Shown here: in pieces, positions 1 through 64,000 of the stretch
Layout: every line of letters starts with the position of its first letter
How positions within the stretch are numbered: position 1 is the first letter of the stretch
Source of the DNA: Escherichia coli
GTDB taxonomy: Bacteria > Pseudomonadota > Gammaproteobacteria > Enterobacterales > Enterobacteriaceae
Strand: one strand, 5' to 3'
Assembly (NCBI RefSeq): GCF_013315695.1
Contig: NZ_CP054353.1
Length of the DNA stretch: 64,000 nucleotides
The notes under the pieces: model-generated
What the model was told of the DNA's origin: nothing
Database searches by the model: none
What the model saw: only the letters and a program-made list of their open reading frames with translations
Program-made: the position numbers and the translations under genes

Positions 1-1
1 T

Positions 2-1474
<1,473 letters not shown>

Positions 1475-1524
1475 TATTTTTACAGCCAGCCGCTAACTTC
1501 CTGCTGGCTGTAAAATTATCCTCT

Positions 1525-2127
1525 TCAGGAGGAGATATTTAACATCATTGCCGCCTGGGTGCGATTTTTCACTTCCAGACGGCGATACAGGGATTCCAGA
1601 TGCGCTTTTACCGTTCCGGTACTGATATTCAGCGCCCTGCCGATCTCCTTATTTGATTCGCCCGCCGCTAACATGGTTAAAATCTCCCGCTGGCGGGCGC
1701 TTAACGATTTGAGATCTTTAATGTCCTTTTCCGGCGTCGTTCGCCAGTCTCCCGGCAGAAACATCATCCCCATCGCCGCACTATTTACCGCCAACGCAAA
1801 TGTCTCGACGGTTGAATCACGAGGCACAATGGCCAGCACATTAAAATGGATAACCTCCTGTAACCACCGTTTATTGCAATCCGTCGCCGTAATTAACACC
1901 TTAACCTCAGGAAACTGCACCACGGTTTTTTGCAGCAACCAGTAGCAAAACTCACCATCCTGATCGCCATCGAGCATCACTAAGGCTTCAGGGTAACTTT
2001 CCAGCTTTTGCCATAACTCGTCTGCCTGACCGGCCCCCTGAATACTCACTCCTGGAATACGCTGCTGTAAACTGATTTTCATTCCATGAATAAATATTGA
2101 CTGCCTGTCAAACATGACTATTTGCAT
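1525..2127 (-). CDS. yhjB: LuxR/FixJ-type response-regulator-like transcription factor
   Basis: 200-aa ORF with C-terminal LuxR helix-turn-helix (…EIGRALNISTGTVKAHL…); K-12 gene order. Confidence 0.85.
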   Translation of the reverse strand: MQIVMFDRQSIFIHGMKISLQQRIPGVSIQGAGQADELWQKLESYPEALVMLDGDQDGEFCYWLLQKTVVQFPEVKVLITATDCNKRWLQEVIHFNVLAIVPRDSTVETFALAVNSAAMGMMFLPGDWRTTPEKDIKDLKSLSARQREILTMLAAGESNKEIGRALNISTGTVKAHLESLYRRLEVKNRTQAAMMLNISS

Positions 2128-2645
2128 AACTGAATCTCCACCTGAATACGTTAAAAAGACTTAAGTAGTGGAAGGGTATTACCCGCGAGAAAAAATAAGA
2201 ATTCGCCATTTGGCGGTGGCCATTCTACAGAGATGACGCGTAGAAAATAGTTACCGATATAAATAGTTACAGCTAAACGCCTGAAATTACATGTCGAGTG
2301 CACTATTTAAAACAATTTTGAGGATTTCCTTATATTGATGGTTAGTACGCATGCAATTAAAAATGAAACTCCGCGACCACAAGCAAAAATAACAAATGGC
2401 AATGAGACAAAAATAAGCACAAATAGCCAACACGTCCTCTGTTCACTTTAAAGGGAATCGCTGAAAAAAACGCTCTGTTTAGGGAAATTCACCTTTCTCA
2501 TAAAGCTATTCCGCCCTTTTCCTGCTGAGAAATCGCCACATTCGTCATGACAACATTGTGAAACCCGGCATTAGATGTTAGAAAAAACAAGGTGATGCTG
2601 CCAACTTACTGATTTAGTGTATGATGGTGTTTTTGAGGTGCTCCA

Positions 2646-2921
2646 GTGGCTTCTGTTTCTATCAGCTGTCCCTCCTGTTCAGCTACTGACGGGGTGGTGC
2701 GTAACGGCAAAAGCACCGCCGGACATCAGCGCTATCTCTGCTCTCACTGCCGTAAAACATGGCAACTGCAGTTCACTTACACCGCTTCTCAACCCGGTAC
2801 GCACCAGAAAATCATTGATATGGCCATGAATGGCGTTGGATGCCGGGCAACAGCCCGCATTATGGGCGTTGGCCTCAACACGATTTTACGTCACTTAAAA
2901 AACTCAGGCCGCAGTCGGTAA
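2646..2921 (+). CDS. insA: IS1 InsA
   Basis: 91-aa [25 protein letters not shown]… identical in all three IS1 copies. Confidence 0.9.
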
Positions 2922-3343
2922 CCTCGCGCATACAGCCGGGCAGTGACGTCATCGTCTGCGCGGAAATGGACGAACAGTGGGGCTATGTCGGGGCTAAATC
3001 GCGCCAGCGCTGGCTGTTTTACGCGTATGACAGGCTCCGGAAGACGGTTGTTGCGCACGTATTCGGTGAACGCACTATGGCGACGCTGGGGCGTCTTATG
3101 AGCCTGCTGTCACCCTTTGACGTGGTGATATGGATGACGGATGGCTGGCCGCTGTATGAATCCCGCCTGAAGGGAAAGCTGCACGTAATCAGCAAGCGAT
3201 ATACGCAGCGAATTGAGCGGCATAACCTGAATCTGAGGCAGCACCTGGCACGGCTGGGACGGAAGTCGCTGTCGTTCTCAAAATCGGTGGAGCTGCATGA
3301 CAAAGTCATCGGGCATTATCTGAACATAAAACACTATCAATAA
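2840..3343 (+). CDS. insB: IS1 InsB (expressed as InsAB' by -1 frameshift)
   Basis: 167-aa ORF overlapping insA in the -1 frame. Confidence 0.9.
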
Positions 3344-3423
3344 GTTGGAGTCATTACCAAAAAACAATAAACAATGCGATATGCGCGCTACTGTTTCGCT
3401 GTGAACAACAATCGGTCAAAGAA

Positions 3424-4323
3424 ATGGATAAAATTCACGCAATGCAGTTGTTCATCAAAGTCGCTGAGCTGGAAAGTTTTTCCCGCGCAGCGGATTTCTT
3501 TGCTTTGCCAAAGGGAAGTGTTTCGCGCCAGATACAGGCACTGGAACATCAACTTGGCACCCAGCTTCTCCAGCGCACCACGCGGCGGGTCAAACTCACG
3601 CCAGAAGGCATGACCTATTATCAACGGGCAAAAGATGTGTTGAGTAATCTCAACGAACTGGACGGTCTGTTTCAACAGGATGCCACCAGTATCAGCGGTA
3701 AATTACGCATCGACATCCCGCCAGGAATCGCGAAAAGCCTGTTACTGCCGCGCCTGTCGGAATTTCTCTATCTGCATCCGGGAATTGAGCTGGAGCTGAG
3801 TAGCCATGACCGTCCGGTAGATATTCTTCACGATGGTTTTGATTGCGTGATACGCACTGGCGCGTTACCGGAAGATGGCGTTATCGCCCGTCCCCTCGGC
3901 AAACTGACCGTGGTCAATTGTGCCAGTCCACACTATCTGACGCGCTTTGGTTATCCTCAAAGCCCCGACGATCTGACTTCGCACGCAATAGTGCGTTACA
4001 CACCGCACCTGGGTGTACATCCGTTAGGTTTTGAGGTTGCCAGCGTTAATGGCGTCCAGTGGTTTAAGTCTGGCGGCATGTTGACGGTAAACAGTCGCGA
4101 AAACTATCTCGCCGCCGGTCTTGCCGGTCTGGGGATTATTCAGATCCCGCGCATTGCCGTGCGCGAAGCCCTGCGTGCCGGGCGGCTTATTGAAGTGTTG
4201 CCTGGCTACCGTGCCGAGCCGCTGTCCCTTTCACTGGTTTATCCGCAGCGTCGGGAGCTTTCCCGGCGTGTAAACCTGTTTATGCAGTGGCTGGCTGGCG
4301 TAATGAAAGAGTACCTGGACTGA
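3424..4323 (+). CDS. yhjC: LysR-family transcriptional regulator
   Basis: 299-aa ORF with N-terminal LysR HTH (MQLFIKVAELESFSRAADFF…); start 65 bp from the IS1 end. Confidence 0.85.
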   Translation: MDKIHAMQLFIKVAELESFSRAADFFALPKGSVSRQIQALEHQLGTQLLQRTTRRVKLTPEGMTYYQRAKDVLSNLNELDGLFQQDATSISGKLRIDIPPGIAKSLLLPRLSEFLYLHPGIELELSSHDRPVDILHDGFDCVIRTGALPEDGVIARPLGKLTVVNCASPHYLTRFGYPQSPDDLTSHAIVRYTPHLGVHPLGFEVASVNGVQWFKSGGMLTVNSRENYLAAGLAGLGIIQIPRIAVREALRAGRLIEVLPGYRAEPLSLSLVYPQRRELSRRVNLFMQWLAGVMKEYLD

Positions 4324-4371
4324 CCGACTATACTTTTTAAGAATGACCACGACAGAAGGACAAAAGAGCGG

Positions 4372-5385
4372 ATGACGCAGGAAAACGAGATCAAACGTCC
4401 CACCCAGGATCTGGAGCACGAGCCGATTAAGCAGTTGGATAATAGCGAGAAAGGCGGCAAAGTTAGCCAGGCGCTGGAAACCGTCACCACTACTGCCGAG
4501 AAAGTCCAACGCCAACCGGTTATTGCGCACCTGATTCGCGCGACAGAACGCTTTAACGATCGGCTGGGTAACCAGTTTGGTGCGGCTATCACCTATTTCT
4601 CATTTTTGTCGATGATCCCGATTTTGATGGTGTCGTTTGCCGCAGGGGGCTTTGTGCTGGCCTCCCATCCGATGTTGCTACAGGATATCTTCGACAAAAT
4701 TCTGCAAAACATCAGCGATCCGACGCTAGCCGCCACGTTGAAAAACACCATCAACACCGCCGTTCAGCAGCGTACGACTGTAGGGCTTGTCGGCCTGGCG
4801 GTGGCACTTTATTCCGGCATCAACTGGATGGGTAACCTGCGTGAAGCGATTCGTGCCCAGTCGCGCGATGTCTGGGAACGCTCGCCGCAAGATCAGGAGA
4901 AGTTCTGGGTAAAATATCTGCGTGATTTTATTTCGCTGATTGGTTTGTTGATTGCGCTGATTGTGACGCTTTCTATCACCTCGGTTGCCGGTTCTGCGCA
5001 GCAAATGATTATTAGCGCCCTGCACCTGAACAGCATTGAGTGGCTGAAACCGACGTGGCGGTTGATTGGCCTGGCGATTTCCATCTTCGCCAACTATCTG
5101 CTTTTCTTCTGGATCTTCTGGCGGTTACCGCGCCACCGTCCGCGCAAAAAAGCCCTGATTCGCGGAACATTTCTGGCTGCTATTGGTTTTGAAGTGATTA
5201 AAATTGTGATGACTTACACCCTGCCATCGCTGATGAAATCCCCCTCTGGCGCAGCATTTGGTTCCGTGCTGGGGCTGATGGCATTTTTCTACTTCTTCGC
5301 CCGTTTGACGCTGTTTTGCGCGGCGTGGATTGCCACCGCCGAATATAAAGACGACCCGCGAATGCCGGGGAAAACGCAGCGGTAA
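4372..5385 (+). CDS. yhjD: Inner-membrane protein YhjD
   Basis: 337-aa multi-pass membrane ORF; K-12 synteny. Confidence 0.8.
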   Translation: MTQENEIKRPTQDLEHEPIKQLDNSEKGGKVSQALETVTTTAEKVQRQPVIAHLIRATERFNDRLGNQFGAAITYFSFLSMIPILMVSFAAGGFVLASHPMLLQDIFDKILQNISDPTLAATLKNTINTAVQQRTTVGLVGLAVALYSGINWMGNLREAIRAQSRDVWERSPQDQEKFWVKYLRDFISLIGLLIALIVTLSITSVAGSAQQMIISALHLNSIEWLKPTWRLIGLAISIFANYLLFFWIFWRLPRHRPRKKALIRGTFLAAIGFEVIKIVMTYTLPSLMKSPSGAAFGSVLGLMAFFYFFARLTLFCAAWIATAEYKDDPRMPGKTQR

Positions 5386-5776
5386 TTCATTGGTTTATAA
5401 TGCCTGATAAACGCACGGTCGATCCCCTCGCCCCTTCGGGGAGAGGATTAGGGTGAGGGGGTACAAGCCAGCCAGAGACCAGGCAATGACATGCACATAA
5501 CCACCTGAAACTACATCTCTTCAGGAGCAAACAATTTCATTCCAACTCATAACCCCAGCATATAAATCCAGTTGGTAACTTTTATTTAACCTGAAACCAG
5601 TTTTATCCACTATTTATAAAATTATGTGAAGCATTTCATAGAAGAAAAATCACTGGCCTAAACATTATCCCCTTTTTGCCTGGTTTTTGACCATTTCCGC
5701 GATTTGTTACACATTGAAATATCACTTTTGCTGTGCGTAATATGGCTATTCGTTAGCCAAAAAATAAGAAAAGATT

Positions 5777-7099
5777 ATGCAAGCAACAGCCACAACACTC
5801 GACCACGAGCAAGAATACACGCCGATCAACTCGCGTAATAAAGTCCTTGTCGCCTCTCTCATTGGCACGGCCATTGAGTTCTTCGACTTTTATATTTACG
5901 CCACTGCGGCCGTTATTGTGTTTCCGCATATCTTCTTCCCGCAGGGTGATCCTACGGCAGCAACGCTACAGTCGCTTGCCACCTTCGCCATCGCCTTCGT
6001 CGCGCGCCCCATTGGCTCTGCCGTTTTTGGTCATTTTGGCGATCGCGTTGGGCGTAAAGCGACGCTGGTCGCCTCGTTGCTAACGATGGGGATTTCGACC
6101 GTGGTGATTGGTCTGCTGCCGGGCTATGCCACGATTGGTATTTTCGCCCCGCTGCTGCTGGCGCTGGCTCGATTTGGTCAGGGTCTGGGTTTAGGCGGCG
6201 AATGGGGCGGAGCGGCTCTGCTGGCGACTGAAAACGCCCCACCGCGCAAACGTGCACTGTATGGCTCCTTCCCGCAGCTGGGCGCACCGATTGGCTTCTT
6301 CTTTGCCAACGGCACTTTCTTACTGCTTTCCTGGCTACTGACCGACGAGCAGTTTATGAGCTGGGGCTGGCGCGTGCCGTTTATCTTCTCGGCGGTGCTG
6401 GTCATTATCGGCCTGTATGTTCGCGTGTCGCTGCATGAGTCGCCGGTGTTTGAGAAAGTCGCTAAAGCGAAAAAACAGGTGAAGATCCCGCTGGGTACGC
6501 TGCTGACCAAACATGTTCGCGTAACCGTACTGGGTACGTTCATTATGCTGGCAACCTATACGCTGTTTTACATCATGACGGTCTACTCTATGACCTTTAG
6601 TACCGCCGCCGCGCCAGTTGGGCTTGGCCTGCCGCGTAACGAAGTATTGTGGATGCTGATGATGGCAGTGATTGGTTTTGGCGTGATGGTGCCAGTCGCC
6701 GGATTACTGGCTGATGCCTTTGGTCGCCGTAAAAGCATGGTAATCATCACCACGCTGATCATCCTGTTCGCGCTGTTCGCCTTTAACCCTCTGCTCGGTT
6801 CTGGCAACCCGATTCTGGTTTTTGCCTTCCTGCTGCTGGGGTTAAGTCTGATGGGACTGACCTTCGGGCCGATGGGCGCGCTGTTACCAGAGCTGTTCCC
6901 GACAGAAGTGCGTTACACCGGAGCATCGTTCTCTTACAACGTAGCGTCGATTCTCGGGGCTTCCGTTGCGCCGTATATCGCAGCCTGGTTGCAGACTAAC
7001 TACGGGTTAGGTGCGGTGGGGTTATATCTGGCGGCGATGGCTGGCTTGACGTTAATCGCCCTGCTGCTGACCCATGAGACACGACATCAGTCGTTGTAA
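5777..7099 (+). CDS. yhjE: MFS transporter
   Basis: 440-aa ORF with MFS signature GHFGDRVGRK; synteny. Confidence 0.85.
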   Translation: MQATATTLDHEQEYTPINSRNKVLVASLIGTAIEFFDFYIYATAAVIVFPHIFFPQGDPTAATLQSLATFAIAFVARPIGSAVFGHFGDRVGRKATLVASLLTMGISTVVIGLLPGYATIGIFAPLLLALARFGQGLGLGGEWGGAALLATENAPPRKRALYGSFPQLGAPIGFFFANGTFLLLSWLLTDEQFMSWGWRVPFIFSAVLVIIGLYVRVSLHESPVFEKVAKAKKQVKIPLGTLLTKHVRVTVLGTFIMLATYTLFYIMTVYSMTFSTAAAPVGLGLPRNEVLWMLMMAVIGFGVMVPVAGLLADAFGRRKSMVIITTLIILFALFAFNPLLGSGNPILVFAFLLLGLSLMGLTFGPMGALLPELFPTEVRYTGASFSYNVASILGASVAPYIAAWLQTNYGLGAVGLYLAAMAGLTLIALLLTHETRHQSL

Positions 7100-7109
7100 T
7101 AAGAGTGAA

Positions 7110-7275
7110 AAGCCTGATGCGCTACGCTTATCAGGCCAGAATTTCCATACAATATATTGAATTAGCAAGGATTTGTAAGCCGGAGGCGTTCACGCCGCAT
7201 CCGGCATGAACAAAGCACACTTTGCCAACAATCTAAATCTGTTTAATTGCCGGATGTCAGACATCCGGCAATTAT
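7110..7275. repeat. Cluster of REP/BIME-like palindromic units between yhjE and yhjG
   Basis: Imperfect palindromes GCCTGATGCGCTACGCTTATCAGGCC, GCCGGAGGCGTTCACGCCGCATCCGGC, TGCCGGATGTCAGACATCCGGCA. Confidence 0.6.
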
Positions 7276-7277
7276 CA

Positions 7278-9353
7278 TCACTTCTTCATCTGCGACAAAA
7301 TTGTCCTGCACTGATTAGCCTCCCCTTCGGAAGGTGAGATCAGCGCCAGTAACGCCGCCGCCGGTGTTACCAGCGTTGCCAGTGCCGCCGCAACGGCTCC
7401 GCGAGCAATCAACGGCCCGGCTTTCACCCCAGCCTGCGGATTTTTAAACGTCCCACGTACATACAGCGGCGAACGCAATGTGATAATCCGAATCCCTTTA
7501 CTCTCCGGATCAATAGTCAAATCCAGCTGTTCCGAAGCAAAACTTGCCGTACCGGTAACGTTAATCAACGCGTTCTCAGTATCGAAAGCAAAAATCTGCG
7601 GGCGCGCCACGCCGTTGGCAATATCCAGATTCGCCGCCGCACAGTTCACCCGCACCTCATCATCACCAAATATCGCACCGACAATGTAGTTACCGACATT
7701 CAGCCCGACAATCTCCATCAGGTTGCGGCTCACCAGCCCGTCATTCATCAGCAGTTTCAGGTTGCCGTTACTGTTGCCTAAAAGCGCCGCCACCGAGTTA
7801 CCGCTACCGCGTAGTTCCGCGTCACCGTTCATTTCCCCCAGCGTCTTCTGCATCAGTTCCACATCGGGCATCAGTTCTTTCAGTTTCAGTCGACGAGCCT
7901 GAATATCTGCCCGCCCTTGCATCGGTTTTTTATCACCTTCCAGATGAATATTCGCCGCAATGCTGCCGCCCGCCATGCCAAATTTCAGCGGTTGCAGGCG
8001 CAGGTCAGCATTTTTGAGGATGATATGAGTAGAAAGATCGCTAATCGGCAGGCTACTGCCATGCTCAATGCGCCGCCCTTTGAAGCGAACATCGGCATCC
8101 ATAACGTCCCATTTATCGGTTTCGAAGCGGTCATAAGGCAGCACTTTGCCCGCAGGCTGAACGCTTTTTTCACCCTTCTTCTGTTCAGACCGTGTCGACT
8201 TTTCAGCTCCTTTCCCGGAATCAACGCCAATCAACGGTCCCAGGTCCGCCAGCCGCAATTGCCGCGACTCGACATCACCTTCCAGTTTTGGTCGTGGCTT
8301 GCCGGTGGTGTAGACCAGAGAACCGTGGATATCGCTATCGCCAATGCGCCCATTAAAGCCGCGATAATCAAAGACCGACGATTTTTCAGTGTCGATTTTC
8401 GCTACCAGCCGACCATCCGTTTCAAACGGCGGGGTATCGGGCAGCAGAACGCCCGTCAGTTCATAGAGATCACCCAGCGAATCGCCAGAAAATTTAAGCC
8501 GTAAATCGACACCCCCCATCTTCATTGGGTCATTCACAACGCCATCAAAAGCAACACGGGTGTTACCAGAGCGGAAATCAGCCTGTACCGGAAACGGCGT
8601 ACCTTCGCCACGCAGCGCCAGCATACCGCCTATTTTTCCCGTACCAGTGAGCGGTTCACCGTTATAACGTCCCTGCGCCTTCAGGCCAAAAACGTAATCA
8701 CCCACCTTTTCTTTATCCGCTTTACCTTTCGATCCAGTAACTTCGCTGAACGGCAGCGGCTTGCCTAACGGATCGACAAAAATTTCTAGATCCGCTTTGC
8801 TTACTTTGTCATCAATGGCGATCCGCCCTTGATCGAACAGAATATTATCCAGCCGAAACGACCATGCCGACGGCTTTGCATTCGCGTCTTTGTTGTCATC
8901 GCTGGCAAGATTAAACGTCCAGTTATTGTTCTTTTCAGAGAGGCGAATCAGGCGCGCGTCGGGCTTTTCGAGCTTGACCCACGGCAGCCAGACCGTTTTG
9001 GACAGCAGCGCCAGCGGTGCCAGCGTCGCTTCTACGCGTGGCAAATGCACCATTGTGACTTCGGGAATATCTGGTGGGTTGCCGAGAATGATGTCTTCCG
9101 CGTGTACATGAGGCCACGGCACCCAGCTGCGCCAGCCGGTTTCCTGTTTTTGCCGCTCCCACACCACGCCCAGATCGCCACGGATAGCGAACGGACGATT
9201 CAACTCCGCAGAGACTTTCTGGTTGATGGTCGGTTTGAGTCGATTCCAGTCAAAAGTTGCAATCAAAATGATCGCCACGACAATCAACAACAAGAAAGCC
9301 CCTGAAATCGCAGCGGTTATTTTGCCTGCCTTGCTCATCGTTCGCTTCCTCAT
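7278..9353 (-). CDS. yhjG: AsmA-family outer-membrane biogenesis protein
   Basis: 691-aa ORF with N-terminal membrane anchor; synteny. Confidence 0.8.
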   Translation of the reverse strand: MRKRTMSKAGKITAAISGAFLLLIVVAIILIATFDWNRLKPTINQKVSAELNRPFAIRGDLGVVWERQKQETGWRSWVPWPHVHAEDIILGNPPDIPEVTMVHLPRVEATLAPLALLSKTVWLPWVKLEKPDARLIRLSEKNNNWTFNLASDDNKDANAKPSAWSFRLDNILFDQGRIAIDDKVSKADLEIFVDPLGKPLPFSEVTGSKGKADKEKVGDYVFGLKAQGRYNGEPLTGTGKIGGMLALRGEGTPFPVQADFRSGNTRVAFDGVVNDPMKMGGVDLRLKFSGDSLGDLYELTGVLLPDTPPFETDGRLVAKIDTEKSSVFDYRGFNGRIGDSDIHGSLVYTTGKPRPKLEGDVESRQLRLADLGPLIGVDSGKGAEKSTRSEQKKGEKSVQPAGKVLPYDRFETDKWDVMDADVRFKGRRIEHGSSLPISDLSTHIILKNADLRLQPLKFGMAGGSIAANIHLEGDKKPMQGRADIQARRLKLKELMPDVELMQKTLGEMNGDAELRGSGNSVAALLGNSNGNLKLLMNDGLVSRNLMEIVGLNVGNYIVGAIFGDDEVRVNCAAANLDIANGVARPQIFAFDTENALINVTGTASFASEQLDLTIDPESKGIRIITLRSPLYVRGTFKNPQAGVKAGPLIARGAVAAALATLVTPAAALLALISPSEGEANQCRTILSQMKK

Positions 9354-9407
9354 ATTCTTCCTGTGCCAGTCCTAAAGATAGTCCAGCCAGGCGGAAAATG
9401 AGGCAGC

Positions 9408-10175
9408 TTATAGCGCCAGAACCGCCGTATTCAGCGTTTCTATCGGTGCCGGGCGTGAAAGAAACCAGCCTTGTGCGGCGAATGCGGGCGAGTTCTGTAC
9501 ATCGCGCCACTCTTCCGGCGTTTCTACGCCCTCGACGATCACCCCGCGACAATAGCGATTCATGAGATGTAAAAGCTGAGAAAAGAGTGTGCGTCCTTCC
9601 GGCGACTGACGCAGCATCACAAACAGTTCTCGCGCGATTTTGATGTAGTCATAACGCACTTCACTTAGTGCAGAGAAATTTGCCATCCCGGTACCAAAAT
9701 CATCCAGCCACAGCGGGCCAAATTCACACATCGAGGCAAAGGTTGAATCTTTCGGCAGGCGGATGTGTTCCACCAGTTCGAAACGCAGCCAGGGAAGATC
9801 CTCAATCTGGCGCAGGATTTTTGGTTGCTGACGCAGGGCGATGAGCGTAGGGCCATCAATATTGACCGATGCCAGCAGGCCGTGCTCTACAAAGAAGTCG
9901 GCTTTTTGCGCCAGCAAATCAATCTGCTCTTTCACAACTTCCATCCGATGGCTAACGGTGATTTCAGTAAAATAGCGATCCGGCGGCAGGCGTTGCGAAG
10001 GGTTCAAGGGATGCGTGACCACCGTTAATAGCTCCACGGCCATTAACCGCCCGCATGTTTGATAGATCGGCTGCCAGGTGTAAGCACGCTCACACTGCAA
10101 CCAAAAACGCCGTTCCTGCAAGCTCTCGATGCTTGCTTCAGGGTTGCTTATTCGCTGGATAACCTGCCTTATCAT
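9408..10175 (-). CDS. pdeH: EAL-domain c-di-GMP phosphodiesterase
   Basis: ORF 9408..10220; likely start at MIRQVIQ (255 aa); EAL motif ELLTVV; divergent from kdgK. Confidence 0.85.
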   Translation of the reverse strand: MIRQVIQRISNPEASIESLQERRFWLQCERAYTWQPIYQTCGRLMAVELLTVVTHPLNPSQRLPPDRYFTEITVSHRMEVVKEQIDLLAQKADFFVEHGLLASVNIDGPTLIALRQQPKILRQIEDLPWLRFELVEHIRLPKDSTFASMCEFGPLWLDDFGTGMANFSALSEVRYDYIKIARELFVMLRQSPEGRTLFSQLLHLMNRYCRGVIVEGVETPEEWRDVQNSPAFAAQGWFLSRPAPIETLNTAVLAL

Positions 10176-10406
10176 CAAAGATGTCCTGTGTTTAAAAGTG
10201 ATGCTGCCCGGACTCGACAAAGATTATCGGCGCGCAAGGGCAGAACTTTACCGCCTGGCTGGGGTAAATTTCCCCACTCCACAACGGAATCTTTCAGGAA
10301 TACGTTCTGGCTCAAAAAAATAATGGAACACTGTTTTAATATGGTTGACCAGCAAACCACCACAGCGCAAACTAACGCTAATTTTTTACAGATCAGGTTC
10401 ACGACT

Positions 10407-11336
10407 ATGTCCAAAAAGATTGCCGTGATTGGCGAATGCATGATTGAGCTTTCCGAGAAAGGCGCGGACGTTAAGCGCGGTTTCGGCGGCGATACCCTGA
10501 ACACTTCCGTCTATATCGCCCGTCAGGTCGATCCTGCGGCATTAACCGTTCATTACGTAACGGCGCTGGGAACGGACAGTTTTAGCCAGCAGATGCTGGA
10601 CGCCTGGCACGGCGAGAACGTTGATACTTCCCTGACCCAACGGATGGAAAACCGTCTGCCGGGCCTTTACTACATTGAAACCGACAGCACCGGCGAACGT
10701 ACGTTCTACTACTGGCGTAACGAAGCCGCCGCCAAATTCTGGCTGGAGAGTGAGCAATCCGCGGCGATTTGCGAAGAGCTGGCGAATTTCGATTATCTCT
10801 ACCTGAGCGGGATTAGCCTGGCGATCTTAAGCCCGACCAGCCGCGAAAAGCTGCTTTCCCTGCTGCGCGAATGCCGCGCCAACGGCGGAAAAGTGATTTT
10901 CGACAATAACTATCGTCCGCGCCTGTGGGCCAGCAAAGAAGAGACACAGCAGGTGTACCAACAAATGCTGGAATGCACGGATATCGCCTTCCTGACGCTG
11001 GACGATGAAGACGCGCTGTGGGGTCAACAGCCGGTGGAAGACGTCATTGCGCGCACCCATAACGCGGGCGTGAAAGAAGTGGTGGTGAAACGCGGGGCGG
11101 ATTCTTGCCTGGTGTCCATTGCTGGCGAAGGGTTAGTGGATGTTCCGGCGGTAAAACTGCCGAAAGAAAAAGTGATCGATACCACCGCAGCTGGCGACTC
11201 TTTCAGTGCCGGTTATCTGGCGGTACGTTTGACGGGCGGCAGTGCGGAAGACGCAGCGAAACGCGGGCACCTGACCGCAAGTACCGTTATTCAGTATCGC
11301 GGCGCGATTATCCCGCGTGAAGCGATGCCAGCGTAA
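10407..11336 (+). CDS. kdgK: 2-dehydro-3-deoxygluconokinase
   Basis: Start MSKKIAVIGECMIEL within ORF 10059..11336; PfkB-family kinase motifs. Confidence 0.85.
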   Translation: MSKKIAVIGECMIELSEKGADVKRGFGGDTLNTSVYIARQVDPAALTVHYVTALGTDSFSQQMLDAWHGENVDTSLTQRMENRLPGLYYIETDSTGERTFYYWRNEAAAKFWLESEQSAAICEELANFDYLYLSGISLAILSPTSREKLLSLLRECRANGGKVIFDNNYRPRLWASKEETQQVYQQMLECTDIAFLTLDDEDALWGQQPVEDVIARTHNAGVKEVVVKRGADSCLVSIAGEGLVDVPAVKLPKEKVIDTTAAGDSFSAGYLAVRLTGGSAEDAAKRGHLTASTVIQYRGAIIPREAMPA

Positions 11337-11354
11337 AAGCAGCATATGCAAAAG

Positions 11355-11385
11355 GCTGGATAGAGTGTTACCCCCCTATCCAGCT
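11355..11385 (-). terminator. Hairpin downstream of yhjJ (GCTGGATAG…CTATCCAGC)
   Basis: Inverted repeat read from sequence; U-rich tract on the minus strand. Confidence 0.4.
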
Positions 11386-11431
11386 CATCCATAAATACCT
11401 GATGGTTGTGCTAACTCATCACCATCAGGCA

Positions 11432-12928
11432 TTACTGTACAGGTGGAATATCCGTCACTTCAGGATGTACGTCATCCGTGGCGACAGATGTGGCGGCAGC
11501 CGCAGTCGATGGGGCCATGATTTGATCCCAGGCCGCCTGCAACGCTTTCATGTTAAATTCCGGCTCGCCTTTCGGCTGCAGCAGTATTAACGCCATATCA
11601 TTCGACAACTGCTGACGCAGATCCTGATTTAACATCTCCACCGTCAGGCTGTTAAGGAAATCCTGACGCAGTTTCTGATATTGCTCCGGCGCGATATCGA
11701 CGACCTGATTTTGCAACGAACGCATCCGCTGCCCCATCAGAATATCGGTATCAGCTCGCGCATAGGCGGCAAACAGTTTCTGCAGCTCCAGTTTCTTTTG
11801 CGCCACTAACGCATTGAACTCTTCTTCCGGCAGACCTTTATCGCGAACCTTCGCCAGTTCACGCGCCACCAGATTAAGGTTGCTGTTCAGCTTGTCGTTT
11901 GGTGATTCGATGTTGATGGCACACTGCGCACGCAGATACAGCACACGGCAGTCAAATCCAAGACCGATGTCTTTACTGTTACTGGCGCTTAACGCTTGCT
12001 GAACATGCCAGAACAGCGCCTCACGGGCCAGGTCCGCACGCCAGTAGCGCAGCAGTGCGGCTGATTCACGAATCGGCTGCCACGGCGTATCCCACATGAT
12101 TGATAACCGGTCCTGACGCACCGCGTCAGTCATAATGCTCACCGCTTCCGCACGCAGCGGAGAAAGCGTCGGCACCGGAGCCGGTGTTTCACGTTTGCCT
12201 TTCAGTTCGCCAAACGTTTTATTGATTTGGTCGACAACCGAGCGCGCATCCACGTTTCCCACCACCAGCAGCGTCATTGCATCCGGGGTGTACCATTTCT
12301 GATAGAAATCTTTAATCTTTTCCGCTTCAACGGGTTGTTTCAGCGGATCGGCAGGATCGTGACCTAACAAGGTTGATCCTTTCAGACGATAGCGCCACCA
12401 GCCCTCTTTAGTATCGGCAGGCCAGGTTGCCACCATGTCCTGACTTTGCAGCGCGTGGTTGATGGTTTCTGGCGTGATAGTCAGTTTGCCAGTGGCATTT
12501 GCCAGATAAGAGAGCGCTTCTTTCAGCAAGTCGTTACGGTTATTGGGCAAACTCAGATTAAACAGCGTGGTGTCATAAGAGACAATTACCGGCGGCATCG
12601 GGCGTTTAGGGTCGATCCCCTGCTGCCACAATGAACGCGCCTGCGCTGCGTCAAGGCCACCGCTTTGCGTTAACGCAATACGAGGGATGGCGTGGCTGTA
12701 ACCGCTCTGTTGTGTACTTTCGGCGAGCGAACCGGTATTAACCAGCAGGCGAATTTCAACACGATCGCTGGGACGCTGGGGCGTGGTCAGCACTTGCCAC
12801 TGTAAACCGTTGGAAAGCGTCCCCTGTTGCCATGCTGGATCAGGCTGGAGCGCATCTGCCTGCACATAGCCAGCAGTGGCCATCATCAGCAAACCGCCCG
12901 CTAAAAGTCGAATTTTTGTGCCCTGCAT
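11432..12928 (-). CDS. yhjJ: Periplasmic M16-family peptidase-like protein
   Basis: 498-aa ORF with signal peptide; synteny. Confidence 0.8.
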   Translation of the reverse strand: MQGTKIRLLAGGLLMMATAGYVQADALQPDPAWQQGTLSNGLQWQVLTTPQRPSDRVEIRLLVNTGSLAESTQQSGYSHAIPRIALTQSGGLDAAQARSLWQQGIDPKRPMPPVIVSYDTTLFNLSLPNNRNDLLKEALSYLANATGKLTITPETINHALQSQDMVATWPADTKEGWWRYRLKGSTLLGHDPADPLKQPVEAEKIKDFYQKWYTPDAMTLLVVGNVDARSVVDQINKTFGELKGKRETPAPVPTLSPLRAEAVSIMTDAVRQDRLSIMWDTPWQPIRESAALLRYWRADLAREALFWHVQQALSASNSKDIGLGFDCRVLYLRAQCAINIESPNDKLNSNLNLVARELAKVRDKGLPEEEFNALVAQKKLELQKLFAAYARADTDILMGQRMRSLQNQVVDIAPEQYQKLRQDFLNSLTVEMLNQDLRQQLSNDMALILLQPKGEPEFNMKALQAAWDQIMAPSTAAAATSVATDDVHPEVTDIPPVQ

Positions 12929-13098
12929 GTGAACCCCTGATCAACTATCCTGGTAATAAAAAACTGCCCGTTGTCGGTCAGTCTAAATGACGTTAAAAAC
13001 ACTTCGTGTTAGACCGCAAGAACATGAAAATGTCACGGAAGAAGTGAAATAAACCTGAACTCACCCAGGTGGTAAGTTCAGGCACAGGGGTCAATTAT

Positions 13099-13133
13099 GC
13101 GCAAACACCCGCACTCGGGGAAGGGAGTGCGGG
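13099..13133 (-). terminator. Rho-independent terminator downstream of dctA
   Basis: Hairpin CCCGCACTC…GAGTGCGGG followed by a U-rich tract on the minus strand. Confidence 0.55.
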
Positions 13134-13147
13134 CATAAGTGGTGAGA

Positions 13148-14470
<1,323 letters not shown>

Positions 14471-14616
14471 TTATGGGGTACCTGCGGCCTTAAAATAACA
14501 CCCAGACAACATCACAGAAATGTACCTGGATCATAATTGAAACAAAAAGGTTAAAAAGTTTGAGCTGGCTCGCACAAACCAGCACTTTTTAAAGTTTTGT
14601 AATCAGTTTGGGGTAG

Positions 14617-16605
14617 CTACTTTTCTTCCAGGTAACTCTCTTCGAAGATTTCAATAGGGAGTGGGCGAGCAAAAAGGAAGCCCTGGGCAATACCAACGCC
14701 CGCTTTTGCCAGCCAGTCGCGTTGTGCTTCAGTCTCCACGCCTTCGGCAATCATTTGTAAGTTCAGGCTTTGCGCCAACATGATAATTGCAGCAATCATG
14801 CTGCTATCTTCCGGCAAGCCTTCAACAAACATTTTGTCGATTTTTAACACGTCGATTGGCAACGATTTCATATGCTGCAGCTGACGCAGCCCTGCGTAGC
14901 CCATGCCGAAATCATCCAGCGCCACCCGAACGCCGGCATTACGCAACGGGCGGAGGATTGCCACCGCTGCATGAGGGTCGTCAATACGTCGGCTTTCTGT
15001 CACTTCCAGAATCAGTGTTCCCGGCTGAATGCGATAGCGGGTTAACAGTTCCAGCATATCCGCTACCATATTCGGGTGCATCAGTTGCAGCGCTGAGAGG
15101 TTTACCGACAAGGGCAACATAATGCCGCGCTCTTGCCAGGCAGCCAGCAGTCGACAGGACTCTTCCAGCACCCAGTGACCGACGGTAACCATCAGCCCAC
15201 AGCACTCAATGCGATCGATTAAGCCATCCGGCAGATCCCAACTGCCATCCGGTTGCTGGATACGCAGTAACACTTCCGCACTGACCAGTTTACCGCTGGT
15301 CATCTCGACCTGTGGCTGTAACCAAATCGCAAACTGATGATTTTCCAGTGCATTAAGGATATCGCTCTCTTCCGTCAACCGCTGTTGGGCGGCTTCCATC
15401 TGCTGCGGATCAAAGAACTGAATCTGATTCTTGCCTTTATGGCGAGCGGTAAATGCCGCAGAAATAGCGCGACTGTAAAGCTGTTCGGCGGTGAGATCGC
15501 CGTAGAACATCGCCACGCCAATGCTACAGTGCGGACGGAGTTGAATACGTTCAATCGGCAGGCGCTCGCTCATGATAGTGAGCACTTGCTGACCCAAAGT
15601 GATTGCGTGCCACGGTTCCTGTACCCCGTTGGCAATGACAGCAAAGTCATAACCGCTAATCTGCGCGAGGATCATACGTGGCGACAGTACCGATTTGAGT
15701 TTTTCCACCAGCGTCAGCAGCAGAATTTCTCGTTGCGCCTCTTTCAGCACGCCCGCAGTATCACGCAGGGTTTCACAGGTGATAATCATCAGCGCGGTGG
15801 TTTGTTTACGCGCGACAACCTGCTCCAGCATCTCCATCAGCAAAGCTTTGTTCGGCAAATCCGACACCGGGAAGCGCATCGCGTTTTCGTTCTGTTCTTC
15901 ATAATGGCGCTGCAGCAATTGCTGGTTGAGGTTGTAACTGCGCACCAGCATACCGATTTCATCGTCCTGATGCAGACGTGGTAATGCCAGTTGGTGACCA
16001 ACAAGTTCCTGGGCAGGGATGGCGTTAAGTTCGCGAGCAATATTGCGTAACGGATGCAAAATCAGGCGGTTAATGCACCAGCTAATCGCCACCGTCAATA
16101 TTAACGACAAAAGTAAGTAAATGGTCACTAACGTTGAGAGGGTACTCATCACGAACTTATACATGCGGAAGGAATCCGCCTGTAGCACCAGATAGGCAAT
16201 TGGCTGCGGATTTGCCGGACGTTCGAGCGAGTAGACACCCAGCGAGATTTGAACCGGTAGCTCAAACAGGCGAGTAACCATTACCGATACCGGACGCTCT
16301 GGAATAAAACTTTTACGCAGCGCCTGGAACTGGTTAGGCAGCACCACATCGGCACGGCTGACCACGCCTGCCGGTTTAATGCTGGCAAGAATAGCTTCCG
16401 CTTCGGGAATATCGCCTTTCAAAATGGCAGAAGATAAGGGTTCGCGGACAGAGCGAGCAATGCTTTCCAGTTGCGTAGCCGTGTTATAGCGATTCTGCTG
16501 GACCAGATGGAACAGCAAAACGGTGCAAAAAATAAAAACGAACACCATGACAACGGCTGCCACCATTGCCATCTGCTTGATTGTTAACGAGCGACTTACG
16601 CGCAA
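14617..16605 (-). CDS. pdeK: Membrane GGDEF(degenerate)-EAL c-di-GMP phosphodiesterase
   Basis: 662-aa ORF with N-terminal TM, HAMP and C-terminal EAL region; synteny. Confidence 0.8.
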
Positions 16606-16686
16606 ATTGTCTCCCCCCGGAAATCCCAGATTGCCGCCCGAGTATACCCGATCGCAGCGGCATTAAGAGAGGCGCTATCTGAAAAC

Positions 16687-19600
16687 TTACCAGTCGGCGT
16701 AAGGTATCAGCGGCTGCGGCGGTAAATCCATGTCACCCTGCCATCCGGCGGCGGAATAACGTACGTAGAGCAGGAAATGGCTGGGTGCGTAATCTTTTGC
16801 CTGCTGGATATCAATTGCCGTGCCGACAAACCAGTTGGAAGTAACACGTCGTTCAAGTAATGCCCGCGCCGTGTAGCCAAAGCCCTGACTGCTGCCGCCA
16901 TCGTTGGATTGTTGTGCGGCTTCTTCCTGCCAGTCGCTCGGGATCAGATTCATCAGCGGATAACGCGGCATGGTTTTGGTGCGTGAATGCGACCACGATC
17001 CAGACGCCCCCAGCTCCCACGACCAGTTTTCCGTGCGCTCCCGCCACATCACCGGTATGGCAAACGACAGGTATTCCTGCGGACTGTAGTAACCGCCCTG
17101 ACCGAGTGAGTAGCCACTCAGGTCTTTGTCGTAATGCCAGATCATGTTGTTCAGGCCGATTGTGACGCGGCGATTGTTCTGGTTAATGACCTTATAGTAA
17201 TAGCCCGTCATCCAGCGCACACGCCAGTTATCTTCGACATTTTTACCGGTTAACTGGTCGCCACTAAGCGATGCCCAGACGCCGTTTGCTTCACCTTTAT
17301 CGTAGCTCAGGCTTAGCCCCACGCCGTCGGCACGCACGCCGCCCCATTTTTTCCCGGTATTGCTCGGAGAGTCTTTTTGCCCACCAAAGGCCAGCAAAGA
17401 ACTGGAGATGGGCCGACGATGGGCGTTAACGGTGTAACCCAGCGGCCCAATATCATCGCTGTAACTGATGCCGCCGACCACATCCACCACGTTGAAGCCC
17501 ATCGGCGTGGTGCCGATATCCCAGCTCCAGACGTCATTTCGCCAGCCGACCGCCACGCTGGCACCGGAATCCGACTGGCTGCGGTTGCCGCTACAATCCT
17601 GTAATGTACAGGTGCCCCAGTTGTCATCCCATTTACCATCGGCATTAGTGGAGAAACTGCCGACGTTCATATTGACGAAATCACTGCGAAAGAACATCCG
17701 CCCGTCAGAATACGGCGCGTCCACCTGCAACATAGTGGTGTGCGCTTTCAGATCGGAATAACCACCGGTGCCGCTCGAACCCCAGTAATCATGCTCAAGG
17801 GTGACGTTAAGATCCTGCTGGCGATAGAGGTCCGCCGCATCGCTGCGCACGCCGCGTTTCAGCCAGTCATCTTTCTCGTCGTTACGGGTCAGTCGGGTAA
17901 AGGTGTCGTTATCCTGCGGGCGCGTCGTAGTCACACCGGATGCGACCATGGCGTCTTTGTAGGTTTCCAGCGCCTGCTTTGGATCGCCCGCCTGTGCTTC
18001 AAACTTCGCACCGTCGCGCAGCACCATCGCGCTTTCCATCGACGGTGGCTGAGATTTTGCCTGCGGGATCAACTTATTAAACGTCTGCTGCGCCGCTGCG
18101 GTATCGCCAAGCTGCGCCTGTGCCAGCGCCACGCGCCGCTGAGTGTTCAGCGAGGCGTTATTGGTGGCAGGCAGCTTCGCCAGCTGGCTACGTGCCGCCG
18201 CTTTGTCACCGGCAGCAATATCCACTTCCGTCAGACCAAGAATGGCATCGGCGTTAGTTGGCTCCCGCGTCAGGACATTCTGATATGCAGCGCGAGCGGC
18301 GGTGTAATCACGTCGTTGTTGCGCCCAGTCAGCCAGCGTGAGGTCTATGCGCGTGGAAGGTGGTTGCTGGCGCAGCATCGCTTCCGCTTCAGCTTCTTTG
18401 CCGCTTTCTCGCAGGCGATTAGCGGTTTCCAACACCTGATCGCTTTGCAGTCGATTAACCAGCTCCTGAATATTGCTGTTCCATTGCGCGCGCGGCAGGC
18501 TGTTGATATGCGCCAGCACCGCTCTGTCCTGGTCATGACCAGAGAGATACAGCCCGTAAGCGTAAACCTGCTCCGGGTCGTTCGGCTTCTGCTGTGCCAG
18601 ATTGCGCATTAATGTATCAGCCTGGCTGCGTTGTCCGGCCTGCCAGAGATCCTGCGAAAGTCGGTAAGTAATCCATACGCTGCCGGGATCCAGCGCCAGT
18701 CGTTGCCGCTGAAGTGCTGCCGCCTGCGCCCATTTGCCCTGGTTTTCCAGTGCCTCTGCCTGCTGTGCCAGACAGTCGTTTTGCAGGCTGCGTTCGATAT
18801 CATCAATGCTACGCCGCTGACTGGCAGAGAGCGAGGCGATAAACGCTTCAGCTTTTTCTGGCGATTGCTGGCGGTAAATATTCGCCAGCCCGCGCACGGC
18901 GTTAGTGTTGCCGCTGTCCATACGCAGGGTCTGCTGATAATAGCGTTCAGCGGCGGGGTAATCTTTGCGCGCCATCGCCACATCGCCCAGCCCCAGCACC
19001 GCATAGCTGTCGGTGTTATCGACATTACGTGCCTGCTGGAACAACCGTTCCGCCCGGTCAGGATTATTGGCTTTCAGCGCAGCATCGCCCTGCTGGATTG
19101 CCAGCCAGTAGCGGTTTACTTTCAGCAGACTGTTCCATTTGTCGTTGTTGCTGCTGTGCGGGTCCAGTGCGAGGGCTTTTTCCAGATTCGCCACCGCATT
19201 GGCGCGATCGCCTTTCTGAGAATACGCCTGGCCCAGCGCCCCCAGAGCCTCACTATCTTTCGGGTTCGCCCGCACCGCCTGTTGTAGTTCGGGAATGGCT
19301 TTACCCGCCATACCAGAGTCCACCGCCGCTAAACCTTGCGCACGAGCGCGGAAAGCAGAGTCGGCCAGCTGTTTTTGCTGTTCTGCCAGTTGCGATTGCG
19401 CCGTAGCTACGCTATCGCCATCACTAAAGATCGAGAGATATTTTTTCAGCGCCGACACACTGGCATCGCTGACGGGCATGTCTTTAATCTGCCCGTACCA
19501 GATTTTAGAGGCCCCTTCGCGCCCGGCGTTTGATTTCGCCATCTGTTCCAGGACGGCAAAACCTTCGTCACGGCGATCGCTACTAAACAGCAATAGCGCC

Positions 19601-20160
19601 AGATTGTTTTGCAGGCCCGTATTGCCCGGCGTATCCGCATTAATGCGTTTTAGCTGATTAATCGCTTCGCCACGGCGAGCCGGAATTTTCGCCACCGTAC
19701 TCCAGTACTCGACGGCAATGTCACCTTCCGGCGGCGCACCGTTGAACAGTTTGTTGTAACTCGCCACAGCTTCTTCTGCATGACCAGTAGTCGCCTGCAA
19801 TCTTGCCTGTTGCAGTGCCTGACGACCATCCGGCGTGGAAAGCAACATTGTGGTCCGCGACGATTTATACGCATTTGAACTCGGCGCTAACTGCGACAGC
19901 CGATCGAGCTGTTTTTGCGCGCCATCAATATCGCCCTGACGTAACAGAGAACGGAAACGGGCGGCAACGACGTCCGGGTTATTCGGATCAATAAGTTCCA
20001 GACGATACAACGACTGCTGCACCAGGTCTTCACGATGGGTCGCTTCGCCTAACCGAACTTGCTCCAGCAACTGTTGCTGAGCGGTTGGTGCTGCCTCGAC
20101 CATCGGCATGACGGCCAGACCGAGGGAAAGCGTGAATATGTTTAGTGTGAATTTGCGCAT
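16687..20160 (-). CDS. bcsC: Cellulose synthase operon protein C (TPR repeats plus outer-membrane beta-barrel)
   Basis: 1157-aa ORF; TPR-rich N-terminal region; synteny. Confidence 0.9.
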
Positions 20161-21248
20161 TCCTGGCCCCAGTCAGGTAATAACTCACCTTTTGTCGAGA
20201 AGCGGAAACGGTGTTGATCCCAGCCTTGTCCAAACAGGGTCAGCACATAGTTGTAATAGGCATCGCTGCCGGGAAAGTTATCGGCCACGCGCTGGCGCTG
20301 AACGGCCTGTGCATCGCGGTTTTGTAAAAAGGGCAGCATGGCGGCAGAAAAACCGACCGGTCCTTTACCCTGCGCTTTCCCCGTAGCCACATCCACTTTT
20401 TCTGGCGGATAGCCGTTTTTCTCGGTGAATGTCGCCATCGGTTTAAACCGGTTGAGCATCCGCGCTTTTTGCGGATCGCTGTCAGGCATCATGCCTACCC
20501 ACATGTAAACGCGGATCGCGTCGTAGCTGCTGATCAATGTTTTTTCGGCTTTTAGCTGCCAGCCTTTGTCTTTCTCATAGCGCACCCAGTCTGGCGAAAA
20601 GCCTTTCGGGGCGGTTTCCAGCAATAAACGTTGATTGGTTTCGCGCAGCGTAGTCCACGGCGCGCCAAAGCGGGTGAAATACTGCGCCAGCGTCGGCGGC
20701 AGGTAGCTGGGGTTAAAACGCCAGCTGTTATCCTCTGCAAATCCCACTTTGCCCGGCAACAACATGGAACCCAGCCCAGGCACCGTCACCACTTCCTCCC
20801 GCGCAATACGTTTTAACAACGCGCTGCCGATGTCGGTATAACGCTGCTCTTTCCACAAACGCCCCGCCTCCAGCAACGACCAGGCCATCCAGACATCACC
20901 ATCGGAGGCCGAATTGCTGTCCAGCACTTCCCACTTACTGTTCTCTTTCTTGCCCCACAGCCATGCGGGCAAACGTTCTTTTAAAGAACCCTGAGCGAGA
21001 TTGTTCTGCGTCCAGTCGAGAATATTATCGAAAGCTGCACGGTCGTTAGCCGCCAGGGCAAAGAACATGCCGTAACTTTGCCCTTCGGAAGTGGTGATTT
21101 TACGCGCGTCACTTGGGTCAATGACGCGCCCTTCCTGACTGATGTAATCCTTTTTGAACTGCTCCCAGGCAGGCCAGTTGCAGGCTGCCTGAACACTAAA
21201 GGCAGCCAGCAGCAGCATCGTCACGAGTCCACTACGCAACACATTCAT
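20142..21248 (-). CDS. bcsZ: Endo-1,4-beta-glucanase (GH8)
   Basis: ORF 20142..21254; overlaps bcsC start by 19 nt. Confidence 0.9.
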
Positions 21249-21254
21249 CTTCAA

Positions 21255-23594
21255 TTACTCGTTATCCGGGTTAAGACGACGACGGCTGATAATACGCAGC
21301 AAACGCCACAGTACCCATGCCAGCAGCACGACGCTGATTGCCGCCAGCACCGCCAGCAGAATCGGATGGTTTGCCAGGGCATACCATAAGCGTTCGAACC
21401 ACGGCAGATGGCCAACGTAATAGACGTCGCCAACGCGTAGGCTATTGATACCGGACTCGCGGATCACCGCGACCGAACCGAACATGGTGGCGCGTTTGCC
21501 GCTATCGTTCACCGCATCGTTAAGCATTTCATAACCGCGTGGGCTATCTGCCAGCAGCGCAATCACGCTACGCTGGTCGTTATACGGCGACTGGAAGCCA
21601 ATCACCGCTGCCATCGCACCGGAAGAGGTCAGCGTTGACTGAGTTTCTGCCGCGCGATCGCTCTCGTCCGGTACAATGCCGGGGAACGGGGTCTGGCGCA
21701 TCGGCGTTTTCACCCAGCTTTCGGTCGCCTGCACCAACAGGTCGATCTGCTTGTCGTCTTTCAGTTTGTCCGGGATACCACCGACGATCATGATGTCGGC
21801 ATCTTTGCCCTGAATGGTGCTGCCATCATCGGTCACCGTCAGGTTAATCGCCGGGAAGCCCGTCTGCGCACCGATAAAGCCAACGGTATTCAGCAAGGTT
21901 TCCATCTGTGCTTCGTTAGGCGCTTTCGGCATCACGGTGATGGTTTGCGACAGATCCGCCATCCGGCTGAACGGGAAGCCCGCGTTAGCAAAGGCGCGTA
22001 GATCCGGCATCGGGATGAAGTGGTAATACTTCGAGAAGTCGATGGTGGAGTCGTCACCAATCACCACATGATTCTGCACCGGCTGGAAGGTAATACAGTT
22101 ATCCACCGAACCGCCCGGCATCGGGTTCATATACTCAAAGTCGAAGCGCAGCTGGTTGGTCGCGCCCAGTTTCAGCGCCGGAATAGAGACATCCGTTTTG
22201 CCATCCAGCAAACCTTGTAATACCGGAATACGCAGCAGCAGGCGGTTCGCCTCCTGTTTACTGCTCAGGTTGAAGGATTGCAGGAACTGGTTATTCAGGC
22301 TGATATCCATCCGCGAACTGTCTTTCACCGGCGGCATGGTGTAGCGATAGTTGATATCCATATCAATGCCGGTACTGCGCATCAGGTAGAGATCCGGCGG
22401 CAGATTTAGCGAAACGTTAATCGCTGCTGGCTCAAGACCGCTGGATTGTAACTGTTCTTCATAGGTTTTCAGTTCACCAAAGGTGACCGGACGATCGGTA
22501 CGCACCCAGTTCGGCGCATCGTACGGCTTACGCGGTAGCAGCGGTTTCACTTCATTCACTACCACGCTTTCACCACGGAACAGAATGTTACCCTGAGCGA
22601 TACCTTTCGCTGCCTGCAACAAGTCTTTGTCGTCACGGCCAAACACCACCAGCAGTTTGACGTAAGGATTCTGCGGATGGTTAATCATCTCAATCACCGG
22701 GGCTTTTACCGCCGGATGATCGCGCAGGAAGTCCGGGCGTTTGTCATTGGTGGCAAAGACAATGGCATTGCGATCCGGCAGTTGGTTATAGAGCACCGGG
22801 AAGTTCTGCCCACGCCAGCCTGAACGCGAACCAAACCACGAGGCGACAATGGCAGATGCTTGTTGCAGCTCAACATCCGGCGCACCCGCAAAGACCATCG
22901 GCAAGGTGTTGGTGCGGTTATCACGCGGGTCAAAGAATGGTACCGGGAAGTGTGACAGGTCATTCTTCACATTCAGGGTCTGATAGGTCAAATCCAGTCC
23001 ACTGCTCCGCCCAACATCCAGCCAAAGCGTGGTGCTGGCCGGGTTTTCGCACACGTCCTGATAATGGCCGACAAACTCCAGCCGCACACGGTTGAAGTCG
23101 GTAATAAACAGTGGGTTAATGGGCATTTGCGCCAGCGTTTTTTTACCCAACTGTTCTTTGGTCACTGGCAGCACGCCCATCAGTTCATCATTGAGATAAA
23201 CCTTTAACTGCGACTGGACAGGCAGTAACGATGGCGATGGCGTGTATTCGAGGTTGAGCATCGCCTTCGTCACCACTTCATCACTGCGCATACCAAACTC
23301 AATGCTGCCGTTCGGGTTAATGCCACGTAGCACCATGCTGCCCGGCGGCGGCGCAATTTGCGCAAAGGTCAGCTTCACATCACGCGAAGGACCGTTCTGC
23401 GCCACGATGGGGGCATCAGCGCCCTGCACGCCCGGCATCACTTGCCCCACCTGCGGATTTTGTTCCGTCTGGGCGGCTACAGCTGGCTCAGCATTGATCA
23501 GTGGTTGCGTTGCTGGCGTCGCCTGCGTCATGAAAGAGGGGAACGCACTCATCCCCATAGCCACTGCACAAATCCAGAATAGTTTTCTTTTCAT
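21255..23594 (-). CDS. bcsB: Cellulose synthase regulatory subunit (c-di-GMP-binding protein)
   Basis: ORF 21255..23681; probable start MKRKLFWICAVAMG (779 aa). Confidence 0.9.
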   Translation of the reverse strand: MKRKLFWICAVAMGMSAFPSFMTQATPATQPLINAEPAVAAQTEQNPQVGQVMPGVQGADAPIVAQNGPSRDVKLTFAQIAPPPGSMVLRGINPNGSIEFGMRSDEVVTKAMLNLEYTPSPSLLPVQSQLKVYLNDELMGVLPVTKEQLGKKTLAQMPINPLFITDFNRVRLEFVGHYQDVCENPASTTLWLDVGRSSGLDLTYQTLNVKNDLSHFPVPFFDPRDNRTNTLPMVFAGAPDVELQQASAIVASWFGSRSGWRGQNFPVLYNQLPDRNAIVFATNDKRPDFLRDHPAVKAPVIEMINHPQNPYVKLLVVFGRDDKDLLQAAKGIAQGNILFRGESVVVNEVKPLLPRKPYDAPNWVRTDRPVTFGELKTYEEQLQSSGLEPAAINVSLNLPPDLYLMRSTGIDMDINYRYTMPPVKDSSRMDISLNNQFLQSFNLSSKQEANRLLLRIPVLQGLLDGKTDVSIPALKLGATNQLRFDFEYMNPMPGGSVDNCITFQPVQNHVVIGDDSTIDFSKYYHFIPMPDLRAFANAGFPFSRMADLSQTITVMPKAPNEAQMETLLNTVGFIGAQTGFPAINLTVTDDGSTIQGKDADIMIVGGIPDKLKDDKQIDLLVQATESWVKTPMRQTPFPGIVPDESDRAAETQSTLTSSGAMAAVIGFQSPYNDQRSVIALLADSPRGYEMLNDAVNDSGKRATMFGSVAVIRESGINSLRVGDVYYVGHLPWFERLWYALANHPILLAVLAAISVVLLAWVLWRLLRIISRRRLNPDNE

Positions 23595-23604
23595 CGCGTT
23601 ATCA

Positions 23605-33252: not shown

Positions 33253-33612
33253 TCTCCAGCAACCAATGCCACCAGGGATTAAGCCCCCGCAACATTGCGC
33301 CTCACCGGAACCTTTCCGGCTTGCCGCTGATTCTACGATTGCTTTTTACCGTCAGCACCCGGCAATCTTCCTCATTGCGTGATGCATTCCAGCTTAATTT
33401 CTTTATTTGCAATAGTTGCAGTTCATATCCGGGCTGACTCCAGACTGGTAGTGAAATGCGCAATTTTGTAGAATTGCGCCTCCTCGCGACCTCCCCAGTG
33501 AATCTGTTGCCTCATTTTTTACATACTGCGTATTCGACTTCTCCACCTGTTGCGCAAGAGAAACTGGGTTTATTCATTTTTGCGAGGCCGACTTCTTTCT
33601 GGACAGGACTTT

Positions 33613-34884
33613 ATGCAGCACAACACACTACCGAAACACGATCAGAAATTGCCGTTTACACGCTACGACTTCGGCTGGGTTTTATTATGCATAGGCATGG
33701 CGATTGGTGCCGGAACCGTGCTGATGCCAGTACAAATTGGCTTGAAGGGAATTTGGGTATTTATTACCGCAGCGATCATTGCTTATCCTGCCACCTGGGT
33801 AGTGCAGGACATTTATTTAAAAACCCTTTCTGAAAGCGATTCCTGTAATGACTACACCGATATTATCAGTCATTACCTGGGGAAGAACTGGGGAATTTTC
33901 CTCGGGGTTATCTACTTTTTGATGATTATCCACGGGATTTTCATCTACTCTCTCTCCGTGGTTTTCGACAGCGCCTCGTACCTGAAAACCTTCGGTTTAA
34001 CCGATGCCGATCTTTCTCAATCTCTATTTTATAAAGTCGCCATTTTCGCCGTACTGGTGGCAATTGCGTCTGGTGGTGAACGATTACTGTTTAAGATTTC
34101 CGGGCCAATGGTGGTGGTCAAAGTAGGGATTATCGTCGTGTTCGGTTTTGCGATGATCCCGCACTGGAATTTCGCCAATATAACCGCCTTCCCGCAAGCC
34201 TCCGTCTTTTTCCGCGATGTCCTGCTTACCATTCCCTTTTGCTTCTTTTCTGCGGTATTTATTCAGGTACTTAACCCAATGAATATTGCCTATCGTAAAC
34301 GGGAAGCGGATAAAGTACTGGCAACCCGGCTCGCGCTGCGTACCCACCGAATTAGTTATGTCACGCTCATCGCGGTGATCCTGTTTTTTGCCTTTTCGTT
34401 TACCTTCTCAATTAGCCACGAAGAAGCCGTTTCTGCCTTTGAACAAAATATCTCGGCACTGGCACTGGCCGCGCAGGTGATCCCTGGGCATATCATTCAT
34501 ATCACCTCTACGGTGCTGAATATCTTTGCCGTACTGACCGCATTCTTTGGCATTTATCTCGGTTTCCACGAGGCCATTAAAGGCATTATTCTCAATCTGT
34601 TAAGCCGAATTATTGATACCAGGAAAATTAATTCACGCGTGCTGACTCTGGCGATTTGCGCTTTTATCGTCATTACGTTGACGATTTGGGTTTCGTTTCG
34701 TGTATCGGTGCTGGTGTTCTTTCAGTTGGGAAGCCCGTTATATGGCATTGTGTCGTGCCTCATTCCGTTTTTCCTGATCTATAAAGTCGCACAACTGGAA
34801 AAACTTCGCGGATTTAAAGCCTGGCTGATTCTGCTTTACGGCATTTTGCTATGCTTGTCGCCACTGTTGAAGCTGATTGAGTAA
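33613..34884 (+). CDS. yhjV: Amino-acid (HAAAP-family) transporter-like inner-membrane protein
   Basis: Start [11 protein letters not shown] within ORF 33550..34884 (423 aa); multi-TM. Confidence 0.8.
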
Positions 34885-34913
34885 ACCGGAGCGCACGGCC
34901 CCGGTTTTGTGAG

Positions 34914-35918
34914 TTAACGCTGCGGATTTTCATCCTGATCAACAGCAAAACAAGCTACCAGTTGACCGCCGTAGTCTTTTAGCTGCGGCTGCAACTGGGT
35001 GCAGGGGCCGAAGCGCCGACGACAGCGGGCGTTGAAGGCACAGCCTGGCGGTGGATTGAGCGGGCTTGGCAGTTCACCGGTGAGCTTGATGCGCTCGCGG
35101 CGATCGTCCGGGTTCAGGCGCGGCGTCGCGGAGAGTAGCGCCTGAGTGTACGGATGACGCGGGTTATTGAAGATTTGGTCCTTCGTTCCCTTCTCCACGC
35201 AGCGGCCCAGGTACATCACCATCACTTCATCGGCAATGTGCTCCACAACCGACAGGTCGTGGGAGATAAAGACATAAGAAAGCCCCAACTCCTGCTGCAA
35301 ATCCATCATCAGGTTGAGCACCTGCGCACGCACTGAGACGTCCAGCGCAGAAACCGGCTCATCGGCAATCACCACATCCGGGTCGAGCATCAGACCTCGG
35401 GCAATGGCGATACGCTGACGCTGACCGCCGGAGAACATGTGCGGATAGCGGTCGTAATGCTCGGTTTTCAGGCCGACTTTCGCCATCATCGACAGGGCTT
35501 TTTCCCGACGCTGATCTTTGCTTAAGCTGGTATTAATAAGCAGCGGCTCTTCAAGAATTTGCCCAACTTTTTTACGCGGATTTAGCGAACCATAGGGATT
35601 CTGAAAGACGATCTGGATTTTCTGCCGACGCAACTTCTGCGCCTGCGGATCGTGCTTGAGCAGATCCTGCCCCTGGTAATACAGCTCACCACCGGTGGGC
35701 GTTTCGATCATCGTAAGCAACCGACCGAGGGTCGATTTACCGCAGCCGGATTCACCTACTACCGCCAGCGTTTTGCCACGTTCAAGGTTAAACGAAACGC
35801 CATCCAGCGCCTTCACCAGACGTTCCGGCGCGAACATGCCTTTCTTCACCGGATAATGTTTTTTCAGGTCGATAGCCTGCAACAGCGGTTGTTGCGAGGT
35901 GGCCTCATGCGTACTCAT
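34914..35918 (-). CDS. dppF: Dipeptide ABC transporter ATPase
   Basis: 334-aa ORF with Walker [10 protein letters not shown]. Confidence 0.9.
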
Positions 35919-36898
35919 AGTGTCGGCCTCCCGGCATCATCAAGTGGGTAATGGCATTTGGACTGACGCCCGTCAGCGAGCATATTCAGCGCCGGTTCTT
36001 CAGCGCGGCATTTGTCAGTGGCGTAGGGGCAGCGCGGGTTAAGCAGGCAGCCGTTCGGACGGTCGTACTTGCCGGGAACAACACCTGGCAACGACGCCAG
36101 ACGTTCTTTATCCTGAGCAAATTCCGGCAGCGCACGCAGCAATGCCTGAGTATACGGGTGACGCGGCGCATGGAAGATGGCGTGCGCATCGCCCGTTTCC
36201 ACCACCTGACCTGCATACATCACGATGATTTTATGTGCCGCTTCCGCCACCAGCGCCAGGTCATGGGTAATTAACACCAGCGCCATGTTCTCTTTCTGCT
36301 GTAGCTCCAGCAGCAGTTCGATAATTTGCGCCTGAATGGTCACGTCCAGCGCAGTGGTTGGTTCATCGGCAATCAGCAGCTTTGGCCGACAGGCAATCGC
36401 CATGGCGATCATCACGCGCTGGCTCATGCCGCCGGAAAGCTGATGCGGGTAAACATCCAGACGCGATGCCGGATCGGGAATACCGACCAGATTCAGCAGG
36501 TCAATCGCTCGCTGACGGCGGGTACTTTTGTTGCCGCCCTGATGCACCTTAATCGCTTCCATAATCTGGAAACCCACGGTGTAGCACGGGTTGAGGCTGG
36601 TCATCGGGTCCTGGAAGATCATCGCCACTTCGGCACCCACCAGGTTGCGGCGCTCTTTTTCCGAGATACGCTGCAAATCCTGACCGTTAAACTCCAGCTT
36701 TTCCGCCATCACGCGGCCCGGATAATCAATCAGCCCCATAATCGCCAGTGAACTGACCGACTTACCAGAGCCGGACTCACCCACAATCCCGACCACTTCG
36801 CCCTGTTTTACGCTGTAGCTGATGCGGTCTACGGCGCGGAACGGTGCGCTTTCGTCGCCGAAATGCACCGATAATTTATCTATATTTAATAACGCCAT
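35915..36898 (-). CDS. dppD: Dipeptide ABC transporter ATPase
   Basis: 327-aa ORF with Walker A GESGSGKS; overlaps dppF start. Confidence 0.9.
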
Positions 36899-36908
36899 CT
36901 CGAACCTC

Positions 36909-37811
36909 TTACTGCTTCAGTTTGGGATCGAGCGCGTCACGCAGACCGTCACCCATCAGGTTAAATGCCAGCACCGTCAGCAGGATCGCCAGACCCGGGA
37001 AGGTCACGACCCACCAGGCGCTTTGCGCGAACTGCAACACGTCAGAGAGCATGGTGCCCCACTCCGGCGTTGGCGGCTGCGCCCCCATGCCGAGGAAGCC
37101 AAGGGCGGCCATATCGAGAATAGCGTTAGAGAAACCGAGCGACGCCTGAACAATCAGCGGCGCAAGGCAGTTCGGGAAGATGTTAATAAACATCTGGCGC
37201 ATTGCCCCGGCACCCGCCACGCGAGACGCGGTGACGTAATCGCGGTTAACTTCCACCAGCACGGCGGCGCGGGTTAAGCGCACATAATGCGGCAGCGCAA
37301 CGAAGGTTAGCGCCAGCGCGGCGTTACCAATCGACGGGCCGAAAATCGCCACCAGCACCAGTGCCAGCAGTAGACTTGGCAGCGCCAGCATGATATCGAC
37401 CACGCGCATGATGATGTTATCGACCAGACCGCCAAAGTAACCAGCGATCAGGCCGAGAATAACGCCCATAATCAGCGATAACACCACTACCAGACAGCCA
37501 ACCAGCAGCGACAAGCGCGCGCCGTACATCAGCCGCGACAGCACATCACGCCCCACGTCATCAGTGCCCAGCAAGTGCGCCATGCTGCCGCCTTCCTGCC
37601 AGGCTGGCGGGGCGAGCAGTGCATCGCGGAACTGTTCCGCTGGGTTATAGGGTGCAATCCAGTTGGCAAAGATCGCGATAAACAGCACGATGACGACGTA
37701 AACCAGCCCGACAACCGCGCCTTTGTTGCGTTTAAAATAGTGCCAGAACTCCTGTAACGGGGTCATCGGCACCGGTGCGCTAATCACTTTATTTTCAGTA
37801 ACCTGTGACAT
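36909..37811 (-). CDS. dppC: Dipeptide ABC transporter permease
   Basis: 300-aa permease ORF. Confidence 0.9.
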
Positions 37812-37820
37812 GATGTCCCC

Positions 37821-38840
37821 TTACTTCTTATGACGAATACGCGGGTTCACCACGCCGTACAGCAAATCGACCAGCAGGTTGACGAGGATAATCATCGTCG
37901 CCACCAGCAATACGCCGCCCTGCACTACCGGATAATCGCGGCGTTGCAGTGCGTCAATCAACCAGCGCCCCAGACCGGGCCACGAGAAGATGGTTTCAGT
38001 CAGAATCGCCCCCGCCAGCAATGTTCCCACCTGCAGGCCGATAACGGTCACCACCGGCAGCATCGCGTTACGCAGCGCATGGACGATAATCACCCGCATC
38101 CGGGTAAGACCTTTGGCACGCGCGGTGCGGATATAATCTTCGCCCAGCACTTCCAGCATCGAGGAGCGCGTCATACGCACAATGACCGCCAGCGGGATGG
38201 TACCCAGCACAATGGCGGGTAGGATCATATGGGCGACGGCATCGATAAAGTTACCGTCTTCACCCCAGATGGCGGTGTCGATCAGCATAAAACCGGTTAA
38301 CGGATTGGAATCATCGAGGAACACCATGTCGCTCACACGACCGGAGACAGGCGTCAGGTTCCAGTGCACCGAAACCAGCATGATCAGCATCATGCCCCAC
38401 CAGAAAATTGGCATCGAGTAGCCGGTCAGCGCCAGGCCAACCGCTGTGTGATCGAAAATGGAACCACGTTTAACCGCAGCCAGCACACCAACCGGAATAC
38501 CGACTGCCGTCGCAAAAATCATCGCGCAGACGCCAAGTTCCAGCGTGGCCTGAAAGCGCGGCACGAACTCTTCCCATACCGGAATTCGGCTTTTCATGGA
38601 AATGCCTAAATCACCGTGCATTACGCCCCAAATGTAATGGAGATACTGCTGCCACATCGGTTTATCTAAGCCGAGTTCAGCCAGCAATTGTGCGTGACGC
38701 TCTGGGGAGATCCCACGCTCGCCCGCCATGATCATCACCGGATCGCCCGGGATCATGTGGACAAAGGCAAATGTGAGAAGGGTAATACCGATAAACGTGG
38801 GGATGACGAGTCCCAAACGTCGGAGAATAAACTGCAACAT
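37821..38840 (-). CDS. dppB: Dipeptide ABC transporter permease
   Basis: 339-aa permease ORF. Confidence 0.9.
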   Translation of the reverse strand: MLQFILRRLGLVIPTFIGITLLTFAFVHMIPGDPVMIMAGERGISPERHAQLLAELGLDKPMWQQYLHYIWGVMHGDLGISMKSRIPVWEEFVPRFQATLELGVCAMIFATAVGIPVGVLAAVKRGSIFDHTAVGLALTGYSMPIFWWGMMLIMLVSVHWNLTPVSGRVSDMVFLDDSNPLTGFMLIDTAIWGEDGNFIDAVAHMILPAIVLGTIPLAVIVRMTRSSMLEVLGEDYIRTARAKGLTRMRVIIVHALRNAMLPVVTVIGLQVGTLLAGAILTETIFSWPGLGRWLIDALQRRDYPVVQGGVLLVATMIILVNLLVDLLYGVVNPRIRHKK

Positions 38841-38990
38841 AACCCGGATTCTCTATAATGACCCGCAGCCTGGAACTGCGTGTCTGTATTGCTCACAAAT
38901 CAATTCCCGCCCTTGTGGGACAGGGAATGAAGTATTGCTGCCGGATGGCGCTGCACGCAGAGGCACAGCGCCACCGGGTATGGCTTTTAA

Positions 38991-40598
38991 TTATTCGATA
39001 GAGACATTTTCGAAGTGATGTTTGCCTAATGGATCAACCACATAGCCTTTAACTTCTTTGCGTACCGGTTCAAACACGGTGGAGTGAGCGATGATCAGTG
39101 CCGGAGCCTGATCGTGCATCACGACCTGTGCTTGTTTGTACAGTTCAACACGTTTATTGTGGTCGTCGGTAGCACGCGCCGGTTGAATCAGATCTTCAAA
39201 CGGTTTGTAGCACCATTTTGAGTAGTTGGAGCCTTGTTCAGAGGCGGCGCAGCTGAACAGGGTGGCGAAGAAGTTATCCGGATCCCCGTTATCGCCAGTC
39301 CAGCCCATCATTACCGTCTGATGCTCGCCATCTTTCGCACGCTTGAGGTACTCACCCCATTCGTAGGTGACGATTTTGGCCTGCACGCCGACTTTCGCCC
39401 AGTCTGCCTGAATCATCTCCGCCATGCGGCGAGCGTTCGGGTTATACGGACGTTGTACCGGCATTGCCCACAAGTCGATGGAGAAACCTTTTTCCAGACC
39501 CGCTTCTTTCAGCAAGGCTTTCGCTTTTTCAGGATCGTAAGTGTAGTCCTGAACATCGTCGTTATAGCCCCACATGGTTGGCGGGATCAGGTTTTTCGCT
39601 GATACGCCCGCGCCCTGATAAACCGCTTTGATGATCGCGTCTTTGTTCACCGCGTAGGTCAGAGCCTGGCGAACTTTCACGTCATCGAGTGGTTTTTTCT
39701 GCACGTTATACGAGAGATAACCGACGTTCAGCCCCGGCATTTCCATCAGGTTGATGGATTTATCCTGCTTCATGCGGGCGATATCTGCCGGGTTCGGGTA
39801 CGGCATCACCTGGCATTCGTTCTTCTGCAATTTCGCATAACGCACGGAAGCGTCAGGAGTAATAGAGAAGACCAGCGTATCGATCTTCGGTTTGGTGCCC
39901 CAGTAGCCATCAAACGCTTTATAGCGAATACGGGAATCTTTCTGGTACTGCTGTAACTGGAACGGGCCGGTACCGATTGGGTTGAGGTCCAGTTTTTCCG
40001 GTGTACCGGCTTTCATCATCGCGTCAGCATATTCTTTTGACAGAATAGAGGCGAAGTCCATTGCCAGGTCAGCAAGGAACGGCGCTTCCGGGCGAGTCAG
40101 CACGAACTGAACGGTGTTATCGTCCACCTTTTTCACTTCGCTGATCAGCTCCGGTAAGCCCATGCCTTCGAAGTATTCGTAGCTGCCGCCAGAAACTTTA
40201 TGGTACGGGTTTTGCGCGTTTTTCTGACGATCGAACGAGAACACTACATCATCGGCATTCAGTTCGCGCGTCGGTTTGAATTCTTTATTGTCGTGCCACT
40301 TCACACCTTTACGCAGATGGAAGGTATAGGTTTTACCGTCTTCGCTGACTTCCCACTTTTCAGCGAGGCCCGGAATCACTTCAGTGGTGCCGATTTTAAA
40401 TTCAACCAGGCGGTTATAAAGCGGTACGGAAGAGGCGTCATAGGTGGTGCCGGAGGTAAACAGCTGCGGGTTAAACCCTTCCGGAGATCCTTCTGAGCAA
40501 TAAACCAGAGTTTTAGCCTGAACACTTGCTGCGACGGTCATAGCCACCAGGCTGAGACCAAGCTTCAGCATCCCTGACTTTTTCAAGGAAATACGCAT
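38991..40598 (-). CDS. dppA: Periplasmic dipeptide-binding protein
   Basis: 535-aa ORF with signal peptide; family 5 solute-binding protein. Confidence 0.9.
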   Translation of the reverse strand: MRISLKKSGMLKLGLSLVAMTVAASVQAKTLVYCSEGSPEGFNPQLFTSGTTYDASSVPLYNRLVEFKIGTTEVIPGLAEKWEVSEDGKTYTFHLRKGVKWHDNKEFKPTRELNADDVVFSFDRQKNAQNPYHKVSGGSYEYFEGMGLPELISEVKKVDDNTVQFVLTRPEAPFLADLAMDFASILSKEYADAMMKAGTPEKLDLNPIGTGPFQLQQYQKDSRIRYKAFDGYWGTKPKIDTLVFSITPDASVRYAKLQKNECQVMPYPNPADIARMKQDKSINLMEMPGLNVGYLSYNVQKKPLDDVKVRQALTYAVNKDAIIKAVYQGAGVSAKNLIPPTMWGYNDDVQDYTYDPEKAKALLKEAGLEKGFSIDLWAMPVQRPYNPNARRMAEMIQADWAKVGVQAKIVTYEWGEYLKRAKDGEHQTVMMGWTGDNGDPDNFFATLFSCAASEQGSNYSKWCYKPFEDLIQPARATDDHNKRVELYKQAQVVMHDQAPALIIAHSTVFEPVRKEVKGYVVDPLGKHHFENVSIE

Positions 40599-41302
40599 TA
40601 TTCTGCTCCAATTGTGATGTTTGTTGTTTTAACCCTTTGCAGTGGGTTGTCGCTGCCTGACCTTTTTTGTTTTTTGCCCGGTCGGGTCAACGTTATGAGG
40701 TGGGGATGCCGTACTAATTAACATCAGTGTAACAGTGCGGATCCTCCATAAAATGCCCCTCGTGACCTACAATCTGTCAACAGAATGTGAAAACGTCAAT
40801 ACAGCCAACCGGGATTTACACCAACGGTGAGAATCCACAAACAAAGATTAAAAAAACTTCAAACAGCTATTTGCAGCAGAGAAATTTGTGCTACGCCAAC
40901 ACAACCAGAACAATCAGCTTAATATTTAGCAACATTTGGTGATTAAGTTTTATGCATTTAATGAAAAAATCTGAGGTAAAGGTGGATATCTGAGCGATTA
41001 ATACCATGAACGCTAAAACGCACAGCGGAAAATGCCAGCGCCAGCCATAAGTAACGCAAAAAAAGATTTAAGCAAATATAAAAAAAGACAATGGTTTCTG
41101 TCACAAATCCGTTAATGGATAGTGAGATATGGGGCGCAAATTTGGCAGGGAAATGTGTGGTGTGTAGATCGGATAAGGCGGTCGCGCCGCATCCGACAAT
41201 GGGCCGGTACATTTGCCTGATGCGACGCTGGCGCGTCTTATCAGGCCTACGTCGAATCGAACCTCCCCGCCCCCGGGGGTTCTCTTCCTCATGAGCTACA
41301 GA

Positions 41303-41331
41303 TGCAAAAAAGCCTGCTCGTTGAGCAGGCT
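41303..41331 (-). terminator. Rho-independent terminator of proK
   Basis: Minus-strand hairpin AGCCTGCTC…GAGCAGGCT followed by UUUUUU. Confidence 0.7.
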
Positions 41332-41340
41332 TTTCGAATT

Positions 41341-41417
<77 letters not shown>

Positions 41418-41508
41418 AATGCGGGGCGCATCTTACTGCGCAGATACGCCCTCGTCAATCCCTTAATAGCAAAATGCCTTTTGATCGGCGAGAAAGTCAG
41501 CAGGCTTC

Positions 41509-43200
41509 TTAGTTAGCCGCTGCCTCTTTTGCCTGCGGGATGTGGCACCAGTTGTTGTTTTCGTTAATTCCACCATCCGGTGAAGTATAGCCAAGACACC
41601 CCATGATGGTGTCGTACAGCTCTACATGACGGCGTGGCACTTTCATGTCGGCTTCTTTTTTCAGCTGCGCAAATGCCTGCGCATTGACCGGATTTTCCAG
41701 ATATTTATCCGACATCCAGACCATCATCGGCACACGGAACTGTTCCGGCGGTGCCAGTTCACGCGGCGTGCCGTGCAGGTGCTCGCGTTCATTAATTGAC
41801 TCACCGTGGTCAGCTGCATAGAACACAATCGCTTTCTTATTGCGAACCTGATCAATCACGCTGGAAATAAAGTGATCCACATAGGTCACCGAGTTGTCGT
41901 ATGAGTTGATCATCTGCGCTTTGGTACAGCCGCTATCAACACCAATACATTCCGGCTTCCACTGCGCAAAGCTGCGCGGGTAACGCTGGGTGTAGTTAAA
42001 GTGTGAGCCTTTGGTATGCAGAATGATCAGATGCTTACCATCCGGGTTGCGCCCCAGCGACTGCTGCATTTCGTCTACCAGCAACATATCATCTACCGGT
42101 TTGCCACGGTTACGTGGCTCCGCACCAATCTGCTCACGATAAGCAATGTTGTCCGCCATCGTATTGCTGTAGAACCACATTTCGCTTTGCATAGCGTAGA
42201 GATCAGAACTGAATCCTAACTGCTTCAATACCGCGAAAATGTTCTGTTCTTTTAATGTGCGCTGCGGATTATCTTCTGCTCCACCCTGACGTACAAACAT
42301 GCAACGCAGTGAGAGTTTGGTTGCAGTATCACAGGAGTAACCACGGAACGCCGCCAGATTTTTCTCCTGAGCCAGTTTCGGTGTGGTATTGCGTTCATAG
42401 CCGAAAATGCCCATATGATCCCAGCGCGTGGTTTCACCAATAATGAAAACGACATATGTATCATCAACGTTTTGTGGAGCCTGGTACGTAAACTTCTTCG
42501 CAGGGTTAAGGAGAGAATTGTTATCGGAAGATTCATCGACCCGCGCCCAGGCATAAAGACCTAATGCCGAAAGCCAGTTTGATGGCAGATAAGAGTTCGC
42601 GACGACGCCGCCATAACTCGGCAAATCAACACCTGTCGCCCTCTCCACTTTCTTCTGCTGGATATCCAGCAAACGAATCGGTGCCCAAACCATAATACCT
42701 GCCAGTACGACGACCGCCAGGCTGCGAATACGCTGCCCTGGGGTTCGCAGTTGTCGGAGCAAGGTGTAACGACAGCGGTTATTCCAGATAAGGATAAGAG
42801 GCAACGCGCTTACGGCGATTAACCAGAGAATAAAGTTCAGACCAACAACTTCTTTTGACAGGTCGATATCGGTGGTCATGACGGATGCGATGATGCCATA
42901 ACCAATGACTACATTAAGGAAGGTCATGTAATAGCTGGCACCGGCGGAAAAGAGCACCACCAGCGATGCCAGAATACGCCAGCTGCGGCGGCCAAACAGC
43001 GAAAGAAGACGCAGTAAAAAGAAGGTCACCAGTACGGTGGCGGCCAGTTCAACAACAGCAGAAATACCTTTCCAGACGGTAAAATCGTGCGCATAGCTGC
43101 CGAAGCGGCGGTAAAAAACCGCGCCATTCATAAAAAGGCCAATATAGATTGCAAGCAAAAAGCTCAGCTTCTGCTGTGTAATCGATTTGATGTATCTCAT
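41509..43200 (-). CDS. eptB: Kdo(2)-lipid A phosphoethanolamine transferase
   Basis: ORF 41509..43233; probable start [10 protein letters not shown] (563 aa). Confidence 0.85.
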
Positions 43201-43523
43201 GCAAACAAACCCTGGACAAACAGGTGATAACACCCTGCTTAGCGGCTTTTCAGGCCCGGCAGGGGAAAAGTGCGGAGGTAGTCAGATAAGTAAAATCTAC
43301 ACGCGCGAATAAGTAGACCACAGCAAAGGGAAAAAGTGTGGGGAAAGAGTGTGCATGAAGCACAAATTTACAAAAATGCAAGTTTGAAAAGAGACTTTAG
43401 CGTTACAAAAAGCAGTAAAAAGGGCCAGTTAACTGGCCCAAATTTTACGCGTCATTGTTTATACATTGCGTTGAAGCGTTTGATTCACACTAAGGCTAAA
43501 GCCCAGTAGCTCGCGGCAGATGA

Positions 43524-44732
43524 TTAAAGGGAGCCATGCGCCTCACGCAACATTTTCTGCTCTGGCTGACGAATCGTCGTAGAGAGCGCCAGTGACAGAA
43601 TCAGCAGGGCGAAAATCACGTAGAAGGTCACATAGAAGCCGCCAAACAGTGAGGCGATAATCGACCCACAAATGCTGCCGATACCGAAACCGAGATAAAT
43701 CACACCGTAGTTTTTCGCCAGGTTATTGAGGCCGAAGAACTCACTGACCAGTGACGGGAACACCGTGATAGTGCCGCCAAAGTTAAATGCCACGCAGGCA
43801 ATCGCTGCAAAGAACGTCACTGCATTCAATGGTGCAAACAGCAGGGCCGCCATACCCACCAGCGATATCACCTGACCAATGGTGATAACACGGATACGGG
43901 CGATTTTGTCAGACAGAATGCCCAGCACCAGACGACCAGAAAGGTTGGCGATGGAAATAACCGTCACAGCATTGGCTGCGGAAATTGCATCAAGATGCGC
44001 CAGACTTTGAGCGATATCTTTCGCTACACCAATCACATACAGACCACTCATGCACGCAGTCAGGAACATAACCGCTAACATCCAGTACTGCGGTTTACGC
44101 ATCGACTCTGCCAGGGTGTAGTCCTTCTCCACCACACCATTGCTGGTTTTCACTTCCTGCTTCGGCGCATCTTTCATTAACGTTGCGCCAAAGACAATCA
44201 TCACCAGTACAATCGCGCCCCAAATAACAAAGGTTTTTTCCAGACCCACCGTTTCGAGCAGGTGCGTGTCGATAAATTTAAAACCCAGGCTGCCCAGACC
44301 ATAAGAACCGATAGCAAAAGCAGAGATAAGTCCCTTACGCTCCGGAAACCACTTCACGCAGTTAGAGAGCGTCAACAGGTAACCCGCACCATCCGCCAGA
44401 CCAACCAACACACCGGCGCTTAACCACAGCATCATCAGGTTGTTGGAATGTGCTGTCAGGAAGAAACCTAATCCCAGCAAAATGCCGGAAGCCATAGTGA
44501 CGCGTTTAACACCAAAACGTTCCTGCAATTTGCCCGCAACAGAAGATGAAATTGCCAGCCCCAGACTTAACAAGCCGAAAGAGAAAGCAACCTGGCTTAC
44601 AGGAGCCCCCAGCTTGGCAGAAAGCGCACCGTTAAACAGACTCCAGGTATAAACCGACCCCAGAGCAAACTGGGTAATGATAGTACCGATGAGTGTCAGC
44701 CAGCGAGTACGCTGATAATTTGAAGGTGTCAT
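43524..44732 (-). CDS. yhjX: MFS (oxalate/formate antiporter-like) transporter
   Basis: ORF 43524..44777; probable start MTPSNYQRTRW (402 aa). Confidence 0.85.
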   Translation of the reverse strand: MTPSNYQRTRWLTLIGTIITQFALGSVYTWSLFNGALSAKLGAPVSQVAFSFGLLSLGLAISSSVAGKLQERFGVKRVTMASGILLGLGFFLTAHSNNLMMLWLSAGVLVGLADGAGYLLTLSNCVKWFPERKGLISAFAIGSYGLGSLGFKFIDTHLLETVGLEKTFVIWGAIVLVMIVFGATLMKDAPKQEVKTSNGVVEKDYTLAESMRKPQYWMLAVMFLTACMSGLYVIGVAKDIAQSLAHLDAISAANAVTVISIANLSGRLVLGILSDKIARIRVITIGQVISLVGMAALLFAPLNAVTFFAAIACVAFNFGGTITVFPSLVSEFFGLNNLAKNYGVIYLGFGIGSICGSIIASLFGGFYVTFYVIFALLILSLALSTTIRQPEQKMLREAHGSL

Positions 44733-44815
44733 GGCAGTATTCCTGCAGTAATAAAAAGGAAAAATCTCTGCTGACAACCATAACGAAGTGCGCTTTATGC
44801 CTGGGGAAAAACGGC

Positions 44816-44846
44816 ATGAAATGCCATCAGAACGGAATGAAATGCA
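44816..44846 (-). promoter_or_regulatory. Probable YpdB (LytTR response regulator) binding site upstream of yhjX: direct repeats of GGCATTTCAT (minus strand) with an 11-bp spacer
   Basis: Plus-strand ATGAAATGCC at 44816-44825 and ATGAAATGCA at 44837-44846, about 85-115 bp upstream of the yhjX start. Confidence 0.5.
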
Positions 44847-44960
44847 TTAGTTCAGGAATGAATGACTCGACAATTATTCGCCAAATTTATTATTTAGTAA
44901 GTTAGTCCCCACTATCGCCACATTAGTTGTTATTTATGGGTTTCAATTGTATCTATAACG

Positions 44961-55091: not shown

Positions 55092-57161
55092 TTACTGTAA
55101 CAGCGAAATATCCGCAACTCGCAGGAATAATTCGCGCAGTTTCTCCAGCATGGTAAGACGGTTGATTCGCAATTCTTTGTCATCAACCATGACCATCACT
55201 TTATCGAAGAAGGCATCAACCGGTTCACGCAGCTCAGCCAGTTCGACCAGCGCATCCTGGTAACGACCTTCAGCAAAGTACGGCTCTAGCTTGTCACGTA
55301 GCACCACAACCTGCATCGCCAGTTTAATTTCTTCCGGCTCTTTCAGAGTAGAGGCATTCACGCGGTCGCTCAGCACTTCGTCAGATTTCGCCAGAATGTT
55401 AGATACACGCTTGTTCGCCGCCGCCAGTGCTGCAGCTGCATCCAGGGTACGGAAGTGCGATACCGCTTTCATTCGGGCATCGAAATCAGCCGGACGAGTC
55501 GGACGACGCGCCAGTACCGCCTGGATGGTGTCAACGGTGTAACCTTCGTCCTGATACCAGGCGCGGAAGCGACCGAGCATAAAGTCGATAACATCATCAA
55601 CCACGTTGGCATTAGTCAGCTTATCGCCATACAGACGCACTGCTTCTTCGGTCAGGGTTTGCAGGTCAAGATTGAGGTTCTTCTCAACGATAATACGCAG
55701 CACGCCAAGTGCGGCACGACGCAACGCAAACGGGTCTTTGTCGCCTTTCGGATGCTGGCCGATACCGAAGATACCCGCCAGAGTATCCATCTTGTCAGCA
55801 ATCGCCAGCGCACAGGCTACCGGGTTAGACGGCAGGTCATCACCGGCAAAGCGCGGCTGATACTGCTCGTTCAGCGCCACGGCAACATCTTCCGCTTCGC
55901 CATCGTGACGCGCGTAGTGCATCCCCATAACGCCCTGGGTGTCGGTGAACTCGAAGACCATGTTGGTCATCAGGTCGCACTTGGACAGCAGGCCCGCACG
56001 GGTTGCGTGGTTAACGTCAGCGCCAATCTGTTCAGCAATCCAGCCAGCCAGCGCCTGGATGCGGTCAGTTTTGTCGCGCAGTGTACCCAGCTGTTGCTGG
56101 AACAACACGGTTTGCAGGCGCGGCAGGTTATCTTCCAGACGTTTTTTACGGTCGGTGTTGAAGAAGAACTCGGCATCCGCCAGACGTGGACGAACGACTT
56201 TCTCGTTACCAGAGATAATTTGCTGCGGATCTTTCGATTCGATATTGGCAACGAAGATAAAGTTCGGCAGCAGTTTGCCGTCGTTCGCATACACCGGGAA
56301 GTATTTCTGGTCACCTTTCATGGTGTAAACCAGTGCTTCAGACGGCACCGCGAGGAATTTCTCTTCGAATTTCGCGGTCAGAACGACCGGCCACTCCACC
56401 AGCGAAGCCACTTCTTCCAGCAGGCTTTCGCTTAAATCAGCGTTACCGCCAATCTTACGTGCTGCTTCTTCAGCATCGGCTTTAATCTTCGCCTTACGTT
56501 CTTCGTAATCGGCGATGACTCTCCCGCGCTCACGCAGAATTTCCGGATACTGATCGGCATTGTCGATAGTGAATTCCGACTCGCCCATAAAGCGGTGGCC
56601 GCGAATCACGCGATCGGACTGAATACCCAGAATGGTAGCCGGAATAACTTTGTCGCCCAGCAGCAGGGTCACGGTGTGAACCGGACGCACGAAGTGCACG
56701 TCGCTTGCGCCCCAACGCATCAGTTTCGGGATCGGCAGTTTCGCCAGCGAAGTCGCAACCATATTCGGCAGCAGTGCTTCGGTGCTTTCGCCCTTCACAT
56801 GGGCGCGATACAGCAGCCATTCGCCTTTATCGGTAGTCAGACGCTCAGCCTGGTCAACGGTAATACCGCAACCACGCGCCCAACCTTCTGCCGCTTTGCT
56901 CGGTTTGCCTTCAGCGTCGAACGCCTGGGCAATTGCCGGGCCGCGTTTTTCGATTTCACGATCCGGTTGCGCTTCCGCCAGGTTAGCCACTTTCAGCGCC
57001 AGACGACGCGGAGCAGCAAACCATTGAACGGTGCCGTGTGCGAGGCCAGCGTTATCCAGCTCCGCAGTAAAGTTCGCAGCAAAGGACTCAGCCAGGCTGC
57101 GCAGTGCTTTTGGTGGCAGCTCTTCAGTGCCGATTTCCACCAGAAAAGTTTTCTCAGACAT
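55092..57161 (-). CDS. glyS: Glycine--tRNA ligase beta subunit
   Basis: 689-aa [23 protein letters not shown]…. Confidence 0.95.
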
Positions 57162-57170
57162 AGCCGCCTC

Positions 57171-58082
57171 TTACTTATCTTTGTTGCACATCGGGAAGCC
57201 GAGGGCTTCACGGGAAGCGTAGTATGCTTCTGCCACTGCTTTGGTCAGGGTGCGAATGCGCAGAATGTAGCGCTGACGCTCGGTGACGGAGATGGCTTTA
57301 CGCGCATCCAGCAGGTTGAAGCTGTGGGCGGCTTTCAGAATACGCTCGTAGGCTGGCAGCGGCAGCGGATTTTCCAGCGCCAGCAGCTGCTGCGCTTCTT
57401 TCTCGTACTGCTCAAAGCAGGTGAACAGGAAGTCCACATCCGCGTATTCGAAGTTGTAAGTGGACTGCTCCACTTCGTTCTGATGGAACACGTCGCCGTA
57501 GGTGGTTTTACCCAGCGGGCCGTCGCTCCAGACCAGGTCGTAAACGCTGTCTACGCCCTGAATGTACATTGCCAGACGTTCCAGACCGTAGGTGATCTCG
57601 CCGGTAACCGGTTTACACTCCAGACCACCAACCTGCTGGAAGTAAGTGAACTGCGTCACTTCCATGCCGTTCAGCCACACTTCCCAGCCCAGCCCCCAGG
57701 CACCCAGCGTCGGGTTTTCCCAGTTATCTTCCACGAAACGGATGTCGTGGATGGTCGGGTCCATGCCCAGCTCTTTCAGAGAACCAAGGTACAGCTCCTG
57801 AATATTGTCCGGCGATGGCTTAATGACCACCTGGAACTGATAGTAGTGCTGTAAACGGTTGGGGTTTTCGCCGTAGCGACCATCGGTCGGGCGACGAGAA
57901 GGCTGAACATAAGCAGCCGCCATCGGTTCTGGCCCCAGCGCGCGCAGACAGGTCATTGGGTGAGAGGTTCCCGCGCCGACTTCCATGTCCAATGGTTGAA
58001 CAATGGTGCAGCCCTGGCGAGCCCAGTAATCCTGTAAGGTCAGGATCAAGCCCTGGAAGGTCCTGGTATCAAACTTTTGCAT
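57171..58082 (-). CDS. glyQ: Glycine--tRNA ligase alpha subunit
   Basis: 303-aa [28 protein letters not shown]…. Confidence 0.95.
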
Positions 58083-58176
58083 ATTATTTCGTGCTGGATA
58101 CGTGTGGATTTAAAGGAAGGGATCAGTATACCCGCTGGATGGAAGATATACAGTACGAAACGGGAAAAAGCAGGGC

Positions 58177-58485
58177 TTAACGCATGGAAAGATGCAAAAA
58201 ATGGCCATCTGCGTCAAAAGAACAGACAAACTGCTCTTTACGGAAGGTATAACCGCGCATTTCGTAGCTCCCCTGGAACTGTTCAAATGCGGTGACGTCG
58301 ATTTTTTGCGCACCTGTATTATAGCGTTTTGCCGCCTGATCTTTGCATAGCCCTTCCATATTCAACGAACGCAGAGGATCAACCTTTACCCGTTGTGCTT
58401 TCTGCACGGGTGGCGGTGTAGAACAACCCACTAGCGCCATAAGCACCATAAGCGCCATTGCCGGAAAGAAAGAGTTCATCATCAT
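58177..58485 (-). CDS. ysaB: Small lipoprotein
   Basis: About 100-aa ORF with lipobox LVGCS. Confidence 0.75.
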   Translation of the reverse strand: MMMNSFFPAMALMVLMALVGCSTPPPVQKAQRVKVDPLRSLNMEGLCKDQAAKRYNTGAQKIDVTAFEQFQGSYEMRGYTFRKEQFVCSFDADGHFLHLSMR

Positions 58486-58659
58486 TAAATTACCGTCTGG
58501 TTTGCAGGTGAGTCTTATTATTTATATCGGTATAGTGGCTGATATCTTACGAATTTCCTTAAGCCTCTATAAGCTGTAGTGATAAAACTCAGATTATTCC
58601 AGTGCGCCAACCGAATGATTTATCGGTCAGACTTTTTTTAACCAGATACAGAGACACAG

Positions 58660-59655
58660 ATGCAGCCCAAAATTTACTGGATTGATAACCTGCGAGGGAT
58701 AGCGTGTTTAATGGTGGTGATGATTCACACCACTACCTGGTATGTGACCAATGCTCATAGTGTTAGCCCCGTCACATGGGATATCGCCAATGTTCTGAAT
58801 TCTGCCTCTCGTGTCAGCGTGCCGCTATTTTTCATGATTTCCGGCTATCTCTTTTTTGGCGAACGCAGCGCCCAGCCGCGCCATTTCTTGCGCATCGGCT
58901 TATGCCTGCTGTTTTATAGCACTGTTGCGCTGCTCTACATTGCGCTGTTTACCTCCATCAATATGGAGTTAGCGCTGAAAAACCTGCTGCAAAAGCCAGT
59001 GTTTTACCACTTGTGGTTTTTCTTCGCGATTGCGGTGATTTATCTGGTTTCACCGCTGATTCAGGTGAAGAACGTCGGCGGAAAAATGTTGCTGGTGCTA
59101 ATGGTGGTGATTGGCATTATCGCTAACCCAAACACAGTGCCGCAGAAAATTGACGGTTTTGAATGGCTGCCAATTAACTTATATATCAATGGCGATACTT
59201 TTTACTACATCCTGTATGGCATGTTGGGCCGCGCTATAGGGATGATGGACACACAGCATAAAGCACTGTCGTGGGTGTGCGCCGCACTGTTTGCGACGGG
59301 GGTATTTATTATCTCTCGCGGGACATTATATGAATTGCAGTGGCGCGGAAATTTTGCCGATACCTGGTATCTTTACTGTGGGCCGATGGTTTTTATCTGC
59401 GCAATCACGCTATTGACTCTGGTTAAAAACACGCTGGATACACACACTGTTCCCGGGCTTGGGCTGATATCACGCCATTCTTTAGGTATATACGGGTTCC
59501 ATGCATTGATTATCCATGCGCTGCGTACCCGGGGGATTGAGCTTAAAAACTGGCCAATACTCGATATTATTTGGATCTTTTGCGCGACGTTGGCAGCGAG
59601 TTTGTTACTTTCTATGCTGGTACAACGAATCGACAGAAACAGACTAGTGAGTTAA
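58660..59655 (+). CDS. wecH: Membrane O-acetyltransferase (acyltransferase 3 family)
   Basis: 331-aa multi-TM ORF; synteny. Confidence 0.85.
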
Positions 59656-59656
59656 A

Positions 59657-59692
59657 TAAAAGCCCGGTCACATTGGACTGACCGGGCTTATG
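59657..59692. terminator. Bidirectional hairpin terminator between wecH and yiaA
   Basis: AAGCCCGGTCA…TGACCGGGCTT. Confidence 0.6.
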
Positions 59693-59696
59693 TGAA

Positions 59697-60137
59697 TTAT
59701 TCGCTGTATTCTTCCTGGGTAACCTGTGTTTCTTTTGGTGGGTTTATTCCGACATCACGAATATTCTTCTGCACCGCTACTGCACCAAACAAGCTTAAGA
59801 AGAAAGCCAGCCCATAAAAGCCTTTTTCGCTGAGTAATAACGTTGCATTCCACAGACCTACCAGCAATAACGCAACAGAGATAATAAAGACCGTCAGGCA
59901 AGTCATATAATAAATGGAGGTGGTCGGTATGCCTTCATACTTGTCCCGAACGGTCTTTTGATAAGACGCCGCAGAAAACAGTCCTAATACCAGTACGGCA
60001 AAATAATATCCTTTTTCATTTAACTGCATCTCTGCATTCCATAGCCCTAACAGATAGGTAACGATACCACCAACGAGAGCTATCCATGACACAATACTAA
60101 ATGCCGGTGAATAGGTTGATATTTTGTTGTCCATCAC
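59697..60137 (-). CDS. yiaA: Inner-membrane protein YiaA
   Basis: 146-aa ORF with 4 predicted TM helices. Confidence 0.8.
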
Positions 60138-60179
60138 AGTATTCCTTTCATTCCTGAATGTGTAAGAGGTTTATGTTGC

Positions 60180-60487
60180 TCATGCCGGGCGAAACAAACG
60201 CATTTGACCAAACAAGCAGACAAAAAAGGCGATGGGATAAATCACCATTTCATAAGCATTGATAGGTGCGTTTAAAACACCGATAAACAAGAGACCGATA
60301 GTGATTAACGCCAGCAACTGGCAGACGCGGATAAAAAAATCATCCAGTTGCCCGAGTTTTTCTGCGCGAAGATATGCATAATTGCCAAAAGTTGCTGTCA
60401 TTAACACGCCAAGAAAATAGCCTTTTCCACTTAACAATGGGCATGAGATCCATAGCCCAACCAGATAAACCAGCGCCCCGACAACAA
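60180..60487 (-). pseudogene. yiaB: yiaB lacking its 5' end and promoter (reading frame runs into IS1)
   Basis: ORF 60180..60437 (paralog-like to yiaA); frame open up to the IS1 boundary with no native start. Confidence 0.7.
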
Positions 60488-60502
60488 GGTAATGACTCCA
60501 AC

Positions 60503-61006
60503 TTATTGATAGTGTTTTATGTTCAGATAATGCCCGATGACTTTGTCATGCAGCTCCACCGATTTTGAGAACGACAGCGACTTCCGTCCCAGCCGTGCCA
60601 GGTGCTGCCTCAGATTCAGGTTATGCCGCTCAATTCGCTGCGTATATCGCTTGCTGATTACGTGCAGCTTTCCCTTCAGGCGGGATTCATACAGCGGCCA
60701 GCCATCCGTCATCCATATCACCACGTCAAAGGGTGACAGCAGGCTCATAAGACGCCCCAGCGTCGCCATAGTGCGTTCACCGAATACGTGCGCAACAACC
60801 GTCTTCCGGAGCCTGTCATACGCGTAAAACAGCCAGCGCTGGCGCGATTTAGCCCCGACATAGCCCCACTGTTCGTCCATTTCCGCGCAGACGATGACGT
60901 CACTGCCCGGCTGTATGCGCGAGGTTACCGACTGCGGCCTGAGTTTTTTAAGTGACGTAAAATCGTGTTGAGGCCAACGCCCATAATGCGGGCTGTTGCC
61001 CGGCAT
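60503..61006 (-). CDS. insB: IS1 InsB
   Basis: Identical 167-aa ORF. Confidence 0.9.
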
Positions 61007-61200
61007 CCAACGCCATTCATGGCCATATCAATGATTTTCTGGTGCGTACCGGGTTGAGAAGCGGTGTAAGTGAACTGCAGTTGCCATGTTTTACGGCAGT
61101 GAGAGCAGAGATAGCGCTGATGTCCGGCGGTGCTTTTGCCGTTACGCACCACCCCGTCAGTAGCTGAACAGGAGGGACAGCTGATAGAAACAGAAGCCAC
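60925..61200 (-). CDS. insA: IS1 InsA
   Basis: Identical 91-aa ORF. Confidence 0.9.
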
Positions 61201-61255
61201 TGGAGCACCTCAAAAACACCATCATACACTAAATCAGTAAGTTGGCAGCATCACC

Positions 61256-61822
61256 AGTTTATCCATTTCACCTGATACCCGCGTTGGCGATTTAGGACTT
61301 GGGCAACAACAACTGGTTGAAATTGCCAAGGCACTTAATAAACAGGTGCGTTTGTTAATTCTCGATGAGCCGACAGCCTCATTAACTGAGCAGGAAACGT
61401 CGGTTTTACTGGATATTATTCGCGATCTACAACAGCACGGTATCGCCTGTATTTATATTTCGCACAAACTCAACGAAGTCAAAGCGATTTCCGATACGAT
61501 TTGCGTTATTCGCGACGGTCAGCACATTGGCACGCGTGATGCTGCTGGAATGAGTGAAGACGATATTATCACCATGATGGTCGGGCGGGAGTTAACCGCG
61601 CTTTACCCTAATGAACCACATACCACCGGAGATGAAATATTACGTATTGAACATCTGACGGCATGGCATCCGGTTAATCGTCATATTAAACGAGTTAATG
61701 ATGTCTCGTTTTCCCTGAAACGTGGCGAAATACTGGGTATTGCCGGACTCGTTGGTGCCGGACGTACCGAGACCATTCAGTGCCTGTTTGGCGTGTGGCC
61801 CGGACAATGGGAAGGAAAAATT
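61256..61822 (+). pseudogene. xylG: Internal fragment of xylose ABC transporter ATPase (5' end deleted at IS1, 3' side interrupted by IS110-family element)
   Basis: Frame reads [43 protein letters not shown]… from the IS1 boundary; ABC signature and Walker B. Confidence 0.8.
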
Positions 61823-63267
61823 CTTATGACCTTTGTCAAATATTGAGCCCAAAAAGACCTTACGCAGCTCCGGGAGCTTCGTTATATCGCGGATTAAAGA
61901 ACCTGAAACAGTCAGACTGTATCTTGGATTTTACAAACTCTTATTCGGGGATTTTAGCCCCATGACGATTTACGCAGTGAGCTGGCCTCTTTCTATATGC
62001 AGGTATTGGCGCATTCTGACCTCCTGAATTCTTTTACGAGGATCACTCATTCCGTGTCTGACTGCTTCAGGGTTTAATTTTGCTTCTGCTGACTGAATGA
62101 TGATTGGGCAGCAAGTGCAATATCCCACATAAATCCAGTCAACTCACGAGCCACCGCCGTAATGGCTACTTGTGATTTTTTCCCTTTTGCTGTCAGACTT
62201 CGGTAACGAGAACACAATCGTTGTTGAGCTTTCCATGCAATATCTTTGGAATATTGTGTTACAGAATCCGGTCGGTAATATATAAGCCATGCACCAACTT
62301 TTGCAGGTGTACGATAAGACCAGGCGGCTTCGTAAAGCAGACGTCTCAGTTCGCTGTTTCCAACTTTTGTTATTCCCCTGGGACGAATGCTGTTTCCACT
62401 GGAATATTCCCCTGGAACCAGTCCCAGAAAAGCCATGAGTTGTTTGGGACTGGAAAATCGTGAAAAATCACCCAGTTCAGCAACCAGGGTTATTGCGGTT
62501 AGCTGACCAACACCTTTAAGGGCCTGTAACTGGCAGACCAGATTGCACAGAGACCACTCAGGTAACAGGCGGGATATTTCCTGGTCGAGTTGAAGTATGC
62601 GATCTTCAATCTGCTCCAGACTCTGACAATAGTGTTGAAAAGCAATCTGTTGAGATGGCTGACTAAATGATTGATTGGCTAACCAGGTTCGATGTTTGCC
62701 GGTCCAGTGCTTCCCTGCATAACGTTTGTCTGTTCGCAATAGCATGCTCAGAATTCGCTGTCGGGCAACTCTGCTGTCTCGTTTAGCTGCTGCACGGGCT
62801 CTGATTAGATCCCGCATAGCTTCATGAGTCAGGTCAGGGATCCAGACAGGGGTAAGTTCACCAGCCCGCAGTAACCTGGCAAGAGAAATTGCGTCCCGAT
62901 GATCATTTTTGATTCTGTCTGTCGGTGATTTTGGTATCCGGGAAGGGGCAATAACCTGGCATTTTATATTCATCGCTGTGAGTTGATGATATAGCCCAAA
63001 ACCACAGGGGCCAGCCTCATAGCAGGAAAGAATGTTTCCGTAAAGTCCCTGCAATTTCTGAAATAATCGACGTACAGCCTGGGCTTCGTTGTTAATCGTA
63101 CCATAATAACGAACTTCGCCAAGCCGTTCAGGTGCAGCAATAGCAACCGCCAACGTTTCTTTATGTACATCCAGTCCGATGTAAGCTGCAATATTTTCCG
63201 AATGCATAATGACCTCCTCTGGAATATCCCACCAATGCTATAGTGAGTATATAAAGGTCATACCATC
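61823..63267 (-). mobile_element. IS110-family insertion sequence, about 1.45 kb, inside xylG; 10-bp terminal inverted repeats TATGACCTTT (61825-61834 and 63253-63262)
   Basis: xylG frame breaks after …WEGKI and resumes at YIDGKQ…; the insert carries one DEDD-type transposase gene and a 251-bp non-coding end. Confidence 0.8.
62074..63207 (-). CDS. IS110-family (DEDD) transposase
   Basis: 377-aa ORF; N-terminal YIGLDVHKETLAVAI motif and C-terminal domain typical of IS110/IS1111 transposases. Confidence 0.8.
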   Translation of the reverse strand: MHSENIAAYIGLDVHKETLAVAIAAPERLGEVRYYGTINNEAQAVRRLFQKLQGLYGNILSCYEAGPCGFGLYHQLTAMNIKCQVIAPSRIPKSPTDRIKNDHRDAISLARLLRAGELTPVWIPDLTHEAMRDLIRARAAAKRDSRVARQRILSMLLRTDKRYAGKHWTGKHRTWLANQSFSQPSQQIAFQHYCQSLEQIEDRILQLDQEISRLLPEWSLCNLVCQLQALKGVGQLTAITLVAELGDFSRFSSPKQLMAFLGLVPGEYSSGNSIRPRGITKVGNSELRRLLYEAAWSYRTPAKVGAWLIYYRPDSVTQYSKDIAWKAQQRLCSRYRSLTAKGKKSQVAITAVARELTGFMWDIALAAQSSFSQQKQN

Positions 63268-63852
63268 TATATTGATGGCAAACAGGTAGATATTCGTAAC
63301 TGTCAGCAAGCCATCGCCCAGGGGATTGCGATGGTACCCGAAGACAGAAAGCGCGACGGCATCGTTCCGGTAATGGCGGTTGGTAAAAATATTACCCTCG
63401 CCGCACTCAATAAATTTACCGGCGGTATTAGCCAGCTTGATGACGCGGCAGAGCAAAAATGTATTCTGGAATCAATCCAGCAACTCAAAGTTAAAACGTC
63501 GTCCCCCGACCTTGCTATTGGACGTTTGAGCGGCGGCAATCAGCAAAAAGCGATCCTCGCTCGCTGTCTGTTACTCAACCCGCGCATTCTCATTCTTGAT
63601 GAACCTACCAGGGGTATCGATATTGGCGCGAAATACGAGATCTACAAATTAATTAACCAACTCGTCCAGCAGGGTATTGCCGTTATTGTCATCTCTTCCG
63701 AATTACCTGAAGTGCTCGGCCTTAGCGATCGTGTACTGGTGATGCATGAAGGGAAACTAAAAGCCAACCTGATAAATCATAACCTGACTCAGGAGCAGGT
63801 GATGGAAGCCGCATTGAGGAGCGAACATCATGTCGAAAAGCAATCCGTCTGA
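63268..63852 (+). pseudogene. xylG: 3' fragment of xylG
   Basis: Frame [31 protein letters not shown]… through second ABC domain to stop. Confidence 0.8.
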
Positions 63853-64000
63853 AGTGAAATTAGCCGTACCGACATCCGGTGGCTTTTCCGGGCTGAAATC
63901 ACTGAATTTGCAGGTCTTCGTGATGATTGCAGCTATCATCGCAATCATGCTGTTCTTTACCTGGACCACCGATGGTGCCTACTTAAGCGCCCGTAACGTC
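63830..64000 (+). CDS. xylH: Xylose ABC transporter permease, 3' end outside the window
   Basis: ATG at 63830 overlapping xylG stop; [43 protein letters not shown]…. Confidence 0.75.

Follow-up and report, generated by a model that had tools for sequence, protein, structure and literature searches.

The stretch of E. coli DNA analyzed here, 64,000 nucleotides long and hereafter called the window, carries a copy of IS1 (IS1 copy 1) between the divergent regulator genes yhjB and rcdB (yhjC). Positions 1-6000 of the window also contain the 3' part of treF, yhjD, and yhjE, and the gene names match those given by RefSeq on an identical locus. The features of the intergenic region, of the element, and of the two neighboring genes are the following:

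1525-2127, minus strand: yhjB, intact gene for a LuxR/GerE-type regulator of 200 aa (Pfam GerE, 3.3e-22; RefSeq)
2128-2581: AT-rich part of the native intergenic region left beside yhjB and parted from rcdB (463 of 519 bp, including the left repeat)
2582-2590: target-site duplication, left copy, 9-bp direct repeat AAAAAACAA, present as a single copy in IS-free genomes
2591-3358, plus strand: IS1 copy 1, 768 bp
2591-2613, plus strand: left inverted repeat (IRL) of IS1 copy 1, 23 bp, opening with GGTGATGCTGCCAACTTACTGAT, on the yhjB side
2598-2625, plus strand: promoter-like CTGCCA-16-TATGAT found by consensus scan, overlapping IRL
2646-2921, plus strand: insA, 91 aa with a GTG start, repressor/DNA-binding protein (Pfam Zn_ribbon_InsA, 1.3e-21; HTH_Tnp_IS1, 4.7e-31)
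2646-3343, plus strand: InsAB' transposase coding region, 232 aa after a -1 frameshift, with the insB' frame open from 2840
2897-2903, plus strand: A6C site (AAAAAAC) for programmed -1 frameshifting, seen in the sequence and annotated by RefSeq as 'programmed frameshift'
3336-3358, plus strand: right inverted repeat (IRR) of IS1 copy 1, closing with ATCAATAAGTTGGAGTCATTACC, on the rcdB side, with an outward TTGGAG hexamer
3359-3367: target-site duplication, right copy, 9-bp direct repeat AAAAAACAA
3368-3423, plus strand: the 56 bp of native DNA still attached upstream of rcdB
3424-4323, plus strand: rcdB (yhjC), intact gene for a LysR-family regulator of 299 aa (Pfam HTH_1 and LysR_substrate; WP_001572053.1)

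According to published work, RcdB (YhjC) acts positively on csgD in E. coli K-12 (PMC7654740; PMC9068703; PMC12388358) and activates virF in Shigella flexneri (PMC8218686). csgD is the curli master regulator. The protein accessions of both rcdB and yhjB are the same as in IS-free relatives, and WP_001572053.1 is also that of RcdB in strain MS 21-1. Two intact genes with identical proteins would be expected if the event is very recent or if function has been retained, and they are no demonstration of silencing.

IS1 is the archetype of bacterial insertion sequences, and the ends of copy 1 are those of its family, i.e., imperfect repeats of about 23 bp (GGTGATGCTGCCAACTTACTGAT and GGTAATGACTCCAACTTATTGAT) bordering an element of about 768 bp. 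When 2591-2613 was compared with the reverse complement of 3336-3358, 18 of the 23 positions matched as inverted repeats. The direct target repeat of 8-9 bp that is characteristic of the family was found as AAAAAACAA on either side, in line with the duplication size expected for IS1 (PMC12428005). This 9-mer occurs only twice on the plus strand of the window, both times abutting IS1 copy 1, and from the intergenic composition its chance at a fixed place is about 6.5e-5. The element has the same orientation as rcdB, and 65 nt lie between its last base (3358) and the rcdB ATG (3424), which is also the RefSeq start. The native yhjB-rcdB intergenic region measures 519 bp and has 38.7% GC, against 51.7% for the whole window, and the target within it is an A-tract.

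To reconstruct the empty site, the flanks were joined with one copy of AAAAAACAA into a query of 933 nt, which was searched in 5,426 complete E. coli genomes. It was found as one uninterrupted piece at 100% identity in NZ_CP146670.1 (MS 21-1), NZ_OZ546925.1, and NZ_OZ546911.1, and at 95-100% identity in essentially all the remaining genomes. The single AAAAAACAA of the IS-free genomes lies at 2092-2100 of the IS-free reference locus (L021). Because the IS-free allele is contiguous and 100% identical elsewhere, the event was a simple transposition with target-site duplication; moreover, the flanks in the window showed 0 mismatches to MS 21-1 across 3.9 kb, so the filled and the empty allele differ by the IS1 and 9 bp only, and the insertion must therefore be very recent. 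The original prediction had described this element, from the window alone, as a simple IS1 insertion with an intact 9-bp duplication in the yhjB-yhjC divergent intergenic region, ending 65 nt before the yhjC start and parting that gene from most of its upstream DNA, and it had called for comparison with an IS-free intergenic region. Its coordinates and the distance to yhjC turned out to be exact, the comparison gave the contiguous empty allele with flanks identical to those of MS 21-1, and the element has displaced 463 of the 519 bp from the gene by 777 bp. The prediction also raised the possibility of IS1-derived read-out or silencing acting on yhjC and yhjB, to which the sequence lends limited support.

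The filled site was searched in the same 5,426 genomes with a junction query of 1,368 nt, which was required to match in one piece at 100% identity. Exact insertion junctions were present in two of them, MSB1_4I (rectal swab, Australia) and AF3 (blood culture, UK), each of which contains at least 40 matching IS1 pieces. Although multicopy IS1 can mislead short-read assemblies, nothing was found to support an assembly artefact or a chance repeat in place of a genuine insertion: the window shares its junctions with two complete genomes, one from Australia and one from the UK, that were assembled independently, and the target duplication is exact, as is the reconstructed empty site, which leaves such an artefact a practically negligible probability. 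In MSB1_4I and AF3, RefSeq already annotates the element beside rcdB as 'IS1-like element IS1A family transposase'. The insertion is thus already on public record, with its annotation, in two complete genomes, and it is an ordinary case of IS1. The window is collinear with MSB1_4I over positions 1-60487, with 13 mismatches. Since divergence begins only after 60487, the window comes from a third strain, nearly identical to MSB1_4I and AF3, and the insertion marks a narrow E. coli lineage made up of MSB1_4I, AF3, and the window's strain. Recency and narrow lineage both follow from the junctions in two of 5,426 genomes, the identity of the three IS1 copies of the window, and the lack of flank substitutions relative to MS 21-1.

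Next to the structural evidence, the coding content of the element was compared with that of known IS1. Copy 1 is identical to IS1A of K-12 MG1655 at 767 of 768 bases, and the sole difference, at position 444 (T in K-12, G here), changes Ser to Arg in InsB'. The coding organization of the IS1 family was found in full, with insA, insB' in the -1 frame, and the A6C site (PF03811, PF12759, PF03400); the insB' frame matched Pfam DDE_Tnp_IS1 at 2.3e-78, and the fused InsAB' scored 245 bits against NCBIfam NF033558 transpos_IS1, for which the cut-off is 100 bits. The A6C frameshift motif of IS1 has been described, and the weak IS1 promoter has been placed at IRL (PMC12428005). The three IS1 copies of the window are 100% identical to each other. 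With intact open reading frames and inverted repeats, and three identical copies within 64 kb, copy 1 is intact and presumably transposition-competent. In K-12, only IS1 copies of the IS1A/IS1E consensus type added significantly to transposition (PMC12428005).

The other two copies of the window lie far from the yhjB-rcdB region:

27050-27817, minus strand: IS1 copy 2, 100% identical to copy 1, without target duplication
60488-61255, minus strand: IS1 copy 3, 100% identical to copy 1, without target duplication

The original prediction had contrasted the clean duplication of copy 1 with these two, and the contrast held, since neither has a target duplication and IS1-adjacent deletions account for both, as is typical of such events. 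Copy 2 replaces 637 bp of the MS 21-1 sequence, which cover the 5' parts of bcsR and bcsE and the entire divergent intergenic region between these genes. In this lineage, the operons for cellulose synthesis have probably lost their promoters. Copy 3 is the element that interrupts xylG in MSB1_4I and AF3. In the window it abuts yiaB, so that a segment of about 4.7 kb present in those two genomes (the remaining 5' part of xylG, with xylF, xylA, xylB, and the yiaB start) is absent, and the window's strain is probably unable to use xylose. An exchange of target duplications between copies 2 and 3, by recombination or as a composite transposon, was also considered and rejected, as no flank 9-mers matched and the configuration is one of adjacent deletions instead.

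Several further observations were made along the window. In MSB1_4I, xylG is interrupted by ISEc45 as well, and bisC is annotated as frameshifted. A copy of IS150 adjoins hokA at about 53400-54800 of the window (192515-193884 of the MSB1_4I record); with three IS1 copies, IS150, and ISEc45, this 64-kb stretch is unusually rich in insertion sequences. At 31013-33347, a 483-bp unit is repeated in tandem 4.8 times with 97% identity, and the annotation of MSB1_4I places five genes for type I toxins of the Ldr family in this array. Of the 13 mismatches to MSB1_4I, 12 fall within the ldr array, clustered at 32695-32930, and the other is at 52328; the cluster suggests gene conversion or assembly differences.

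The insertion leaves little native DNA in front of rcdB, and the distribution of promoter-like sites was therefore analyzed with a sigma-70 consensus scan that counts matches out of 12 (at least 8 of 12 in a relaxed scan of the IS-free region). In the native intergenic region, plus-strand sigma-70-like sites with at least 8 of 12 matches were confined to 2128-2581, at distances of 190-420 bp upstream of the insertion, and in the relaxed scan no such plus-strand site was detected in the retained 56 bp (3368-3423). The region contains 3 promoter-like sites, no more than shuffled sequence would give (1.9 ± 1.2). Since all the rcdB-facing sites are upstream of the insertion, the most likely outcome would be reduced or deregulated transcription of rcdB. 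That this gene has been separated from its own promoter and operators, with lower or deregulated expression as the result, is a tentative reading of the site distribution, to which we give slightly less than an even chance. The start codon of yhjB is 463 bp away from the element, and this gene is probably little affected.

Because the literature mentioning yhjC gave no transcription start for rcdB or yhjB, the placement of the rcdB promoter rests on weak consensus matches. A literature search likewise returned no paper joining IS1 with yhjC. In Salmonella, a SoxS marbox has been reported in the yhjB<>yhjC region (PMC10268841); it was tried as a promoter landmark and set aside, as the E. coli intergenic region contained no counterpart at up to 3 mismatches. 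A search of positions 1400-4500, covering the intergenic region and both junctions, against Rfam gave no match to an RNA gene at E-values up to 1.

Promoters of LysR-family genes are often weak and match the consensus poorly, and since they so often deviate from it, the rcdB promoter could lie inside the retained 56 bp. The insertion would then have no regulatory effect, either for this reason or because rcdB is independent of the displaced DNA, with the yhjB promoter located near its own start. Such neutrality would agree with the intact rcdB and yhjB genes, with proteins identical to those of IS-free relatives, with the persistence of the allele in no fewer than three isolates, collected on two continents, and with the unchanged transcription of ugd in ST131 despite an upstream IS1 (PMC8764528). 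The retained segment speaks against it, however, both through the lack of a plus-strand site with at least 8 of 12 matches in 3368-3423 and through its size, as a promoter, a leader, and a ribosome-binding site would hardly fit into 56 bp. We thus consider a neutral insertion rather unlikely, and loss of the native control of rcdB stays the preferred regulatory reading.

The element could also activate a neighbor, through a hybrid promoter at IRL directed toward yhjB, through read-out from IS1 into rcdB, or through disruption of silencing of the H-NS type, as at bgl. The outward -35 boxes of IS1 can form hybrid promoters, though only where they are suitably positioned (PMC8764528; PMC9330008, Table 1). 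Such a promoter would need a good -10 hexamer in the flank at a spacing of 16-18 nt, and a candidate site was found across the left junction:

2575-2604, minus strand: junction-spanning hybrid site toward yhjB, with -35 TTGGCA in IRL, an 18-nt spacer, and -10 TAACAT in the flank (9 of 12; pattern match only)

Besides this site, the AT-rich nature of the intergenic region would favor activation, as would the bgl precedent, in which IS1 and IS5 activate by inserting upstream (PMC11043490). On the other hand, the 18-nt spacer is suboptimal and about 440 nt separate the site from the yhjB ATG; the best hybrid toward rcdB on the IRR side, TTGGAG-17-TAAACA, has a -10 without the conserved final T and reaches only 6 of 12 by manual count, below the threshold of the scan; and the count of promoter-like sites is no higher than expected from shuffling. 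Activation of a neighbor is accordingly judged improbable. With respect to read-out, no plus-strand intrinsic terminator was predicted between insB' and rcdB, and weak read-through from IS1 into rcdB is therefore possible. At the right junction, another pattern match and only that, TTGGTA-16-GATAGT with 8 of 12 matches, runs on the minus strand from 3355-3360 into IRR, antisense to insB'.

To learn how often IS1 enters this region, chimeric queries with IS1 in either orientation were searched in the 5,426 genomes, and 20 IS1 copies from representative loci were mapped to IS-free coordinates between treF and yhjD. With both orientations searched, 32 + 7 genomes carried IS1 in or near the yhjB-rcdB region. 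The 519-bp intergenic region contained seven distinct simple insertions, each with its own duplication of 8-9 bp, and further copies were found around it (coordinates of reference L021):

1673-81, minus strand: simple intergenic insertion
1792-99, minus strand: simple intergenic insertion
1832-40, plus strand: simple intergenic insertion
1851-59, minus strand: simple intergenic insertion
1962-70, plus strand: simple intergenic insertion, five genomes
2025-32, minus strand: simple intergenic insertion
2092-2100, plus strand: simple intergenic insertion, the window's own
4 configurations in 5 genomes: intergenic IS1 associated with a deletion and without duplication
2 sites, one common to 13 genomes: IS1 within yhjB
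2 sites: IS1 within rcdB
1 site: IS1 within yhjD
3 sites: IS1 at the treF/yhjB 3' ends

The window's site is used by no other mapped insertion and is the nearest of all to the rcdB start. Most of the simple intergenic insertions occur in single genomes; three are in the plus and four in the minus orientation, with no bias, and their positions are scattered. This lack of preference in orientation and position also argues against activation of a neighbor. In the 2.3-kb treF-yhjD region of other genomes, several IS1 derivatives have lost 430-600 bp, comprising yhjB and intergenic sequence, by IS1-adjacent deletion.

IS1 favors AT-rich target DNA. About 17 genomes had an intergenic IS1 end where about 7 were expected, a rough comparison, as the density used (at least 12 IS1 places per genome) is an undercount and the genomes are phylogenetically non-independent. 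The recurrence could mean that positive selection has made the intergenic region a hot spot for IS1, where insertions tune RcdB and, jointly with the deletion of the bcsR-bcsE promoters, lower the biofilm matrix. The seven simple insertions and the four deletion-associated configurations (5 genomes) among 5,426 genomes would fit such selection, as would the loss of 637 bp from the divergent bcs promoters at copy 2 of the same window and the reported role of RcdB as a positive regulator of csgD (PMC9068703; PMC12388358). However, the excess is only 2-3-fold, which is no more than expected from the preference of IS1 for AT-rich and intergenic DNA combined with purifying selection within genes; the insertions are, moreover, scattered in position and orientation and mostly restricted to one genome each. 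A selected hot spot was for these reasons set aside as very unlikely. The bolder proposal that the IS1 events at two matrix control points of an IS1-expanded clinical lineage, 56 bp upstream of rcdB and at the 637-bp bcsR-bcsE deletion, are selected, convergent steps toward less curli and cellulose, with the repeated hits in other lineages reflecting the same pressure, appears very unlikely indeed.

Collectively, the locus is very probably best explained by the recent transposition of an intact IS1A-type IS1 into the AT-rich yhjB-rcdB region of one IS1-rich lineage, as an ordinary by-product of IS1 expansion and with no specialized regulatory device. The element entered the A-tract in a lineage whose genomes have at least 40 matching IS1 pieces each, and the usual staggered cut followed by repair duplicated 9 bp of the target. 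The insertion left 56 bp of native DNA before rcdB and shifted the other 463 bp away by 777 bp. If the insertion has parted rcdB from its native promoter and operators, as the scan suggests, the gene would then be transcribed mainly by weak, InsA-repressed read-through from the IRL promoter. The polarity of IS1, attributed in the classical literature to Rho-dependent or internal termination, would cut this read-through further.

Should rcdB expression indeed change, it would be one more regulator rewired by IS1 and would involve no new mechanism. The value of the finding is mainly in strain-level annotation and, beyond that, small. The lineage and MS 21-1 nevertheless form a natural filled/empty pair with identical flanks, which is suited to locating the rcdB promoter and to testing RcdB-dependent regulation of csgD.

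Three sets of known IS1 elements can be compared with this insertion. The closest is IS1A of K-12, which shares with copy 1 the length of 768 bp, IRL and IRR, insA, the insB' frame, the A6C site, and a 9-bp duplication, and differs from it in one base and in its chromosomal location. K-12 itself presumably has no IS1 between yhjB and yhjC. The IS1 sites of K-12 are listed in PMC12428005. The second set consists of the other natural insertions in the treF-yhjB-rcdB-yhjD region, which belong to the same family, have an AT-rich target, and mostly show duplications of 8-10 bp, as does copy 1; they represent several IS1 variants, 93-100% identical to copy 1, in both orientations and at different sites. 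The third set is that of IS1 insertions known to alter transcription, i.e., those at bla TEM-1 and acrEF, those at afaA, osmB, and ugd in ST131, and that at bgl. In ST131, IS1 upstream of genes left afaA up, osmB down, and ugd unchanged, and the outcome depends on a good hybrid promoter (PMC8764528). Like these elements, copy 1 is promoter-proximal and has an outward -35-like hexamer at each end; unlike them, it offers rcdB a poor hybrid promoter (6 of 12), and no selection, by antibiotics or β-glucosides for example, is known to act on this insertion.

What the first reader, a model, noticed from the sequence alone, without database searches (positions are those of the whole stretch)
60180..61350. 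IS1-associated deletion spanning yiaB 5' end, xylB, xylA, xylF and the first ~130 codons of xylG
IS1 copy 3 lacks a target duplication. It is flanked on one side by a yiaB frame without a start codon and on the other by xylG entering mid-gene in frame at …[19 protein letters not shown]…. In the K-12 order (yiaA, yiaB, xylB, xylA, xylF, xylG, xylH) the genes for xylulokinase, xylose isomerase and the xylose-binding protein belong between these points, and none is present. The prediction is a xylose-negative phenotype.
Basis: partly seen in the sequence, partly recalled or inferred. Interest (0 to 1): 0.55.

Follow-up and report, generated by a model that had tools for sequence, protein, structure and literature searches.

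The report
IS1-mediated deletion of xylose genes
A mobile element (IS1) already sitting in the xylose-transporter gene xylG of this E. coli strain has removed the adjacent 4.7 kb carrying the xylose-catabolism genes; this is a textbook kind of bacterial gene loss and probably makes the strain unable to grow on xylose.

Summary
A complete 768-bp IS1 (window 60488-61255) has no target-site duplication. Its left flank is yiaB lacking its first 34 nt. Its right flank is xylG starting exactly at codon 131. The window contains no xylB, xylA or xylF.

In both, the same IS1 already sits in xylG with the identical right junction. It already lacks a duplication there, and 155 bp of xylG are already missing. 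The IS110-family element ISEc45 also splits xylG further downstream in all three strains.

The only structural difference between the window and MSB1_4I over the ~62.7 kb compared is a 4,721-bp gap that starts at the terminal base of the IS1 IRR end. It removes xylG nt 1-235, xylF, xylA, xylB and yiaB nt 1-34.

This is a recent, strain-level extension of an IS1-adjacent deletion. It most likely arose by intramolecular IS1 transposition. Less likely, a second IS1 inserted and then recombined with the resident copy.

xylBA is single-copy in 5,410 of 5,426 complete E. coli genomes and is never duplicated, so a xylose-negative phenotype is a sound prediction, though untested. The mechanism is ordinary and already known, so interest is low.

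The parts
59697..60137 (-). yiaA, intact (context gene on the retained side)
   Evidence: tblastn with K-12 YiaA covers residues 1-145 at 98.6% identity. The ORF is listed.
60180..60487 (-). yiaB remnant: nt 35-342 plus the stop codon. The first 34 nt (start codon and 11 codons) and the promoter are deleted.
   Evidence: The K-12 alignment ends at L003 7715 while the yiaB CDS is 7408-7749. NCBIfam YiaB profile positions 14-111 of 112 are matched. The frame has no ATG, GTG or TTG start upstream of 60437.
60487..60488 (.). Deletion junction. In MSB1_4I, 4,721 bp (L001 9829-14549) lie between these two bases.
   Evidence: Window 55000-60487 equals L001 4341-9828 and window 60488-64000 equals L001 14550-18062, both at 100% identity. 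There is no microhomology at the break.
60488..61255 (-). Complete IS1 (IS1A-type), 768 bp. The IRR end is at 60488 and the IRL end at 61255. There is no target-site duplication.
   Evidence: It is 100% identical to two other IS1 copies in the window and to the IS1A-annotated element in MSB1_4I. The terminal repeats match at 18 of 23 positions.
60925..61200 (-). insA of IS1
   Evidence: NCBIfam IS1 family transposase positions 1-81, plus the IS1/IS1595 zinc-binding domain.
60503..61006 (-). insB frame of IS1. The A6C -1 frameshift motif lies at IS1 coordinates 307-313, which is window 60943-60949.
   Evidence: NCBIfam IS1 family transposase positions 75-199 at 145.6 bits. The A6C motif was located.
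61256..61822 (+). xylG middle fragment, codons 131 to about 319-321, with no start of its own
   Evidence: tblastn XylG residues 131-321 at 98.4%. Aligns to K-12 L003 12591-13158. xylG equivalog profile positions 130-320 are matched.
61823..63264 (-). ISEc45 (IS110 family) inserted in xylG, with its transposase at 62074-63207. Also present in MSB1_4I and AF3. The element ends are uncertain by about 3 nt.
   Evidence: RefSeq annotation of the identical DNA. NCBIfam IS110 family transposase at 279.9 bits. The K-12 alignment is interrupted between 61822 and 63265.
63265..63852 (+). xylG 3' fragment, codons 319-513 plus the stop
   Evidence: tblastn XylG residues 319-513 at 100%.
63830..64000 (+). 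Start of xylH, which runs off the end of the window
   Evidence: tblastn XylH residues 1-57 at 100%.

Best explanation
This is a genuine, very recent deletion made by an IS1 that was already resident in xylG.

Shown: the parental arrangement is preserved in E. coli MSB1_4I and AF3. It reads yiaA-yiaB-xylB-xylA-xylF-xylG(nt 1-235)|IS1|xylG(nt 391...)-ISEc45-xylG 3'-xylH. In the window strain, everything from the terminal nucleotide of the IS1 IRR end leftward for 4,721 bp is gone. The IS1, its IRL junction and all downstream DNA are unchanged.

Inferred mechanism: IS1 transposase, acting on the ends of the resident copy, attacked a target inside yiaB on the same molecule (9-mer CGACAACAA at yiaB nt 35-43). 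The deletion outcome of such intramolecular replicative transposition keeps one IS1 fused to the new target. The intervening segment is released as a non-replicating circle, which is lost. No target duplication remains in the chromosome.

The same IS1 (or an earlier two-step event at it) had already removed 155 bp of xylG in the ancestor, so the deletion grew stepwise.

Inferred consequence: loss of xylose isomerase, xylulokinase, the binding protein XylF, the xylA/xylF divergent promoter region and the xylZ sRNA locus annotated in K-12. The strain should therefore be D-xylose-negative. yiaB becomes a start-less pseudogene.

My confidence that this is an IS1-generated deletion of some kind is about 0.95. 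My confidence in the one-step intramolecular transposition route specifically is about 0.6, which is the figure given in the confidence field.
For: - The window is colinear with MSB1_4I. Identity is 100% on both sides of the junction. Over 1309-51308 there are 12 mismatches in 50 kb, all inside one 236-bp stretch of the ldr repeats, and one more mismatch in 51000-55100. The 4,721-bp gap is the sole structural difference.
- The gap begins exactly at the first base of the IS1 IRR (GGTAATGAC...), with zero microhomology.
- The IS1 right junction ...GCATCACC|agtttatcc is identical in the window, MSB1_4I and AF3, and in no other of the 5,426 complete genomes.
- In the relatives the IS1 also lacks a duplication (gcgataccg versus agtttatcc), and xylG nt 236-390 are missing relative to K-12.
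- A second IS1 in the window (27050-27817) also lacks a duplication and is flanked by the truncated genes bcsE and bcsR. IS1-adjacent deletion therefore recurs in this lineage.
- The IS1 has intact insA, insB and frameshift motif, and the lineage carries at least 40 IS1 places per chromosome.
- PMC11708052 reports that IS-adjacent deletions leave no duplication and often start small and grow over time.
- The junction was assembled independently in other samples (L009, L011 and L012).
- xylBA occurs once per genome in 5,410 of 5,426 genomes, never twice and never on a plasmid.
- A nonsense mutation in xylA alone is the classical xyl-5 Xyl- allele (PMC5379014).
Against: - The end product of one-step intramolecular transposition is base-for-base identical to the product of a two-step route (new IS1 insertion, then IS1-IS1 recombination). 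All IS1 copies seen are identical, so there is no chimera test.
- Neither the excised circle nor transposase dependence can be examined from sequence.
- Only 64 kb of this genome are available, so the absence of xylA and xylB elsewhere, and the phenotype, are inferred.
- The short metagenome contigs that share the yiaB|IS1 junction stop inside IS1. They would equally fit a simple insertion at that site.
Confidence: 0.6

Rival explanations
1. Two-step route. A second IS1 first inserted into yiaB at nt 34/35 in the same orientation as the xylG copy, producing a 9-bp duplication. RecA-dependent homologous recombination between the two direct 768-bp copies then excised the 4.7 kb plus one IS1.
For: IS1 inserts often in this neighbourhood. 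AF3 has an independent IS1 in the yiaB 3' end with the duplication AAACAAGCA. Six unrelated genomes have simple IS1 insertions in the yiaB-xylB intergenic region. All IS1 copies are identical, which makes them good recombination substrates. The short contigs L009, L011 and L012 show only the yiaB|IS1 junction, so they could in principle come from such an intermediate. Published laboratory-evolution work recognises IS-IS recombination as a frequent cause of missing duplications (PMC11708052).
Against: No genome among the 5,426 complete E. coli carries an IS1 at this yiaB position. The AF3 insertion is at a different site and in the opposite orientation, so recombination there would invert rather than delete. 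The route needs two events within a divergence so small that no substitutions were seen outside the ldr repeat, apart from one. The same IS1 already shows an earlier 155-bp flank loss, which would require yet another insertion-plus-recombination cycle.
Confidence: 0.3
2. Assembly artefact. The isolate really carries two direct IS1 copies (one in yiaB, one in xylG), and the assembler collapsed them, dropping the 4.7 kb between.
For: The three IS1 copies in the window are 100% identical, and repeats are the usual cause of collapse. Reads are not available to check.
Against: The window is a 64-kb contiguous sequence that resolves three identical IS1 copies in unique contexts, matching MSB1_4I. 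A collapse would still require an unobserved IS1 at exactly yiaB nt 34/35. The same yiaB|IS1 junction occurs in independent assemblies from other samples (L009 and L011 at 100%, L012 at 99.8%). One of those samples, ERZ27238783, also yields the IS1|xylG contig (L018).
Confidence: 0.03
3. IS-independent deletion. Illegitimate or microhomology-mediated recombination happened by chance to end at the IS1 boundary.
For: None specific. Spontaneous deletions do occur.
Against: The break coincides to the base with the terminal nucleotide of an intact IS1 inverted repeat, and there is no microhomology between the two break points. A second duplication-less IS1 with truncated neighbours lies in the same window.
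Confidence: 0.02

Closest known systems
Classical IS1-promoted adjacent deletions (gal region of E. coli K-12 and R plasmids, 1970s literature; cited from my own knowledge, not verified here)
   Same: A resident IS1 is retained intact. The deletion starts exactly at one IS end and extends into flanking DNA. The other junction is unchanged. No 9-bp duplication remains.
   Different: This is a natural clinical or commensal lineage rather than a selected laboratory mutant. Transposase dependence and RecA independence were not tested. Two successive deletions occurred at the same copy (155 bp, then 4,721 bp).
[quoted passage not shown]
   Same: In both cases an IS sits in or next to a sugar-utilisation operon, adjacent deletions lack duplications, and the deletions start small and are later extended. 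The window shows the same stepwise pattern.
   Different: The IS family differs (IS1 versus the IS3-family IS150), and so does the operon (xyl versus rbs). This is a natural population with no known selective regime.
Loss of xylose-utilisation genes in Shigella lineages (for example the ~22-kb deletion removing xylFGH and xylR in S. sonnei lineages 2 and 3; PMC12795559)
   Same: Decay of the same locus in an IS-rich, human-associated member of the E. coli species complex.
   Different: The Shigella deletion removes the transporter and regulator side and is reported as not IS-flanked. Here the catabolic genes xylAB and xylF are removed, an IS1 sits at the junction, and the strain is E. coli, essentially identical to MSB1_4I.
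xylA5 (xyl-5) marker of HB101/RR1
   Same: Loss of xylA function alone gives the Xyl- phenotype (Trp69 to stop). This supports the phenotype prediction.
   Different: That allele is a point nonsense mutation induced in the laboratory, whereas this is a 4.7-kb IS-mediated deletion.

Membership tests
IS1 family insertion sequence | Element of about 768 bp bounded by imperfect terminal inverted repeats of about 23 bp (GGTAATGAC... / GGTGATGCT...) | tested here: met
   The element is 768 bp and 18 of 23 terminal positions are complementary. It is identical to the RefSeq-annotated IS1A in MSB1_4I.
IS1 family insertion sequence | insA and insB' frames joined by a -1 frameshift at an A6C motif, encoding an IS1-type transposase | tested here: met
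   NCBIfam transpos_IS1 matches InsA (profile positions 1-81) and InsB (75-199, 145.6 bits). AAAAAAC lies at IS1 coordinate 307.
IS1 family insertion sequence | A 9-bp direct target duplication flanking a simple insertion | tested here: not met
   The flanks are CGACAACAA and AGTTTATCC. This is expected if a deletion followed insertion. Copy 1 in the same window has the duplication AAAAAACAA. The missing duplication bears on the history of this copy, not on its identity as IS1.
IS-mediated adjacent deletion | A parental genome exists with the same IS at the same site and one junction unchanged | tested here: met
   MSB1_4I and AF3 carry the identical IS1|xylG nt 391 junction, and all DNA to its right is 99.97-100% identical to the window.
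IS-mediated adjacent deletion | The deleted segment abuts the terminal nucleotide of the intact IS, with no duplication and no microhomology | tested here: met
   L001 9829-14549 (4,721 bp) is missing and the break lies at the first G of the IRR.
IS-mediated adjacent deletion | Transposase-dependent, RecA-independent formation with release of an IS-bearing circle | not testable with these tools
   This needs genetics or PCR on the strain. Sequence alone cannot separate it from IS-IS recombination.
Deletion by homologous recombination between two direct IS copies | An intermediate exists with a second, directly oriented IS1 at the other deletion end point | tested here: inconclusive
   None of the 5,426 complete genomes has an IS1 at yiaB nt 34/35, but only two genomes of this lineage are in the set. 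The short contigs L009, L011 and L012 cannot tell an intermediate from the final product.
Functional D-xylose utilisation locus (xylAB / xylFGH, isomerase pathway) | Intact xylA (xylose isomerase) and xylB (xylulokinase) | tested here: not met
   There is no tblastn match in the window, and the cognate position is occupied by the deletion junction. The rest of this genome was not available. xylBA is never present in more than one copy in any complete E. coli genome.
Functional D-xylose utilisation locus (xylAB / xylFGH, isomerase pathway) | Intact high-affinity ABC transporter XylFGH | tested here: not met
   xylF is absent. xylG is reduced to two fragments (codons 131 to about 320, and 319-513) separated by ISEc45.

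The most novel reading that the evidence does not exclude
The xyl locus of this widespread, IS1-rich human-associated clone may be decaying stepwise under selection rather than by drift. The steps are ISEc45 and IS1 insertion in xylG, then a 155-bp loss, then loss of xylFAB. If selected, this would parallel the convergent loss of xylose utilisation in Shigella and would mark an E. coli lineage in an early phase of Shigella-like, IS-driven reductive evolution.
Probability: 0.1. Interest if true: 0.4.

Novelty: already known. Interest (0 to 1): 0.15.

Why it matters
The practical value is mainly for annotation and phenotype prediction. The strain should score D-xylose-negative, an unusual trait for E. 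coli, since only 16 of 5,426 complete genomes lack xylBA. That could confuse biochemical identification. The yiaB|IS1 junction is a precise clonal marker for a sublineage of a widespread clone. The locus is also a clean natural example of an IS-adjacent deletion caught next to its parental state, including stepwise growth of the deletion. It shows no new mechanism or gene function.

Tried and rejected
- **Chimeric-IS1 test for recombination.** I looked for a chimeric IS1 that would reveal recombination between two copies. All three IS1 copies in the window and those in the relatives are identical, so the test carries no information.
- **Search for the junction in complete genomes.** I searched all complete RefSeq E. 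coli genomes for the yiaB|IS1 junction, hoping to find the source genome or an intermediate. No one-piece match was found. The six apparent full-coverage hits each align as two separate pieces; the two examined (H31, H36) are unrelated simple IS1 insertions in the yiaB-xylB intergenic region with xyl intact, and the other four show the same two-piece pattern.
- **AF3 as a possible precursor.** Its extra IS1 in yiaB is at a different site (3' end, duplication AAACAAGCA) and in the opposite orientation, so I rejected it.
- **Exact-protein look-ups.**
  - The 85-aa TTG-start yiaB remnant is not on record.
  - The 73-aa ATG-start version returned 6 places. Three are mere contig-end truncations, and three truly cross the junction but stop inside IS1.
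  - The xylG middle-fragment product is found only on contigs under 2 kb, bounded by IS1 and ISEc45. These cannot show what lies left of the IS1.
- **Literature.** A search for MSB1_4I gave nothing relevant. A search for xylose-negative E. coli with an insertion sequence gave no prior description of this allele.
- **Sequence type.** I did not try to determine it, because no MLST loci lie in the window.

Full report
**What is in the sequence**

Window 60488-61255 is a complete 768-bp IS1.
- Its ends are GGTAATGACTCC... and ...GGCAGCATCACC, and 18 of the 23 terminal positions are complementary.
- insA (60925-61200) and the insB frame (60503-61006) lie on the minus strand.
- The AAAAAAC frameshift motif is present. 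Both frames match the NCBIfam IS1 transposase model.
- The IRL end therefore faces right (61255) and the IRR end faces left (60488).
- The flanking 9-mers are CGACAACAA on the left and AGTTTATCC on the right, so there is no target duplication.
- For comparison, IS1 copy 1 in the same window (2591-3358) has a clean 9-bp duplication, AAAAAACAA.

The flanks were placed against K-12 MG1655 (locus L003).
- The left flank aligns up to yiaB nt 35. The first 34 nt of yiaB, including the start codon, are missing.
- The right flank aligns from xylG nt 391, which is codon 131.
- In total, 4,876 bp of the K-12 arrangement are missing.
- tblastn with K-12 XylB, XylA and XylF finds nothing in the 64-kb window.

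**What relatives show**

Two complete RefSeq genomes are essentially the same strain as the window. They are E. coli MSB1_4I (rectal swab, Australia) and AF3 (blood culture, UK).
- Window 55000-60487 and 60488-64000 are each 100% identical to MSB1_4I.
- Window 1309-51308 differs at 12 positions, all inside one 236-bp stretch of the ldr tandem repeats.
- Window 51000-55100 differs at one position.

Both relatives still carry yiaB, xylB, xylA and xylF intact.

They also already carry the same IS1, in the same orientation, inside xylG, with exactly the same right junction (IS1|agtttatcc at xylG nt 391). No other genome among the 5,426 complete genomes has that junction.

In the relatives the IS1 left junction is at xylG nt 235 (gcgataccg|IS1). 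The IS1 therefore already lacks a duplication there, and xylG nt 236-390 (155 bp) are already missing relative to K-12.

All three strains also share an IS110-family element, annotated ISEc45, which splits xylG again at window 61823-63264.

The only structural difference between the window and MSB1_4I over the ~62.7 kb compared (window 1309-64000) is the absence of L001 9829-14549. This is 4,721 bp (34 + 168 + 1,455 + 71 + 1,323 + 365 + 993 + 77 + 235) and comprises:
- yiaB nt 1-34
- the 168-bp AT-rich yiaB-xylB spacer
- xylB, then a 71-bp spacer
- xylA
- the 365-bp xylA/xylF control region
- xylF, then a 77-bp spacer
- xylG nt 1-235

The gap starts at the very first base of the IS1 IRR, and there is no microhomology at the break.

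**How it most likely arose**

The anatomy has four diagnostic features: a resident IS kept intact, one junction untouched, the deletion starting at the terminal nucleotide of the other end, and no duplication. This is the signature of an IS-adjacent deletion.

For IS1 the classical route is intramolecular replicative transposition. This rests on my knowledge of the 1970s-80s literature and was not verified here. The ends of the resident copy attack a target on the same molecule, here the 9-mer CGACAACAA in yiaB. In the deletion outcome, the chromosome keeps one IS1 fused to the target. The intervening DNA leaves as a non-replicating circle and is lost.

Three observations fit this route.
- The same IS1 shows an earlier 155-bp flank loss, so the deletion grew in steps. 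[quoted passage not shown]
- IS1 copy 2 in the window (27050-27817) also lacks a duplication. It sits between N-terminally truncated bcsE and bcsR. The process therefore recurs in this lineage.
- The lineage carries at least 40 IS1 places per chromosome, which is the tool's reporting cap.

**Rivals**

- **Two-step route.** A new IS1 inserts in yiaB in direct orientation and then recombines with the xylG copy. The product would be identical base for base. Because all IS1 copies are identical, no chimera test is possible.
  - The neighbourhood is clearly an IS1 target. AF3 has an independent IS1 in the yiaB 3' end (duplication AAACAAGCA). It is in the opposite orientation and at another site, so it is not the precursor.
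  - Six unrelated genomes appear to have simple IS1 insertions in the yiaB-xylB spacer (two of them confirmed).
  - I give this route about 0.3 and the one-step route about 0.6.
- **Assembly collapse.** This is unlikely, at about 0.03.
  - The contig resolves three identical IS1 copies in their proper contexts.
  - The same yiaB|IS1 junction was assembled independently from at least three other public samples (L009 and L011 at 100% identity, L012 at 99.8%).
  - One of those samples also yields the IS1|xylG contig (L018).
  - Those short contigs end inside IS1, so they confirm the junction but not what lies beyond it.
- **IS-independent deletion.** One that ended by chance exactly at the IS terminus without microhomology is very unlikely, at about 0.02.

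**Consequences**

The high-affinity XylFGH transporter was already non-functional in the parental clone, because xylG is broken by both IS1 and ISEc45. That clone is widespread: its xylG nt 235|IS1 junction product is indexed in 1,091 blocks of public assemblies.

The new deletion additionally removes xylose isomerase, xylulokinase, XylF, the divergent promoter region and the K-12-annotated xylZ sRNA locus.

Three lines support a D-xylose-negative phenotype.
- Across 5,426 complete E. coli genomes, xylBA is present exactly once in 5,410. It is never present twice and never on a plasmid. A second copy elsewhere in this genome is therefore very unlikely.
- Complete absence of xylBA is rare, at 16 of 5,426 genomes (0.3%).
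- A single nonsense mutation in xylA is the classical Xyl- marker xyl-5 (PMC5379014).

A D-xylose-negative phenotype is thus a well-founded prediction, but it remains untested here.

yiaB loses its start codon and promoter. The remaining frame has no ATG, GTG or TTG start before 60437, so it is probably a pseudogene.

**Comparison with known cases, and verdict**

Mechanistically this is a standard IS1-mediated deletion. Biologically it resembles IS-driven loss of sugar operons in experimental evolution, and the decay of the xyl locus in Shigella. For example, xylFGH and xylR are absent from S. sonnei lineages 2 and 3 (PMC12795559).

The precise allele is not present in any complete RefSeq E. 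coli genome, but nothing about it departs from known behaviour.

- The deletion is an extension from a pre-existing xylG::IS1.
- It happened in at least two steps.
- xylG carries a second IS.

Interest is low. The value lies in correct annotation, a predicted atypical biochemical trait, and a clean natural example of stepwise IS-adjacent deletion.

Noticed in passing
window 27050-27817: IS1 copy 2 also lacks a target duplication (CTGTTCGCG / TTATTTTCA). In the identical MSB1_4I sequence it is annotated between bcsE (N-terminus missing) and bcsR (N-terminus missing). This is a second IS1-associated deletion, which probably abolishes cellulose synthesis and is shared with the relative.
   Followed up: partly
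window 2591-3358: IS1 copy 1 is a simple insertion with a clean 9-bp duplication, AAAAAACAA, in the rcdB-yhjB intergenic region. It serves as an internal control for what an undisturbed IS1 looks like.
   Followed up: yes
window 61823-63264: An IS110-family element, annotated ISEc45 in relatives, splits xylG at about codon 319-321. NCBIfam names the family 'RNA-guided transposase'. Its exact ends and any bridge RNA were not examined.
   Followed up: partly
window 32695-32930: All 12 mismatches between window 1309-51308 and MSB1_4I cluster in this 236-bp stretch of the ldr type I toxin tandem repeats. This suggests gene conversion between repeat units or an assembly difference.
   Followed up: no
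L002 9560-10327 (AF3), equivalent to an insertion after window 60218: Sister strain AF3 has an independent IS1 insertion in the 3' end of yiaB with the duplication AAACAAGCA. It is oriented opposite to the xylG IS1. This makes two separate IS1 events within 6 kb among three near-identical strains.
   Followed up: yes
L004 about 7235-8002 and L005 about 7248-8015 (hits H31-H36): Six unrelated complete E. coli genomes show a two-piece yiaB-plus-IS1 match, at several different offsets. The two examined (H31, H36) are simple IS1 insertions in the AT-rich (34.5% GC) yiaB-xylB spacer with xyl genes intact. The spacer looks like a local IS1 hotspot.
   Followed up: partly
L026 3240-5005 (GCA_000351945.1) and L025 3240-6240 (metagenome scaffold): Other members of the xylG::IS1 clone show further variation at this IS1. 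L026 has two IS1 copies flanking a 233-bp foreign AT-rich segment. In L025 the IS1 is joined on its right to a rhodanese / alpha-2-macroglobulin (yfhM-like) locus, which is either a rearrangement or a chimeric scaffold.
   Followed up: partly
window about 53396-54844 (L001 2737-4185): An IS150 lies next to hokA, as in K-12. It aligns to the K-12 IS150 in the opposite orientation and at a site offset by about 40 bp, suggesting an independent insertion into the hokA/sokA locus.
   Followed up: no
window about 46786-49114 (L006 2195-4523): bisC (biotin sulfoxide reductase) is annotated as frameshifted in the MSB1_4I sequence, which is identical to the window across this stretch. This would be another pseudogene in the lineage.
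   Followed up: no

What the first reader, a model, noticed from the sequence alone, without database searches (positions are those of the whole stretch)
61823..63267. IS110-family element inserted in the xylG remnant, with a 251-bp non-coding end that may encode a guide-type ncRNA
A 1445-bp insert interrupts xylG between …WEGKI and YIDGKQ…. It has 10-bp terminal inverted repeats TATGACCTTT and no obvious target duplication. It carries a single 377-aa DEDD (IS110-family) transposase gene, with only 60 bp of flank upstream but 251 bp of non-coding sequence downstream of the gene (61823-62073). Some IS110-family members are known to carry a structured non-coding RNA in a flank that guides target and donor recognition; this layout is that of the IS1111-like subgroup, where the long flank is 3' of the gene. 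The element is not part of the standard K-12 IS repertoire.
Basis: partly seen in the sequence, partly recalled or inferred. Interest (0 to 1): 0.55.

Follow-up and report, generated by a model that had tools for sequence, protein, structure and literature searches.

The report
ISEc45 insertion with its bridge RNA

Summary
Confirmed. Window 61823-63267 is a 1445-bp insert in xylG. It is 100% identical to E. coli copies that RefSeq labels "IS110-like element ISEc45". It carries one intact 377-aa DEDD transposase gene (62074-63207, minus strand), 10-bp subterminal inverted repeats, 60 nt upstream and 251 nt downstream. A published supplement already lists ISEc45 as IS1111-group with a bridge RNA predicted in the right end.

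I mapped that RNA to about 165 nt at 61904-62068 (minus strand). Its fold is supported by compensatory changes in 18 relatives from several phyla. A covariance model finds it once in the window and downstream of 13 further relatives.

The first internal loop carries two guides. UAAAAGAAUU pairs with the top strand right of the insertion point. CAUAUAG matches the top strand on the left. Both change together with the flanks in relatives and in ISEc45 variants. The second loop carries AUAAGAG, identical to the element's right end.

The natural target is the GRKN[WYF]LF codons of IS66-family transposase genes; xylG is a look-alike site, hit twice independently.

RNA expression, circle formation and activity are inferred, not shown. 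One junction detail (one nucleotide fewer than expected in xylG) is unexplained. Known kind, low-to-moderate interest.

The parts
61823..63267 (-). ISEc45 copy (IS110 family, IS1111 group), 1445 bp as inserted in xylG. In canonical targets the unit is a 1444-bp body (61823-63266 here) plus a CT/AG core dinucleotide at each junction.
   Evidence: 100% identity over 1445 bp to copies annotated as ISEc45. Joined flanks equal intact xylG. Junction comparison across copies and relatives.
62074..63207 (-). Transposase/recombinase gene, 377 aa, intact. DEDD (RuvC-like) N-terminal domain, C-terminal domain with the GLVPGEYSSG motif.
   Evidence: ORF list. Pfam PF01548 + PF02371. NCBIfam NF033542 at 279.9 bits. 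D13, E64, D102, D105, S269, S270 and G271 invariant or nearly so in 20 homologues. 4 aa differences from ISfinder ISEc45.
63208..63267 (-). Left end (60 nt). GATGG extension at 63263-63267, subterminal repeat TATGACCTTT at 63253-63262, GGAGG ribosome-binding site at 63213-63217. TGgTATGAC would serve as an extended -10 once the ends are joined.
   Evidence: Sequence. Ends conserved in relatives.
61823..62073 (-). Right-end non-coding region (251 nt) that holds the bridge/seek RNA gene.
61904..62068 (-). Core of the bridge (seek) RNA, about 165 nt. A long closing stem P1 (62056-62070 with 61903-61917) encloses a target-binding arm and a donor-binding arm.
   Evidence: Covariance-model hit of 114.2 bits, E 1.5e-26, the only hit in the 64-kb window. 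Consensus fold and pair counts. The single-sequence MFE reproduces the same helices.
62027..62036 (-). Right-target guide, UAAAAGAAUU, on the 5' side of the first internal loop. [quoted passage not shown]
   Evidence: Pairing table. Natural variants and their sites.
62000..62026 (-). Inner hairpin P4 of the target-binding loop.
   Evidence: 4 of 5 pairs show compensatory changes.
61993..61999 (-). Left-target guide, CAUAUAG, on the 3' side of the first loop. It is identical to the top strand of left target + core, so it pairs with the bottom strand (xylG junction ATATAG).
   Evidence: The ISEc45 variant class has CACGUAG and sits at CACGTA|G. L032 and L046 have GGUAG and sit at GGTAG.
61986..62041 (-). 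Stem P3 (CCUC at 62038-62041 with GAGG at 61986-61989) that closes the target-binding loop. It is stacked on P2 (62046-62051 with 61976-61981).
   Evidence: P3 is invariant in 18 sequences. P2 has 4 of 5 pairs with compensatory changes.
61934..61975 (-). Donor-binding arm. 5' strand GCGUAAAUCGUCAU (61962-61975), hairpin P5 GGGGCUAAAAUCCCC (61947-61961), 3' strand AAUAAGAGUUUG (61934-61945). AUAAGAG in the 3' strand equals the element's right end plus core.
   Evidence: Alignment. This segment changes to AUGAGAG where the end is CATGAG (L035, L046) and to AUAUCAG where the end is CCATATC-AG (L038, L040).
61866..61878 (-). Small hairpin AGCUCCCGGAGCU 3' of the RNA core. Relatives have a hairpin of different sequence at the same place. 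It may mark the 3' end or stabilise the RNA.
   Evidence: Seen in the alignment. Not tested further. The terminator scan did not call it.
61825..61839 (-). Right subterminal repeat AAAGGTCATA (61825-61834) overlapping a perfect TTGACA -35 box (61834-61839). The box faces outward across the end.
   Evidence: TTGACA-like box conserved in relatives.
61810..61822 (+). xylG half-site GGAAGGAAAAATT (the right target in gene orientation), which resembles GGAAAGAAAAACT of IS66 tnpC genes.
   Evidence: Hits H117-H124 extend 13-14 nt into this flank.
63268..63276 (+). xylG half-site TATATTGAT (the left target in gene orientation).

Best explanation
This is an intact copy of ISEc45, an IS110-family (IS1111-group) insertion sequence. 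It consists of one DEDD/serine recombinase gene followed by a gene for a bridge (seek) RNA of about 165 nt in the right end.

Inferred mechanism, by analogy with ISEc11 and IS621:
1. The element leaves as, or is copied into, a circle in which the two ends abut around one AG core.
2. Joining the ends places the TTGACA at the right end 17 bp from TGgTATGAC at the left end. This creates the only good promoter.
3. That promoter transcribes the recombinase gene and, downstream of it, the RNA.
4. The RNA folds into a closing stem with two arms.
5. [quoted passage not shown]
6. [quoted passage not shown]
7. The recombinase bound to this RNA then exchanges strands at the core.

The preferred target is the stretch of IS66-family transposase genes that encodes GRKN[W/Y/F]LF. 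The xylG site (GGAAGGAAAAATT|TATATT) resembles it and fits both guides, so xylG was hit as a secondary site.

Shown here: identity, anatomy, conserved RNA structure, guide-target and guide-donor covariation, site specificity. Inferred: RNA expression and processing, circle formation, the chemistry, and whether this copy is active.
For: Identity:
- 100% identical to annotated ISEc45 copies. 586 of 5426 complete E. coli genomes hold a copy covering at least 80% of the query.
- Pfam and NCBIfam assignments.
- 4/377 aa differences from ISfinder ISEc45.
- Published listing 'ISEc45 RE IS1111'.

Site specificity:
- All 12 non-xylG copies fetched sit in IS66-family tnpC genes at the same codons.
- 11 relatives at 56-72% aa identity from Vibrio, Rhizobiales, Sphingomonadales and Planctomycetes sit at ...CAGCC-AG|...|AG-TTCTTGC.
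- Removing the element in silico restores in-frame IS66 transposases, 410 and 404 bits against a cut-off of 180.
- A different ISEc45 variant occupies exactly the same xylG position in a strain with a different xylG allele and no IS1, which makes it an independent hit.

RNA structure:
- 90.8% of cells paired, against 33-51% when partners are slid.
- 19 of 33 pairs have compensatory changes, against 5-10 when slid.
- Covariation score 0.412 against 0.05-0.11, with 0/500 shuffles as high.
- Many conserved G-U pairs fix the strand as that of the transposase gene.
- The covariance model finds one hit in the window and hits downstream of the gene in 13 relatives not used to build it, down to 47% aa identity.

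Guides:
- 13 of 18 loci show at least 7 consecutive pairs between the 5' loop strand and core + right target.
- The 3' loop strand is identical to left target + core at 6-7 of 8 positions.
- Matched changes: L018 against L016/17 (A against G opposite T against C); L033 (CACU with AGTG); L032 and L046 (GGUAG with GGTAG); ISEc45 variants (CAUAUAG against CACGUAG with their sites).
- 7 of the 9 differences between ISEc45 variants in the non-coding end fall in the target loop.
- Donor guide changes with the element end in L035, L046, L038 and L040.

Promoter:
- No sigma-70-like site in the integrated copy.
- The predicted junction gives TTGACA-17 bp-TGgTATGAC, and the arrangement is conserved in relatives.

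Precedent: experiments on ISEc11, ISPa11, ISKpn4 and ISEc21 (PMC11187229) and on IS621 (PMC11208160).
Against: - No expression data: nothing here shows that the RNA is made, where it starts and ends, or that it binds the protein.
- No segment convincingly complementary to the left end (a right-donor guide) was found. The variable fourth base of the left end (G/A/C) has no covarying RNA position.
- The stem that closes the donor loop in alpha-proteobacterial relatives (CGACG/CGUCG) is not formed in ISEc45, Vibrio or Nitrosomonas.
- Several relatives sit in sites with one or two guide mismatches, so pairing is not strict.
- In xylG and in one IS66 type the net insert is 1445 bp, not 1446 bp. The simple two-nucleotide-core model does not predict this.
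- Rfam has no family that matches.
- The transposase is 377 aa, longer than the 330-350 aa quoted for typical IS1111-group proteins.
Confidence: 0.88

Rival explanations
1. The conserved 3' non-coding region is a protein-binding DNA end (a recombinase recognition site plus subterminal repeat), and target choice is made by the protein alone. The apparent RNA structure would be a by-product.
For: The subterminal repeats and end sequences are strongly conserved. No clear guide for the left end was found.
Against: Compensatory base changes that keep helices, including G-U pairs valid on one strand only, are not expected of a DNA-binding site. Loop segments change in step with the flanks while the protein stays over 95% identical. 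Relatives in the same group need the RNA experimentally (PMC11187229).
Confidence: 0.04
2. The structured RNA is a 3'-UTR or regulatory element that controls stability or translation of the transposase mRNA or terminates it. It is not a guide.
For: It lies directly after the stop codon on the same strand, and no promoter of its own was found. A small hairpin follows it (61866-61878).
Against: A regulatory UTR would not be expected to carry segments identical or complementary to the insertion site and to the element's own end, nor would those segments covary with them.
Confidence: 0.04
3. The copy is a fixed, inactive relic. It has the right anatomy but no longer moves in this genome.
For: No promoter is detectable upstream in the integrated state, and the gene is antisense to xylG. 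Only 4 of 5426 genomes share this junction. The flanking core at the left junction (window + strand TT) differs from the donor core CT.
Against: The ORF, ends and RNA are intact and 100% identical to copies at other sites in other strains, which points to recent mobility of this sequence type. Dependence on a junction promoter is normal for the family. This rival concerns activity, not identity, and is compatible with the main explanation.
Confidence: 0.25

Closest known systems
ISEc45 (ISfinder entry; IS110 family, IS1111 group)
   Same: This is the same element. The DNA is 100% identical to copies that RefSeq labels ISEc45. The protein differs from the ISfinder sequence at 4 of 377 residues. 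The bridge RNA was already predicted in the right end.
   Different: Nothing essential. This copy sits in xylG rather than in an IS66-family transposase gene, and its net length there is 1445 bp rather than 1446 bp.
ISEc11, ISPa11 and ISKpn4 with their seekRNAs (Siddiquee et al. 2024, PMC11187229)
   Same: Subterminal inverted repeats and a long non-coding region 3' of the gene. The RNA has a top-strand match lying 5' of a bottom-strand match, and the two matches overlap at the insertion point. The promoter is formed only by joining the ends. There is no classical target duplication.
   Different: The protein is only distantly related (35% identity over 128 aa to ISEc11) and longer (377 against 339 aa). 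The terminal extensions are 5 and 2-3 nt rather than 7 and 3. The target is different (IS66 tnpC codons). The RNA has not been tested for ISEc45.
IS621 bridge RNA system (Durrant et al. 2024, PMC11208160; Hiraizumi et al. 2024)
   Same: A DEDD + Ser recombinase. An RNA with one target-binding and one donor-binding internal loop. Each loop reads both strands, and the two reads overlap at a core dinucleotide. Here the dinucleotide reads CT on the strand opposite the transposase gene and AG in gene orientation.
   Different: The RNA lies in the right end, not the left. The order of the guides within the loop is reversed, with the top-strand guide first. The repeats flanking the donor are long. 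A right-donor guide is not evident.
ISEc21, which targets the DDE codons of IS3-family transposase genes (PMC11187229)
   Same: An RNA-guided IS whose natural target is a conserved catalytic or structural motif inside another IS family's transposase gene.
   Different: ISEc21 belongs to the IS110 group with the RNA upstream. ISEc45 and its relatives belong to the IS1111 group and target IS66 tnpC (GRKN[WYF]LF).
IS1533 (Leptospira; IS1111 group)
   Same: It is the closest of the reference transposases compared (31% identity over 341 aa, E 8e-48), with the same VG-DVHKET N-terminus.
   Different: Only distantly related. Its ends and RNA were not compared here.

Membership tests
IS110 family (DEDD transposases) | Single transposase with an N-terminal DEDD/RuvC-like domain (PF01548) and a C-terminal PF02371 domain | tested here: met
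   PF01548 E 3.6e-15 and PF02371 E 1.6e-23. NF033542 at 279.9 bits against a cut-off of 140.
IS110 family (DEDD transposases) | Site-specific insertion without a classical multi-bp target duplication | tested here: met
   No duplication in xylG. The same site is used in IS66 genes, with only the core dinucleotide repeated.
IS1111 group | Subterminal inverted repeats of at least 7 bp with short terminal extensions | tested here: met
   10-bp TATGACCTTT / AAAGGTCATA, 5 nt and 2 nt from the ends. Conserved in relatives.
IS1111 group | The longer non-coding region lies downstream of the transposase gene | tested here: met
   251 nt downstream against 60 nt upstream.
IS1111 group | C-terminal GL-P----S(T)G motif | tested here: met
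   GLVPGEYSSG at residues 262-271 (translation). G262, P265, S269, S270 and G271 invariant in 20 homologues.
IS1111 group | Transposase 330-350 aa and related over its full length to IS1111-type proteins | tested here: inconclusive
   377 aa, outside the quoted range. The best reference match is IS1533 at 31% over the full length. Matches to ISEc11, IS4321 and ISPa11 are partial. IS1111 itself was not compared. Durrant et al. file ISEc45 under IS1111.
Bridge RNA / seekRNA systems | A conserved structured RNA encoded in the long non-coding end | tested here: met
   Consensus fold with 19 of 33 covarying pairs and clean controls. Covariance-model hits in unrelated hosts.
Bridge RNA / seekRNA systems | [quoted passage not shown] | tested here: met
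   Pairing table. Matched changes in L018, L033, L032, L046 and the ISEc45 variants.
Bridge RNA / seekRNA systems | In IS1111-type elements the top-strand match lies 5' of the bottom-strand match | tested here: met
   The right-target guide (62027-62036) precedes the left-target guide (61993-61999) on the RNA. The rule is stated in PMC11187229.
Bridge RNA / seekRNA systems | A second loop complementary to the element's own ends (donor) | tested here: inconclusive
   The left-donor guide AUAAGAG matches the right end and covaries with it. No convincing guide for the left end was found.
Bridge RNA / seekRNA systems | The RNA is expressed, binds the recombinase and is required for circle formation and insertion | not testable with these tools
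   Needs RNA-seq, co-purification and transposition assays.
Bridge RNA / seekRNA systems | A promoter assembled by joining the two ends | tested here: met
   In silico only. TTGACA-17 bp-TGgTATGAC across the predicted junction, conserved in relatives. No promoter in the integrated copy.
ISEc45 | Near-identity to the reference element | tested here: met
   100% DNA identity to RefSeq-labelled copies. 373/377 aa identical to the ISfinder protein given in PMC11187229 source data. The ISfinder DNA entry itself could not be queried.

The most novel reading that the evidence does not exclude
ISEc45 and its relatives form a lineage of bridge-RNA elements that spans several phyla (Gamma-, Beta- and Alphaproteobacteria, Planctomycetes). 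In this lineage the guide loops stay fixed on the codons of the GRKN[W/Y/F]LF motif of IS66-family transposases, making an insertion sequence that specialises in disabling another IS family.

Rare look-alike hits such as xylG may also expose a rule not described in the papers I could search. The left and right half-sites would be read separately, and a one-nucleotide difference in their spacing would give a junction one nucleotide short.
Probability: 0.3. Interest if true: 0.45.

Novelty: already known. Interest (0 to 1): 0.3.

Why it matters
For genome annotation, this is a routine mobile element that has inactivated the xylose transporter gene xylG.

Its wider value is as a worked natural example of RNA-guided insertion:
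- The guide segments can be read directly from the sequence.
- They explain why the element almost always lands inside IS66 transposase genes.
- They also explain why xylG, which happens to contain GGAAGGAAAAATT|TATAT, was hit twice independently.

The variants CAUAUAG and CACGUAG, each sitting in a matching site, show natural retargeting within one species.

None of this changes the known picture of bridge/seek RNAs. It adds a target assignment and a guide map for an element that had only a computational entry in a supplementary table.

Tried and rejected
- Rfam scan of 61500-63600 at a permissive threshold gave no match. The library has no family for this RNA.
- An exact k-mer comparison of the non-coding end with the xylG site and the circle junction gave only chance-level 6-7-mers. 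The guides became visible only after relatives were aligned and G-U pairs allowed.
- I searched for a right-donor guide complementary to the left end (AG-ATGG-TATGACC). 'GUCAU' before hairpin P5 could pair with ATGAC of the left repeat, but it is equally identical to the right repeat. The distance is not conserved in L040, and the variable fourth base of the left end has no covarying RNA column. I left this open.
- A stem closing the donor loop (CGACG/CGUCG) holds in alpha-proteobacterial and planctomycete relatives but not in ISEc45, Vibrio or Nitrosomonas.
- Models with a 1-nt core, with a 2-nt core, and with a slipped register were tried to explain 1445 against 1446 bp. The slip fits xylG but not the L001-type IS66 site. 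It remains unexplained.
- The sigma-70 scan of the integrated copy found no site. An internal promoter for the RNA is therefore not supported, though the scan is crude.
- The automatic consensus structure used for model R1 omitted helices P2 and P3.
- The idea that the window matches strain AF3 throughout was wrong. The window lacks the xylB-xylA-xylF-xylG' segment.
Full report
**1. What is in the sequence**

Window 61823-63267 interrupts xylG. Joining the 200 bp on each side gives a 400-bp sequence that is 100% identical to intact xylG in many E. coli genomes. The insert is therefore exactly 1445 bp, with nothing duplicated or lost by that measure.

It contains one long ORF, 62074-63207 on the minus strand, 377 aa. 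There are 60 nt between the element end and the ATG, and 251 nt after the stop codon.

The 10-bp inverted repeat TATGACCTTT / AAAGGTCATA is real. It lies 2 nt and 5 nt inside the ends, at 61825-61834 and 63253-63262, so it is subterminal rather than terminal. A 25-nt end probe and a covariance model each find a single copy in the window.

**2. Identity**

- The 1445 bp are 100% identical to copies in at least 13 listed complete E. coli genomes (H1-H13) that RefSeq annotates as 'IS110-like element ISEc45 family transposase'.
- 1466 of 5426 genomes have some match and 586 have a place covering at least 80% of the query. The median is one place per genome and the maximum eight.
- The protein has Pfam DEDD_Tnp_IS110 and Transposase_20. 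It scores 279.9 bits on NCBIfam NF033542, 'IS110 family RNA-guided transposase', against a cut-off of 140.
- It differs from the ISfinder ISEc45 protein, reproduced in the source data of PMC11187229, at 4 of 377 residues.
- Among reference transposases it is closest to IS1533, an IS1111-group element (31% over 341 aa, E 8e-48). It is only distantly related to ISEc11, IS4321, IS621, IS110 and ISEc21.
- The supplementary table of Durrant et al. 2024 (PMC11208160) lists 'ISEc45 / RE / IS1111', meaning IS1111 group with a bridge RNA predicted in the right end.

The element and the general idea are therefore already on record.

**3. Target**

Every other copy I fetched (L001-L006, L009-L014) lies inside an IS66-family tnpC gene (ISEc22, ISEc23, ISEc43 and others), at the same codons. 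Coordinates below are in gene orientation.

- An uninterrupted ISEc23 reads GAACATAA-AG-TTTTTC.
- The occupied site reads GAACATAA-AG-ATGGTATGACC...GGTCATAAG-AG-TTTTTC.

A scan of one genome per species with a profile of the transposase returned 37 loci. Relatives at 56-72% aa identity from Vibrio, Nitrosomonas, Rhizobium, Sphingomonadales, Rhodobacteraceae and Planctomycetes have the same ends (GATGn-TATGACC ... GGTCATA-AGA). They sit at ...CAGCC-AG | AG-TTCTTGC....

Removing the element in silico, keeping one AG, restores ...GRKNWLF(A/S)G... in frame. The restored proteins score 410 and 404 bits on the IS66 transposase model, against a cut-off of 180.

The clade's natural target is thus the GRKN[W/Y/F]LF codons of IS66 transposase genes. 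An AG core (CT on the window + strand) is present at both junctions. One relative (L023) sits in an IS6-family gene at the look-alike GGRKHWLW.

The xylG site GGAAGGAAAAATT|TATATT is another look-alike. The junction occurs in 4 of 5426 genomes. One of them, FDAARGOS_1249, differs in four ways:
- It carries a different ISEc45 variant: about 26 substitutions, two indels and a different left-target guide.
- The variant sits at exactly the same position.
- The xylG allele differs at 12 of 850 flanking positions.
- There is no IS1 in xylG.

This is an independent insertion at the same site.

**4. The RNA**

An alignment of the right-end non-coding regions of 18 elements shows blocks conserved from E. 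coli to Planctomycetes.

The consensus fold and a count on the named structure give these helices:
- a long closing stem P1;
- helices P2 and P3 (CCUC/GAGG) leading to an internal loop with an inner hairpin P4;
- a second arm with hairpin P5 (GGGG/CCCC).

| Measure | Named structure | Partners slid by 1-3 columns |
|---|---|---|
| Cells paired | 90.8% | 33-51% |
| Pairs with changes on both sides | 19 of 33 | 5-10 |
| Covariation score | 0.412 | 0.05-0.11 |

No shuffle out of 500 reached the observed covariation score. Conserved G-U pairs (for example 152/170 in all 18 sequences) fix the strand as that of the transposase gene.

In ISEc45 alone, the 168-nt core folds into the same helices (-50.6 kcal/mol). 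The 281-nt region has a z-score of -2.4.

A covariance model built from the core finds one hit in the 64-kb window: 61904-62068, minus strand, 114 bits, E 1.5e-26. It also hits downstream of the gene in 13 relatives that were not used to build it, down to 47% protein identity (Halanaerobium, a spirochaete, Deltaproteobacteria). Rfam has no matching family.

**5. Guides**

*Right-target guide.* The 5' strand of the first loop is UAAAAGAAUU in ISEc45 (62027-62036) and GCAAGAAUU in most relatives. [quoted passage not shown] 13 of 18 loci show at least seven consecutive pairs.

*Left-target guide.* The 3' strand is CAUAUAG in ISEc45 (61993-61999) and CAGCCAG in most relatives. It is identical to the top strand of left target + core, so it pairs with the bottom strand. 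The two reads overlap at the core, as described for IS621. The top-strand guide comes first, as described for IS1111-type seekRNAs.

*Matched changes between guide and site:*

| Locus | Guide | Site |
|---|---|---|
| Vibrio L018 | AAAAAUU | AGTTTTT |
| Sisters L016/17 | AAGAAUU | AGTTCTT |
| L033 | ACACU | AGTGT |
| L032, L046 | GGUAG | GGTAG |
| Second ISEc45 class (CFT073 and others) | CACGUAG | CACGTA\|G |
| Window class | CAUAUAG | CATAA\|AG, GAGAT\|AG, and ATAT\|AG in xylG |

Seven of the nine differences between the two ISEc45 classes in the non-coding end fall inside the target loop.

*Donor guide.* In the second arm, AUAAGAG (within 61934-61945) equals the right end plus core. It becomes AUGAGAG where the end is CATGAG (L035, L046), and AUAUCAG where the end is CCATATC-AG (L038, L040).

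I could not find a convincing guide for the left end. The stem that closes the donor loop in other relatives is absent in ISEc45.

**6. Expression**

The integrated copy has no sigma-70-like promoter, and the gene runs antisense to xylG. Joining the ends around one AG gives TTGACA (61834-61839), 17 bp, then TGgTATGAC from the left end. The arrangement is conserved in relatives. This is the junction promoter known for ISEc11, ISEc21 and IS621.

That the RNA is processed from this read-through transcript is an inference from PMC11187229.

**7. Mechanism**

See the best explanation.

Shown here:
- identity and anatomy;
- conserved RNA structure;
- guide-target and guide-donor covariation;
- repeated site-specific insertion.

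Inferred:
- the circle intermediate;
- RNA expression and processing;
- strand exchange at the core;
- activity of this copy.

The mechanism of integration in the family is itself still debated. A 2025 preprint argues for copy-out and top-strand insertion.

**8. Unexplained**

In the ISEc23 site, checked against an uninterrupted copy, the net insert is 1446 bp: a 1444-bp body plus two core dinucleotides, less the one in the target. Reading-frame restoration implies the same for the ISEc22-type, CFT073-type and L013-type sites and for the relatives.

In xylG the uninterrupted sequence is CAATAT-AAA-TTTTTCC. In the L001-type IS66 gene it is GAAGAGAT-AAT-TTTTTC, verified on an uninterrupted copy. 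In both, the net insert is 1445 bp.

The xylG case recurs in the independent FDAARGOS_1249 insertion, so it is systematic. A one-nucleotide slip between the registers of the left and right guides fits xylG but not L001. One copy (L005) has C instead of A at the extra position.

**9. Verdict**

The element is catalogued, annotated by the standard pipeline as an RNA-guided transposase, and listed with a predicted right-end bridge RNA.

What I add:
- the RNA's coordinates and fold;
- the guide map;
- the IS66-motif target, shared across phyla;
- the explanation of why xylG was hit.

No paper in the searchable library combines IS66 with bridge RNA or seekRNA, but ISfinder itself could not be consulted.

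Noticed in passing
window 60488-61255, with 58800-60487 upstream: An IS1 copy joins yiaB directly to xylG nucleotide 390. In E. coli AF3, two IS1A copies flank yiaB'-xylB-xylA-xylF-xylG'. In the window that segment of about 5.7 kb is missing, which looks like a deletion between the two IS1 copies. The strain should be unable to use xylose.
   Followed up: partly
window 2591-3358 and 27050-27817: Two more full-length IS1 copies, found by their terminal repeats, making three in the 64-kb window.
   Followed up: no
window 61821-61822 and 63267-63268; L001, L005, L007, L008, L052: Junction arithmetic. The net insert is 1446 bp in the usual IS66 sites but 1445 bp in xylG and in one IS66 type, although the same ends are used. 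One copy (L005) has a different base at the extra position.
   Followed up: partly
L054 (E. coli FDAARGOS_1249, NZ_CP069459.1 2628825-2632302): A different ISEc45 variant sits at exactly the same xylG position. The strain has another xylG allele and no IS1 in xylG, so this is an independent insertion at the same look-alike site.
   Followed up: yes
L023 (Rhizobium sp. ASV20): A relative of ISEc45 sits in an IS6-family transposase gene at codons GGRKHWLW, a look-alike of the IS66 GRKNWLF site. It has one mismatch to its right-target guide.
   Followed up: partly
L038, L039, L040, L041 (Deltaproteobacteria, Halanaerobium, a spirochaete): Distant relatives (47-50% aa identity) keep the RNA fold but have different ends (14-bp repeat ATGGCTGACAGTTG, end ...CCATATC-AG) and different guides. 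The L040 target (CCCCT-AG-TTTTCTTGG) is not an IS66 motif.
   Followed up: partly
L015 (MAG labelled Collinsella sp., JAIJJM010000012.1): A contig assigned to an actinobacterial gut MAG carries a transposase 100% identical to E. coli ISEc45 at the contig end. This more likely reflects a binning or assembly artefact than genuine presence in Collinsella.
   Followed up: no
window 61866-61878 (minus strand): A small hairpin, AGCUCCCGGAGCU, lies 3' of the RNA core. Relatives have a hairpin of unrelated sequence at the same place. It may define or protect the 3' end of the RNA.
   Followed up: no
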